Part shown: positions 1 through 64,000 of the stretch, one piece after another
Layout: each line of letters begins with the position of its first letter
Position numbering within the stretch: position 1 is the first letter of the stretch
From: Phyllosticta citribraziliensis
Taxonomy: Eukaryota
Length of the DNA stretch: 64,000 bases
Assembly (NCBI RefSeq): GCF_038025025.1
Contig: NW_027117341.1
Location: 1-64,000 of the forward strand
Direction of reading: 5' to 3'
Translations under genes and position numbers: made by a program
Notes under the pieces: model-generated
Seen by the model: the letters and a program-made list of their open reading frames with translations, nothing else
Told to the model about the DNA's origin: nothing
The model's database searches: none

Positions 1-2481
1 TAGCTAAGAATAAAGCTAATACATCTAGTACTACTAAAGATATTAGTACTAGTTAATTAACTTAATAAGATTCATATAAAGAGACTAAAGATTTATATAA
101 TACTAGACTTTTATTAAATAATAATAAGAGAGGACCTACCCCTATTCTCCTATATAATTTCTACTTAGTCCTAGTAGTAGAGGTAAAAGAACGTACCTAA
201 GACCTAGGGTTAACTTATATAATTTAAGCTCTAGTTATAGAGGTATTTATAAAGGTACCGCGCTTAGATATTAATTAATTTAAATCTAAGATTGCATCCT
301 TAAATAAGTCTTAAGTACAGCAGCAACTAAACTATATATAAAGGTAAAACTAGGCTCTTAAGTAAATACTCTTAAACTATACTAATAGACTTAAGGAAGT
401 TCTAAGGGAAGGATATATTAGGCCCTCTTTATTAGCTTAGTACCTAAGACCTATTACCCTCTCTTAAGATCCTTCTACTAGTAGAGTTATAAGGACTCTT
501 AGACCTCCTCCTAACTATATAAGGGAAACTACTACTAAAACCTCTACTTTATCTTTAAGTAGTAAGAAATACTAAAGTAGTAAGGTTCCTAATCCTCCTC
601 TTCTTACTAATAGAGAAGACCCCTTATATAAATACTAGACCCTCCTTATATAAAATAAAATTAAATAAAACCACAATCACTTTACTAAAGATATAGTAGA
701 GGAGACTAAATAGAATATTATAGGTTATATTATTTCCTATATTAGTAGAGAAGTCTTATATTACCTAACTCCTTTCCTTACTTCTTATATAAAGGCTAAT
801 AAAGTCACTCTAGATAAGGATATCTTTAAATTTCTAGATAACCTCCTTTAGAGTCTATATAAATATAAGGATATAAAGAAGTAGTTACGCTCTCTTATAT
901 ACTATATCCCTATAGACCTTTAGAAGTTTTAATTAAACTTTATATAATTAGCCTTAGATGTAGATCTTCCCTAGGAATAGTAGAAAGAGGACTTTTATAA
1001 TATAATAGATCCTCTCCTTTAAACCTATATAGTTACTATAGAGTAAGATAGAGATATTAACTTTTATAAGTACCTCTAATAAGCCTACCCTATTACTTAA
1101 AGTCTTAGTAACTACTATTCTAACTATAGAAAACTAATACTTATATTATATAAGGAATAAGTAAAGAAGAGATAATAAGAATAAGTAAAGATAACTATCT
1201 TAAGTAGTATAAGTACTTTATCTTCTAGTTATACCTAGGTATAATCTATATCTAGGGCTCCCTCATATAATATAACCTATAAAGGTAAAGTAGAAGTCTA
1301 TATAGAGATTAGACTATATAATTACTATAGCTAGTTTAGCTATTTATAGAGATAATGCCTATAACTAGAGATAAAGGTAATAGAGTTAGTTAAAGAAGAA
1401 AGTACTAAAGATATCTATATAAATAAAGGAGATTAGTCTTTATTAGAAAATAATAAGACCTAGATAAAGTCTCCTACTATAGGTCTAAACTTAGAGTAAT
1501 ACATATTAAGGGTTCTTATATAAATCTTAGTTACTTTATTAGAGGTATACCCTTTACTATATAAACCTTAATTATATCTAATAGCCGCGCCTTAGAAATT
1601 CGTGCCCTAGCTAATACTAGTACTAGTAGTATAAGTTTTATTTACCCTAAGCTACTACTAACTCTCCAGTCTATAGGTGCTATAAAAAAGAGAATAATAG
1701 GTAAAGGGCTTAATATTACTAGGTTTAACTAATATATAAATAAGAAAGTTAATTTTTACTTTTATCTTTAACTCTACTTCTAGGATTAAATAGTTTCTAC
1801 TTATACTTTTATTTATAATATTAGCCGTAATAATATAATTCTTAGGTAATAGTTTTTTAACCAGCATGATATTCTTCTAGACTATAAATAATATAAACTA
1901 GTCTAGAGATAGCTACTAGTTAACTAATCCTTTTAGCATCTTTTATACCTACTAAAAGTCTCTATGTAAAGTAATAAACTGCAGAAAGAATATTAAGTAG
2001 ATATAGACTATAGAGATAAAAACTTTAGTAAATACCTTCTTCCCTTAGTATAGGTTATTAAGGGAATTAAATTTTAAACTTAAGATACTTTTAAGCTTTC
2101 TATCTATAAAATACAAGTTACGCTAATAGAGATCTATACTATTAACCTTATATAAGTTTAAGCGGCTCTTAAAGATAAAGAAACTAAGGAATTATTAGCT
2201 TCTAAGCTACTAGCTACTTATAAGGAATTTTAAGATGTATTTTCTAAAATAGAGTCTAATAAGCTACTACTATATTATATAGGAGTTAATTATAAAATAT
2301 CTCTTATATATAATAGTCTACTAGAGCTTCTACCTAGCCCTCTCTATAGAATATCTCTAGAGCAGCTTAAGGCTATAAAAGAGTATATTATTAAGAATAT
2401 TTAGAAAGGCTTTATTATAGAGAGCTTTACTACCTATACTTCTCCTATTCTTATAGTAAAAAAGCCTAGTAGGGGATAGAG
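1..2481 (+). mobile_element. RIP-degraded Ty3/Gypsy LTR retrotransposon relic (gag-protease-5' RT), truncated in RT
   Basis: Very AT-rich, TpA-saturated, with stops in all frames. Reverting C>T/G>A changes restores a gag-like KVPDPPLLTDGEDP (~582-623), a CX2CX4HX4C zinc knuckle (1317-1358) and the aspartic protease motif ALADTGASG (1604-1630). It also restores a pre-RT/RT start (~2219-2481): YKEFQDVFSK.ESDKLPP...VDHKISL...PLYRMSLEQLKAVKEY...KGFI..S...YASP.L.VKKPGGGWR. Confidence 0.92.
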
Positions 2482-2688
2482 AGAATAGGATTTAAACTCC
2501 TAACTTAAGATATTTTAAATAAATTAATCTAGACTAGATTAGTTAGGGTTAATATATAGACTACCTTTCTATTTAAAGAAAACTAATCTAGCCCTAAGTT
2601 AAAAATCCTATAGTAGTTAGGCTTTTTTATTAATAGTATTACCTCTACTATTATTAACCTCTCTATACTAGATACTATAGAAACCGCC

Positions 2689-5600
2689 CTAGAGATCTTC
2701 GCTTTCCTCTGCGCTACTCTCATCTAACGACGTTGATGTAAGAGATCGCGGCGCCGGCTTCATTCTTCGTATACCACCAGTCGAAGACCTCTTACTACTG
2801 AGCGATGGTCTTTTCGGCGTGGATTCAAGCGAGGGTCCGCGGGCGAGCCGAGTGCGGGGACTATACGGCTCCTCTTCGATGTTGAACGTCTGTCGCGCCC
2901 TCAAGTCGTGATCAGCTGCCCAGTCATCATTTCCCTTCCTGTCGTGCATCATGTCAATGTACTCGTCATAATCCTCCATCACCTTCGAGACGCGATCGAA
3001 GTGTATCCTCCTGAGTTTCGCCGTCTTGAACTTCTTCTTTTTCATCGCCTCGCGTTGCGACAGGCCCGCGTCTTGTATTTCTTGTTGGCGATCGTACTTT
3101 GCCAAAGCCACGGCGGTTTGGAATGCATTACGAATCTGTCGTCCGTTCCAAGTTGCCTGCTCGTCGCGCTTTTTGAGCTTGTTGTAATGGGTCTTTGCAT
3201 AGCTCAGGATTTTCTGCTCGTCGAACTCCACCTCGACCTCCACATCAGGCTCCCGATTCATCTTCCGGATTCTCTCGAGACACGTCTTCCAGATCTGGAC
3301 CGTCGAGCTCTCGTCGAGCCGCGGGTAGAACATCGCGATTTTGATTCGCGAATGGAAGGCTTCATCGATCGCTCCGAGACGATTTGTCGTTAGGAACAGG
3401 ATGCCTGAGTAGTACTCGAGCGTCCGAAGAAATACTACATAGGTCAGCGGTGGCGTAGCACGAAAACGGGCTGGATGGATTACCGGAAACCAGTGCATTG
3501 CGCTTGACGTCGCTATTCTCCCGCTGCGCGAGGAACACGTCCGCTTCGTCAAGGAGAAGCACACAGCCCCACAGATGTGCCAGCTTGAAATGGTGCTCGA
3601 GTTTTCGTTCAACTTCGATTGCAGTCTCTCCAATGTCTCCGCAGGTGATGGGGTACAAAGGGCGTCTGGTGTACGCCGCAATCGTTTCCGCCGTCAAGGT
3701 CTTGCCGACTCCGGGAGCACCATGCAATAGTATCACGAGACCTTTGCCCTTGCCCTTGACGAGGTCCATGGAGGATTCGTTGTCTGCCCCAGCACCATTC
3801 TTGCGCACGCCGGAAGAGTGACTTTCCACCAAAGCAAGCACCATCTTTTTATGCCGCTCGTTCATCACAAGCTGATCGAGCCCGCTCTCGCTGTGCGCAT
3901 GAGCTTCGTCAATGCTCTGCATTTGCTCGACGTTGAGGTATTCTACAGTTCACTCAAAATCAGTCCTTCCAAGCAGGTGTCATATAACTCACTCCATGAG
4001 CGGCTGCGGAACACAAAAGACAGCACATCGCGAGGCAGGAGAAGCAAGTGTTCGTCATCAATTTGGTCGCGCTCGTTCGGCATCCACAGAGTTTTTGCAC
4101 GATCGTGCCCACTGACGTACTGCTCAAATCGTCTGATCTCGTAGGAGTTGTCTGGAAAATTGTTGGTGCATCCGGGGCAACCATCGTTGAAACAGTTGGT
4201 CCACTCGTAAGAATCTTCGGTGGTGGTGCTTGACAGCATCAACCGATCGATGGCGAGATCTTTCAGAACCGTCGTATCTTTTGCCATGCGATAGCCTGTT
4301 CTTGCGTCAACAACCACTTCCCCGTGGACCTCTTCCGGGTCGGTGCCCGTTGAAAACCCCTTGTAGAGTTGATGGGATTCAGAGAGAAATTGGACAAAAT
4401 TGCGACCGCGTTCAACTATAGTAGACTTTTTCTCCCAGAACTTGGGGTCAAAATGGGCGGGATAGAAGTCCAGGTCCAAGATCTTCTTCTCTCCATCGTA
4501 CGGGCGGATCACCGACATCATCCGCAGTGTCTCCGCCCCAATATGTGCGCCGTCGAAGTCGACGTAGTGCAAGTCGAGCCTGAAGTTCTCGGCCAGGCGC
4601 CTGGGAGGGTCGTCTCGGCGAGGTCGCCTAACTCCTGGCATACTCCCCGGGGGAGGACGACTTGACAGATTCATGCGACCTCCACTCACACCAAAAACGC
4701 GAAAGGCCCGAGGGTAGGACAATTCATCCGTGTCCCTCAATTTCCTCTCCTTTGAAAAGACCAGTGTTCCAGGTGGAAACAAATGCCACATGTTTTCGAA
4801 TGCGATCGTGTCAATTGTTGCCTTGTCAATCTGCTGTCGAAGAAGGACCGTGTCCCCGAGATCTGTGTCGATAAAGTTCAAAAGGACTTCCATGTGGGAT
4901 ATGCAGAGTTGCATCTGCGCTACCTGAGTCACGTCGACGAACCCTTCTTTCAGCGAGTCCTTCTTTTTCTGAATTTCCCTCGCAATCCGGCCTCTTTGTT
5001 CAACGAATATCTTGAAAGGCGGCACGAAGACGGTGGGCGTTTTACTCATCGTGCAACCGCTTATGAACTCCAGCTCATCCAGAAGGATCCGTGAATTGAT
5101 CTGGACGCGCTTTGGGTCATCTTCGTGGTCCGCCCGAAGACCAGAGACCGGGGGCTTGTGGGATATCCTCTTCCCGCTTTGATCTGTTGCCCGTATTTGC
5201 TTGCTGGAGTGTCCGTAGTAGACTACCAAAACGTTCGATCTGAGGTCTTCGCGATTGAAGCCTCGAGACGGCTGCCAGGAGAGGAACGACAAGTATTTCA
5301 CGTCCAGACTCAGAGGTCTCTCTCCGAAGTATGGCGTATTTACTCGTGCTTCGAGCGGAAAATCGGATGCCTGTCGAGTGCTTTGCTTGTCAGTCTTTGT
5401 TTCCTAGTCGGTACCTGGTACTCACAGTTTTGGGGGCTCTTGAGGCAACAAGCTGTCGACTTTTTGTGTCAAGATTGCGAGCTGCATTCTGAGATCATTT
5501 ATCTCGTTTATGGAGCTTTGCGGCCCATCATCCGTAAGCGGTGAGCTTTCTCGGGGGTCTTCGTTTGCTGGGAAGCCAATGGAGGGAGAAGTTTCGAGGC

Positions 5601-5718
5601 TGTCCTCGTTGAAAGCTACCGCCGGACTCTGGGGTATCAATGCGGTAACTTCATGGGAGGCATCCCAAAGATGGGAATTCTTGTTGCCATCCTGCGGCAA
5701 AACAGAGAGCGTATCCAT
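2689..5718 (-). CDS. Large fungal AAA+ ATPase (DUF7025-like N-terminal region + single AAA module), 4 exons
   Basis: ORFs 5422-5718, 3943-5301, 3362-3922 and 2689-3681 are joined in frame by GT-AG introns (~5381-5425, ~3945-3991, ~3437-3484). Motifs: Walker A LLHGAPGVGKT, Walker B LLLDEADVF, FLRTLEYYSGILFLTTNR, DEAFHSRI, WNGRQIRNAFQTA, and N-terminal IAFENMWHLFPPG. Confidence 0.92.
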
Positions 5719-6390
5719 TCGCAGCGGCTGCTGGATGCTTCGTCAATTCGGAAACAAGATTCTGAGAGTTTGACGCGAAAAAGAAGTCGGAACAAAGAAA
5801 CTGGCAGCAGGCAGACAGGCTTTGCGAGGGACAGCCTGGTCGTACTGTGGAAAAGAGCAGCGTACCGCAGCGACTGCGTGGAGTCGTGGTTTTACCAATC
5901 GGCTGTAGCACTCATTTGTCAGGCGACAGATGGCTGAGCACGGTAAGCTGCATTCAATCCGACAAGGATTGTATGCAGCGCTCGAGAAGCAAGAATGGGG
6001 CCGACCGAAGAGGATTTGCTCAGTTGGCGCATTTGGGGGCCACTGCTGTGCGTCCGCTCCAGACCACGGCGCTCCACCGGTTGGGGCTGGTTGCTGGCAC
6101 AAGAATGATGTTCCACACGGTGCCTTCTCAGCAAGCTGCCTTCTCCGTGCGCCAGATTGAGAGCGGTTCAAGCCGAATGCAACGATTGAGGGCAGTGGAA
6201 AGCTGACTGGCTCACTGGTTGGCCTGGGGTAAGCCGCATGAGATGGCTTCCTTAGTAAAGGGACTGCCGACAGGCCTCTCGCAGCTCGCTATCGCAACCT
6301 TCAGCCTCGCGGCGTTTCTGTGCCTCCATTCGAGCGTTGGTGTCTTTTCTCAAACCTGAGTTCAATGCGACAACGACAAACTCTCCAGCC

Positions 6391-8841
6391 ATGTTGCGCC
6401 GACGCGCGACGATGCCGGATGAACAAGTGGTCAATTTCATGAAAGAGCACCTTGACGGATCCATTCACGGCGCCTTGGACACACGACCACAAGCGGGCGT
6501 AAAGTTCGAGGGCCGCGAGTGGAAACCGACCTTCGAGGCCGTCAGCATGTTGGAACCCAGGTGCAGCCAACAAGCGACTTCTTCGACAATTGAAAGACGC
6601 TGATATTTTTCATAGAGAAGATGGACTTGTCAAAGTCGAAGCTTCGTGAGTGCGCTCCTACCATGGCAGTTGGAATTGACTGATGTGCGTCAAACCCAGC
6701 ACAACACAAGATATGAAGTGCTTCTACATGGACTGCATCAAAGCACAAGATAAATTGCGCAACACCATGGAGAAATACCAAACTGTATCCCGGGACCGAT
6801 GCATCGAGCTCAAAAGGCAACAGACCTGGAAAGACGTTGAGGAGGGACTTGACGAGTTCTCCAAAGAGGTTGTCAAGGCGGAGCACGAATACCGAGAAAA
6901 GCTAGGATCTGTCAGGTCGGGATTCCGCAGATTCAGCAACAATTCAAACAGCGTCAAGGTTTTTGCAGATCTGATACCGTCTTCCGACTCATACCTCTCA
7001 GTTTTGTGCGGTGGTATCAAGCTCGTCTGTGTGGTACGTGTTAACAGTCGCTTGGGCTCGTCGTCAACAGCGGCAGCGGGTGTTGAAAGAAATGAGACTT
7101 CCGGATCCCGCTGCAGTAACAGACCATAGCTCCCCACGCGTGTCTACGCTGGGCATTTGTAATGGCGGACGACTGCTCCGCCAGTACAAAAATGGCAGTG
7201 GACGAACTCTCGTTTCTTTCGACACCCAAAATGCAGCAGAAAAACCTCGCTGATTGCTTCCCAGGCTGCCAGTCGAATCGGACAAATCAGGAAGATCGTG
7301 ACCGAGTTTCTGCTGCAAATCCATTCGTTGCTAGACGACAAAGGGAAGCTGCTAGACCTCTACAGCAGAGATATCGAGCTGCACCGCAGGAATGCGGAGT
7401 TGTCGACCTGCATCCTAGTCGTCCTTGCCGAAATCGTACGCTGGCTGTACGAGAAACCATGGAGTAAGTCTACCCGCCAACCGCTGAATACGAGTTCGAT
7501 AGACAGTGACTGACACGCTCCAGAAAAAACCATGAAAGGAATGCTCCGTCCCGAAAGTTACGAACATCCGCTTATCGAGAAGATCGACGAGATCAAGATC
7601 AAGGCGACAGCTTTCAAGGACCAGGCAAATTTCTGCGAGCAGAAGAACGTTGTCGATATTGCGTCAGACACGTCCCTTCTCCGCCGCGACGCAGAGCACA
7701 ACCAGATAAGGCAGGGCATTAGTGAGTTGAGGTGCCATCGTACCATCTTGGATCGTATCTGACCGTTTCAGTTTACGAAACGATGAAAAGCGGCCATGAG
7801 GCCATCCGCGGAGAACTCGAGATTTTGAAGGAGCGGACAAAGAGCTTGAACTATGTGCTGGAATGCCTGCAGAGTGATCCAAAGCGGATACAAGAAGCTC
7901 GTCAGTTGATGCCATCCTCACAACGGGTTAGAAGGCTTACATATGCAGATCCCTATCTGTCCAAATCCAAATTGCTCAAGAGCGCGAAGCCGAGGGAGCT
8001 CAAGTACAAAATCGAAGATCTTGAGGAAATAATTGCGTACGATCCAGCAGTGGTCGAGGAAGATTGCACTTCAATGCGCAAGCTGCAGTTCACCATGAAG
8101 CCGCCGGATCAGGACAAAGCCGTCTCCCTCCTTCGCAATGAAAGGCTTCAGGGTTTTGTAACGGCGCAAAGGTCCGGAATGCTCCTCATCCACGGCCACG
8201 GCAACACGACGCCGCTTTCGCCTGTCAGTTTCGTCTGCGCGAAGCTGGTTGAATCGCTTGTCGTTTCATCAGAGGAGACACCATCCAGGATTCTGAGCGT
8301 GGCATTCTTTTGCGGGAGACATCGGGACGAGACGAGGGATGTGGACGCGCATCCACCGGGGATGCTTCTGAGCATGCTCTTCCAATTGCTCGAGGCGCTG
8401 CGTCACGAGAGTCGTGAAATCAACTCAAGACCGCTTCAAAGGGCTCTGAAACACTTCGAGCCGGACAATGTCGACAGCATCCTTGAAGTTTTCGCTGGTG
8501 TCGTGAAGCAATTACCACCCGAGGTGATGCTTTTCGTGGTTGCTGACGCTGTTGTTTTCTATGAAGATCGACACAGAAGGGAGGAAATGAAAAGAGCTGT
8601 CGAAGGATTGCTGGAACTTGCCTTTATCGAGGACGGCCCTGCTGTCAAAGTCTTGATGAGCAGTCCGTCAAAAACGCACACTGTGTTGGAAACCTTCAAG
8701 GTTTTGGAGGAGGACATGGAGGAAAGCTTGATCCTGGACATGCACAAGTCATATCCAACAAAGGGTGGATTCAGGTCCTTGAACTGGACACTTCCTTCTC
8801 CAGAGATCAGTAACTCGTCCGATGAAGAGGAAGACGAATGA
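6391..8841 (+). CDS. STAND/NACHT-related protein: helical N-terminal domain (Goodbye/DUF7708-like) plus a degenerate NACHT-like domain lacking the Walker A lysine
   Basis: Six exons stay in frame, with introns ~6561-6615, 6646-6699, 7034-7264, 7464-7523 and 7722-7771. The N-terminal ADLIPSSDSYLSVLCGGIKLV..AA.R is typical of fungal STAND N-termini. The C-terminal part follows NACHT topology: SGMLLIHGHG...SPVSFVCAKL, VAFFCGRH, GMLLSMLFQLL, FVVADAVVFYE, VKVLMSSP. Confidence 0.75.
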
Positions 8842-9087
8842 AGGCTTTGTGTTGATGGGCTAGAGCGCAAGCAAAGCTCACGCATCCAGCACATTCAGCT
8901 TAGAGGGTTCTGGTTCTTGGAGTAAATATTCTCAGCTGTCGCGGTCGACGAATGGCGCTCCGCTTCTCCTCTCACAAGCTGTACCACACATTACCGCTGC
9001 CCGCTTGCATCCCCCTAAGCCAGCCTCTGTGACTTCAAAATCTTGCCCTTGCCTTTTTCTTTGCTTTGCTCTATCAGTATTTCTCAG

Positions 9088-10492
9088 TCAAACCATTTGG
9101 CCCAACTTACTGAATGATCGTTCTCCGTACAGAGTCTTCAAAATCCACTCGTGCACCACCTTTGCAATCTCCAAATTGTTCAATTCCAGGTGCATGAACA
9201 GGCCATTGCCAGTGATCCCCAGGTCGTCCAAGAACAGCCACTCAGGGTTTCCGCCGACTTGTTTCAGATAGTCAATAACGCAGTGATCCCAAGTGACATG
9301 CACGCTTGCGTTGGAGGTGAGCGCGAGGTATGGAACGCTAGCAATTTTTGGCAGTTTGTGAACAGGTTCAACTTGCAGGATGCATCGGCGCAGTTCGCGC
9401 GTATCCTGACCGACTGGCTGTGTTTGCAACTCTTTCGGGTCAGAGACGGGCGGATCATAGTCAAGGCGCGTGTTTACGAGGCCCCACGGACGCGTCGGAA
9501 AGGAGCCTAGTTTCGTTGGATCCAAGCTGGCAAATAGCTGAAAAGGCGTGTTGGCAGGCTCAAGGTTGATGCTGCCGAGAAGGAATTGCGGGCAGTCATT
9601 GGACCACAGAATCGGGGCAAAGGACCCAAATGAGTGAGCGAGGACGAAGGCAGGACCGATGATGCTAAGCAGTTTGCAGCCCGCAACGCGAACGGCGTTC
9701 TCCAATGCAACGTTGTTGGTAGTGACTGGAATGATTGAACCGGCAAAGGCTTCGAAAATTGGGTCCCCTCGTAGACCGCTCTAGCAGACAAGGTCAATCT
9801 GAGATTCACGCATTGGTATTCGGATTTGCCTACACCGGGCCACTTGTTGTGGTTCTTAGCCGTGGGATAGAGATTCGCGGTTTCAGGCGCGGTGTATCCC
9901 TTTTCTACCTCTTCGATTGTCGACCCCGGCGTCAATGGAAAGCTGCTGATATCATTCTCACTTGAACGGCCCACGCCTTGTGTGTCCAACAGATAGACCT
10001 GGTAGCCGAGACCGAGGAAGAATGATGCGAAGCCTTTGCGATTGTCTGGAGTATTCAACCAGGACTGTTGAGTTGGGAGTCAGCACACTGACCCTTTCAG
10101 AATGCAAAGCGGACTGACCGCTCCCGAAGTTCCTGTTTGGACAGCGCTTAGTCTTCAATCGCACTATGAGATGCGCAAGTCCTACCTCCAGGATGAACAA
10201 AGACCACCGGTTTCGGCTGCAGCACGCCCGTCGCCGGAGTCAACTTCTCAACATATATCTGGTCAACCAAGATCGCGCCACTGGTGGGGCCTGACGTTCC
10301 CTTAATGTATCGACCTCCGATGTAGAAGAAATCACGGTAATGTAGAGACTCTCGACTTTGGCAGGAGGGCGCAAGTGCGTCAGCCCCAACGCAAGGCGCT
10401 TGTGTCTGGGAGGTGGCAGAGGAGAGACCGGCGAGGTAGACGACCACGAATACCAACACTTGCCAGAGGGCAAGTCCAACACAGGGTCCCAT
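9088..10492 (-). CDS. Secreted alpha/beta-hydrolase (lipase/esterase-like)
   Basis: Hydrophobic signal peptide, then FFYIGGRY, DQIYVEKLTP, VVFVHPGG, WLNTPDNRKG, VYLLD..GVGRS, nucleophile elbow AHSFG, INLEP and LGITGNGLFMHLELN. Three introns, including a 14-nt micro-exon at 10119-10132. Confidence 0.85.
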
Positions 10493-11474
10493 GTCCGACT
10501 GTATAGACGCATCAGAGGGCATGAGAGCGCAGGAGGTTGTGGAGGAGGAACAGTTGTCACTGAAAAACGATTGTTCAAGGTTTTCGCGAGTCACGATCTG
10601 AAGATTTCGGGGACGCCACAATCAATTTTGTGCTGCAGGGCGGGAGTGCGCCGGGTTTTCTTTCAGAATAAGCTCGTGGGGAAGCCGGCTCGCAGTAGTT
10701 TCCGCGCTGGCTCGGATGAGCAGTATCGACGGTACAACGCACATCACAGAATGCGATCAGTTTGGGCGTCGCGCAGATTGAGTGGAATTCGAGTTTTTCA
10801 AGTCTGGTAGGAGGGAAAAGGCAACGCCATCGAGGTGTTTTTCACACCAACCGGTACCGTAGACCGATTGCAAAAGAGCCTAAACACCGAGCTCTAGGTC
10901 CGAGGACATGCCTTGAGGCTGCTAACGGCTGCTTCAAGGTTTTACTCCGGGTAGAGATATCCGCAGCACGTGGGCGTAAGGTATGAGTTTGCGGCACGTG
11001 CCGGTGGTGGTTTCATTCTTAGACTGACGTCAAACGTTGGCGGAAACTCGCCTTGAACTTGAGTGATACATGCGTGCAAAGAACCAGGCGGAACAGTTGA
11101 TCCATTCGATAATTGTCCGTCAAATACTCATGATACTTCTTCCACTCCAAGGGCGGCTTCATCGGGTATCATTTGGCGGAAATCCATGGGTGGTAGGAAG
11201 TTGCCGCATGTTCCGGCTTGTCGGTTCGTATAAACATTTTCTTCTGGACGGCAACTCTGCTGAGGACGAGCCGCACCCAAATGAGGATGATGGCTTTGAG
11301 CTGTTGGCGGGGTCCCATGGCATCTTCAAGTGAAAAAGGCTTTTGTGCACCCTGGTCTCAAGATGCTCCGCGTGGCAAGACAGGGATCCCAAGCATTTTC
11401 GCTGCACCTTGACTCCGAACATCCACCTCGCAGTGCCATCCGCTTCCATTGGCAGAGGTTGAGATTTCAAGCCT

Positions 11475-12151
11475 TCAGCTGTTGTTGACCAGCCTCTTGA
11501 CCTTTTCAAGCAAGACAGGCGCTTCTCTGCCTAGCTTCCTCTTCCCGTCCCTGCCTGGTTTGTGCGCCTTTGCCATGGCTCTCCTCATGCGCTCGCGGTC
11601 ATCAATTCGCTGCTGGCGTTGTTTCTCTGCCTCTTCCCTGGCCCTTTGGCGCGCCTCGGCCTCTTCCTTTCTCTTTTGTGCAATTGCGGCCTCTTTCGCA
11701 AAGGGCGTGGGCTTGGGTCTTCTCTTACGACGCTCATGCGCGGGCTGGTCGTCTTGAGGCTCGGGCTCTTTGGAATCCACCAGTGCCTGGCGGTCGGGGT
11801 GCGGGTCGAGTGAGGGTTCGGGCGCAGAAGCAGCCTGGTGTGCTGGATCGGTGTCGTCGACGGGTTGTGGTTTCTTTGGCTGATTCGCCAGCTCGCGCTC
11901 TTTGATCTTTGCGTATTCCTTCTTGATCTTGGCCTTGTGGATCAAGTCTTTCTTAATCTGCTGGACTGGAGAGGCGTCAGTGCTGTCGAAGAGAGTGGAG
12001 AAAGCTGGAACAAACCCTTGCGCCTGTGGGTGCCGTCCGGTAGGTTGGCTGGCCCAACCTGGAAGCCCTTTGAGCGTCGCTCAGTGCCATGCTTGGTCTT
12101 TTTGGCAGGGCCAGTAGAGTCGGTGTCTTCGCGAGGGCGTTTCTCAGGCAT
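11475..12151 (-). CDS. FYV7: rRNA-processing protein, Fyv7 family
   Basis: GFQVGPANLPDGTHRRK|VQQIKKDLIHKAKIKKEYAK and C-terminal GKRKLGREAPVLLEKVKRL. One intron at 11966-12015. Confidence 0.7.
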
Positions 12152-12894
12152 GGTCGGTGTTGGTTGTTTGGTGAAGCAGAGACGAAAATGTCGAGACGCG
12201 ACGAAATTCCACCCGACGGCTGCGGCGCAAGCAGGCCGCCGCTCCGCAATGACCCGGCGGCACAGGCGCAAGGCGAGGAGGCGACCTGAGGCAACGCAAC
12301 ACCACCAGCACAGGGTGTTCTCCGATTGTGCAACTGCAAGTGCTCGAGAAGGCGATGAGCAGCAGGGGCGCAGAAGAAGTCGATGCATCAGAAAAGCAGA
12401 ATTAATGCGGTCGCGGAGCCGTTGTTGGTTCTGGCGGCGCATCGTGTGACCTCCGGCTTGATCCCCGCAGCGGTGCATCCGCTGTTCGTCATCGCTGAGT
12501 CCACTTGACCTCTGCTCTCTCCTCAGAGTCACCACCTCCAACCCTCAACTCAACACCACCCGCCCCATTGCTACCAAAAGCCTCGACTCGGTCGCCGTCA
12601 TGATCCTCCGCTCGCCTTAATCCAGGCTGGTCTCTCTTCTCAGCTCGCCGCCAACACACTACCGCTCTGCTCCATCAACCATCACACGCTCATTATCCGT
12701 ACTCGGACCTGCTTCCACCCGTCCTTCTCCGACGCCTTTCTCTTGCACAAAGGGACGCACCGCGCCTCTTTCCCTCCTAGCTCCATCTACCCCCATCGTT
12801 TCCGCCCTCCTGCCGCCCTCCTGCTTTCCGGATTCCTTCGCCGTTCGCCCACCGATGAGCCGTCCGTAGGCTCTCGACACATGCACCACCTATC

Positions 12895-15234
12895 ATGCCG
12901 ATATTCCACGACTACAACCACCCCGACGACGCTTCTCAAAACTCCTCAAGTGGACGAAGGTCGCAAGGAGAACAAAGCCGGCCTGAGAATGGCTCGTCAG
13001 GCTGGGGAAAGAGGCAGGGTACGGCGCAAGGGACTGGCCACAACGGACACGAAGCAGACTCTAGGGTGACCGCCTCCGCTTCCTCCGCCGACCATGAAAG
13101 ACGAAGCTCTCTTGATCGCGTGGCTCTGATTGAGAGGCTCAAGCGCAATCAGAGTCCCACCCCTCCCCGCTATCAGGAAATGCCAGTCTCGGCCAAGAAG
13201 GAGGACATGCACCATGATGGAAATGGAGCCCCCGCACTTCACGAGCACGACTCGACGAAGGCTGAATCTGTACAACTGGAAAACGCTGGTGGCAACACTA
13301 CGTTGGGCGGATCTTTCCACTTTTCTTCCTCTGAATCAGCCAGCGACGAACAAGACAACGGCAACATGGCTGCTGGTCTCTCGATTCAGCGGCCGAGGTC
13401 TGCGCTGCACTCGGGTGATTTTCGACAAGAAAAGTTCTCGCACGATGTGGACTATGGCACGTCGGAAAGTCAGCCTGCTGTTTCTACCTCGCCAGTTGCT
13501 CCGTGGCATCATTCATTTCCGGCTCCTGCATTGTCGCAGCTGGCTGCGCTGGGCCAGGAGCAGAATAGCCGACTCCCGCTACACTCTCGCACCCCCTCGC
13601 AGGCCCCGCGTGTCGTTCTTTTACCTCCAACCAGCCCTCTCGTCCAGCAGTCCAACAATACAGACCTTGATTGGAGCCCAAGACCGAGATCGCGACAGTC
13701 GAGGAGCCCGGAGCACGACAACCGACGACATACGTTTTCACCACAATCGTTGCAATCCTACCACAGTAGATCGATTGAGCGTACGGGGAGCCACCTCCCT
13801 AGTCAGTCTATTCCGTATTCTCGACGAGGTGGGCCTTTTCCCTACCAGGCACACCAACCACGCCGGTCTCTTAGCACATTTCAAAAGCTCCAACCAACCT
13901 CAACCCCCCACACCCCGCTCGTCCGCCCCAGAGGTCCCTCGGTGTCGAGCGAAATCTCTCCGCTCCAACACGCTCCGATGGTCGGTTCCTACGAAGAGTC
14001 CATCTTGCGTGGGAGGATGTCTACTACGCCCTCTCGTCCACTCAATTTCATTTGTCAGATCGGTGTTCTAGGAAGGGGCAACTGCAAGCCTCAGCTTCGC
14101 TGTCCTGCCCACGTGGCTCTGCCCTTCCCAGCTGTTTTTTACAGCTACAACAGCGGTAACGGCAGAATTGCGGACAACCAACCGAGCCCGTACGTTGGGC
14201 TTGTCGATTTGGAGAACAATCTCAAGAAACCTGAGACCAATGAGCGAAGGCGCAGAAAACGACATGCTCGCTCTGCTCATGACGATGTGGAGCACCATCT
14301 TGGCCATGGTGGCGCCGCTTCCGACCGCCAATCTCATGAAAAGGATAAAGCATCTCCCAAATGTCCTCCCGGGGGCAGCTACCGCATCCCTCAGAAAGGC
14401 CAGCTTCAAATCGTAATCAAAAACCCCAACAAGACAGCCGTGAAGCTGTTCCTTGTTCCGTATGATTTGAGTGACATGGATCCTGGCCACAAGACGTTCA
14501 TTCGCCAGCGCAGCTACTCCGCAGGCCCAATAATCGACATGCCTATTTCATCCAGGTCGAATCTGGTGAACCCAGGAGCGTCGCTATCAGCATCCGATGA
14601 CCCAAATGATCGCCCAACTCTACGATATTTGATACATTTGCACATATGTTGCCCATCTAAGGACCGATACTACTTGTACAAAAGCATTCGTGTTGTCTTT
14701 GCCAATCGTGTTCCTGATGGGAAAGAAAAACTGAGGAACGAAATACAATTCCCGGATCCCCGGTATAGTGCTTACAAACCCACGCGGGAAAATGTCAACA
14801 GTCCTTCCCTCAACTTTGCCAGCTCCTCAAGGCTGTCAGCCTCTGAAAAGACCTCACGGCATCGGGGTGGCGGTCGGCCCCATCTTCACGGGAACGACTA
14901 CGACCGGGTCGATGGCCTGGATATTGGTCGTCATTCAAACTCAAGTTCGCTTTTACATACCCCTCAAATTGTACCTATTCCATTTTCATTGCCGCAGCGC
15001 AAGCTAGAGCCAGTCGTCTCCCGCGCTGCCTCGATGGACCAAATGGACGTCGATTCTCAGCCAGGACTCTCAAGCCGTCATTCACTCGGCAGCTCGACAG
15101 ACTCCAGCGCATGGGACAAGTTCGCCAAAGAAAGCCTCCCCAGTCCTCCGCAAAACGGAGCCGGTCTGCTCGCTCAGAGACTGCGAGGACTGGACGTGCA
15201 GAAGGGAGGGGAGAATGAGGACCGAGCAGTCTGA
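12895..15234 (+). CDS. FAM214/Atos-like protein (DUF4210 + Chromosome_seg domains)
   Basis: 779-aa single ORF with MVGSYEESILRGRMST, LRCPAHV.LPFPAVFYSY, SPYVG, YRIPQKGQLQIVIKNPNKTAVKLFLVPYDL, KTFIRQR and LRYLIHL. Confidence 0.88.
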   Translation: MPIFHDYNHPDDASQNSSSGRRSQGEQSRPENGSSGWGKRQGTAQGTGHNGHEADSRVTASASSADHERRSSLDRVALIERLKRNQSPTPPRYQEMPVSAKKEDMHHDGNGAPALHEHDSTKAESVQLENAGGNTTLGGSFHFSSSESASDEQDNGNMAAGLSIQRPRSALHSGDFRQEKFSHDVDYGTSESQPAVSTSPVAPWHHSFPAPALSQLAALGQEQNSRLPLHSRTPSQAPRVVLLPPTSPLVQQSNNTDLDWSPRPRSRQSRSPEHDNRRHTFSPQSLQSYHSRSIERTGSHLPSQSIPYSRRGGPFPYQAHQPRRSLSTFQKLQPTSTPHTPLVRPRGPSVSSEISPLQHAPMVGSYEESILRGRMSTTPSRPLNFICQIGVLGRGNCKPQLRCPAHVALPFPAVFYSYNSGNGRIADNQPSPYVGLVDLENNLKKPETNERRRRKRHARSAHDDVEHHLGHGGAASDRQSHEKDKASPKCPPGGSYRIPQKGQLQIVIKNPNKTAVKLFLVPYDLSDMDPGHKTFIRQRSYSAGPIIDMPISSRSNLVNPGASLSASDDPNDRPTLRYLIHLHICCPSKDRYYLYKSIRVVFANRVPDGKEKLRNEIQFPDPRYSAYKPTRENVNSPSLNFASSSRLSASEKTSRHRGGGRPHLHGNDYDRVDGLDIGRHSNSSSLLHTPQIVPIPFSLPQRKLEPVVSRAASMDQMDVDSQPGLSSRHSLGSSTDSSAWDKFAKESLPSPPQNGAGLLAQRLRGLDVQKGGENEDRAV

Positions 15235-16541
15235 CGGCTTGCAGGTCGGCTACCCTCGTATTTCTATCGCGAAACCCACTCATCTCGTTTTCAACCGACT
15301 TCTTTTCCGTACTTGATGTTTTGCGTATTCGCGCGTTCCGGTTTCGGCTTCTGGGCGTCGATCAGGTATGTTGCAGCCTCTGGGACAAGCATAGAGCACG
15401 GTAGATGGGTCTTGGCGCACCGGTTCCTTTCACAATGTCCCACTTCGATGGCATACGTAGATTCCATGTGCAGGATCAGCTCATCACTAGCAAGAATTCG
15501 AAATATGGCGATTGCAGAAAAAGCAGCGTATCCGTATACCAACAATGCCAAGCGGATTACTGATCCATCACAGTGGATCAAATGGGGCCGACATTTCTAG
15601 GCATCAACATGATCCGGTTTCCATCAGATCGTCACGCCGGCAGTGCGGTGGCACAGTGGGTAACTGCAGCAGAAAATCAACACTCCCCAGGTACGACTAC
15701 AGCAGCAGATGAATGCTCCCCAAGTGCACATATTCCAGCAGGTCTGATTTCTTTCGACACCCACGGTGGTGGGTCACGTCCAATCTTGAGGCTCGACGGC
15801 TGACGCATGTCAGAAGAAGGCGCAGGCCAAGTGATGGCTCGGAAAAGCCGACGTGACGTCGCTGCCGGCGCAACTCCAGCTATGGGCCATAGGGCCATCA
15901 CCCTCTCGCTCGCCTAAAATGGTGGGAGGTCACGTTCATCAAATTCGGTCCAACTTTGCGTGTCCACCATTGTGGGGCCCCGCCCTGGTGGCTTCAAGGC
16001 ACCCCGCAAAACTGCACCCCAGGTTCAAGCCCACACTGGTCGGCTCTCTTCCGTCGCCATGCTTTTCACTCCAAATTACCTGAAACCCGGATTGGATACA
16101 TGGTTCCCTGTCGACTTGTCTAACCGCTTTGGTGCATTTGCAATCAATGTTACGGAAAACACAGATGGTCTCCGTCTTCCTGCTCCTGCTTATTTCCCCG
16201 TATTCCTCAGAATTTTCGTATTTCTCGGTTTCCGAAAAGAAAACCTGCATTGTCTCATGCAGCCGGAACGTCCCAAAAGGATCGCTGACATCAGTTGGCA
16301 GGCAGGCTAGCAGGTCTCCACGGAGCCCATTCCTTGACTCGCGTGCCGAAGCCAAGGCCGGCCATCATCCACGTTGAGAAGTTGACAGTCCGGGCAGTGT
16401 TGAGCTCGGAATACAATACGCCGAAGAGGAACTGCGCCATGTCCTGCTGTTGTGGACTTTGGGCCTGCTAAAAGGCCAGAGTTCCAAGCCTATGAAGGTG
16501 CGCTTTGACGAACGGTACTGCTGAACTTGAAGGCTGAAAAG

Positions 16542-19500
16542 ATGCCAGGCTCATCAATACTCTACGGTCTGGCTTTCGCCGCTTCGCTTTGCCAAGCGAG
16601 TGATCTTGGGTCGTTCAAGTCCCCAGACATCGAGCACCGACCCAAGTTTCGCTACTGGTGAGAAGATCCAAAGCCTGATTCGTCACTTTCGAAACCCCAA
16701 GCCCTGCTGACGCTGCCACCACCATTCTCAGGCTTCCGGATGCCAGCGTGCCCAATGAGGTCGTTGCTGAAGATATCGCAGCCGTCGCAGGAGTAGGGGC
16801 TGGCGGCGTCGAGTTCCTCCCCTACTACCAATATGGACTGCCCGAAGCCGACCGCGGCGTAGATCCGCCGACAGACTGGACTATCTACGGCTTTGGAACT
16901 GAGGCGTATCGGGAAACCTTCCTGGCTGCCCTGAAAGCCTCGCAGGAAAATGGCTTGCTCATGGACTTTGCCCAGGGTGCCAACCAAGGCCAAGGTACAC
17001 CTGCTGAGCCTGGGTCAGAAGGCCTGGCGTTTGAGTTGGTATGCTTCCCCTGCGCCTGTGAACTCCATTGAATGCTGACTTGCCAGACCTACTCGAATGT
17101 GACGCTGAAATCGGGGGAGACCTTCAACGGCGTGCTCCCCCTCTCTAGGCAGCCTGACAATTTGTTAGGCAGTTTTATGCACAGGCTGGAAGAGTTTGGA
17201 GACCAGACGCTCCTCGTTGCTCAGGCTGTGCGCGTCACTGACAGTAAGCTGCAATCTCATTTTTTCCGATTCTCGTACTGAACCTCAAATAGCGTCTCAG
17301 ATTTCAGTGGATGCTGTCGGAAATGTAGTAACACTAGCAGTCCAAGAACTAGACGAACCAGTAGATCTGACCTCGTCCGTTGGCGAAGATCGATCTCTGA
17401 TTTGGACGGCACCGGCTGGCAACTCAACCTGGCGCATCTTTGCCTGGTATGAACGTCAAGCCAATCAACACTCGTGCTCGCCTGGACTCAATGCCACGAA
17501 CTATGTCCAAAATGGTTCATGGACGGTGGACCATTTCAGCGCCACTGGTGCAAAGAAAATTACAGACTTCCTGGACGAGCATCTCTTCCAAGATGAAGAA
17601 TCCCGCGAGCTTCTGGCTGCTGTTGGAAACTACGGTAAGCGACGCCTGATCTATTCTCAACTTGTGTAACACCCGTGCGCAGCTTGGGAGGACAGCATGG
17701 AAATGCAGACAGCACTGTTGTGGACCCCTGGTTTCCGCGAAAAGTTTGAACAAAGCCGCGGTTATGACATTGCTCCGTGTCTCCCGTACCTGATCATCAG
17801 TGACAACTACTGGGTCCAGGCCGTCATTCCCTATGGAGAATCGTTCACCGCCATCAACTCAACTTTGCAAGAGCAATGTAACCATGACTACCGCCAAGTC
17901 CTGAATGAAGGCTATAAGGAGTATCTTGGTCACTTCGTTGAGTGGGCTCATGGCCTTGGAATCAAGTACTCTGCTCAGCCAGCGTACAATTTCCCTCTGG
18001 ACATGGTAAGACAATATCCCGTGTATTAAGGCCAAGGCTGACTTCACCGCACGCAGCTTGATGACATTCCTCTGTTGGATGGTCCGGAAGGAGAATCTCT
18101 TGGCTTCAGCAACATAGTCGACACATACCGTCAGTTCGCCGGCCCTGCGCACTTGGCTGGAATATCGGTCGTTTCGTCGGAGTGTGGAGCTGCTCGCGGT
18201 GCTCCGTACCTCCAAACGCAGAACGACTTGCTTTGGTCAGTCAGGCGCGGACTTGCAGGCGGCATTTCGATGAATGTTCTGCATGGCTTCGCATACTCGG
18301 GTCCTTACACAAACACCACTTGGCCATCGTACACGACTTTCACGTACCGCTTTACCGAAATGTGGAACCACCATCAACCTGTCTGGCGGCATTTCAACGA
18401 CACGATTCACTACATCGCCCGCAACCAATTTGTTTCGCTAACGGGGACGCCAAAGGTTGACCTTGCATTTTACTTTTACAGCGCGCCTTGGTTGGTGGCA
18501 GAGCAGTACCAGGACACCAATCTTCAGGACCTTGGATACACTTACGACTATCTCGCACCGGGGAACCTTCTCAGCGATGACGCCGTTGTTGATGGTGCTA
18601 CGCTTGCTCCTTCTGGCCCTGCATACAAAGCTCTGGTCTTCTCCAACCAGACGGCAATTTCCCCTGTAGCCGCCGCCAAAATCCAGGAACTTGCCACCGC
18701 CGGACTTCCAGTCTTTTTCGTGGGCGCGACCAACTTCACGAGCATCGGCAAGAAGGCTGGCGAGGCCGAGGAAGTCGCTGCAATCATCAGCGGTCTTGTG
18801 GACAGCGGGCTGGACAATGTTCACGCTGTTGACTCTGCGACGGAACTGCCAGACGCGCTCAAGGCTGCAGGCATTCTGCCGAAAGTGTCTTTCCCTGAGC
18901 AGATTCCCGACTTCTACAACTTTTGGCGAAGCACCGATGGCGTTGAGTACGCGTTCCTTTACAATGATGGAAAAGTCTCGCAAACTGCGGACATTACCTT
19001 CAACGTGTCTGGAACTCCGTACTTTTTCGATGCTTGGACAGGTGACGTTTCGCCAGTGCTCCAGTACACCAGCAGTTCCGAGGGCGTGTCCATTCCAATC
19101 ACGTTGCTGTCGAACCAGACCGCCATAATTGGTTTCTCGACATCGAATGCAATGTCAGAGCTTCCATCGGCCCCGAAAACTCACATCACGAAGTCTTCGG
19201 GCTCTGTTTCTGGCTTGAAGTATTCTGACAACAGTATCACTGCGCAGCTTTCTGGAGCAGCATCTTTTACTCTTTCCGATGGTAGCGCAAAGAACTTGAC
19301 TGCGTCGCCTCCTTCCACTTCCAACCTCACTACATGGGATCTCACGATTGAAGATTGGCACCGCACCAACGACAGCTTCAGCATGGAGACGGCCATCGAC
19401 TACCACACCTACAAATCTCACCCGCTCACTCCATGGCTTGAACTCGATCCTGCACTTGCGTCGGTATCCGGTGTCGGCACCTACACCACAAACTTCTCCT

Positions 19501-19847
19501 ACCCTGCGACAGCTCGCGGTGCGCCCTCCCTTGGCGCCATCCTGCATCTTGGCCCCATCACTAACTCCGTCCGCGCATGGTTGAACGGTCAGCTTCTGCC
19601 GCCCATCGACATCACCAACGCCAATGTCGACGTGACGGACTATATTCAGACGGGCAACAACGACTTGGTCGTGGAAATCACGACGACGCTGTTCAACCGC
19701 ATCAAGGCGGACGGCAACTCGACGTGGTCGGTTGGCGTGACGGCTAACGATGAGAGTCTCAATTACTACGGGATCAATGCGGCATACGAGTACGGTTTGG
19801 TCGGTCCCGTGTCTGTCGAGTGGGTTGTGTTGGAGAAGATCGTCTAA
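16542..19847 (+). CDS. Secreted glycoside hydrolase, GH106 (alpha-L-rhamnosidase-like)
   Basis: Signal peptide, then RPKFRYW|LPDASV, GAGGVEFLP, MDFAQGANQGQG, VDHFSA.GA, AWEDSME, PEGESLGF, SSECGA and LHGFAYSG...TTWP. Ends in a beta-sandwich (V.I.TTLFN, YGLVGPV). Multiple GT-AG introns between 16.6 and 18.1 kb. Confidence 0.85.
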
Positions 19848-20366
19848 GCGGCACGCGCTGTGAGGCTTTTTCCCTCCTTTCTTGAGCGAACTGTACATAC
19901 GACATCTTGCATCACACTCACTGAGAAACTTCCCAACCCCTTTTTGAGCTAGTCCAAATCGGACACGTCGAGAATTCGGCAAGTTCTGAAATCTTTCGCC
20001 GTTGTCGCCTGGCGCAACTGCGACAAAAATTAAAGATTTTACCAACATGCTCTCGAGCCTGTGCCGAGCAACTTTCAGTTGAAGTCTGGAGTTCTGCTTT
20101 ACTTTCGCCGTGTTGCTTTCTGTGGCCCCGATGCTGTGGCGCGGAAATAATGCACGGGTCGGAGTTAGTCTTTTTCAGCTCCCACTTGGCTGACGTGTTG
20201 AGACAGTGTCGTCGACGGCGATAGTCGCCCCTCTCCGGACCTTTCGCCGCGAGCTGACTTGTTTCCTTCCTCAAACAGCCAGAGGTTTGGTGGTTGAAGG
20301 TTCTTATAAAACGAATTGACGACCTGCCAGTGTGTACCGACCTCAACCGAACAAATTTCTTACCAA

Positions 20367-21404
20367 ATGTCTTCAGCTCATCACCTTGCTGCCGTTCTCA
20401 CGGCTGTTGGCTCACCTCTGGAGGTCCAGGAGCGTCCAACTCCAACTCCTGGTCCAACTGAGCTCCTCATCGAAGTCAAGTCAATTGCCTTCAACCCCGT
20501 GGACTATATGCAGCGGGAAACCGGCTTCCACATCTCGCACGAACCGGCCATCTTGGGCTCTGACGTCGCCGGCGTCATCATCGCGTCCGGCTCCGCCGTC
20601 ACCGATCCGGTGCTCAAGCCAGGTGCGCGCGTCGGAGCATTCGCAGCAGCTTTTTGGGAGGAGGGTTTGCCCGACTACGGAGGAATGCAGCAGCGCGTCA
20701 TTGTGCCAGCTGCAAACGCCGTCGCCCTTCCTGACAGCATCAGCTTCAACGAGGGCGCCTTGCTCCCCATGTCGGTCGCCACGGCGTGGACGGGCTGGTA
20801 CACGATCGGCCTCCCCTTGGACACGGCGTTCACACCTGCCGACAAGCAAGGCATGCTGGTCTGGGGTGGCGCCAGCAGCATTGGCAGCGCCGCGGTGCAG
20901 ATTGCGAAGTCGATGGGCTTCAGCGTCTACACGACGGCCAGCGTGAAGCACCACGAGTATCTCAAGAGCTTGGGAGCGACGCGAGTCTTTGACTACAACG
21001 CCGCGGGAGTGGAACAGCACATCGTCACCGCGGCCAAAGAGGACGGCGTCACGATCCGAATAGGATACGACGCTGTCGGCCAGCTGCAGTCGTGCCTAGA
21101 CGTCCTGAAAGAATCCAAAGGAGACGGCGTCGCCAAACTGGCAGAAGCAGTGCCGATGTCTGAGGAGTCGCCCACAGTTGACGGCGTCGTCGCAAAGTTC
21201 ATCGCGGCGTCGTCAGACATGGACGAGCGCGAAGAACAGTATCGCTTCATCTTCAATGTGTGGTTGCAAGAGAAGCTGGCGAGCGGGCAGTTTGTTCCGA
21301 GTCCCAAATTACGCGTGATCGATGGGGGTCTCCATTCCGTCAACCAGGCCTTGGACACGCTCAAGAATGGCGTGAGTGGGGAGAAGCTTGTGCTGGAGAT
21401 ATGA
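20367..21404 (+). CDS. MDR-superfamily oxidoreductase (CipB/enoyl-reductase-like)
   Basis: Intronless, with IAFNPVD, ILGSDVAG, Rossmann LVWGGASSIGSAAVQ.A, LKSLGATRVFDY and GVSGEKLVL. Confidence 0.9.
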   Translation: MSSAHHLAAVLTAVGSPLEVQERPTPTPGPTELLIEVKSIAFNPVDYMQRETGFHISHEPAILGSDVAGVIIASGSAVTDPVLKPGARVGAFAAAFWEEGLPDYGGMQQRVIVPAANAVALPDSISFNEGALLPMSVATAWTGWYTIGLPLDTAFTPADKQGMLVWGGASSIGSAAVQIAKSMGFSVYTTASVKHHEYLKSLGATRVFDYNAAGVEQHIVTAAKEDGVTIRIGYDAVGQLQSCLDVLKESKGDGVAKLAEAVPMSEESPTVDGVVAKFIAASSDMDEREEQYRFIFNVWLQEKLASGQFVPSPKLRVIDGGLHSVNQALDTLKNGVSGEKLVLEI

Positions 21405-22299
21405 GCCGCAATATCGATGAATTCTCTTTGCGAGTTCGCGTTCGCATTGCGAGTTCGCAAAGGTTCCCCTTCATGTCGTTGTCGGAATGTTATCTTTCCG
21501 AATAAATGTACCCAAGCAGTGGTCAATATTGCGATTCGTCTTATCAAGCGTTCAGCCACGCTGGATATAGCCGTGAAACGACTCAGACCGTTGGCTGGAT
21601 CTTGCTTCGCTTATGCGGGCTTCCCGAGGACCGCTGTAACCTAAATACAAGCTGTATCGTATAGGAGACGTTCGGGAAACTTGGTGAAGTTATGTTGAAC
21701 TGTGAGATGGTTGAAATGAAGTGCGTCATGCTCAGACCACTAGGTAAAGTGGACATCTGGGTTCTAAGCGGTAGCAAAATCCGGCAAGAGAGAGATTTAG
21801 TCTGCATTCCATACCAGAATACCGCGCTTGTCCGAAAAAGGAACAAGTTGAACTGAGACTTTACCGTGAACAGGTATTTTGCAGTGGACGGCACCGGAAT
21901 ACTCTGAATACCGGTCGACTGACGAGAGTGGGACTGATAACGATGCACAATGTTCTAGGAAGACAGGGGCGGGAAGCTCCAGCGAGCCTATTTCGACCCC
22001 TCTCGTAGACCAAGTTTCGATCTGCACAAGGATTCTTCCTTCGGAGTTTAAACGAAGCGGGTGTTGGATGCGAGGCCCAGCTTTTCTTGACAGGGAATGC
22101 AGCTGTATAGCTTTAGGGTCCAGTCGCTCCGCAAGCTACCATTGGTCAATGGCATCGTCAGTGAATGGGATGTATCGCGGGGACTATCGACACTCAAGAA
22201 GTGAAAAAGGCAGATACACTCCCCTTCCAACGCTTGTGTTCTGTTGTTGACCTTCGCTCACTTCTCACATCTTCTTCGAAAGCCCTTGCCTTACACCAA

Positions 22300-23438
22300 A
22301 TGCCTGCAGTCATTCAAAATGATGTCCCAATGCGGGGGAAAGGTGTATACGGGATGAACTCGGGGCAGCAGCATTCTGCCATGCTGAATGCTTTGCCTCT
22401 GATCAGCAACTCAGTCGCTGAGAGCTGGGGAAAGCGCTCCTACGCCGATCGCCCCTTTACCATCGTGGAGTACGGATGCTCGGATGGCAAAAACTCGTAA
22501 GCCGCGGACAGGAGCAGTACGAACAGATCCCTACTAATAGCATCTCCAGTGTCGAACCAGTCGCCGCTGCATTGCGCCCTCTTTTGCACGCAAAATGCGT
22601 TCAAATCTTCCTAAACGATCGACCAGAGAACGATTTTGCTGCGACGTCGAAGAATGTGGAAAAGATTGAAGAGAATGGAGAGAAGGACGGCATACGCGCC
22701 TTTACGGCAATGGTGCCGAAGAACTTCTACAAGCAGGTGCTGCCGCCCAACTCCGCCGACGTGGGATTCTCGTTGATGAGCGTCCACTACGTAAACACGT
22801 TGCCCCCTTTACGCGCGGGCGAAGGGGCACTGGATGCTTCGCGACGGGAGACAAAACAAGAAATATGGGAAAAGGACTTTTGTTCCTTCCTTGTCCTCCG
22901 TGCCTCTGAACTTGTCCCCGGCAGTTCCCTTGTTTTGTCTTTTCTGAGCAACCCGCCTGAAGGAGAGACGAATTTCGAGGTTGTCAATGAGTCGCTTCGT
23001 TGGGCGCAGCAGGAAATGATTCGCGAAGATATTCTCTCTCAAGACTTCATCAGGCAGTTCGAGCTGCCCACGCACTACCCCAGTCCGGAAAGGGTGCGCG
23101 AAAAGGTCACTTCTGTCGGCGATTGGGAGATCAAGGACCTGTTCCAGCAAGAGATCAAGCACCCAGCAGTCCAGGAGTTGAAGGAGCGTCGAGCCAAGAG
23201 AGACGACGCGAAAGATTTGGAGTGGTACGCAAACACGGTTATTGACTGGTTCATGGCAGTCATCTCAGGATACTTCTTGAAGACCCTGTTGATTACTCAT
23301 GGCGAGAAATTGGACGAAGAGCAACGGGAGCGGGTCCTCGAAGATTGGAAAGTCCGAAGCAAGAAGAGGTTTCTGGCAGAGCACAAAGACGCCAAAGTCA
23401 GTACTTGGTTGGTTTTTGTTCGTCTCCAAAAGCACTAA
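22300..23438 (+). CDS. SABATH-family (Methyltransf_7) SAM-dependent carboxyl methyltransferase
   Basis: VPMRGKGVYGMNSGQQ, SAM motif IVEYGCSDGKNS, FLNDRPENDF, NFYKQVLPPNSADVGFSLMSVHY and DFCSFLVLRASELVPG. One intron at 22497-22549. Confidence 0.88.
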
Positions 23439-24381
23439 GGCTCGACGGCAAGCGACTCCATTTGTGTGCGGCCTGTAGCGAGGCCTATCGTACGAATTTC
23501 CTTATTCAATTTATAAGTTTTTGCAACCCCTACCATAGCACACAGCGGTCCCAGAAAACGTGTTGGTGGTGTAGTGGTAACGCATGTCGTGGCAACAGTC
23601 GCATCCACGGCAAGTCCCAGGTTCAAGTCCTGGCCAACATAGGATCCTTTTGCTTTTTGCTTCTCCTTTACTTGCTTTTTGCAGAGTGGTAGCGAGGTGG
23701 AATGATCCATGGGATGAGAGGTTGTCCTACGGGGCCGTGCGTCTGCTTTGTCGTGCACAAGTCTGGTTTTCGCAGAATTTCTTCAGTTCAAGGGCAACAG
23801 CTCCCATTATCTCTTTTTTCTTCGACTTCCATCTGGTACAGACAGCGCCTTCGAAGGCTTGACCGGGACGGAACCTGGGAGCGTTCGTTGCAAAGCCATC
23901 GCGAAAAGCTCATGTCCGTTGCGAAAGGTCCATTCAAAAAAGGGTCGAGATACGACCAAACGCAGTCCTATCGCTGTTCACGGATACTCCAATGGTCGAA
24001 AGTTGTTCCAGCCATCAATTGGAAGGACGCGTGGTGATTTTGCAGTGTCGGCGGAGAAGTGACGTTTAGGAGAAGCAGCGCGGAAAAGGGAAGCTACCCG
24101 GCCAGGAACCAGGATAATAGAGTTCCGATGCGACAACCAACGGCGCTCATGCGCCCGATCGAAATCAATCTCACATCAGGACCGCGTCTCAGCGTGTAAT
24201 TCGCTCAAGGCCTCCTGTTGGGTATGTGTGAGGTGTCTGTCTTTATGTTGGAGGTCCAGCGCTCATTCAGTAGCACAGCCCCCAACCTACTCCATCTTCA
24301 TCCATCACTGCGGCGAGACGCTCTTTCCAGTCGCCCTTTGAATGCCTGGAGCATTCGAGGCGCCTCTCCAGAACTGAGCTC

Positions 24382-25081
24382 ATGTCGAACGATTACTTGA
24401 ACGATGCCGCGGCCTGGGAGCAGCAGCGACGGAAGCGCCGATCTTCCGAGCGGAAGCAACGCAATCGAAGTCCAGTAGCCTCTGGCGCGGTGACGCTATC
24501 CCCGCCGTACAATTGGTCCGACCAGCAAAGGTCGTTCTCTTCCGAGTCATCAGAATGGCCGTATCTCTCGCCAGACCGACAAGCGTCGTTTTCCGTCGCA
24601 AGCTCGGATTCGTGGGCGGACTGGTCCGACACCACTTCCATTACTCCGGCATTTCCACATGATCAACTCGTCCGCTATCCACACCAATCCAACTCCGGTA
24701 TGTCGCTCACACGCCCAGAGTCTCGATTTGATGCTGACCGAGCCTTGCACAGGAGGGCTCTTTGAGAGTGTGATGGGCCCCGACGCCCGTGGCCTCAGCA
24801 GGGAAGAATACGTCGACATCAAACAGCGGATATCCAAAATCGAAGACATCTGTCTAACAATAGCCAAGTCTGGTGACTCTCGGGACAAGAGAGAGTTGGC
24901 CGACCGCAAGGAGCAAGCCCAATTGCAGAAGAAAAAGCGAAATGGCCGAACAGGGAACAAGAACATGGCGGGCGCCGTGTACGCCCAAGTGCTGACCGAC
25001 ATCATCGCCGACATCTTTCGCGGCTTCTCGGTGGACTTTGTACAGACCGTGATCGGGAAGGTTGTGGGTAAAGCATTCTAG
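24382..25081 (+). CDS. Hypothetical protein (~215 aa): Ser-rich N-terminus, basic segment and amphipathic C-terminal helix
   Basis: Two ORFs joined in frame by an intron GTATGT...GCTGAC...CACAG (~24698-24752). No recognisable family. Confidence 0.6.
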
Positions 25082-25842
25082 GGACTGGTCCCTTGAGTTG
25101 ACTCTTCATGCCATGAGCACCGGATTTATAAAGCTCAGTGAGTCGGGAGTCTGTCTTGATGACTTGACGATCTGCAGGAATCCCTTCCACCTCATAGAAA
25201 GCAGACTTGAATAAATCAAATGACAGCCACATCTGAATTTTCGCGTCCCGTATTCCTTCTTCCTCTAATTGACGGATCGATGCGGCAGGACTCGGTCCAC
25301 GTCTCCATACCCAACAGACTGACGGTCAGCATTGCGCTTCAACCGGTGCGGGAACTCCAACGCCTGACCTTCTCCCCCCTCCCCACATATTTCATCGCAT
25401 CCGCACGAGCACTGCGCTATCGGGCACGTTGAAGCAACCAAAGCTCCACGAGGCGTTTTCCTGCTTCCTTCGCCCTTCGCTTCATCTCCGCCAGTGTTTG
25501 GACACTCTTCGGATACTCTGCATCGTGTGTGCTTTACGATCGAATGGCTTCGGGCGGAGCTGCTGCCACCGACGGGCACCCGGGACGACATCTTTGCGAA
25601 AGAGCACACAGGTCTCTGATATATATACTCTGTATTGCTTGTTATTTCCTGTGTATATATGCAAGAAGACGGCGACAGAACTCTATCGTCAAATAAGCAT
25701 GCACGCAAAAGAGGCGCAAAAATGTCAAACAAGTGCCCGCCCACGGTTGTCCATCCGCATCGACATCCTCGGAGAGCCCAATGCCCACAGCGCCAAAACC
25801 GACGACCAAATACCACAAGCCAACCACCGCCGCGCACAATCT

Positions 25843-28800
25843 CTACACCCCCGTACCCGACCTATCGCCCTTCAAAAACTTACCCCAAGAAACACTACGC
25901 GGCAGTCTCTCCACACCAACGCCAGCACCAACGACACCTTCGCCCTCCTGCCACGCGCTCCACTCAGCCAAGCCGGCAAGATGGCGCATGGTGGGCCTGC
26001 CGTGCGGGCAATTCCACGGCTTGTCAATCTCGCCCATCGAGTCGACGACCTTGCGCATCTGGCGGAGCGTCAGGTAGCGGCCGATCATGATGCTGCTGCG
26101 GCAGGCGCGCATGGCAAGCGATTTGCGCACCTTGGCGGGCCGCGGGATGCGCCTGTTCATCTTCTTTGTCTCGCTGTTGCTCTGACTCTCGCCGTGGCGC
26201 TCGTCGTCGGCTTGTGAGGTGGTACTGGTGCCGCCCATCTCGCCCACGAGGACGATCAGCTCTTCTAGGTCCTTGATGCCGAAGACTTCTTCGCGGCCGG
26301 CGCCCTTGACGAGACCCATCTCCTTGGCCACGGGTACGCCGAGCAGCCGACAGCGCTGTCCAACGGGCTGCTCACCGGAGGTGTCGGTCTCGAGCAGGAA
26401 GCCGTTGGCAGCAAAGGGGGCCGGGTTCGAGAGGATCGTTTCTTCTTCAATGGCAGTCAGGGAGAGCGGAAGCGGGTGGACCAGGCGCTGGGGCGTCAAG
26501 ATGTAGGTCGCGGAGAGGCGCTCGAAATTGATCTTCTCGTCAGACGCGTGTTGGTCGATGATGAAGAGGTCGTCTGAGGCGGAGGGTGAACCGCCAGATG
26601 CTGTTGGAGTAGCTGCGGGAGAGCCATCTGTACATGTTGCAGGCCGCACGGCTATAATGAAGCCCAGATTGAATTGTCCGATGATGCGCATGCGAGAAAA
26701 GTCGGCTTTAGTCACAGTGAGTGACAGGCGCTCCTCGGGCGACTGATCCGCGTTTGCCACGTCCACAGCCTTCCCGTCCGCCTCTTGACATTCCTTGAGT
26801 CGTTGTGCCAGCGATGATGCAATTCGTCCGATCTTGTCAACCGACGTGTCCAGCGTCTGGACTAGCTGCAGGGTCGACTGTTTACTGGTGCGGCCCTTGA
26901 GGATACTCGTCGCCCGCTTGATGTTGTTTTTCGATGGCTTCGCCGCTGTCTCCTCCGCTTTGGCAATCATCTCAGCGACGCGTGCTTCTTCGCGCTCTTT
27001 CTTCGTCTCCTCGTCCAGGTACTCGTCATCGTCGCCTTGGTCATTCTGCACAAAGAGCGGGGAGCCTTGCCGTGGAGGTGGCGCACTGGCTTCCTTTTCC
27101 GAATCGCGTGCTGCGTCGGCTTCGTCATCTGACTCTTCAGCGATACTTCCAGGAGCCACTGACTTATCGTCGCCATCAGCATCTTCCAACGCCTCGGTCC
27201 GTGGATCTGATCCGTCGTCCTCTTCTTCAGCGCCTTCGCTCCCACCCCTCTTTCTGACAGGCTCGTCATCGTCAGTCTCATCCTCCGCCTCGCTGCTCTC
27301 CCCAGCCTGGGTGCCAGGCGCCCGAAACATCTTCAGGGCACTGACGAACCCACCCAGCTTGCCACTCTCCTTCTTGCCACTCTGATCCAACAACTTCCCA
27401 TCCAACCCGTACTTGGGCGTGTGAATCCTCCTTTTCTTGTTCGGTTGCGCTGGCGTGCCGATAGTCATGGTCGTCGTTTTGTCGCCAATAGTAATGGTCG
27501 CCGTCTCAGCAGGTGCGCGCTTTGGCCGCATACGATCGAAAGCGTTTTGAATCGGACCCTTAGCCGACGATTGTGTTGCAGATTCCTGGTGATGTTCGGC
27601 GGAGGACACAGCTGCAGGGTTGTTCTCTCCAGGACTTTCGGGCGGTTTGACCACTTGTTCCTCTTTTTCGTCAGAGGATTGCGGCGGCGCAGACTTCGCG
27701 GCGATGTCAAAGCCGATGCGTGCGTTAAAGTCTTGGACCGGACGAGAGAGCGGAGAGATAGGAGCGGGTGCTGGTGACGAAGAGTCGAGCTCCATACTTT
27801 TCGAAAGTGCTCTTGAATCCCCAGGCTCCGTTTCCGCGCGCGGTTTGCCCTTTTCCGCTGCTTCCGTTGCCTTCGGCTTCTCTTTCCCAGCAGGCTCACT
27901 GCGGCGTTGAGCTGGCGCTGGCACCCGGCTCCTGCTCATGACATCTCTGCTCGCAAACTTCTGCATCAGGCTGACTGGCGTGCCATTCGGCTCTGGCGGA
28001 CTGGACGATGGCGGCTCACTGTCTTCCTTCTCTTTCTCTTCGTCCCGCGGCGCTGGTGTCGACTTGGCGAAATTCAGTGGTCGAAACTGGCTCAGCTGCT
28101 TCTTGCCCACCTGCGCCTGTGGCACGCTCTGATCATGCTCCTCGAAACACCTGACAAGCGCTTCCTTGAGCGCCTCCAGCAATGCATTTTGGTCATGCAG
28201 CAGAATGGTGCGTTTGTCGGGGGAGACGTTGACGTCGTACGCGCCCGTGTCCATGACCAGGTTGGCAAAGATAAAGGGCGACTGCGTGACATTGTAGCCC
28301 TTGTACACATCATTAATAGCCTTGGACACCTGCGGCAGCGCGCAAGGCCGCGAGTTGACGAAGAACATCTGGCGGTCGGGCGTCTGACGGCCCTCGCCGA
28401 CGACAGGGCGCGAGATGTGGCCGACGATCTTGACTTCGCGGGTGCCAACGTCTTCCTGCGTGCTCCAGATCCTAGCCGTCTGCGTCCCAAACGAGGCGGG
28501 CGCCATTTCGAGCGTCAGGTCGAGCGGAATGAGAGCCATGAGCGTCTTCGCGCCATACACATTCGCGATATTTTCCCTGGTCGACGGATTCGCTTTGGTC
28601 GAGAAGACGACGACCTTCTTTCCTTTCGCAGCCTGGTTGCTGACCGCAAAGCGCACGCCCGAGCTGATGCAGGCGTAGGCGTGCAGCAGACCGAGAACCT
28701 TGCCATATTCGCGCTTGATGTTCTTTTCCAGCTCTTTGCGGCGCACCGGGAGATTGTGGAACAGGTTTTCCACCACCACCGTTGTGCCCCTCTGACTCGC

Positions 28801-29263
28801 GACGACCGAGGTGCCCTTGAGCTTGCCCGACAGCTCAAAGTCGAGCCTTGTTCCCTTGGCGCCGTCGCTTGCGCGCGCCGTCAGAATATGAAAATGCGAG
28901 AGGGCGCATAGCGAGGAAAGGGCCTCGCCGCGGAAGCCAAATGTTCGGAGGGAGTTGAGGTCTGAATAGCTTGATAGCTTGGAGGTGTAGTGTTTGAGCG
29001 CGATCGTATCGTAGTCTGCAGGCGCTATGCCATGGCCATTGTCTTGAACCTCGATCGATTCGAGCCCGTTGTTTTTGAAGCGTACGTCGATGGACGTGGC
29101 GCCGGCGTCGAGGCTGTTTTCCACGAGCTCTTTGACGACGGAGCAGAGGTCGACGATGACCTGGCCGGACTGGATCTGGTGGACCTAGGAGCTTGTCAGA
29201 GCTGCATCTTCCGAGTCGCAGAGTACGTACTGAGCGGCCCTCGATGGGCGTGATGGTAGCCAT
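25843..29263 (-). CDS. PMS1: DNA mismatch repair MutL-alpha endonuclease subunit (Pms1/PMS2)
   Basis: MATITPIEGRS|VHQIQSGQVIVDL (intron 29185-29230). GHKL motifs KELVENSLDAGA, DNGHG and TFGFRGEALSSL. Endonuclease motifs DQHASDEKINFE, ACR and CPHGRP. Confidence 0.97.
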
Positions 29264-30170
29264 CTCAGCCCATGGTTAGCGTTGAGAGAAGGTGGTTCGT
29301 CGCGTGAGGGTTTGGAAGACGCGACGACGCGCAGGGATGCCGCTAAATTAGTCGTGGCCGCCCTATCAACCAACTCACAGCTGGTGGCAGAACAGAAGTC
29401 ATGGCACGCACAACGCATCTTCAATACTCGTCATTAGTCACCGATAAAATGTGGACGGTCGATCAAGAGAAATGCAAGCTTTTGTTGTCGTCTGTAGGTA
29501 TAGTATCTAAGTGAGCCCAGCAGCCACTCTCGCCGTTTTCGCCGTTTTCGCCATGCCGCAACCCAATACCAACCCACGCCCTCAACCAACCATTTGGGGT
29601 AAATAAAAACTGTCCGTATGTGCATGTGTAGGGGTAGGTACGTATCTCTCGCGCGCATTCAAATCAAAGCGACGCAGAAGATCAGAAGCCGAAAAGAAAG
29701 GAAAAGAAAGCAGAGAAGAACCAACTCCGGCAGCATCAACCGGCGCAGGAGGGGAGAAATCAAGAAAAAGAAGAAAATAAAGAGTAAAAGAAAAGAGTTG
29801 CCATCCCTGGCCGTATTCCAACGGACACTGGGCATGCTTTGGCGAGTGAGCCATGTCATCCTGTAGGCTCTCCGCGCACGCCTGTCCAAGTCGGGAATCG
29901 TGAATGCAGTGATGGATGGGCGCAAAATAGAATGTGCTGTAGTTTGGTGTTGAAAAAGTAGAGCCGCGGACGGTGGAGCAAATTTTCCGTCTCCGTCTTC
30001 GGCTTCAACTCGAGAAGACCAACTGGATAGCTCGTGACTCTGTTTCCAGAGCCCCATGTGCGAGACGCGTTTGGCTTGCTCTGGAATACCGGTTCTGCTT
30101 GAGCTTCATCGTCGAAAGGGCGGGCTCAAAGACCTCCCGTCGTTCAACCTCTTGCTTCGCTACGTGGCAC

Positions 30171-33100
30171 TCAGCGGAACAAGCTCCTCAAGTCCTCCAA
30201 CTTGCGCTTGGCCGCCTCGTGCTTGTCGAGCTTGACATTGCGATTCATGCTGAGATCGGCAAGGTCCTTCTTCTTCTGCTGCAGCTCGAGCATGCGCTCC
30301 TCGAAGCTATCCTTCATGATGAAACGCATGACGGTGACTTCGCGCTTCTGGCCGAGGCGGTGCACGCGGTCGACGGCTTGCGCTTCGGCCGCCGGATTGT
30401 ACTGCGGCTCCATTACGTACGCTTTCGAGCCGGTCGTGAGGTTGAGGCCCAAGCCACCGGCCAAGATGGAGATGAGGATGACCTCGACGCTGGGGTCATT
30501 CTTGAAAGTGTCCAGAGCGGCTGCGCGCTTCTGGCGGGACATAGTGCCATCCAGGCGAGTGTGCTTGATGTCTTGATCTCGAAGTGCAATTGAGATGAGG
30601 TCAAGATAAGCAGTCCAGCCCGAGAAGACGACGCTTTTGATGGGCGGCTCATCCGGATGGTCTTCGCTCCACTGTTGGTTCCGTTGAAGCTCGTCGATGA
30701 GAGCTTTCACCTTTGTATGCGGGCCGCCGTAGCGAGCCATCCTCTTGGCCAACGATGGATTCGTGTTTGAAGAGATTCGCGCCTTGGCTGCCTCTTCCCG
30801 ATCCAACTCATCCTGCAAGAGCGTGAACAACGACTTGCGTACCCAGGACTGACACAATGGACAGTCCGCATAGTCATAATAGATGGAAGAGGCGGAGTTA
30901 GAGTCGGGGTTGGGGTTGGAGGCGTCGCTGGAAGCATTCAAGCGCGACTTGTAGTTCTCCAGACACTCAGGCGAAGAGCAAAGCAGGTGGAAGCACGGGG
31001 TCATGTATCCAATGGTGTTCTCGCGTTTTCCAGCGTCTCCCCCTTCGTCGTCAGAATTCTCGGTACTGACGGGGGCGCCACCGAGCTGCTTGTCGCAGAG
31101 AGCACAGATGTCGACCTCGCTTTCTTTCATGAGATTGAGCATGCTGTAAGCTTGCTTATTGGTCAAAGCAGGCCTCTTATTTTGCTCCTCATCATCATCG
31201 TCGTCGTTGATTTCAATGGCACCGCTGTACGTCATTCCCTCTGCGATCTTCATGTCTTCGTCACTGAGGAGTTCAGCGCCGTGGGCACAGATGAGGCGCA
31301 GACGAGAAATTGCCTTCAAGACGTGACCCATGTCATTCTTTGCAAGTGCATCTCGTCCAGCAGTCATGGCTTGCATCTTGCGAAACGTGTCTTTGGCGAA
31401 GAGGTCAAAGAGCTGGCGTTCGTCGAAAGAGAAGTCAAGGCGCACAATCAGGTCGTGTCGGGGCGGAAGGTTGATCTTGTCTTTCTGGCGTCGAAGAGTG
31501 ATCGAGTCGACCAGGACCCGAAGCTTTGGAAGGATTTCCGGATCTGCGTTTTTGAATGGAGTGAGGATGTACTGCGTAAAGCCATTCTTCTCATCAAACG
31601 GCTTGACGCGCAGAAACTTGATGAGGGCGCCAAGGTCGTCCAGTCTGTTCTGCACTGGCGTACCAGTGACGGCCCATCTTCTCTGACCATTGAGAGAGCA
31701 GCACGCGAGGCTTTGCCTGGTGGACTGGCTGCGAATCATGTGGGCCTCGTCAAGAGCGATCCGGAACCAATTGATCTGAGAGAGTGGCCTGGACTGGTTG
31801 TATTCGCTGGAGACCAGTTGGTACGTCGTAATCACAATGTCATGGTTGGCCAGCACCTTTGCATCGCTTTCGCGGTTGGGACCATGGTAGATGCACCATT
31901 TGAGCTTCTTGCTCTTGAGGTGAGCAACAATCTGCTCTTGCCAGTTGGCCACGGTACTGAGCGGGCAGACGAGGAGTGTGGCTCGGGAGTTGCATTTCAA
32001 GACAACCGGTGGCCGGGGACCACCATTGGCGTTCTCATCGATACCAGCCTGACGAGGATACATGGCTCCAAATGCGCGAGCTTCACCTCGTGTCGCCGCG
32101 ATCAACGACAGGACTTCCAGCGTTTTTCCAAGACCCATCATGTCGGCAAGGATGCCGCCCTGGACAGGTCCAGGCTTCTGCTTCGTCTCCTGTCCCGTGA
32201 TGATGTTATACCACTTGGCGCCGTTCGATCCAAGCTTCCACAAGCCAATGTCGTTGTCTGCGGTTTCTCTCTTCGTCATGAACTGAAGCGCTTGCTTCTG
32301 GTGGGAAAGGAGCGTCGTGGTGATGATTTCCTCGTCAGCCTCCATTTCAGGAATGTCGTCAGTGTTGGCTAACGAATCGAACATGCTGATGACATCCGAA
32401 CGAATCTCGTCCTGGGTGCGCGTCATGGTGTAGGTCAACGAGTTGGAAGAGCTTGGCAATGTTCGACTCTTTGGCGCCACAACTGTCTGAGGGTTTTCGT
32501 ATGGGGTGTTCATTGGGTAACGGGCAGTTGGCTCGCGCAGCCAGACCTGCTGTTGGCTCAAGTGTGCGCCAATCTGCTTGGCGTTCTTGCGTGGGGCAAA
32601 GAGCGTGATGTTCAAAGGAAGGCGACTTGACGCCGCACCACCAGGACTCTCGCCATCCTTTCTCTTCCGTCCATCAATTCGACACATGAGCTGTACTTTC
32701 ATCGTACTTCTCGCGTCGATGAGAGGAGTCAGTGCTTTGGCAATGAAGAAGTCTAGCTGTCCAAACACCACTCCAGTAGGATCGACGACCGCAATGATGA
32801 AGTTGTGTTCGCCCGGTCGACGACGGAGATGCACTTTGAAGGGCGGCCAAGAAGAAGAGGCCCCGTTGATTCCCGAGCCAGGATTGGGAACTACGGTGTA
32901 GTTGGCGATGGCGTTCTCGATCTTGCCGAGGCAGACCACCTTGTTGGCTTCGTCGTGGATTCCAAACAAGCGTCTAGTTCCCGTGACCACAAGGTCATCA
33001 TCTTCTTTGTCATCTAGTAGAGTAAATACACGCTGAGAGCTTGTGGGGGGTTCGACATACCTCCTGTAAGATCCACGACAGGGCCTGCCTCTCTTGTGCC

Positions 33101-33862
33101 CTCATTTCTCTTGTCGGTGACATATTCGCTGAGAACACTGCCACCACCGCCTCCATTGAAGTGGCTCTTCCTCTGCTGCTGGTCTTCCTGGCCCTGGTCT
33201 AGCTTGGCGGTGGACTTCGGCTTGGGCTGGTCCTCGCGGCGCTGAATGCCGTGCAAGCGCTCAATCATGGAGACCATTTCGTGGCCGTCGACGCCCTCAT
33301 GAGTCTTGGGAGTATTCGTCTGAGACTGCGCTGGGTCGCCAGGCTTGGGAGCATTCACCTGCTCATCCGGCTTAGCGGCGGCGGCCGCCTTTGGGTTGAG
33401 CAAGGCGCGGGGGTCGTACTTGGTCGACTCAACACGAGGCCGCTTGTTCTCAGTAGAGGGCGAGTCTGTGCGCTGGCGCTTGACGGTGCCCTTGCCCTTT
33501 GGGTTGAGCAGGGCGCGCGGGTCGAAAGCCGACATGGTCTCCGAATCCTGCTCCTCAGAGGCCTCTGAAGTCGGTGACAGGCTGGGGTCTGATGCTGACT
33601 GCGCATCCGGATCTGGCGTGGCGGTGTGCTGGGTTGAGTTCTCTGGGGACTGCTCAACTTCGGGGCGGGCGGGCGGTTGAACTTCACTTTGCGTTAGTTG
33701 ACGGTCATCCGACGACTGAGGCTCAGGCTGCGGCGTTGTGCGAGCAGAAGAGAGCGATGAAGAAGGTGAGCGTGGAGGAGAGGACAGATCATGGGCGGGC
33801 TGCGGGCTGGACGACATGAGGGTGACGTCCGAGTGGTCGCCTGGGGCGAGCTGCCGATCCAT
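30171..33862 (-). CDS. SNF2-family helicase with RING finger (RAD5/RAD16/HLTF-like)
   Basis: GGILADMMGLGKT, TLLVCPLST, LDEAH, TGTPVQN, a RING (CALC...CFHLLC...C...CPLC), AGGLGLNLT and QAVDRVHRLGQ. A HIRAN-like region precedes the helicase. Intron ~33014-33060. The start codon is uncertain (33862 or 33535). Confidence 0.92.
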
Positions 33863-34129
33863 GTTGAGTGCGAAGTGGCTTGAAGCCAGGAGCCGCTCAA
33901 GGAAAGAAAAGGGTTGATGGATGAATAGCAATGAGAAGATGATGCAAGACGCTTTGGGTGTGAGGGTTGAAGGTGGTGATGCGAAGTGGTGATGGAAAGG
34001 TTGAGGTCGAAGGTTGAGAAGGAAAAGGCGGCTGAGGTGGTGGAGGACGGAAAGAAATGGCGCGCGCCAAGTTGACGGGCCTGGGATGGAAGGTGTTGAA
34101 GCGCAGTGAGGAAGGAAAGGTGGATGTAG

Positions 34130-34595
34130 AATGTCGAGAAGAGGTGGTGGTGTGGTGAAGCAAAGAGATGTCCGGGTCAAGATCAAAAGCGCTTGGAACC
34201 ACCACGCAAAGCGCCGGGGTTCTCGGGCTGATGACAGAAAACAGTGAAACTAAGTGATGCGAAGAGGATGGAGCAGAGTGTCGAGAAGGAGAGGAAGAAG
34301 TGGTGGTGTGGTGAAGCAAAGAGATGTCGGCGTCAAGATGAAAAGCGCCTGGAAGAATGACCACTCAAAGCGCCGGAGTTCTCGGGCTGATGACAGAGAG
34401 TAGTGAAACGAAGTGATGCAGAGAGGTTGGAGTAGAGTGTCGAGAAGGAGAGGAGGAAGTGGTGCGGTGACAAAAGGAAGAAGTCGAAGGAGTTGATATG
34501 CCCAGCCTAGATAAGAACCACGACGCAAAGCGCAGCCTTTCTAGGCTGGTGATGCAGAACAGCAAGACCAAGTGATGATGAAGAGGTGCAAGCAG
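34130..34595. repeat. Degenerate tandem repeat, 3 copies of ~150-160 bp
   Basis: Units start ~34130, ~34278 and ~34437 with GTGTCGAGAAG...GTGGTG...AAGCAAAGAGATGTC...CAAAGCGCCGG.GTTCTCGGGCTGATGACAGA...AAGTGATG. Copy 3 is more diverged. Confidence 0.85.
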
Positions 34596-35559
34596 AAACC
34601 GAAGAGTAAAAGAGGAAGACGAGGTGCAACAGTGAAAGAAGGATGGCGAGAAGGCAATGTAGAGACGGATGGTGCAGTTGGAGGCGAGACAAAAGCAGCC
34701 CAGCCCAGCCTACTCGGCCAGCGTCTCTCCCCCGTGCTCCGCGGCAAGCCTCCGCAAAGCAGAGTCCCTCCTCTGCCTCTACAGAAAGAAAGTCGCAAAG
34801 GTGCAAAAGACGACGCGGCGCGACACTCTGCGCAACGACACGGCAGCGCGGTGCTGTGGTCCGATGGCAGCATTACTCGCTCGCTCGCTCGCTCGCCGCC
34901 ACACGCCACGCCTCTCGCGCCGTCGCGCAACCAACGGCGCGGCGAGAAAGCAGAAAGCAGAAAAGGCACTTACGCAAATATTGCGTCCTCGAGGCGCGTG
35001 GATAGGAAGTTCGGTCGGACGTTTGGTGTGGCGGTTGGATGCATCGAGTCATCCATCCATCGGCGAGGTGCAGTTGCAGTCGTCGATGCACTCACTCACC
35101 CCGGCCGGTCGCCATCTATGACGCGCTAGCCGCTTTGGTCGCGGCATCACCTCAGCACGCAAAAGAAACGTCCGTCGCGGCTATGTAGCTCCCCCTGATG
35201 TTTTCATTTCTCCTCGCGTTGGAAGCATTCACACATGTAGCCAAGGTACCTGCTGTCATTCTATCTTGTCCAACATATGACGCCTGACAATATTTTCCCC
35301 TGCCGTCGTTTTAACCTACGAAATCGCCTGCGCAAAAAGAACAACACACTCGCGGCGAGGTGGTAGCATTTGTTTCATTCCACAAAAAGATCAAGAAAAC
35401 GCCGCCCATGCCCTATTTTGTTCCCGCCCAGCATCACAACGACAGAAGCCGCCAGCGCGCCCAGGCATCGACCCATCCAACACAATTCTACCAAACTACC
35501 TTACACCCACGACGACAAAGATCCTACCACCATCCGCGTACATAGATTGGCGAGCCAGG

Positions 35560-37797
35560 CTAGCACCACGTAAAGACGGGATTCTTGCTCTTGACCGTCT
35601 CCAGGCGCTCGACAATGACGCGCTTGCGGTTGCCCTCCATGTCCTCGGCAGCCGCAAAGCCAAGGTCGCCCTCGTCGTCGTCGCCATAAACGACGGGCCC
35701 ACCACCGCGCACGCTGAAGCTGAATCGCCGCCTCCTCGATTCCGGGCTGGGCCGAGCTCTGCGCGGTCCGTCGTAGCTCATGCGCGACTTGGAGGGCGAC
35801 CGGTGCTCCACGTCATGCACGTTGAGAGCGCTCGACTCGCGCGAGATGTTGAAGCGGTTGCCATGCGGCGGCGGCGACGAGTCGAGCCCGAGGAGATCGT
35901 GTTGCTGCAGGTTCGGTGCTGACCGGCCAAGGGCATTGCTAATGTCCATTTCCTCGTGCTCGTCGGCAACGGACAATTCTTCCTGCTGCCGCCGCATCTC
36001 CTGGCTGGGCCGCTGCAGTGGCACGGCGACCGGAATGTCGACGAGGTCGTCCCATACACACACGCGCGCCCGCCGCGTCAGCTCGAGCGGCCCGTGGTCG
36101 GGCGTTTTGAGTGTCTCGACGACGTTCCATGCTTGGCCTTTCATGACGGCCATTTGCCGAGCAAACATGCGCTCTTTGAAGTCCGCGTCCTGGGAGAAGC
36201 ATTTGCGCAGGGCCAACTGCGTTTCCGACCACCACACCTTTGATGTCAAGAGCGGTAAGAAATGGCGGCGAGTGACGTCGGAAAAGGGTTGGCCAATAAG
36301 AGATACCGGCAGGAATAGCCAGCCGAAAGGATAGCTTCGCCACTGATTCTCGTGTTAGGTCTGAAGCTTAATGATTTTGGAGTTACTTACAGCGTCGGGG
36401 TGTTTCCAAGGCCAGGACAAGCTGTTGTCAATGGCACCAACGGATACAGTCGGCCCGTCATCATCCTCGGGTGAGTTTGCTGGAGTGTTGGAGCGGCTCG
36501 TTGCCACCATGGGTTCTTGTCGTGTGTACGGCTCGCTCGGGGACCCATTCGATCTGCCATTGCTCTTTGGTGGTTCCGCCACGATGCTCGCTTCTTCCGT
36601 CTTGCGGTTTATTCGAATCATCCAGTTGTCCAGCCCTCTATCAGTGTTGCGCATGATGTAGTCAAGGATGACCAGTCTCTCGAGCTGCTCCCGGAAAGAC
36701 TGCTGCAGCCGCTCGGTCCAGAACCCACGCCGCCTTTCTGCCTCGTCTGCCGTCGGTGGTCTTTCGTCGTCTTCGTCATCCGAGTATGATGGGCCGCTTG
36801 GTCTGCAGTCCTCGGTCCATCGCCGCTTCTTCCGTCTCGCAGCGCCTGCGCGCCCGGCGGCGCTGTGTTGGTCGGGCCATGGGTGCTCCCTCAAAAAGAT
36901 GTTTGCATCGCGAAAGCCCTTGAGAAATATCTGGAAGCTGCCAACCTTTTCGGGTAGGGGCTTCTTTTTCCTGTAGTATGCGCGACGGTCCCAAAAGTCG
37001 TAGAAGAAGGATTTGGAGGATAGAGAGACAATGTCGGTGTAGGGTACGAGGTTGGTGCGGAGCTGAGTGTCGAGCACGTAGGCGGCAGCTTCGGACACGT
37101 ACGACAGGTTGGGAATCAGGCAGGCTCTGCCAAAGAAGAATGGAAACAAGTTTCTGTGAATCCACTTGGTCCACTTGGGATTGCGGGACGCATATGGCTC
37201 CTCGTCCTTGGGCTTGAAGACGGCGACGACCTTGCCATCGACATTGCGGGCAAAGTAGCTGCCAGAGCTGCCTTGCGAAATGAGCTTGGGGTGTACTCCG
37301 AGATCAATGGCAGCGCGGACGCTCTCGACAAAGTCGTCGAATTGCAGCTTGGTGATGCGGTCCGTCTGCAGCGAGTCATAGTCCTTGACGAGCGTCTCAG
37401 CCGTGGCCGGGCGGATCCAATCTGGAGCTTGAAACACCGAATGATGAATCTCGAGCTGTTCCTCGTCGGGGGTCTTGCCGCGCACGCGGCGAATCTTGAA
37501 CTTGGAGGCAATCTCGTCGGCCCATTTCTCGAGGCGTGCGTTGATGGCCTTGATGTCGACGCCCGAGTTGCTGCGGGCGCGGAGGCCGGGCGGTCTACGG
37601 CGGGGAGAATCGAGGGTGGACGAGGGCATGCGGGCATGGCGGCGTGGCTGGATGGGGGCATATCGAGGAGCATCGCCGAGGGAAGATTGGCCACGGTAAG
37701 GGTCGTCATCTTCGGAGTCGTCAAAGATGTCGACGTCCTCCTCCTCGGCCTGGGCGATTCGAGCGTAGCCAGAGGTGGCCGGCCTTCCCTTGGACAT
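35560..37797 (-). CDS. LSB6: Phosphatidylinositol 4-kinase type II (Lsb6)
   Basis: ISQGSSGSYF, VFKPKDEEPY, SEAAAY.LD, KVGSFQ.F, LDYIMRNTDR, AIDNSLSWPWKHPD|WRSYPFGWL and C-terminal PVFTWC. One intron ~36343-36390. Confidence 0.95.
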
Positions 37798-38307
37798 TGT
37801 TGGGGGGGGTTGTTAGGTGCGCGAGAGGTGGGATGGTGGCATGTTTCGGCGACGCGTAGAGGCGGAGGCAGTGGAGGTGAGCGGGAGCGGGAGGCTGCTG
37901 AGCCTCATTCGAGACGGCGGAGCTATGACGACTGCCTGGCGCACAGCTGCGGAGTCCCGCGGGAAGACGTGGCCGCTGTCAGCGCTTGGAGGCCAGGCGA
38001 GAGCGGCCACGGGGCCGTGTGGCGGTGCGCAGCCAATCAGCGGCCTGGCCGCTGGCAGTTGGCGCCACAGTGCAGCAGACCCCTTTTCTCGCTCCACCAC
38101 GGCACTGCAGACGTCACTCTAGGCCATCCCATGATGATGTGCGGTACCCACGATTCCCCGAGCCCAGACTTCTCGTCAACATGGCCTGGTCCGTGTGGGA
38201 GTCAATTGGATTGAATACGCGTCTTGGAGCACAATGGTTGCTGTTTGGGAGTACAAGACACATGGTCAAAACAAAACCCGGTTCCAGTGCATACATAGCC
38301 ATCCACC

Positions 38308-38410
38308 ATATCTAATCTCAGATAGCATGCCTCTCCCTATCCCTACCTATCTGATAACCACAGCACAGGGAGCATCAAATGGTCAGGTCAGGGGCCGCAT
38401 ATCTTATCAG
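38308..38410. promoter_or_regulatory. Cluster of GATA (HGATAR-type) sites upstream of areB
   Basis: Within ~100 bp: ATATCT, AGATAG, CTATCC, CTATCTGATAA and ATATCTTATCA. Confidence 0.55.
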
Positions 38411-39021
38411 CACCCCTGTGACGGGCGGGCCGTCGAGCGTGGATCCACCAACAAACACCATCCTGTCGCTCCCAAGGCTGAGACACGACTGATTTCCACC
38501 GCATGGTCAAATTTCCGCGCTGTTAGGAGTAGCGGCGGGACGAGGCGTCGACGAGCTGTCGTGGTGAGGAGGTGGCGGCATTGCTGACCTGCGGACCGGT
38601 GGGCATACACCAACGCGTGACATGCGACTGGACTTCAGTAGGTGGTTAATGAAACAGTACGAACAAGCAAAAAAAAAGCCACTGGCTCTGGGCGGCGGAT
38701 ATTCCAGCCAGCGGCAGATCGCCCAGCGCGGTGCCTGTCGATCGTGAAATTGTGCAACCAGTCCAGCAGCTACCTACTGTGCGAGTAAAATTAGAATGTT
38801 GGCGCCGCGATGTGCTTCTTTTATCGCCATCCCTGGCTTCACTCGACGCCCAGGGGCCCCTTATTCGCTGCCCGTTATGCTTTTATCGTTCCGTACCGCG
38901 TCTTGGTTCCGTTGTCTGCCCTGCCCATCCATTCAACGTCCATACCTACCGTACCGTACCGTCTATACCACCTCACCCGAACCGTCGAGAAGCGCGTCGC
39001 GTTTCTCCCACCACCGTCACC

Positions 39022-40638
39022 ACGGCTTCCACGCTCGCCATCTCGTTGCTCAACCGGCCTGCGGCCATTGACGGCTTTGGACACGGCCACGGCAATGGCC
39101 ATGAGCTCGCGCCCTTCAATGCTGCCGCGTCCATGTCGCTCGACGAGCGGCCCTCGCTGCCGTCCATCGGCCTGACCATTTCGCGCGCGTCGTCCAGGTC
39201 GGCATCGCCCATTGCCCACCAGCGTCACCGCAGCCACAGCCCGGGCATACAGCTCCCCAGCCTGTCGGCCCTCGCGTCGATTGCGTCGACGGCCACGTCG
39301 TCGCCGTACCCAGAGAGCAGGTCAGTCGGTCACGACGATATCACCGGTCCGGGTGGGACGATAAGGCTGCCCAGAACTAATAAAGTGCCGTCCGCGGTCG
39401 CAGGCCTCCGAACAATACTCTGCATGTCGCTCCGCACAGCATGAACTACGCGACGAGCGCGCCGGCAGCGGCAGCGTCGGCAGGACAGAGTCCGGTGAGT
39501 GATTGATGTTTGTTGATTTGTGGTTGTCGAGGCGTGGGGGCCGAAGCGAACGAGACGGGCCGCGGTGCCCTGGGCTGGGGTGGAAATCTCAGCAGCGCAC
39601 CGGCCGAGTCCCGTCCACCACCGCAGTCTTCCGTTCTCTTATCTCTCCTATCGACAACAACCTCCCACTGGAGCGCTTCCAGTCCGCAACCACCTCCTCC
39701 TCCATCACCATGTCGGCCTCGCTCGCTCTGACTCCAGACAACCAGCAGATTCCCAAGTGCTGCAACTGCGCCACCAGCACCACCCCCCTCTGGCGCCGCG
39801 ATGAGGTCGGCTCCGTCCTCTGCAATGCCTGCGGCTTGTTCCTCAAGCTGCACGGCCGTCCGCGCCCGATAAGCCTCAAGACGGACGTGATCAAGAGCAG
39901 GAACCGCGTCAAGACGTCTGGCCAGGGAACCAAGAAAAAGGTGACCTCTCCGCCGTGTTTAGGACCGCTGCTGTGCCATTCTAACTCGTGTCGTCACAGC
40001 CTGCGCCCGACTCCAACGGCGTCGACGCTCGCGCTGCAGCCACGCCGCCCTCCGACGCGCTCAACCACCGTCGCCCTGCGCCCAGGGTAGCTCCAGGGCA
40101 GTCGGAGCGCTCCACCTCGCCATTGTCGCGCACCGGCACCCCTGGCCTCGGCCACCACCCTTCAAACATTGCGCCGCAGCACGTCTTTGACGGCGTCACG
40201 CTCAATGGGCATGAGTTTCACTCGGCCTCGCTGCCCCCCTTCATGCCTCCGCGCCAACCCTCGCCCTCCGCATCTTCCATAAACGGTTCCCACGGCCTGG
40301 AGCCGCCCATGTCTTACGACGGGCAGTTGCGCACGCGCGTCAGCGAACTCGAAGTCATCAACGACCTGTTCCGCGGCCGAGTCACCGAGCTGGAGCAGAG
40401 CGAGCAGCGCGCCCGACAAGACGAAGCCGTGGCCCGCGACAACGAGAAACAGATGCGGGACCAGCTGGAGGAGGCGCACGCGCGCGAGGCCGAGCTTAGG
40501 CGCCGGGTCGAAGAGCTCGAGAACAAGCTGGGCGAGTACGAGAGCGAGGGCCCGCGGCAAAAGAAGATGCGTCTCTCAGACATTGTCGACGAGAGTGCCG
40601 CTTCGACGCCTGTGTCGACCGCCTCGCAATCCAACTGA
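39022..40638 (+). CDS. areB: GATA transcription factor with C-terminal leucine zipper (AreB/Asd4/Dal80-like); long spliced form and short form from ATG 39710
   Basis: [48 protein letters not shown], then [22 protein letters not shown] coiled coil. Introns at 39321-39403, 39495-39748 and 39941-39999. The long-form start is uncertain (ACG 39022 or ATG 39133). Confidence 0.9.
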
Positions 40639-42700
40639 GCCGTGGCGACCATTTGAACAAACCTCTTTCCTTGCTGAGCGATACCAGATGACGTCTCGAC
40701 CGTCATTGCTTGCACTTTTTCTCTTCCCACTGCTTTTCATCCAGCGTCTTTCGCGGTTGGCACGGGGGCATGCATCCGGATGGAACAATGAGGGTGTTGT
40801 GTTGGTCTACTCGACTCGAAATGAGCTCGACCGGCACACCACCACCCTCAGGTACAGCGGCATCCCATTCCACGGAACAGTTAACAAAAGCTTTCCTCTT
40901 TTTTTCTTTTCGGTCATTGGTTCCATGCCTGTGCCGGCGCGCACGGGGGGCAGCTTGATCTTTTCCCCCTCTCTCCCTTTCACCACCATCAAAACACGAG
41001 CGAGCCTGTCTAGCACCTATCTCCTGTTCGACCTCGCCCTCCTGCAACAACAACAACAAAACAATGACACCCCACCCTACCCCAACACACTCACCCTGTT
41101 CTTTCTCCCACCTAATGTCTGTCTGCCGCCTTTCCCCCGTTGGCAAAGATTGACGGACGAATGGATACCTAGTGTATGAAGTGGACAGCCAGTCACGCTG
41201 GATGGAAACAATCAGCACGGCGACTGGCCGATTGATGTGGCGCTCGCCGAAACGTTCGACATGCAGTCAAGTCAAGTCAATGTAATGGAATCACGCTGAT
41301 TGAATGCACGAACCCACGCACCCGCCCACTCATCCAAAGCTTGCCGTGATTTTCTAAGCTGCTCTTCACCTATCAAATGTCAAGTACCAAGCACATTTAT
41401 CAAGTATCAACCAACCAACCAACCGACGACCCAAAGCTGCCAGCCGCGCTCCTTATCAGTACATACAGTACAAACAAGGTACGAGGCACAAGGCACAAGG
41501 CAAGGTAGCGAGCTCGCCATCGCAAGGGTAGGTCGTGCGTGTGGGGGCTGGGCTGCTATCGGCGGCGCCTGATTGGCTGCGCGTCATTTTATCTTGGGCG
41601 TGTGTGGTTGGCTGGCCGGCTGGCTTGGCTCTCGAGTGTACATAGATGGGAGGTAATGTACCTACCTAGGTAGGCAGGTGTATGGGAGGGTAGATTCGAT
41701 TCGCGGACTGCGACAGACGATAGGTCGGTAGGTCGGTAGGCAACGAGCAACTGTCTTAATTCTCTTCTCAAATCACCATTGTACGACACACTGTTCTCAC
41801 CAACAAACAGAGCGACACGATTGAACAGCAACGCATGAAGTATTCATCCATATACATCTCATTTGCACTACATATCAACATGTCCGGGAGGTTCTCTTGC
41901 GCCGCGCCCATCTCCGCCCACCACCAGTCGAAACCGGCGACAGACACAAGCACGGCGCCTTCTATTCCCAGCTCTGCGCCATCCAACCCTTCTCCGAAGA
42001 GAGCGAGCCAGACGGCGCCGAGATTGTTTGCTCTACCAACGCTCCGTTAGGGACGACGCGTCGTAATGCCGCGTCGCCCCTGCAGACTCGAAACAGTCTG
42101 CATCGCTGGGTTGTGTATTTGTGGGGGTTGGGGGGTGAAAGGGTGCAGTCACGACGATCATGTTGGAAGAGGAGGGAAAGAGAAAGGAATGGAAAGGAGA
42201 TGGCTCGCCGTAGACATGAAGCCTACGTGCATGGCAGGAAAAAGAGAAGGAAATGTTTGGAAAAAGTTTCGACTTACAGACCCGCAGTGTCTTGTGTGAA
42301 GCAAGGCAAGAAGGTCGATCCCACGCCATACCAGACCGACCAAGCCTTCCGTTCATTCGCTCGTGTGTTCGCCATTGCTCCCCGTCGTCGTCCCTCCGTC
42401 ATGCAAATGCAGTTCATGAACAAAAAAAGCAGCAAGTGTAAACGCCCGCAGCGCCAACGCTAATGACAAGCAAGCCCAGCCAGCCAGCCAGCCCGCCCGA
42501 CCAGCATACCTGTTCCGTTCGCCGGCCGACGGCGTTTTTTCCCGGTTTCCGTGTCCCTCCAGCCGGGAGGGCAAGTTGTTGTGTTCCTTGGTAGAAGTAT
42601 TCCGATGAGCCATCAACGCCGAAAGAGGTGTGGACGAACCACTCTGAAAGCTTGTAGTCGTCCGATGCAATAAGGAAAATGTCATTAGTCTCTTGGTTGT

Positions 42701-44534
42701 CTACCAGTTGTGCATGAACAACTGGCTCATGCTCTCGCCGTGGTGGTTGCGGCGAATGGCCTCGGCGAGCAAGCTCTCGACGGGTAGGATGGTCAGCTTG
42801 CTGCATCTGGCGCGCTTTTCCTCGGGAATGGGGAACGAGTTGGTGACGATGATGCGTTCGATGCACTCGCACTCTTCCATCTCCTCGAGGCAGCCGCCGC
42901 CAAAAAGGCCGTGGGTGGCCATACAGTAGACCTTGGTCGCGCCACCGCGCTTGACCGCCGTCTCGGCGGCGGCAATCCAGGAACCAGACTTGTCAATCAT
43001 GTCGTCGACGATGCAGACGGGGCGGTCACGAACGTTGCCGACAAGGGTGACGGTGGTCTCGAGTTCTGGGTTCTTGAGGTCGTCCTCCTCGGCGTCCGAA
43101 GTGTCACCAGCGTCGTGGGAGCCCCCCATGGGCTGCGAAAGCTCAGGCTCCTCACACGAGGTCGTCGAGATCATGGAGCCCAGCATGTGCTCTGGGGGTT
43201 CGTCATCGTCGGAGCTGCCGCGTTGAGTCCTGTTTTTGAAAGAAACCGCAGACATGGCAGGGGAGGGAAAGTCCTCGTCCACAATGTGTCCATGGACCAG
43301 GCGGCCGTGGATGACGTCGCGGGCACGCTGCTTTTGTCAGTGGCGCCTGTGTACACAAGATGCTGGTTTACTCACCTCGTCAATGTATTCATCGCTCGTG
43401 TCTTCCATGACTGGCGGAGCCGTGACGGTCCTCAGCATGTGGGACCTGGGAGATCCCGGCAAGTCGGCCTCCACGATCGACTCTGCGCGCGACGACTTGA
43501 CCAGAGGGCTAGAGGGAACCGCATTGACCGCGTTGCCGTTGGCGATGCGGTTGGCCTGCGCATTGGAAATGGCCCTTGGGCGCTCCTTCAGCTCTTCCTC
43601 TTCATGGTCGTCTATCTTGGCCGCGGGCTGCCTGGAGGGGGCAACGTTGACTTGAGCATCCAGGTCTTCCTCAATGAGGCCATGGGTCTCGTACGTGCCG
43701 TCCATGCCCAGTCTCTCGAATATGGCGCTACCTTGCATGCTCAAGCCTCCCTCGGACACGCCGGGGCGTCTCCTGTCGGTCGTCACGATGCCAAAGCTCA
43801 GCTTCAATGCGTCGGCCAAGCTCGTCACACGCTTTGTGCCGCCAGCATTCTTGGACACAATGACGCAGTCCCTCCAGCTGGGAACATTGTTGCGGATCCA
43901 ACGCGCGAGGAGCGGCTCAGCGACGAGGTTGTCAACGGGACACTTGAAGAAACCCTGCATCTGCGAAGCGTGGAGGTCGATCGTGATGACGTGAGTGACG
44001 CCGGCGACGTGTAGGAGGTTGGCAATCATGCGGGCGGTAATGGCACCGCGATGAGACTTCTTCTTGCTCTGGCGCGAGTATGGGAAGTAGGGCATGACAG
44101 CTGTGGAAAGGTCAGCCAGCTGCCTTGGGCCGACCAAAGTGTCGCGTGGTCCAAAATACCGGTGATGGACCTGGCAGAGCCGCCTTTGCAGGCCGAAATC
44201 ATGATGAGCAGCTCCATGACATTATCATTGATCCTGGAGGCCGTCAGCGGGACTTGGAGGCCGGGCAGGGAAAACTCGACTTACTTGCTGCTCCCGCTCT
44301 GAACGATGAAGACATCCTGGTCACGAACGGACGTCTCTTGGAACAATCAGCTCAAGGTCAGGCAGCAGCAAGCAGGAGGAATGGCGACCGAGGGTACTGA
44401 CGTATCTGCACGCTGGTCTCTCCGTTGCTGAACTTGCGCAGCTCCGTCTTGCCGGGACGCTGGCCCAACCGATCGCAGATGCCCTCGACCAGGCTCGGGT
44501 GGGACGAGCCGGCGAAGATTCGCGTCTGACGCAT
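42701..44534 (-). CDS. PRS1: Ribose-phosphate pyrophosphokinase with large internal insertion (Prs1-type)
   Basis: MRQTRIFAGSSHP, KFSNGET, VMPYFPYSRQSKKKSHRGAITA, DLHASQMQGFF, VSKNAGGTKR, IVDDMIDKSGS and ATHGLF. A long non-homologous insertion follows TTDRRR. Four introns. Confidence 0.93.
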
Positions 44535-44860
44535 GGTGGGGAGTGCAGCAGCTGTCGACGGCTGGGGGTGGTGGGCAGAAGATGTGGAAGAGATGGTGAA
44601 GAGAGAGGGGCGAAAGGAAAAAAGGTTGTCGTTTGGTTTTTGCGGGGTGGTTTGCAGTGCAGCCAGTTTTTGGCGACTGGACTGCTGCCGGGGAATCACC
44701 GCGACCAACCGCTGCCCGACCTAACGGGACTTCACCATCTCCCCACCGCACCATGCCGTCATGTCATCCATCTGTCAAACAAGACATACACGCAGTTTGG
44801 TTCTCTACAATACTATACGAAGCCTCAAGTCAAATCATCCAAATCCACCCTCACTGACAC

Positions 44861-45919
44861 TTATATGTAGTTCCCGTACGCAAGCCTCTTGATCTCCTCG
44901 CCGACGTCCCTCACAGCCTGCACGGCCTCTTCGCTCCACGCCGTCATTTGCAACCAGCCATGCGTCAAGTTCTCGTAGTGGTACCAGCGCACCCTGACGC
45001 CCGCTTGATCCAGCTTACTTGCGTACTCGACACCGACATCCCGCAAAGGATCAAACCCACTCGTAAAGACGGCCACGGGCGGCTGATCCTGCAGGTACTC
45101 TGGGCTCTGCATCCCAGGGCTGATGTACTTGTAGCTTGACGCCAACCCGCGGGGCAGGTAGTGGTCTGCAAAGCTGAAGATGCCGTTGCACTCGAGGTAG
45201 AAGCCCGAGTTGTTCTCCACTGCAGCCAGGGTATCAAACGGCGGGCGAGTCTCCGGGTACAGGAGAAACTGGGCTGCCAGATTCTTTTGTCCGTGGTCAC
45301 GGCGCCCCAGCGCCATGGCTGCCGTCATGTTCCCTCCCGCAGAGTCGCCGCCTCCGCAGATGCGGTCAGGGTGAACGCCGCGGATACGACCAAAGTCTCC
45401 CATGAGGGCGTCGATTACGGTCGAGTACTCATCGATTTGAGTGGGGAATTTGAACTCTGGGGCGAGGCGGTAGTCGACTGCGTAAATCTGTCGAGACGTC
45501 AGTCGCATGGTTTACACGCGTGCTCTTCAGCTCACCTGAGCCCCCGAAGACTCGGCCAATAGCCTGAGCCCATTCTCAAACTCATCGACGCTGCCAACCG
45601 TGTAGCCACCTCCATGAAAGTATATCAGCGCCGCCGACTCGCCCTTTTTGCGCCGATCTTCCCCGCTCTTGGGGTACAGAACGCGTATGGGTATTGTGCC
45701 ATAGGGCCCGCGTATCGCCGTGAACTCGACTTCGTGGATCGAATGGACCTTTTCCTTGGGGATGGCATGGATGCCAAACACTTCGAGGTGACGGCGGCGC
45801 TCGGCGTGAAAGTCTTCCTCGCCGCCCAGATGGAGCTTGGGGAAGAGCCTGAGAAAGGTGGATATGGAGGGCGCGAGGGTGGTCCGGTTGGCCGTCGTGG
45901 GGATCCTGGGCTCAGGCAT
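44861..45919 (-). CDS. HSL-family esterase/lipase (abhydrolase_3)
   Basis: YFHGGG, VDYRLAPE, GGDSAGG, GFDPLRD and HGW. One intron ~45489-45535. Confidence 0.92.
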
Positions 45920-47250
45920 GGTGTGGTATGAATGAGGATGAGATGCGGCTGGAAGCTCTCTCTTCAGGTGCTCGTGATTGTGCAACCACTGCTTACCTAT
46001 TATAGCGGTAGCAAGGGGTGAAGTACGTCATTCCAGCGCGTTTGACGAGCGGACGTCAGGCTTGAACGCGTTTGTAAAAAAAATACGAGATGACTGCAGG
46101 CGACACTTGGCGATGAAGATGATTTGATTTACGGAGGACATGGTACGCTTCTCGGATATTGCAAGTTGACCTGTGGTGTTGGAATATACATGTGACGGGG
46201 CCGACGTCTCTGATTGGGATACTAGCTCGAGCAGACAGGAGAAGGGTGCGAACTTGGGGTCTTTACCATACGCCGGGGTTGGTGGTTCAAGGATGACTGT
46301 CTCGTACCTGAAGGTGGGGCGATGCACCCGAGCATGCGTGCCACAAACCATTGGCAAATGGGCAAGCGAGCTGGTGACCCGTGGCGCTCGTGGTTAATTG
46401 AACGAGCCAAAGAGGGCTTTCAGCTGAAGATGGGCTTCCCCATGTGTCCTTGTTTTATTCGTCGACAGCCGAAAAAATCGCCAGCTATAGGTAGCATTTT
46501 TGAGCTCTCACAGAGGACAAGACCAACACCGACGGCCCTTGTTGCTTGTGTAGAAGGCATTTGATCGACGACTAAAACATGCTTCACACGTGCAAGAATG
46601 CGGTAGACGGTCGGACCTCGCTGGCGTGGGTCGTGGCCGCTAGCAGTGGCCAGTTTCAAGCTAGTTGCCGATGGTCTGTACAAATGCGGTCCGCTGAAAG
46701 GAACCCGGATGGCCAGGCGGGCAGAGTAACTCATCGCTTTGATCACGTTGACCATTGACATGGTCGAATCCTTCAAAGTGGATTTGCAGTGATGGAATCT
46801 TGGGACGAGGTTGATATTTGGTAGAGACGAACAGGCATGTCCGCAGCCGCAACCCTATAATTGGTCGCCAAGAAACGGGAGTAGCCATGCGACGAAGAGG
46901 TTGGGCGAAGCCAAGATGTGGCACAAGGGTTTCCGTCAGTTGAAGGCGACACATGTCAAGACGATGTTTCCAGAAAAGCTGTGCTCCCGTCGGATCTGCT
47001 CTCAGGGTGCGGGCGGCATGACGGAGGGTCGCCAGGGAGCAGCAGTGGCGGCGGCGACGGGGCCGGGAGGCAAAAGGTTCAAGACGACGGGGGGATAGCC
47101 GTGGAGGGATAGCTCGGTGGATCGCAAGAGAGTGTGCCTGTCAGAGTGGGCGGTGGGTACATTGATGTAGGTAAAAGAGTGCCCGGCCGTGGTGTTGTAG
47201 TCGGGTCCGTCACCCATGACGTGAGGCCGGGTCGGGCCAACGTTGCCCCA

Positions 47251-47265
47251 CGAAGCTTCCCGAAC
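47251..47265. promoter_or_regulatory. Heat-shock element (nGAAnnTTCnnGAAn)
   Basis: cGAAgcTTCccGAAc is a perfect three-unit HSE ~190 bp upstream of the HSP88 ATG. Further GAA/TTC units extend to ~47285. Confidence 0.8.
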
Positions 47266-47452
47266 TGGGCAGAATTTCATCGAACACCAAACACTTTTCA
47301 GCCTCGCCGCCAGACTCAACTTCTCCCACGACCTCCATCACGACCCGAGCCAGGGTATTTACCGTCCAACCACTCTCTCTCCCCCGCTACTCCCACTCGA
47401 ACCACCCCATACCCAACGACCCCACTCCCGCTCACGACAATCCGCATCAACC

Positions 47453-49925
47453 ATGTCTGTTGTTGGTGTTGATCTGGGGACGCTCAACACGGTCATTGCT
47501 GTTGCGCGCAACCGCGGTGTCGATGTCGTACGTGCCCTCCCCTCCACTCTGTCGACTCTCCCCCATTGATGCTGACCTCAATCGCCGCAGATTACCAATG
47601 AAGTCTCCAACCGCCAGACGCCGTAAGTTTTTTCTCGTCTGCCCCGCCGTCGCGCCGAACCTCACTGACTCTCGTCGCAAAGCTCTCTCGTAGGCTTCGG
47701 TCCCAGACAACGTTACATTGGCGAGGCCGCAAAGACCCAGGAAATCTCCAACCTCAAGAACACCGTCGGCTCCCTCTCGCGTCTCGCAGGCCGCAGCCTT
47801 TCCGACCCCGACGTCGCCCTTGAGCAAAACTATGTCTCCGCCCCACTTGTTGACGTCAACGGCCAGGTCGGCGCAGAAGTCTCGTACCTGGGCAAGAAGG
47901 AGCAGTTTACCGCCACCCAGCTGGTGTCCATGTACCTCCAGAAGATCAAGCACACTGCCTCGGTCGAGCTGAAGCAGCCCGTCTCGGACATTGTCATCAG
48001 CTGCCCCGCATGGTACACCGACGTCCAGAGGAGAGCTCTCCTTGATGCAGCTGAGATTGCTGGCCTCAAGTGCCTCCGCCTCATGAACGACACGACTGCC
48101 ACCGCCCTCGGCTACGGCATCACCAAGCTCGATCTTCCTGCCCCCGAGGAGAAGCCCAGGCGCGTCGCCTTTATCGACATTGGCCACAGCAACTACACCT
48201 GCTCCGTCGTCGAGTTCAAGAAGGGCGAGCTTGCCGTCAAGTCGACTGCGTACGACCGCCACTTTGGTGGCCGCAACTTTGACAAGGCCATCGTCGACCA
48301 CTTTGCCAACGAGTTCAAGAACACGTACAAGATTGAAGTCAATGAGAACCCCAAGGCCCGCATGCGTCTCATGTCCGCTTGCGAGAAGCTCAAGAAGGTC
48401 CTCTCCGCCAACGCTTCGGCACCCCTCAACGTCGAGTCCATCATGAACGACATTGACGTCCGCGGCTTCTTGAAGCGCGAGGAGCTCGAGGAGCTCGTCA
48501 AGCCGCTCCTTGAGCGTGCCACCAAGCCTCTGGAGCAGGCTCTCGCCGAGGCCAAGCTCAAGCCCGAGGACATTGACTCGATTGAGCTGGTTGGTGGCTG
48601 CACCCGTGTCCCGGCTCTTAAGGCTGCCATTCAAGACTTCTTTGGCAAGACGCTGTCCTTTACCCAGAACGCCGACGAGGCCATCGCCCGTGGCTGTGCT
48701 TTCAGCTGCGCCATCCTTTCCCCGGTCTTCCGTGTCCGCGACTTCTCCGTCCACGACGTTGTCAACTACCCCATCGAGTTCACCTGGGAAAAGTCGCCCG
48801 ACATTCCCGACGAGGACACTAGCCTCACCGTCTTCAACCGCGGCAACACTATGCCCTCGACCAAAATCCTTACCTTTTACAGGAAACAGCCCTTTGACCT
48901 CGAGGCTCGCTACGCCAAGCCTGAGATGCTGCCGGGCAAGATGAACTCTTGGATCGGCCGCTTCTCGGTCAAGGGCGTCAAGGCCGACGCCAAGGACGAC
49001 TTTATGGTCTGCAAGCTCAAGGCCCGCCTCAACCTTCACGGTGTCCTTAACGTCGAGACTGGATACTACGTCGAGGACGTCGAAGTTGAGGAGCCCATCC
49101 CCGAGGAGGGCAAGGACGAGAACGTAGGTAGCAAGTTTACTTTTGCACACCAAGAGCCAAACGGCTCGATCCACCCGTCCAACTCTTTGCCGGCATCGGC
49201 AAAGAATGGACAATCTCAATCTCCATCTGTTCATGATGACTCGGAAAAGGCGGCTCCGCTGACGGACAAACAGGCCATGGACGTTGACAACAAGGACGTC
49301 AAGACGCGCAAGGTCAAGAAGCAGGTCAAGAAGGGCGACTTGCCCATTGCGGCTGGCACCGCATCCCTCGACCAGGCTGCCAAGGAGGCTCTTGCCGAGA
49401 GGGAGGCTGCCATGTTCATGGAGGACAAGCTCGTCGCCGACACTGCTGACAAGAAGAACGAGCTCGAGAGCTTCATCTACGAGCTCCGTGAAAAGATGTA
49501 CGACATCTACAGCGAGTTTGCCAGCGACGACGAGAAGGCCAAGATCAGTGCCAAGCTCGAGGCCTCGGAGGTGAGTTTCTTTCGATTCGAATGTGAGATG
49601 ATGTGCTGACTCGATTCAGGACTGGCTCTATGAGGAGGGCGAGGACACGACCAAGGCTGTCTACGTTGCCAAGATTGAGGAGATCCGTGCAATCGCCGGA
49701 CCCGTCATCCAGCGGTACAAGGACAAGCTGCAGGAGGAGCTCAACCGCAAGATTGCGGCCGAGGAGGCGGCTGCGGCGGCCAAGAAGGCGGAATTCGACG
49801 CCAAGCGCAAGGCCGACGAGGAGGCCAGGCAGGCAAAGGAGGCTGCGGACAAGAAGGCCAACGACCAGGAAATGTCGGACGCGGACGCGGCCAAGCCGGA
49901 TGAGGTCGAGGAGCCGCAACAGTAG
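47453..49925 (+). CDS. HSP88: Hsp110-family chaperone / Hsp70 nucleotide exchange factor (Hsp88/Sse1)
   Basis: MSVVGVDLG, NRGVDV|ITNEVSNR, ALGYGITKLDLP, FGGRNFD, VGGCTRVP, NADEAIARG, KKNELESFIY and DWLYEEGED. Introns ~47528-47590, 47623-47693, 49124-49273 and 49571-49619. Strong codon bias. Confidence 0.96.
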
Positions 49926-52900
49926 AGGAGGAGGAAAACAACCGTTAGAGAGCTAGGTGGGTTGTTGATGATGACGATGGGGTTTTGACGTCGGATTGAT
50001 TGATTGAATGATTGATTCCCATTTTTTTCTCCTTTCAACCACCATCACCGCCACTACCACACTACCGGAATGAGAGTATGGTCATGAAAAAGACGAAGAC
50101 GAAGAGAAAGAAGACGAAGAAAGACTTTTTTGACTGCCACTGCAGTCCTCTTGATTTTGCTGTTTTGTTTTTGTCTTTTTCTTGAATCTGCTGCTGGCAT
50201 GACTTGACTTGAGCGCATGAGAGATGGATGGATGGATCGACGGACGAATGGATGTATGCATTGATATGGTCGTTTTCTTTGTTTTTCTTTTTTTTTCCCA
50301 CGCTTGAGTCGTCCTTTTTACAACGTAGACGGACGGCGTTTTGTCTTTTTTTCCCTCCTTCTTTTCGTCCTGTTGGCTGCTCGCAAATGCCGGAGATGCT
50401 TGCACACCTTTCCCCTCCTACTCCCCTCCGTTGGCCCTGTCCTGGTCTTTTGGTCTTGGGACTGACGACTGAACACTGGAGAGGAGACGGACGCGTCAAC
50501 GAAACGGATCGGCGCTACTTGGATGTAGTGCGCGTTGCATCTGAAAAGGCAGAGGGGAAGGGCGGGAGGCAGCGAGGGGCACTCACGCAAAATGCACGCG
50601 GCTGTTGTACGTGTGTGTGAGATTCGCAGTCAGTGAGTGGTGTTGTGTTGTGTTGTGCTTTTTCACGGAAAGACAGGCAGGCAGTTAGGTCACCTTTGTA
50701 GGCAGTTAGGTCAGGCAGTCCGTTGGCAGAAAATGCGTATAGACTTTTTTGGTTTTCTCTTCTCGCGCATATGTACGTGTGATGGGCACTTGCGGCTCGC
50801 CCGCGCGTCATGCTGCGCCAGGCGCCGCTGGGCTGAGTTGAGACATCCACGCCGCACGCTTCAATCCCCAATTCCTTTTCCCGTTTTTTCTGTTCTTTTT
50901 CTCTGCCTGCGCCGCACCATGTGCGTCGCGTGCGGAGAAAAGGAAGGAGATAAGGAAATAGAGGAGGAGACCGAGACAAGACATGGAACGGAACGGACGC
51001 AACGGTGCGGAGCGGTACGAGACGGGCGGGCGGAGAATATTGGAGAGGACGAGGGCAGGCTGAGGTATGCTGGGTTCTGGTGGTTGATTAATAGACGATG
51101 GGAGGATGGTTTGTGGTTTTTGGAGAAAGGGCCAGCTGTCGACAGGGGGCTTTGATTGAGTTTTGATTTGATTTGTTTTGTTCTCTATTTCTGATGGATG
51201 GACGACTGAGTGATGCGGTGAGTGATGCATTGCCTGGCTTCATGGTATGGGGCTTCTACAATTGAATGCTCCCTATTAGTCGTCTGTCACAGCGTATGAA
51301 TGGTCCAAGGGCAAAACTGATTCTCTACTCCTGTTCTATGCCGTGGTCATCACTCGAGGGGTAAACATGTCAAATGACTCTCCCGCCAAAGAATCTTTTC
51401 TCCCTGTAGTTGTGCTGGGCTTAGCAGCGTTCAAGTGCGTTCAAATCTTGAGCATCTTGGGTCCCAAATTACATCATGGTGTGTAGCATTCCTAAGCAAG
51501 CAATTTGCCTGAAAAAAGACAGGCCGGCGTGTACAGCACGATTCGTCGTGACACGGCCGTCAAATGCAAACATACCTACCATAGACGTGGGCCCCGGCAC
51601 GTGCGACTGACAGCTGAAGGCAGACAAACGGCCAGTCCACGCACCGGCACGCCGCACTGGGAAATAGGCAGGGGAGGAGACAAAAGGGTGGAATCAAGGG
51701 GAGGAGTGGAGGAGATGAACGGGCGACGGCGTGCGGAGAGGCAATGGAGACTGCCGTCTGGCCACCACCCATCATGACCGCCTGTCTGCTCATGATGGAG
51801 GTACTTGACCAATCTCGCTTTACGACGCGACGCTGTAGTCTGTGGGGGAGGCGCTTTGAGATGAGGAGATGGTGGAGGTGAATGTGGAGGAGGCAGCGAG
51901 CGAGCAACGAGGCAGAGGCCACCCAGCGAGGCTCGAGGTTTGGGTCTGGCGTTTTGGTAATTTTCCGCGAGACGCTCTGGGACAAGCGGACGAGTGGGAA
52001 AAAGGAAGAGCAGAGGAGCGACGGCGGTGAGCGAGCAGCAGCGGGTGGCGAAGGTGGTTCGGAACGCTAGAGCATGTGGCGTCGCGGGCAGCATCTCGCC
52101 GTATTAGAACATTGCCTAGCTCCCTCGCTCGGCTGTGCCCTGGCGATTCTAGAAGATGGTCGTTTGGCCTGCTGTCTCTTTGTCTGCTGCGGCCAGGCAG
52201 CTGGGCTGAAAAATAAAAAGGGTCTGCCCGTTCCGTTGGTCGGCACTGGTTGCTGTAGGAGTCGGATTGCGGTAGGAGGTTATTGAGTGGCCGTGGTCCA
52301 GGCTGACAAGGACGAGGACGACCTGAGGAGTGCCGGCACTGGTTGCCAGGCGCTGATCTCTGTTTCTTGCGTCTGTAGAGTGTTTGGCAGCACCGTCATG
52401 TCGGACGATGGTCTGTCAGAAGCACGCGCGAGGGACAACGGCGTCGTCGATTGTCATTTTGCGTCAAGCTTCGTTAGCGGGAGCGGGTCCTTTGCGAATC
52501 CTCAGGAACAGGCACCGAGGGAGAATTTGACTGCTGAATCCTTGGGCTCTTGGCAGCGCTGCCACGGCGCTACAGGCCAAAAGCGTCGACGGCGACAGGC
52601 CCATTCGGGATTGCATATACGTGATGCCATGGTGGACGCGCTCGGCTGTGGCCTGCCTTGCCGGGGATTGAAATAGACGAGACAGGATTCTCGAGGCTCG
52701 GGAGTCGGAAGAGAGGGCCTGAAGGTGCGTGGAAGAAGCGTGTTGAAGGACTGGAGGCTATTTTTGGTGTTGAGGGTGCAGAAATGGACTGTGGTGCGAC
52801 CATGTGTCGTGGTTGAAACGAGTCGACTCGAAGCGCGCGCCCTGGCCGCCTCAGGCTACGCGCTGACTCTCCACTCAACACCACCACCACCACATCCACC

Positions 52901-54078
52901 ACCACCACATCCACGCTCCGCACTCCGCATCTCCGGTCCAGTCGAATCCTCCTCCAATGGCGTCAGCCCACCTTGACCATCACGCCCACCGTGGCCCAGC
53001 CCGACCGCCGCGGGTGGCTTGTCCGGTCCCTGCCAACCCACGGCTCGCTGACTGTCAAACTATCTCCATCCGGTCTCTATGATTTCCTTTCCGTCAGCTC
53101 CCTCACCAAGTCTTCACTTTCATCACGTCTACCTGCTTTTCAGAAGAAACAGAGCCGACAGGGAAAAAACAAAAAAAAGAACACCCATGTCGCTCCCCGT
53201 GTTTCGCTTGCAAACACCCTTGCCGCAACCACTCAGCGTCTGCATGTCCCCGGCCAAAGAGACGCCCCTGTCAGCGTGGCCGACGCCATCGTGGAGCCGC
53301 CTGGATGGTGCCGCTGTAGTCGGCCAGACCACGACCCTCTGCAAATGGAAAGGCTCCAAAGAGGTGCTCGATGCTGTATATCTGTAGACAAGCCCCGATG
53401 GGGAAGCGCTGCTCCTGTTCGCTTTGCCTGCCCACGACGCTGCCGCTGTCCTTCATTGTCAAGACGAGACTCTCCCTCTTTGAGTCTGTCGATTTATTTC
53501 GCATCTGCAGAGCAAACGACTGTCGTGCTGCTCTCCCATTCATTACTCCATCGGCTCGTTTTGCCGTCTGCCCTCGGTGCCGCCAACACCCACGCGCATA
53601 TACGACCCAATACCTCGCCCCAAGCACAACCTCTTGCAGGTGGCGCGCCTTCGAGAACACATCCTATCCTCCTGATCTGCTCTCGGTTGCCTTCTAGCTC
53701 CGTGTAACCGCCCTGAGGTGACCTTCGCTGTCGTGTCACCGTCGGTCCTGCCCTCGTCCACGTCGCCGCCGCACCTGACACCTAAACTACCGCCTCTCCC
53801 GGCCTGCCTGCTTGCTTACCTCCCATCTCCCTCTCTCTCGCCTCCCACGGCTAAATTAGGTAAGTGTGGCCCATCAGCTCGAGCCTCGTACCGCATGTCC
53901 TGACCCTGATGCAGCTCCAGCTACCAAGTTTAGACCTCCCTGCCCGCTTTAATACCTCGCCCATGCCCTGCTCGACAATTGCTTGACTTGTTGGATCCTT
54001 ATCGAGCTTGTACCTGGAATTACACCTCCCTGGACCTCTACCTCTGCCGCCCTCCTTCCTCCCGAACCCGCTCCGACC

Positions 54079-57000
54079 ATGTGGGGTGACGTCGTAGGGC
54101 TGATTGCCCGCAATGCGGACAATGGTCTGCCCTCGATCAAGGACCCTTGGCCTGTCAAGGATGTGAGTTGGTCTGATACAATCGCGGAAGGAAAACATAA
54201 TTGACGAGGTGCTAGATTGTCTACGTCTCCATCGTTGGCACCGTCATGTTGGCGGCTCTGCTCGAATGGCTCCTCTGGCTCGCAGCGTTTCTGTACTGTC
54301 TGGTCAAGGTCTTTCAAAAGGCCGAGACGACGAGTATCAAGGTCCTGTCGGTCATCATGATGATTCTCTTTACTGGGCTGAGGTGAGTTCCTCGAGTCAA
54401 AATCCGCAGACAAACCAAGCTAACTCGGGCGCAGAGCAATCTTCCTGCCCATCATGATCGTTACGCTGCCCCTGCCTTCTCGAATCGTCCAATACTTTCC
54501 CGTGTCCATGGTCAGCTTCTTGCAATGGTTTGCATTTTGGGCCTTTGCCGGTCTCTTGACGATCCCGTGGCTCTTTTGCGTCTTCCAACTCGTCACGCAC
54601 TCGGTTGGCCGTACAAAGAGGATCAAGCACGTCTTGGACGAAAACTCGGCTCCCAAGATGGTCATCATCATGCCTTGCTACCAGGAAATCCCCGAAGTGT
54701 TGCTCCGCACCATTGACTCGATTGTCGACTGCGAGTATCCTCCTTCGTGCATGCACGTCTTCCTCTCCTTTGATGGTGACGCAGAGGACGAATTGTACCT
54801 CAACACGATTGAGAAGCTTGGTGTGCCCTTGACCCTCGACTCGTACCCCAAGAGTATCGATGTCACGTACCGCAGCACTCGCATCACTGTTTCGCGGTTC
54901 AAGCACGGCGGCAAGCGCCACACGCAAAAGAAGACCTTCCACCTCATCGACAGAATCTACACCGAGTACCTCAAGCGCAACGACAACCTGTTTGTGCTCT
55001 TCATCGACTCCGACTGTATCCTCGACCGCGTTTGCATCCAAAACTTCATGTTCGAAATGGAACTCAAGCCGGGTAGCAAGCAGAACATGTTGGCCATGAC
55101 GGGTGTCATTACTTCGACTACGGAAAAGAACAGTTTGATCACGCTTTTGCAGGACATGGAGTACATTCACGGTCAGCTATTCGAGCGCTCCGTCGAATCC
55201 GGCTGTGGCGCCGTCACCTGCTTGCCCGGTGCCCTGACCTGTCTCCGTTTCTCTGCCTTCAGGAAGATGGCCAAATACTACTTTGCCGAAAAGGCTGAGC
55301 AGTGCGACGACCTCTTCGACTATGGCAAGTGCCATTTGGGCGAGGATCGCTGGCTAACTCACTTGTTCATGATTGGAGCCAAGGAGCGCTACCAGATCCA
55401 GATGAACACGGGTGCTTTCTGCAAGACCGAGGCCGTCCAGACGTACCAGTCTCTCCTCAAGCAGCGTCGCCGCTGGTTCTTGGGTTTCATCACCAACGAA
55501 GCCTGCATGCTTACGGATATCCGTCTCTGGAAACGCTACACGCTCCTCTGCATTGTCCGCTTCATGCAAAACACCATCAGAACGACTGCCCTCCTCTTCT
55601 TCATCATGGTTCTCTCTCTCGTCACCACCGAAAAGGCCATCAAGGATCTCCCCGTTGGTTTCATTGGCGTGTCTCTTGGTCTCAACTGGCTTCTCATGCT
55701 CTACTTTGGTGCCAAACTCGGCCGCTACAAGATTATGCTCTACCCGATCATGTTTATCGTCAATCCCTTTTTCAACTGGGTCTACATGGTCTACGGCATC
55801 TTCACTGCCGGTCAGCGCACTTGGGGTGGTCCCCGTGCCGATGCAGGCGCCGCTGATGCTTCCACCTCTCCGCAAGCCGCCATTGAAAAGGCCGAAGCCG
55901 AGGGCGACGACCTTAACATTGTCCCCGAGACATTCAAGCCCGCAGCGGATGTACAGCGCAAGAAGAGCAAAAAGGGCGGCCACGTTCCCAACCTCCCGCT
56001 CATGCCCTCGGACAATGTCGAGGGCCGCTTCGCCGCTGCACAACGCCTGCCTGGCGGATGGTACCAACAGGGCAACGACAGTGGTCTCACTCTTCCAGAC
56101 ATTCGTCGCGACCCCAACGCTCCTCGTATCCCGCTCCACCCTCGTGCTTCATTCGACTCGATGATGTCTTACGCCACAACCGGCCACCAGAGCATCTACA
56201 TGCCTCGCCGTGTCGAGTCCGTCATGGGCGACGATGCCGTGGCTGCCTACTACCAAGCGCAAGCCAACCAGCGCCCAGCTGGAGGAGCCTTTTACGAAAC
56301 GGGCGGCTACATCGCCGGGGGTGTTGCTCCATACGCCACCGAGGGCAAGCCGCGCTTCTTCGACAGCGTTGAATCGCTGGCGGACAGCGAGTACAACTAT
56401 TCGAGCTACAACCCGGGCGCCGACAAGTACAAGTCGCGGCCGCCGCACTCGCGCGCCATTTCCAACCAGAGCATCAGCACGACGCGCTCCATGTCGCCGG
56501 CGCAGACGGGCACCTCGCCCCTGGCTAACGCCATGCGCGAGCAAGACGGCGTAGGCTACAGCTCGGAGCCGCCGCAACACCACCACCAACAGTCCCGCTC
56601 CACCAGCAACCCGTACCTGACGAACCCGATCAACAGCTCGCACGCATCGTCGGCGCCACGACCGGGCCACGCGCACCGCTACTCGTCAGGCTCGACGGCA
56701 TCCAACACATCGGCGCCGACATCGCCATCGCTCCCCCAGACGGCCATGCAGCCACCGCCCATGTCGCGGCAGAACTCAAACTTGAGCGTGCCGCAGCCAA
56801 CGCACGCGCGCGACAGCAGCCGCAGCAGCGGGCGCTCGCCGCTCGCGCGCGCCAGCTTCGTCCGCACGGGCGAGGACCTCGACCTCGGCATCGAGCTGCA
56901 GAGCCAGAGCGGGCAGACGGACGCGCTGATGCGCGACCAGAGCCCGCACGTGCGAGACGGCGGCGTCCAGCGCGTTGGCAGCGGCGGCGGCAGTGGCAGC

Positions 57001-57102
57001 GACGACAGCGAGGCTGGTCGCGGTCGGCCGCGGCATGCGCGCACGGAGAGCCACGACAGCGAGAACAAGCGCAAGCGGCTGACGAAGAAGAGCATCAAAT
57101 AA
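54079..57102 (+). CDS. chsD: Chitin synthase, ChsD type (class VI/VII depending on nomenclature)
   Basis: N-terminal TM helices, then MPCYQE, FIDSDC, LQDMEY, TCLPG, LGEDRWLT, QRRRW, TWGGPRADA and a long disordered C-terminus. No myosin or cytochrome b5 domain. Introns at 54163-54215 and 54383-54434. Confidence 0.92.
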
Positions 57103-57360
57103 GCGAGCGGACTTGACTGAGGGAAAACAGCGAGACGGTGTTTTTGGCGGAAAAACAAGACAAGATAAATATCCATGCATGCATGCGGTTGGCGTTGATT
57201 GCTGCTTTTAGTGTTTGGCTTCACTGCTTACGGGGGGGTTTTTCTTGGGTCGCTGTTGGGACGGACGGTCGGTTGGGTTGGGACTGCTTTGGGTTGGTTG
57301 GTGGTACTTTGAAAGACTTTGGTGTTAGCTTTTGCCGCGCGCATTGTGTTCCTATGCAGA

Positions 57361-57395
57361 CACATACATACCTACCTACATACCTACCTACCTAC
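57361..57395. repeat. (TACA/TACC)n microsatellite
   Basis: cacatacatacctacctacatacctacctacctac. Confidence 0.8.
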
Positions 57396-57661
57396 TACTG
57401 TCCTTTTCTCCTCCTCTACTTTCTGGCTCATTTGGTTCTGCGTCTGGGTGAGTGCTTGCGCTTGTACTGTATTGATTTGTGTGGCCGTTAGCTTTTTCTG
57501 GCCCCCTTTCTTGAGGGCTGGAAGCGTGACGGGGGCCTGATCTTTCCTCCGCCACCCTCCTTTATGCTCTTGGTGACTATGATGAGTAGATCAATCGACG
57601 GGAGGACGGGCCGTTCAATGGCTGGATAAGCGGGGTGTGTTGGTGAGTAGATGGTTGAGGG

Positions 57662-57718
57662 TGTTGTGGTCAAGATTATTGCCATGCTGGTTGTTGTGGT
57701 TAAGATTATTGCAATGCT
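57662..57718. repeat. 30-bp tandem duplication
   Basis: TGTTGTGGTCAAGATTATTGCCATGCT and TGTTGTGGTTAAGATTATTGCAATGCT, 30 bp apart. Confidence 0.8.
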
Positions 57719-57774
57719 CTGAGGAATTCGGCGAATGTGGTCCAATTTCAGCTGTGTCGATGTGTCTCAGTATA

Positions 57775-58672
57775 TTATATCTTTGCGGTTTTCAATTTGA
57801 TCGAAGTATATTCAAGTCTCTTGCATAAATACTCGAAATTTTGATTGATCTTGACGAGTCTTTGGCATGATAAGTCTTGTGTAATGGAATCGCCTGCGCG
57901 GCACCCGGCGGCCTCTTTGTCCTTGATCGATTGATGTTTCTTGCTCCACTCGTCTAAGACCAACGCGTCTCGGCCTTTATCTACAATTGACTCCTGATGA
58001 TCGGATGTTAGCGTATTGCTGAAAAGGACCGGCGCAAAAGATATTCACACGTGGTCCCGAGTAATGCTCTGAAGCCGGAATTCCAAAACATCAACATGTA
58101 GATCCCGGACAAGCAGCTCAAGGGGGCTCCCAATCAGTGCCTGCTCATCTAAGGTCTTGAATCTCGAGACCTCATTTTCCAATGCCGCGAAATATTCAAT
58201 TCCAGCCGCCACGTAAGCCAGGCAACCACTATAGCCTGCCGCAGAGTCCGCATAAGTCGTTATCAAAGGCAGACAGAGTGTCACATCAGACCACGCAAGA
58301 GCAGCTTCCGAAGAGTGCTCGACTACGCGAGTAATGACCCCAGTCATCGCTCCAACAACCTTGACCGCATTTCTGGCTCTATTGGAAAGCCTACCCTGTG
58401 TTGGTCGCCTTTGGATCTGGTTAAGTATCTTCCTCGCAGCAGGGAGAATCATCGCTTCGATTTCGTCGAATTCGGAATCCTCGTTGGCAGTTTTACCTCA
58501 ATTCTTCGGGTTAGCATATAGCACATGGGCTGTGGAGGGCTACGAGGGCGAATGCTCACCATCTGCACCAGCTTCCTCTAGTATGATTCCTTGGAATTCC
58601 TCAACGAGGGGCGGCTGGGAATTTTCAATTCCACATACGCTTGGACCCAGAGACTTGTCGTCTTGGAGCCAT
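57775..58672 (-). pseudogene. Relic of the N-terminal helical domain of an NWD/NACHT-type fungal NLR; NACHT domain missing
   Basis: EAALAWSDVTLCLPLIT...LAYVAAGIEYFAALE...LELLVRDLHVDVLEFRLQSI, then after an intron GRDALVLDEWSKKHQSIKDKE. This matches the ASLAWAGVC..LP.L / GL.YV...M.YY..LE / LY..ILEFQ / RD....DDW pattern of NACHT_N domains. There are in-frame stops upstream and no P-loop downstream. Confidence 0.6.
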
Positions 58673-59586
58673 TGCGAGAGTTTCCTTTAGATTCGCATCT
58701 GCAGCTTTGTCCCCAGATTGCCATTTCTGTGGACAAAAGCAAGCTAAGACGTTACCAGGACTCTGACCGGTCGGAAGCGGACTGTACACATCTGCAAGTG
58801 CTAATTTGCTGTGCATTGGATTCCCAGTAATGAGCCGACAAAATATCCTAAGACCTACCTGGCGTCGAGCAGTTTACTTTGATATCGTGGGGCGTCGAAG
58901 TAGTGAAGCCGCTTAGACCAAAAACTAGAGCCTGAGGTGGGGAAGCAGTGGGATCGATATTGCTGCCAAAAAAAAAGGGGTGCGACGCCATTCTGTACGT
59001 AGTCGTTGCGAGCAGAAGTTGTATGCTCCTCATCTTCGTGCGACTGGCGACTGGCGACTGCTGATTCTTTCATTTGAGATCTCTGCGAGCATGCCAACCT
59101 ATTCCCCTCGGTGGAACGGGTTCGTTTGAAATAAGGAGGGTAGCGCCTATTGTGACAATCGATTGTTATGTGGGTCGCTTGCTTCACAGTAAGTGGTTCC
59201 AAGATAATTTTCAAAGCTCAGGAGTCTTTTTGGCTACGCACCACAGAAATTATTGCCGAATGTCTGGACAACCGCGTGAGATCGCTGTGAATTAGACCCT
59301 GGCCGGTTGGAAGGGTGCCATATCTCCGAGCGGCTCTTACCTGATCCCGTGGACCCCAGGGTTTCACGGACGACAATGCGCAGCCACTCTACCACGCGTT
59401 GAGAAGTGTACAGTCAAGCACCTCTTTTGTTGGTGACTGGCCCAAGAGAAGTCGCTGAAGAAGCCAATGTCGAAAAGATAAGGGCAGGTGTATTTGTTGC
59501 GAAATTGAGTTAAATTGTCGACACTGCTCCCAAGACTTGGAGCCCATTAAATCCTTGATGGCAAGCTATGCCTATTGATGGTAGCC

Positions 59587-61929
59587 TTAGTCGCCATAGG
59601 TGACACCACTGCCTAAGCCCGCAGCCTGCCCCTTTCGGACCCTCAAAACAGTCTGCACATGGCCAATCGCGAGCGGCACGTCTTCTCCCGTAGCCAGAAG
59701 TCTCGCCGTCTTGACCACGTTCTTGATCTGTCTTCCATTCAACTCCGTGTTTGCCAGCTCCTTCAAATTGTCCTCTGTAAAACTGCTCTTGGCCGAGTCC
59801 GGCTGCACAAAGGTGCGCCAAATGAGGAGGCGGCTGTCGACGTCGAGCTGCGGGTAGTGGATCGTCAGATGAATGCGCGACTCGAACGCATGATCGAAGT
59901 CCTCGACGCGGTTGGTCGTAAGGAACATGACGCCCTGGTAGTACTCGAGCAGGCGCAGGAAGACGGCGACGAGCTTGTTGCGGTAGAGGTTGGAAGCGGA
60001 GCGCCGCTCGAGGAATACGTCGCATTCGTCGAGTAGCAGTACTGCGCCCCATTTGGTGGAGAGCTCAAGTACCCGAGTTAGCTTGCGCTCGACTTCCCCA
60101 CTCATTTCCCCAAGCTCTCCGGCGCTAATGCTGTACAGAGGCTTTTTCATGGCTTCGGAGACTGTGAGTAACGGCTAGCATTAGCATGTTGCCTCAATCG
60201 GTATCTGCGTGGATACAAACCAGACTCTGAAGTGAGTGTTTTGCCAGTCCCAGGCTGGCCGCTCAGGAGCATGATGATTCCCTTTCCTTTGCCCTTGATC
60301 ACGTCGTCAAAATCGTCCTTTCGAGATAGCTGGGCTTGGACAAATGCCCACACAAGCCGCTTGTAGTCGTGGGGCAGGACGAGCCTGTCGAAGGCATTCG
60401 TGTTCCAAACAATGTCATGAATATTTTCCACTTGTAGCTCAACTGTAAACTGTCAATACGGGCGTCTGCTACTGTTTGGATGAATTTACCCCAGTCTTTT
60501 GCTTTGAGACAGAAACCGTTTACGGTTGGGCTGCACAAAGCATAGTGCTCTTCCTTGAGAGACGTACAGGCTGTTCACCGTCAACTTTATCCGAGACACC
60601 ACGGGTTGCAAGTTGAAATCTTGGACGTCAAGGCGAAGCGCACTAGAGGACCACAAACCTTTGGAAACATCAGAATGCGCCGGTCTTTGCGGTCTGGCAG
60701 GAGGTGTATAATTGTCCTCGTCATAGTCATTGTCTGAATCGTCATTGTCCGAATCTTCATCATATGACACAGGAGCAATTGAGTTGTGGGGAGTGATTGG
60801 CTCATCAAGGGGAGCTAGTCTGGGGGAATGTCCGTCATGCTGCCGAAACGAGCTGCAGTCTACAATAACTCGTCCGTCGTTGACCTTTGCGAAATGTCAG
60901 TCATGTTCATGACCAAAACCAAAGCCACAGAAGATGCACTTACAGGTTGCTCGCGTGAAACACCGGAAGAGGGGGCATTTATCAAAACATAAACCCCGGT
61001 GTATGCTTTGTGGTGCACTCCCAACAGTTTCTCAAACTCGCGGCCCCTTTGCGTCAGTCGAGCACGTATCTCAGAGATGTTTGGTTTCAAGGCGCTGGGC
61101 AGGACGCTGAGCTCCGAGATGGGCTTGAGGCCTTTAAATTCGAGGATATCCAGACTTGTTCTTGCGTAGCCGAAGCTCTCGCCGGTGGTATCAACATAAC
61201 GACATTCGATATCGTAGCAAGGCGTAAGGGTAAGAGCACGATGGCTATATTTGCCACTGCTTGCAATATAGAGGCGCTCTTCTTTTCTGGAATGAACTCG
61301 GTTCCAGGCTTGAAAAGTGCCCAAACATAGTCGAACGAGATGACCTGGTTGTGCACCAGATCCTCAATCTGCTCCACGTATGGGAGAATCTCGGAGCTGA
61401 TGATGTCGAATAGTAGCTTGTAATGAGCTCTGCCGATTTGGTCGTTCTCGTCTTGAGGCTTGGCTTTGACAAACTCGTCCCATCGGTGGAAGAACTCGTG
61501 AAATGGCGCATTGAATTCAATCTTCTTAACGTTCGTGTTGATGCCCTCGTAACCTGCAAATACTGGACCAAGTTGTGCCTTGATGATTGGGCTCTGCACG
61601 ATGATGGAGTGCAAAGGAAACTCTGGCTCCTCCGTTTCTCCAATTTCTTCTTGGCGTCGAATGATCAGGGCGAACTTTGCTGATTCGGCGGCTTTTGAGT
61701 CTGTTTTGGGAGGCCCTTCTTTCCAGGGATTGAAGAGGCCAGTTCGATAAAGATTCTTGGTCTGGGCTGTCATACCTGCGCTGGGTGACTGCTGCTCCTT
61801 AGTGATAGCCTCCTTAACAGCCCGGTCTTCTTTCCCAAGCTTGCTGAATGATGGAATAATCTGCGATAGTACCGTTCTATCCAGAAGCAAGCCTTGATCA
61901 GGCTGTTCCTGAGTTTGAGGGGACCCCAT
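59587..61929 (-). pseudogene. Second large fungal AAA+ ATPase (same family as 2689-5718) with an apparent frameshift near 61290
   Basis: ISFDYVWALFKPG, CRYVD..GE.FGY, GRVIVD, Walker A LLSGQPGTGKT, Walker B LLLDECDVF, FLRLLEYYQGVMFLTTNR and LNGRQIKN. Four later introns splice in frame. The frame shifts at GGAACCGAG|TTCATTCC with no plausible intron. Confidence 0.8.
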
Positions 61930-62470
61930 GATTCTTATGTTGGGCTGGACTAGAGGTCTTCGGTAAAGATGTTGATGAGGAAGAGGTGTCCGTCTAGCAC
62001 CCTGTGCATGCGATATTTGTAGGGCGCTTGGCTTCTTGAAATATGAGTCAAGCCTCAACCAGCTTTCGTAGAATGGTCAAAGAAAGAGATGTTGCATGTG
62101 TTGATGGAAATCCAGGAGGTAATCCAGTTGAGTCATAAACTCACCATTGTTAAGGTAGTTGGCGCGTGTAAGTCCAGGAGGAGACATAGTTGAGTTACCA
62201 GTGGACGGTCGTGGTTCGTTCGGCCACCATCATAACTCCCTTGTTCCAAGGATGTTAAACAAGTCATGACTCTGAATTGAGAAAATGTCCTGAAGTCTGG
62301 CATTCGCAGTCGACGAATTTGTCGTGACTCGAATAGTCTTACTGGAAAGGTGCAGCATGTGCTGCGTTGATGGGTTGAGATCAAAGTCGAAAGGACCCAT
62401 AGTTTTCAGGGTCCGCACACGAACATACATACAATATCCGAATGTTTTGACAAGATGCAATACGACTCTC

Positions 62471-63721
62471 TCATACGCGCAATTTTCGCGGGCGGCCCGG
62501 GCCTCTTTTCACGACTGAAGCTGCAGGCGGCGATTCGTCGTCTTCTTCGGCCTCCCGTCGCCCATCTTCCTGAACCTCGTCAACAAGTTCTTCATTCTCC
62601 ATCTCGACGTCCGGCTGCGCATCCTTCTTCTTGCGACCACCGCGCCGGGCAGGTTTTGTCGGCTCCTCTTGTTCAAGGTCCAACTCTTCGCCAATGCTGC
62701 TTTTCTTTTTCCGGCCTCGTGTCTTTTTGACCTTGAGATCTAGGCCTTCTTGTTCCGCCTTGGCCTGGACAGCCTCCACCAACTCTACCTCGTCCATTTT
62801 CAATCCCTCGAGCGCCTCGATATCCTGGGACTTGAGGTATGGCAGAGGCATTCCATCCCAAGTCAGCCCCACGTCCGTCCTGACAGTCTCGCTCTCACCC
62901 TTTTTGGCCTTCGCCTTCGCCTTTGTATTGCTCTCGATCGGCGGCGCTGCGCCCCCTTCTACCGTTGGCAGCATGTACCTGACTATGACACCCAGCCCCT
63001 CAAGCCCACGCGCCTGCGCGCTGCGATTCCACAAAAACTGCTCAATGCGGCCATCGTGCTCGATTTTCAGAAACCCCATGGGCCACCGGCTCCGTCCGAG
63101 TGCTTCGATGATCCCTTTTGTTGCGCTGTTTGTTGTTGCCAGTAGCCCCAGAAAGTCTTCCTGTCGCCACTCTGTTGGCGCGCCAGTGAACGCCCCTTCG
63201 AGCTCCCGCACTTTGTCTGGCCCAAGCTTTTTGTTGCTGCATTTGCACTGTAGGAGGACACGAAGGGGCCGGCTCGGTGGTTGGATTCGGGTTGTCGAGT
63301 CCGCAGCATCTGAGCTAGCAGCGGTATTCGTCTCGGATGGTGCCCGAGTGTTCGCGGACCACGGCACGGGGACTGGCAGCGTCCATGAGCCGAGCAGGTC
63401 GATACCATAGTCGCGAGCACGTCCTGTGCGTGTCAACTTGAAGCCGAGGCGCGCGAGCGTAGTGGCCACGGTGTATTCGTAGTGCGTGCCGACATAGACG
63501 GAAGCTTTGGAAGAGAGGTCGACGCGTTCGGCGTAAGCCAAGAAGGATGGCAGGTCATGGTGGTTTTCAGAGCCAGGGGCGATCCTTGACTCGGAAAGGT
63601 CGAGAGTTTCGCTCGATTTACGCGATTTACGCGTCGAAATGGTCGTGCTAAACGCGGCGTGGTGCCATTGATGGAGGGCTGGTACGATGCTCCGGAGGGG
63701 ACGGCGGAGCAAAGAGGTCAT
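62471..63721 (-). CDS. RRG7: Required for respiratory growth protein 7, mitochondrial (DUF2034, PD-(D/E)XK-like)
   Basis: Arg/Ser-rich mitochondrial presequence, then GTHYEYTV, L.RTG...DYGIDLLGSW.LP, VLLQCK, GPDKVRELEG and QFLWN. Confidence 0.85.
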   Translation of the reverse strand: MTSLLRRPLRSIVPALHQWHHAAFSTTISTRKSRKSSETLDLSESRIAPGSENHHDLPSFLAYAERVDLSSKASVYVGTHYEYTVATTLARLGFKLTRTGRARDYGIDLLGSWTLPVPVPWSANTRAPSETNTAASSDAADSTTRIQPPSRPLRVLLQCKCSNKKLGPDKVRELEGAFTGAPTEWRQEDFLGLLATTNSATKGIIEALGRSRWPMGFLKIEHDGRIEQFLWNRSAQARGLEGLGVIVRYMLPTVEGGAAPPIESNTKAKAKAKKGESETVRTDVGLTWDGMPLPYLKSQDIEALEGLKMDEVELVEAVQAKAEQEGLDLKVKKTRGRKKKSSIGEELDLEQEEPTKPARRGGRKKKDAQPDVEMENEELVDEVQEDGRREAEEDDESPPAASVVKRGPGRPRKLRV

Positions 63722-64000
63722 GGCACGGGTATTGCAGCGTAATCGGAAGACGGAAAGGCGTGAAATATGTTCATTGCTGAGATTGAGGCGCGAAAGAGAG
63801 CATATTCAAGAGCTCGAAGTGCCAATGGCTTGGTGTCGTCGTTGAAAGAGATTTTGGTTTCTGTTTCGGGGGTGTAGTTGCGGCCGGCAGAGCTTCGGCT
63901 GAACAGCCCTGTCAACGAGCTCACCCCGGCCCTACCCTCCCTCCCACCGCACCAGTTCATCACCGTCAACACCATCTTTTCTACCAGGTCAAGATTCGAC

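Follow-up and report, generated by a model that had tools for sequence, protein, structure and literature searches.

A recurrent and old head-to-head pairing of genes for an AAA+ ATPase and a NACHT-like protein without Walker A

Within the 64,000-nucleotide window, by which we mean the whole stretch of Phyllosticta citribraziliensis DNA analysed, we identified two genes that are transcribed away from each other. The AAA+ ATPase gene (P0003, 2689–5718, minus strand) has a coding sequence of four exons (5718–5426, 5380–3993, 3942–3484 and 3434–2689) and encodes 961 residues. The partner gene (P0001, 6391–8841, plus strand) has seven exons (6391–6560, 6616–6645, 6700–7033, 7265–7463, 7524–7721, 7772–7900 and 7949–8841) and encodes 650 residues. 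Joining the exons by script reproduced both translations exactly. All nine introns carry GT..AG ends and are spliced out in contigs of four public runs from four studies, where the sequence is joined across introns 5381–5425, 3943–3992 and 3435–3483 of the AAA gene and across six of six introns of the partner gene; each of the four runs contains spliced contigs of both genes. The 672 bp between the two start codons (5719–6390) presumably hold a bidirectional promoter together with both 5' UTRs. Run contigs extend into this spacer from the AAA side as far as 5911 (X1) and 6228 (X3), those on the partner side begin at 6237 (X1) and 6286 (X3), and one X2 contig spans the spacer entirely.

On its 3' side the AAA gene is flanked by an AT-rich block (1–2650), which lies outside the module and forms its context. 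The GC fraction of this block is 0.25–0.29 (0.27 over positions 1–2500), and its frame 1 contains 116 stop codons. The RIP indices over positions 1–2500 are 1.81 for TpA/ApT and 0.13 for (CpA+TpG)/(ApC+GpT), compared with 0.42–0.53 and 1.14–1.55 in the genes, and these values constitute a RIP signature. An earlier sequence-only reading of this DNA had described two spliced genes diverging from a 672-bp region beside RIP-affected DNA, and the exact translations, the intron-joining contigs and the index values bear out both observations. The other genes of the window, beyond the AT-rich flank, are ordinary housekeeping genes. A second, more distant AAA gene on the minus strand (59692–60437) is without a partner.

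The AAA protein is composed of DUF7025, AAA and AAA_lid_13 regions according to Pfam, all encoded on the minus strand. DUF7025 (PF22942; 4444–4821; 64.5 bits, E = 1.2e-17) falls within a large, family-specific N-terminal region of approximately residues 187–600 that is folded in the AF2 model, with pLDDT mostly 80–90. It is followed by the AAA core (PF00004; 3506–3733; 54.2 bits) and by the fungal AAA+ lid (PF23232; 2938–3318; 57.5 bits, E = 2e-15). The canonical Walker motifs claimed at the outset were both found, GAPGVGKT at 3698–3721 and LLLDEAD at 3539–3559, each read from the sequence, and they are invariant in an 11-sequence AAA alignment, as are sensor-1 N731 and R743. By sequence, the nearest solved chains are those of Rix7, NVL, VCP and Msp1 (E = 1e-10 to 1e-6), and the best fold match of the core is p97 (Z = 14.6). 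Sequence and model together indicate a classic-clade AAA+ ATPase with intact catalytic motifs. Aligned with Rix7, pore-loop 1 of this protein has no aromatic residue and is therefore a poor fit to processive threading. PADLOC returned only generic AAA matches for this protein (IetA and TRIP13).

The partner begins with a helical region in which we identified a DUF7708 domain (residues 153–284; 6956–7642, plus strand, with introns 7034–7264 and 7464–7523 inside; 27.9 bits in Pfam against a cutoff of 25), and the AF2 model places long helices across it. The C-terminal part contains a NACHT-like domain of the NPHP3_N type (8128–8664, plus strand; 24.9 bits where the cutoff is 24.8, aligned to positions 6–163 of the 164-position profile), modelled with pLDDT above 90. 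In this domain, strand 430–435 precedes helix 445–463 at the P-loop position, and the equivalent site between strand 1 and helix 1 (residues 432–447; 8182–8229, plus strand) reads LLIHGHGNTTPLSPVS, with no GK[ST]. A further strand at residues 547–553 corresponds to the Walker-B-like segment LFVVADAVVFYED (8530–8568, plus strand), which keeps the Asp and is missing the “DE” that usually follows in NACHT domains; this column is filled by Asp in 141 of 150 family sequences. VIA fold comparison gave Z scores of 11.4 for ORC/Cdc6, 11.0 for Avs3, 10.1 for MalT, 9.7 for ZAR1 and 8.7 for CED-4. NPHP3_N was matched by 51 of 61 partner-family members at E ≤ 1e-3 (best 1.3e-12), and the Atlas clusters closest to the domain are NPHP3_N clusters from Ascomycota. 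On this combined sequence and model evidence, the C-terminal domain is a real NACHT nucleotide-binding fold.

The absence of Walker A extends to the whole partner family. GK[ST] is missing from the consensus of 150 family sequences and from all 25 partners at paired loci (0/25), so the loss is not a local decay, and the post-P-loop motifs FFCGxH, QLL, hhhhD and K-LL-TSP are still recognisable in the family. The family comprises 1007 clusters at E ≤ 1e-3, and many of the library proteins assigned to it are short (220–300 residues). No WD, ANK or TPR repeats were found in the partner, for which Pfam on the full protein returned DUF7708 only, and a winged-helix part was absent from both the Pfam results and the AF2 model; the chain terminates about 60 residues past the nucleotide-binding core. 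The sequence-only reading had proposed a pseudo-NTPase with a STAND-type helical N-terminus, NACHT topology, no GKS/T and no sensor repeats, and each element of this description is upheld by the data above. PADLOC gave no matches for the partner, and Pfam identified neither a HET domain nor a known killer domain in either protein. Among relatives, the family member P0085 has a RelA_SpoT N-terminus, and one structurally similar Atlas cluster carries HeLo.

A survey of fungal NLRs was reportedly made by Dyrka et al. in 2014 (PMC4986451). Canonical members such as HET-E-like proteins, as the Sordariales survey describes them, combine a DUF7708 or Goodbye-type N-terminus with NACHT (NPHP3_N) and ANK, TPR or WD repeats (PMC12258605). 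The partner shares with these proteins the DUF7708 family, the NACHT subtype and the recognisable post-P-loop motifs. Unlike them, it lacks Walker A family-wide, the winged-helix/HETHS part and the repeats, and its gene is paired with an AAA+ gene, an arrangement we did not find in the available accounts of fungal NLRs. By sequence, the partner is NLR-derived, with a DUF7708 of the kind seen at fungal NLR N-termini.

The recurrence of the pair was assessed from the AAA side, every locus having been fetched through the AAA gene. With the AAA alignment, 80 metagenome loci were retrieved, which collapsed into 54 lineages at ≥95% nucleotide identity; the contigs carry no taxonomy. Lineages were considered testable when at least 5.5 kb was available upstream (n = 28) or downstream (n = 20) of the AAA match. 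A P-loop-less NACHT-like gene lies directly upstream on the opposite strand in 22 of the 28 (E = 1e-22 to 1e-85), whereas a partner was found downstream in none of the 20 (Fisher p = 1.6e-8). Two further lineages with shorter flanks are likewise paired, and the orientation is divergent in 24/24 pairs (p = 1.2e-7 under random strand). Adjacency beyond chance, on which the sequence-only reading had staked itself, is therefore present. The large size of the two families, 1007 clusters for the partner domain and many for DUF7025, is what a chance meeting of two expanded fungal gene families would need. Such a coincidence is nevertheless refuted by the upstream-only recurrence, the uniform orientation and the congruent trees described below, and we regard its probability as negligible.

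In the remaining testable lineages the partner is either altered or missing. Four of the 28 have a partner that is decayed, rearranged or reduced to DUF7708, and two, L072 and the L033/L034 group, have none. In L072 the AAA gene is itself degenerate, with stops and no ORF of at least 150 residues, which hints that the AAA depends on the partner, but in the L033/L034 group the AAA looks largely open although the partner is missing. The N-terminal exons of the partner are also present at related loci, where profile matches break at the same exon boundaries. One contig, L008, contains two mirrored pairs and is the sole demonstration that pairs occur as paralogues within one genome. No third conserved gene was found in the flanks of paired loci, and no prokaryotic counterpart of the pair was found.

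Trees of the AAA and of the partner, built on 25 pairs in a comparison that the sequence-only reading had suggested, are congruent. Their Mantel correlation is r = 0.78, a value reached by none of 5000 permutations, and they have 9 of 22 bipartitions in common (label-shuffled mean 0.16, maximum 4); because the lineages may represent orthologues of related fungi, this congruence partly reflects shared species history. The pairs persist over path lengths of 2–3 changes per site without partner swaps, and paired loci are represented in all subclades of the AAA clade (50 rows). The pairing is real and old, and the AAA and its partner almost certainly form a conserved, co-inherited unit. A bidirectional promoter that merely secures common expression of two products acting separately would agree with the short head-to-head spacer (672 bp here, an estimated median of ~1.3 kb in 22 loci) and with the splicing of both genes in the same runs. 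Co-regulation of this kind is improbable as the full account, since the arrangement has been kept over such distances with no swaps and no third gene is common to the neighbourhoods. Moreover, in the paired lineages a P-loop-less protein adjoins an intact ATPase, which regulation alone hardly explains.

The two genes differ in their rate of change. Tree branch lengths indicate that the partner evolves approximately twice as fast as the AAA, and differences to organism B amount to 6.6% in the partner and 3.6% in the AAA. In run X4 of organism B, 238 nt (3508–3745) are skipped, removing the ATPase core of the AAA, whereas the region is intact in run X3; the public model P0004 is also without the P-loop. 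These variants, the NLR ancestry of the faster-evolving member and the adjoining RIP-affected block are what might be expected of an allorecognition (het/vic) locus or of a selfish poison–antidote pair, in which incompatible variants of the two genes, allelic or non-allelic, would kill cells when hyphae fuse or during meiosis. However, the pair is orthologous across species (AAA identity of 95–96% to a sister species, partner identity of 62–69% to P. capitalensis), no trans-species allele classes were seen in the species compared, and Pfam found no HET or known killer domain. We consider this explanation very unlikely.

Our best explanation, which we advance tentatively, is that the locus carries one copy of an old ascomycete two-gene module, in which an AAA+ would act on a nucleotide-blind NLR-derived protein in a setting of conflict or cell death. 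That the two products work together is probable. That the AAA acts on the pseudo-NACHT protein is plausible at somewhat less than even confidence, and an immune or cell-death role is possible but doubtful. A NACHT unable to bind nucleotide would not let the partner switch itself, and for this reason we propose the dedicated AAA+ as the provider of the ATP-driven step. DUF7025 would probably recognise the partner; the AAA might then load, hold apart or disassemble partner oligomers, and this action would gate whatever output DUF7708 gives. The likeliest setting would be conflict or regulated cell death, which is favoured by the NLR ancestry, by the RelA_SpoT-type (P0085) and HeLo-type (Atlas cluster) N-termini of relatives and by the birth and decay of copies, and fast partner evolution is a further conflict-like trait.

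The pairing and co-diversification would suit an enzyme and its adaptor equally well. The pseudo-NACHT protein could serve as a dedicated cofactor, delivering other substrates to the AAA+ for proteostasis or for organelle or membrane-protein quality control. Cdc48/VCP, NVL/Rix7 and Msp1, to which this AAA is closest, all work via cofactors, as MecA serves ClpC. The housekeeping genes around the pair and the lack of any defence-system match beyond the generic AAA ones are in line with such a role. We nonetheless judge it rather unlikely, given that the partner comes from a fungal NLR NACHT with an NLR-type N-terminal domain and evolves at about double the rate of the AAA. In addition, the several deep lineages, the decayed or rearranged copies and the sister-species deletion allele suggest turnover and not a fixed housekeeping role. 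The interpretation of the sequence-only reading, a pseudo-NTPase adaptor or sensor working with an AAA remodeller, is supported in part; we infer both the remodelling of a nucleotide-blind NLR scaffold by the AAA and any defence or cell-death role.

Several known systems resemble the pair. Plant paired NLRs consist of a head-to-head sensor and helper, both of them NLRs whose P-loops, known exceptions apart, are functional. The likeness lies in the divergent genes, the shared promoter region and the dependence of a specialised member on the other. The head-to-head layout in this analogy, drawn earlier, stands, but the comparison is a loose one: of the two fungal proteins, one alone is NLR-like, and the other belongs to an unrelated AAA+ family. 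TRIP13/Pch2 with HORMA, including bacterial CBASS, likewise places a classic-type AAA+ next to a non-enzymatic switch, and the AAA+ resets the assembly state of that switch. TRIP13 models match the AAA core weakly (PADLOC E = 1e-8; fold Z of 11.7 for 6p8v and 10.5 for PCH-2) and no better than other AAA+ proteins do, and the fungal partner is not a HORMA protein, so that this remains an analogy only. In NWD2/HET-S, as the available accounts present it, adjacent and often divergent fungal genes also encode an NLR-type protein working with its neighbour (PMC4344463, PMC3321046). That system has a shared amyloid motif and a complete, P-loop-bearing NLR, whereas here the partner is P-loop-less and the neighbour is an ATPase.

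The closest known analogue is the group of bacterial conflict systems that join an inactive STAND to a MoxR AAA+, in a likeness of function and not of membership; we found no sequence link between the fungal pair and these systems. In the iSTAND/iSTAND2 ternary systems, as described by Kaur et al (eLife 2020, PMC7159879; eLife 2021, PMC8195603), a MoxR AAA+ is combined with an inactive STAND NTPase and a vWA protein. According to these descriptions, an inactive STAND-class module has a variable domain of signalling or effector type at its N-terminus and adjoins an active AAA+ presumed to set or drive the switch, and the systems are multi-copy and diversifying. The bacterial AAA+ belongs to the MoxR clade and is invariably accompanied by an effector-carrying vWA co-chaperone, whereas that of the fungal pair is of the classic clade (p97-, Rix7- and Msp1-like) and no third conserved gene is present. 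The fungal inactive STAND derives from NACHT/NPHP3_N, and the two genes of the pair, which contain introns, form divergent eukaryotic transcription units. We found no description in the literature of an AAA paired with a P-loop-less NACHT protein. The co-retention of the two genes in many distantly related ascomycetes points to an undescribed molecular machine, possibly one for immunity or cell death in fungi.

The AAA+ ATPase gene and its partner are divergent and lie within 2689-8841. The ATPase is encoded on the minus strand by four exons (5718-5426, 5380-3993, 3942-3484 and 3434-2689), and its translation is identical to P0003, a 961-residue uncharacterised protein of Phyllosticta citribraziliensis in the public source. 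The partner is encoded on the plus strand by seven exons (6391-6560, 6616-6645, 6700-7033, 7265-7463, 7524-7721, 7772-7900 and 7949-8841); its translation is identical to P0001, a 650-residue protein of this species recorded in the same source as a "DUF7708 domain" protein. The start codons are separated by 672 bp (5719-6390), the intergenic distance given by an earlier sequence-only reading of this DNA, and GT..AG ends were identified in 9/9 introns of the two genes.

The locus is covered by four sequencing runs from four studies, two from one organism (A; X1 and X2) and two from a close relative (B; X3 and X4). The runs are not on record as RNA, and we used the joins and coverage of their contigs, not depth. 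Over 2000-9400, the contigs of all four skip 9/9 introns at the canonical ends, which is the pattern that spliced mRNA gives. The 48-nt intron 7901-7948 is in frame and stop-free, and its retention would add 16 residues to the partner. This intron is absent from the contigs in 4/4 runs, with the joint placed 4 nt leftward in X3 and X4, and its removal resolves the one point at which P0001 and the open frame differ. Contigs on the ATPase side extend to 5911 (X1) and 6228 (X3), those on the partner side start at 6237 (X1) and 6286 (X3), and one X2 contig spans the entire 5719-6390 spacer. From this coverage, the two head-to-head transcription units adjoin or overlap; the contigs give neither true transcript ends nor expression levels. 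The gene converging on the 3′ end of the partner (minus strand, 9088-10621) is also spliced, with a 47-nt intron at 9064-9110 bearing CT..AC ends in X1 and X2, and run contigs join it to the partner's last exon. Its ORFs yielded no Pfam match at 1e-5.

The block from position 1 to ~2650 is AT-rich (GC 0.25-0.29) and carries a strong RIP signature, with TpA/ApT of 1.81 and (CpA+TpG)/(ApC+GpT) of 0.13. The corresponding values for the two genes are 0.42-0.53 and 1.14-1.55, and the coding region of the ATPase is free of the signature. The X1 contig of the ATPase transcript continues ~190 nt beyond the stop codon (2501-2688) into the AT-rich block, so that the 3′ UTR appears to lie within RIP-affected DNA. 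The remaining genes of the window are ordinary and include those for MutL, an SNF2 helicase, Hsp70, chitin synthase and a PI-kinase. We also identified a second AAA gene (59692-60437, minus strand, probably reaching to about 62076) with 38-44% identity to the core of the first. This gene gave no DUF7025 match and has no DUF7708 or NACHT-like gene beside it; upstream on the same strand is an RRG7/Mrr_cat gene (62474-63805).

P0003 is a classic-clade AAA+ protein. Its Pfam matches are, in order, DUF7025 (64.5 bits), AAA (54.2 bits) and the fungal lid domain AAA_lid_13 (57.5 bits), and the precomputed domains agree. Walker A (GAPGVGKT), Walker B (LLLDEAD), sensor 1 (TTN, residue 731) and the S-R of the second region of homology (residue 743) are invariant in an 11-sequence alignment. 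The protein thus carries the Walker motifs, sensor 1 and SRH arginine of classic-clade unfoldases (Cdc48/p97, NVL/Rix7, Msp1 and Vps4). The closest solved chains by sequence are Rix7, NVL, VCP/p97, Afg2 and Msp1 (E 1.8e-10 to 1e-6), and the core fold matches p97 (Z 14.6) as well as NVL, Yta7, FtsH, Vps4 and others. The AF2 model (mean pLDDT 67.8) contains a folded N-terminal region at residues 187-600 and disordered ends, and ESM Atlas matches for the DUF7025 domain were DUF7025 clusters only. The protein lacks the aromatic-hydrophobic-Gly pore loop 1 of classic-clade unfoldases in a pairwise HMMER alignment with Rix7 D2, where GETAIE stands against NKYVGE and a threonine faces the tyrosine; the family consensus at this position is GDLGxTP. 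Such a non-aromatic pore loop 1 would be unusual for a threading unfoldase.

In one contig of organism B (X4), 238 nt of ATPase exon 3 are skipped with non-canonical ends (window 3508-3745), which takes out Walker A through Walker B. The stretch is intact in X3, a run of the same coded organism, and P0004, a public protein model from P. citrichinensis (882 residues), is also devoid of the P-loop region. The skip may represent a deletion allele or a pseudogenised ATPase in the close relative. The partner gene in organism B contains no frame-breaking indels.

Full-length P0001 has a single Pfam match, DUF7708 (PF24809), at 27.9 bits and above the gathering score of 25. This N-terminal domain is of the NLR type; it is also matched in P0002 (26.2 bits) and in many full-length relatives. 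When the last 261 residues of P0001 were scanned alone, we obtained a match to NPHP3_N covering profile positions 6-163 of 164 (24.9 bits, E 2.6e-5); with the cutoff at 24.8, the window copy taken by itself is a borderline match. NPHP3_N describes the N-terminal half of NACHT domains of the fungal type, and it was matched at E<=1e-3 in 51/61 aligned relatives, the best at 1.3e-12. A search with the partner's last exon against 1.84 billion representative proteins returned 1007 clusters at E<=1e-3, of which 326 reach E<=1e-10. In all of the 150 matches listed, which are 158-728 residues long, the domain is C-terminal.

The AF2 model of the partner, built with 33 relatives, has a mean pLDDT of 80.2, with values above 90 in the C-terminal domain. 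A strand-loop-helix (residues 430-463) occupies the P-loop position and is followed by further parallel strands at 468-474, 547-553 and 585-592. This domain adopts the alpha-beta-alpha nucleotide-binding fold of AAA+/STAND proteins: in the fold comparison (VIA) it matched ORC/Cdc6 (Z 11.4, rmsd 3.4, 171 residues aligned), the STAND protein Avs3 (Z 11.0), MalT (10.1), ZAR1 (9.7) and CED-4 (8.7), with weak Foldseek E-values of 6e-3 to 7e-2. In the ESM Atlas it neighbours NPHP3_N clusters of Ascomycota, and the Atlas model of the protein is similar in structure to NACHT clusters and to clusters bearing HeLo or "Goodbye"-named N-termini. Profile match, predicted model, fold scores and Atlas neighbours thus support the NACHT topology assigned to the partner by the sequence-only reading. 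The same reading had described the protein as devoid of sensor repeats, and Pfam likewise identified no repeat families in P0001. The protein ends at residue 650, ~60 residues beyond the last core strand, and the gene that follows is on the opposite strand; we found no winged helix/HETHS third domain in the short stretch after the core. The N-terminal helices gave only generic helical matches (Z about 8.3-8.7, against a tool bar of ~13 for helical folds).

Other N-termini precede this domain in its relatives. In one of them, P0085, RelA_SpoT takes the place of DUF7708 before the same P-loop-less NACHT-like domain, and HeLo is found in 64% of the members of one structurally similar Atlas cluster (structure row 9). 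The NACHT-like domain is thus subject to "effector swapping" at the N-terminus, as is typical of fungal NLRs. Near the C-terminus of the partner (residues about 620-640, window about 8750-8810) we identified the motif P-x5-GGF-x-x-L-x-W, whose two glycines are found in 89 and 98 sequences of the 150-sequence alignment, its phenylalanine in 70 and its tryptophan in 76. Several relatives carry an acidic tail after this motif, and the ATPase ends in an acidic tail too. The motif could serve as a candidate docking element.

At the position of Walker A (GxxxxGK[ST]), the partner reads HGHGNTTPLSP. The absence of GKS/T, previously remarked for this copy, extends to the whole family: the alignment of 150 relatives reads roughly S-x-LLVNG-[NH]-x6-SPxSFVCAKL here, GK[ST] is absent from its consensus, and none of the 25 partners adjoining ATPase genes (0/25) carries it. 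The motifs that follow the P-loop are kept among the 150 relatives (FFCG-x-H, QLL, hhhhDG-x-S-x-YE and K-LL-TSP), with the Walker-B-like aspartate in 141/150 and the lysine of K-LL-TSP in 146/150. At Walker B the hhhhD[AG] portion is kept and the acidic pair is replaced (ADAVVFYED here, IDGISFYE in the consensus), so that the partner departs from the NACHT definition hhhhD[GAS]hDE given in PMC12258605. Judged from these motifs, the partner is a pseudo-NTPase that has been conserved, not a gene in decay, and its NACHT-derived domain is predicted to be one in which a normal nucleotide site cannot form.

We analysed the association of the two genes in metagenome contigs. The partner alignments were too variable; loci were fetched via the AAA-family alignment, and the pairing counts run from the ATPase side. 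This search gave 80 loci with up to 10 kb per side (857 kb in total), which collapse to 54 lineages at >=95% nucleotide identity. With a partner C-terminal profile run over the six-frame ORFs of the 80 loci, the domain was matched in 37/80 (E 1e-22 to 1e-85), and in 37/37 of these it lies on the strand opposite to the ATPase, 2-5 kb upstream of the ATPase match. The recurrent divergent pairing that the sequence-only reading had proposed to look for was found in 22/28 lineages with at least 5.5 kb of upstream sequence, and the partner is also present in two lineages with shorter upstream flanks. It was found downstream of the ATPase in 0/20 lineages with at least 5.5 kb on that side (Fisher p = 1.6e-8). 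A profile built from the first 330 residues of the partner places the matching exons between the C-terminal domain and the ATPase in paired loci, and these exons break at about 167 and about 231 of the profile, the same positions as those of the window copy. The start-to-start distance is, as a rough estimate, ~1.3 kb in the median (range 0.4-2.7 kb). No third conserved gene was identified in the flanks of the 54 lineages; the ORF clusters common to many lineages correspond to the ATPase, to one or other part of the partner or to ORFs antisense to the ATPase, and to nothing else. Low-GC windows occur in 8/22 long loci at inconsistent positions. The linkage of the ATPase and its partner is shown to be old, head-to-head and obligate.

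One of the loci, L008, contains a second, mirrored pair (514-2562, minus, and 4265-5527, plus) back-to-back with the main pair (6321-8181, minus, and 9878-12252, plus). The second partner gave weak profile matches (E 2e-5 and 4e-3). The two mirrored pairs suggest that the pair duplicates as a unit.

The six testable lineages that deviate (L024, L054, L060/L080, L057/L066, L072 and L033/L034) do so in different ways. L024 retains only the N-terminal exons of the partner, in divergent orientation. L054 and L060/L080 lie in a clade that is an outgroup in the AAA tree; at L054 (6271-7924, minus) and L060 (5605-6899, minus) the divergent neighbour carries a canonical DUF7708 that scores far higher than that of the window (117 and 111 bits, respectively), followed by a conserved 270-residue part with strand-helix motifs that recall a reduced NTPase fold. 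This part contains no P-loop motif and gave no match to A1, the profile of the P-loop-less NACHT family (hhalign probability 1.3). The arrangement may represent the module in an older or more strongly reduced state.

At L057, residues 1-139 of the ATPase are on the minus strand (33-526), and the partner's N-terminal exons are on the plus strand (1539-2483), directly before ATPase residues 110-483 (2438-3544). An insertion of ~3.1 kb with a hAT dimerisation domain (ORF 5904-6443) splits the ATPase, the remainder of which continues at 6630-8480 after this hAT-type element. A fusion of partner and ATPase (a Rosetta stone) was considered for this locus and rejected, as mapping with a closer ATPase, that of L012, shows an inversion. 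L057/L066 is a broken pair, and its layout fits an inversion that cut both genes, together with the insertion of a transposon. In L072 the partner is absent, the upstream sequence is an AT-rich block, and the ATPase contains stops and no ORF of at least 150 residues. The only partner-less lineage with a largely open ATPase is L033/L034, in which two long ORFs are present, four stop codons break the alignment to P0003 and the upstream neighbour is an unrelated glycosyltransferase gene. In the tree of the ATPase (55 rows), each subclade of the main clade (50 rows) contains paired loci and the partner-less rows are nested among paired ones, which identifies them as losses. The second AAA gene of the window groups with L054 and L060 in the outgroup clade.

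Maximum-likelihood trees of the ATPase and the partner domain for 25 pairs recovered the same clades; congruent phylogenies were among the checks proposed by the sequence-only reading. Patristic distances in the two trees are correlated (Mantel r = 0.78, reached in 0/5000 permutations), and 9/22 bipartitions are common to both (mean 0.16 and maximum 4 with shuffled labels). As the contigs carry no taxonomy, some of the congruence may be due to a species history that orthologues have in common. It can safely be said that the arrangement survived path lengths of 2-3 changes per site with no exchange of partner. The partner evolves ~2x as fast as the ATPase (median end branches of 0.72 versus 0.36), and the differences to organism B are 6.6% for the partner and 3.6% for the ATPase.

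Because Walker A, the acidic pair of Walker B, the helical third domain and the repeats all fail, the partner is not a canonical fungal NLR. With PADLOC, the ATPase gave core-domain matches only (IetA, 3e-12; TRIP13, 1e-8) and the partner gave none. A scan of one genome per prokaryotic species returned 17 loci that match the ATPase core only, with no partner-like ORF; they align to residues about 620-775 at 26-38% identity, with one 27-residue stretch at 56%. Among themes already described, the closest is that of the bacterial iSTAND and iSTAND2 ternary systems, characterised in two reports as an inactive STAND protein with N-terminal signalling domains, a MoxR AAA+ and a vWA protein (PMC7159879, PMC8195603). 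As in these systems, a putatively inactive STAND module is encoded beside an active AAA+, a likeness that we would treat as analogy. Unlike them, the fungal pair has an AAA+ of the classic clade and not of the MoxR type, is accompanied by neither vWA nor any third component in the flanks of the 54 lineages, and has a partner that descends from the NACHT of fungal NLRs. The fungal pair is not a member of the bacterial iSTAND-MoxR-vWA systems.

In STAND proteins, the switch between monomer and oligomer is governed by the protein's own nucleotide cycle. A version lacking the P-loop would have to be driven from outside, for which the AAA+ encoded next to it is the obvious candidate. In the model that we favour, the AAA+ would bind the pseudo-NACHT protein through its DUF7025 region and would load, restrain or disassemble assemblies of this protein, an action that might gate the output of DUF7708. 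A complex prediction for ATPase residues 187-600 with partner residues 66-650, run without supplied alignments, scored 0.00 and counts neither way. The main rival explanation is that the pseudo-NACHT protein acts as an adaptor that brings other substrates to the AAA+ in a non-immune process. NLR ancestry, the RelA_SpoT- and HeLo-type relatives and the turnover of copies lean towards a possible role in conflict or cell death. Extending the favoured model, we tentatively put forward, as a possibility that we would not yet expect to hold in full, a new class of two-component NLR-like switch in filamentous ascomycetes: a nucleotide-blind DUF7708-NACHT protein loaded, checked or reset by a dedicated classic-clade AAA+. 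It would be an independently evolved counterpart of the bacterial inactive-STAND and AAA+ systems. Its function would be regulated cell death or defence against mycoviruses, bacteria or non-self hyphae, and its copies would duplicate and decay as units.

We know of no function for most fungal NLR-like genes. Surveys require an intact NB domain and repeats, so a NACHT family that is both repeat-less and P-loop-less, with ~1000 clusters at 50% identity, falls outside them; one recent fungal NLR survey selects NB domains plus repeats, and its accessible text does not mention such a pair (PMC12258605). In the full-text literature, subscription journals and supplements aside, we found no description of the pair or of DUF7708 (PF24809), DUF7025 (PF22942) or AAA_lid_13 (PF23232). 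The present analysis indicates that a subset of this family is tied to a single AAA+ family in a head-to-head unit that has been conserved, and this pairing gives DUF7025 and DUF7708, both domains of unknown function, a concrete and testable partner. It suggests that a STAND scaffold may be operable in trans by another ATPase and would extend to eukaryotes the inactive STAND plus AAA+ theme of multicellular bacteria. With two genes and one promoter, the pair would offer a simple genetic system for fungal regulated cell death.
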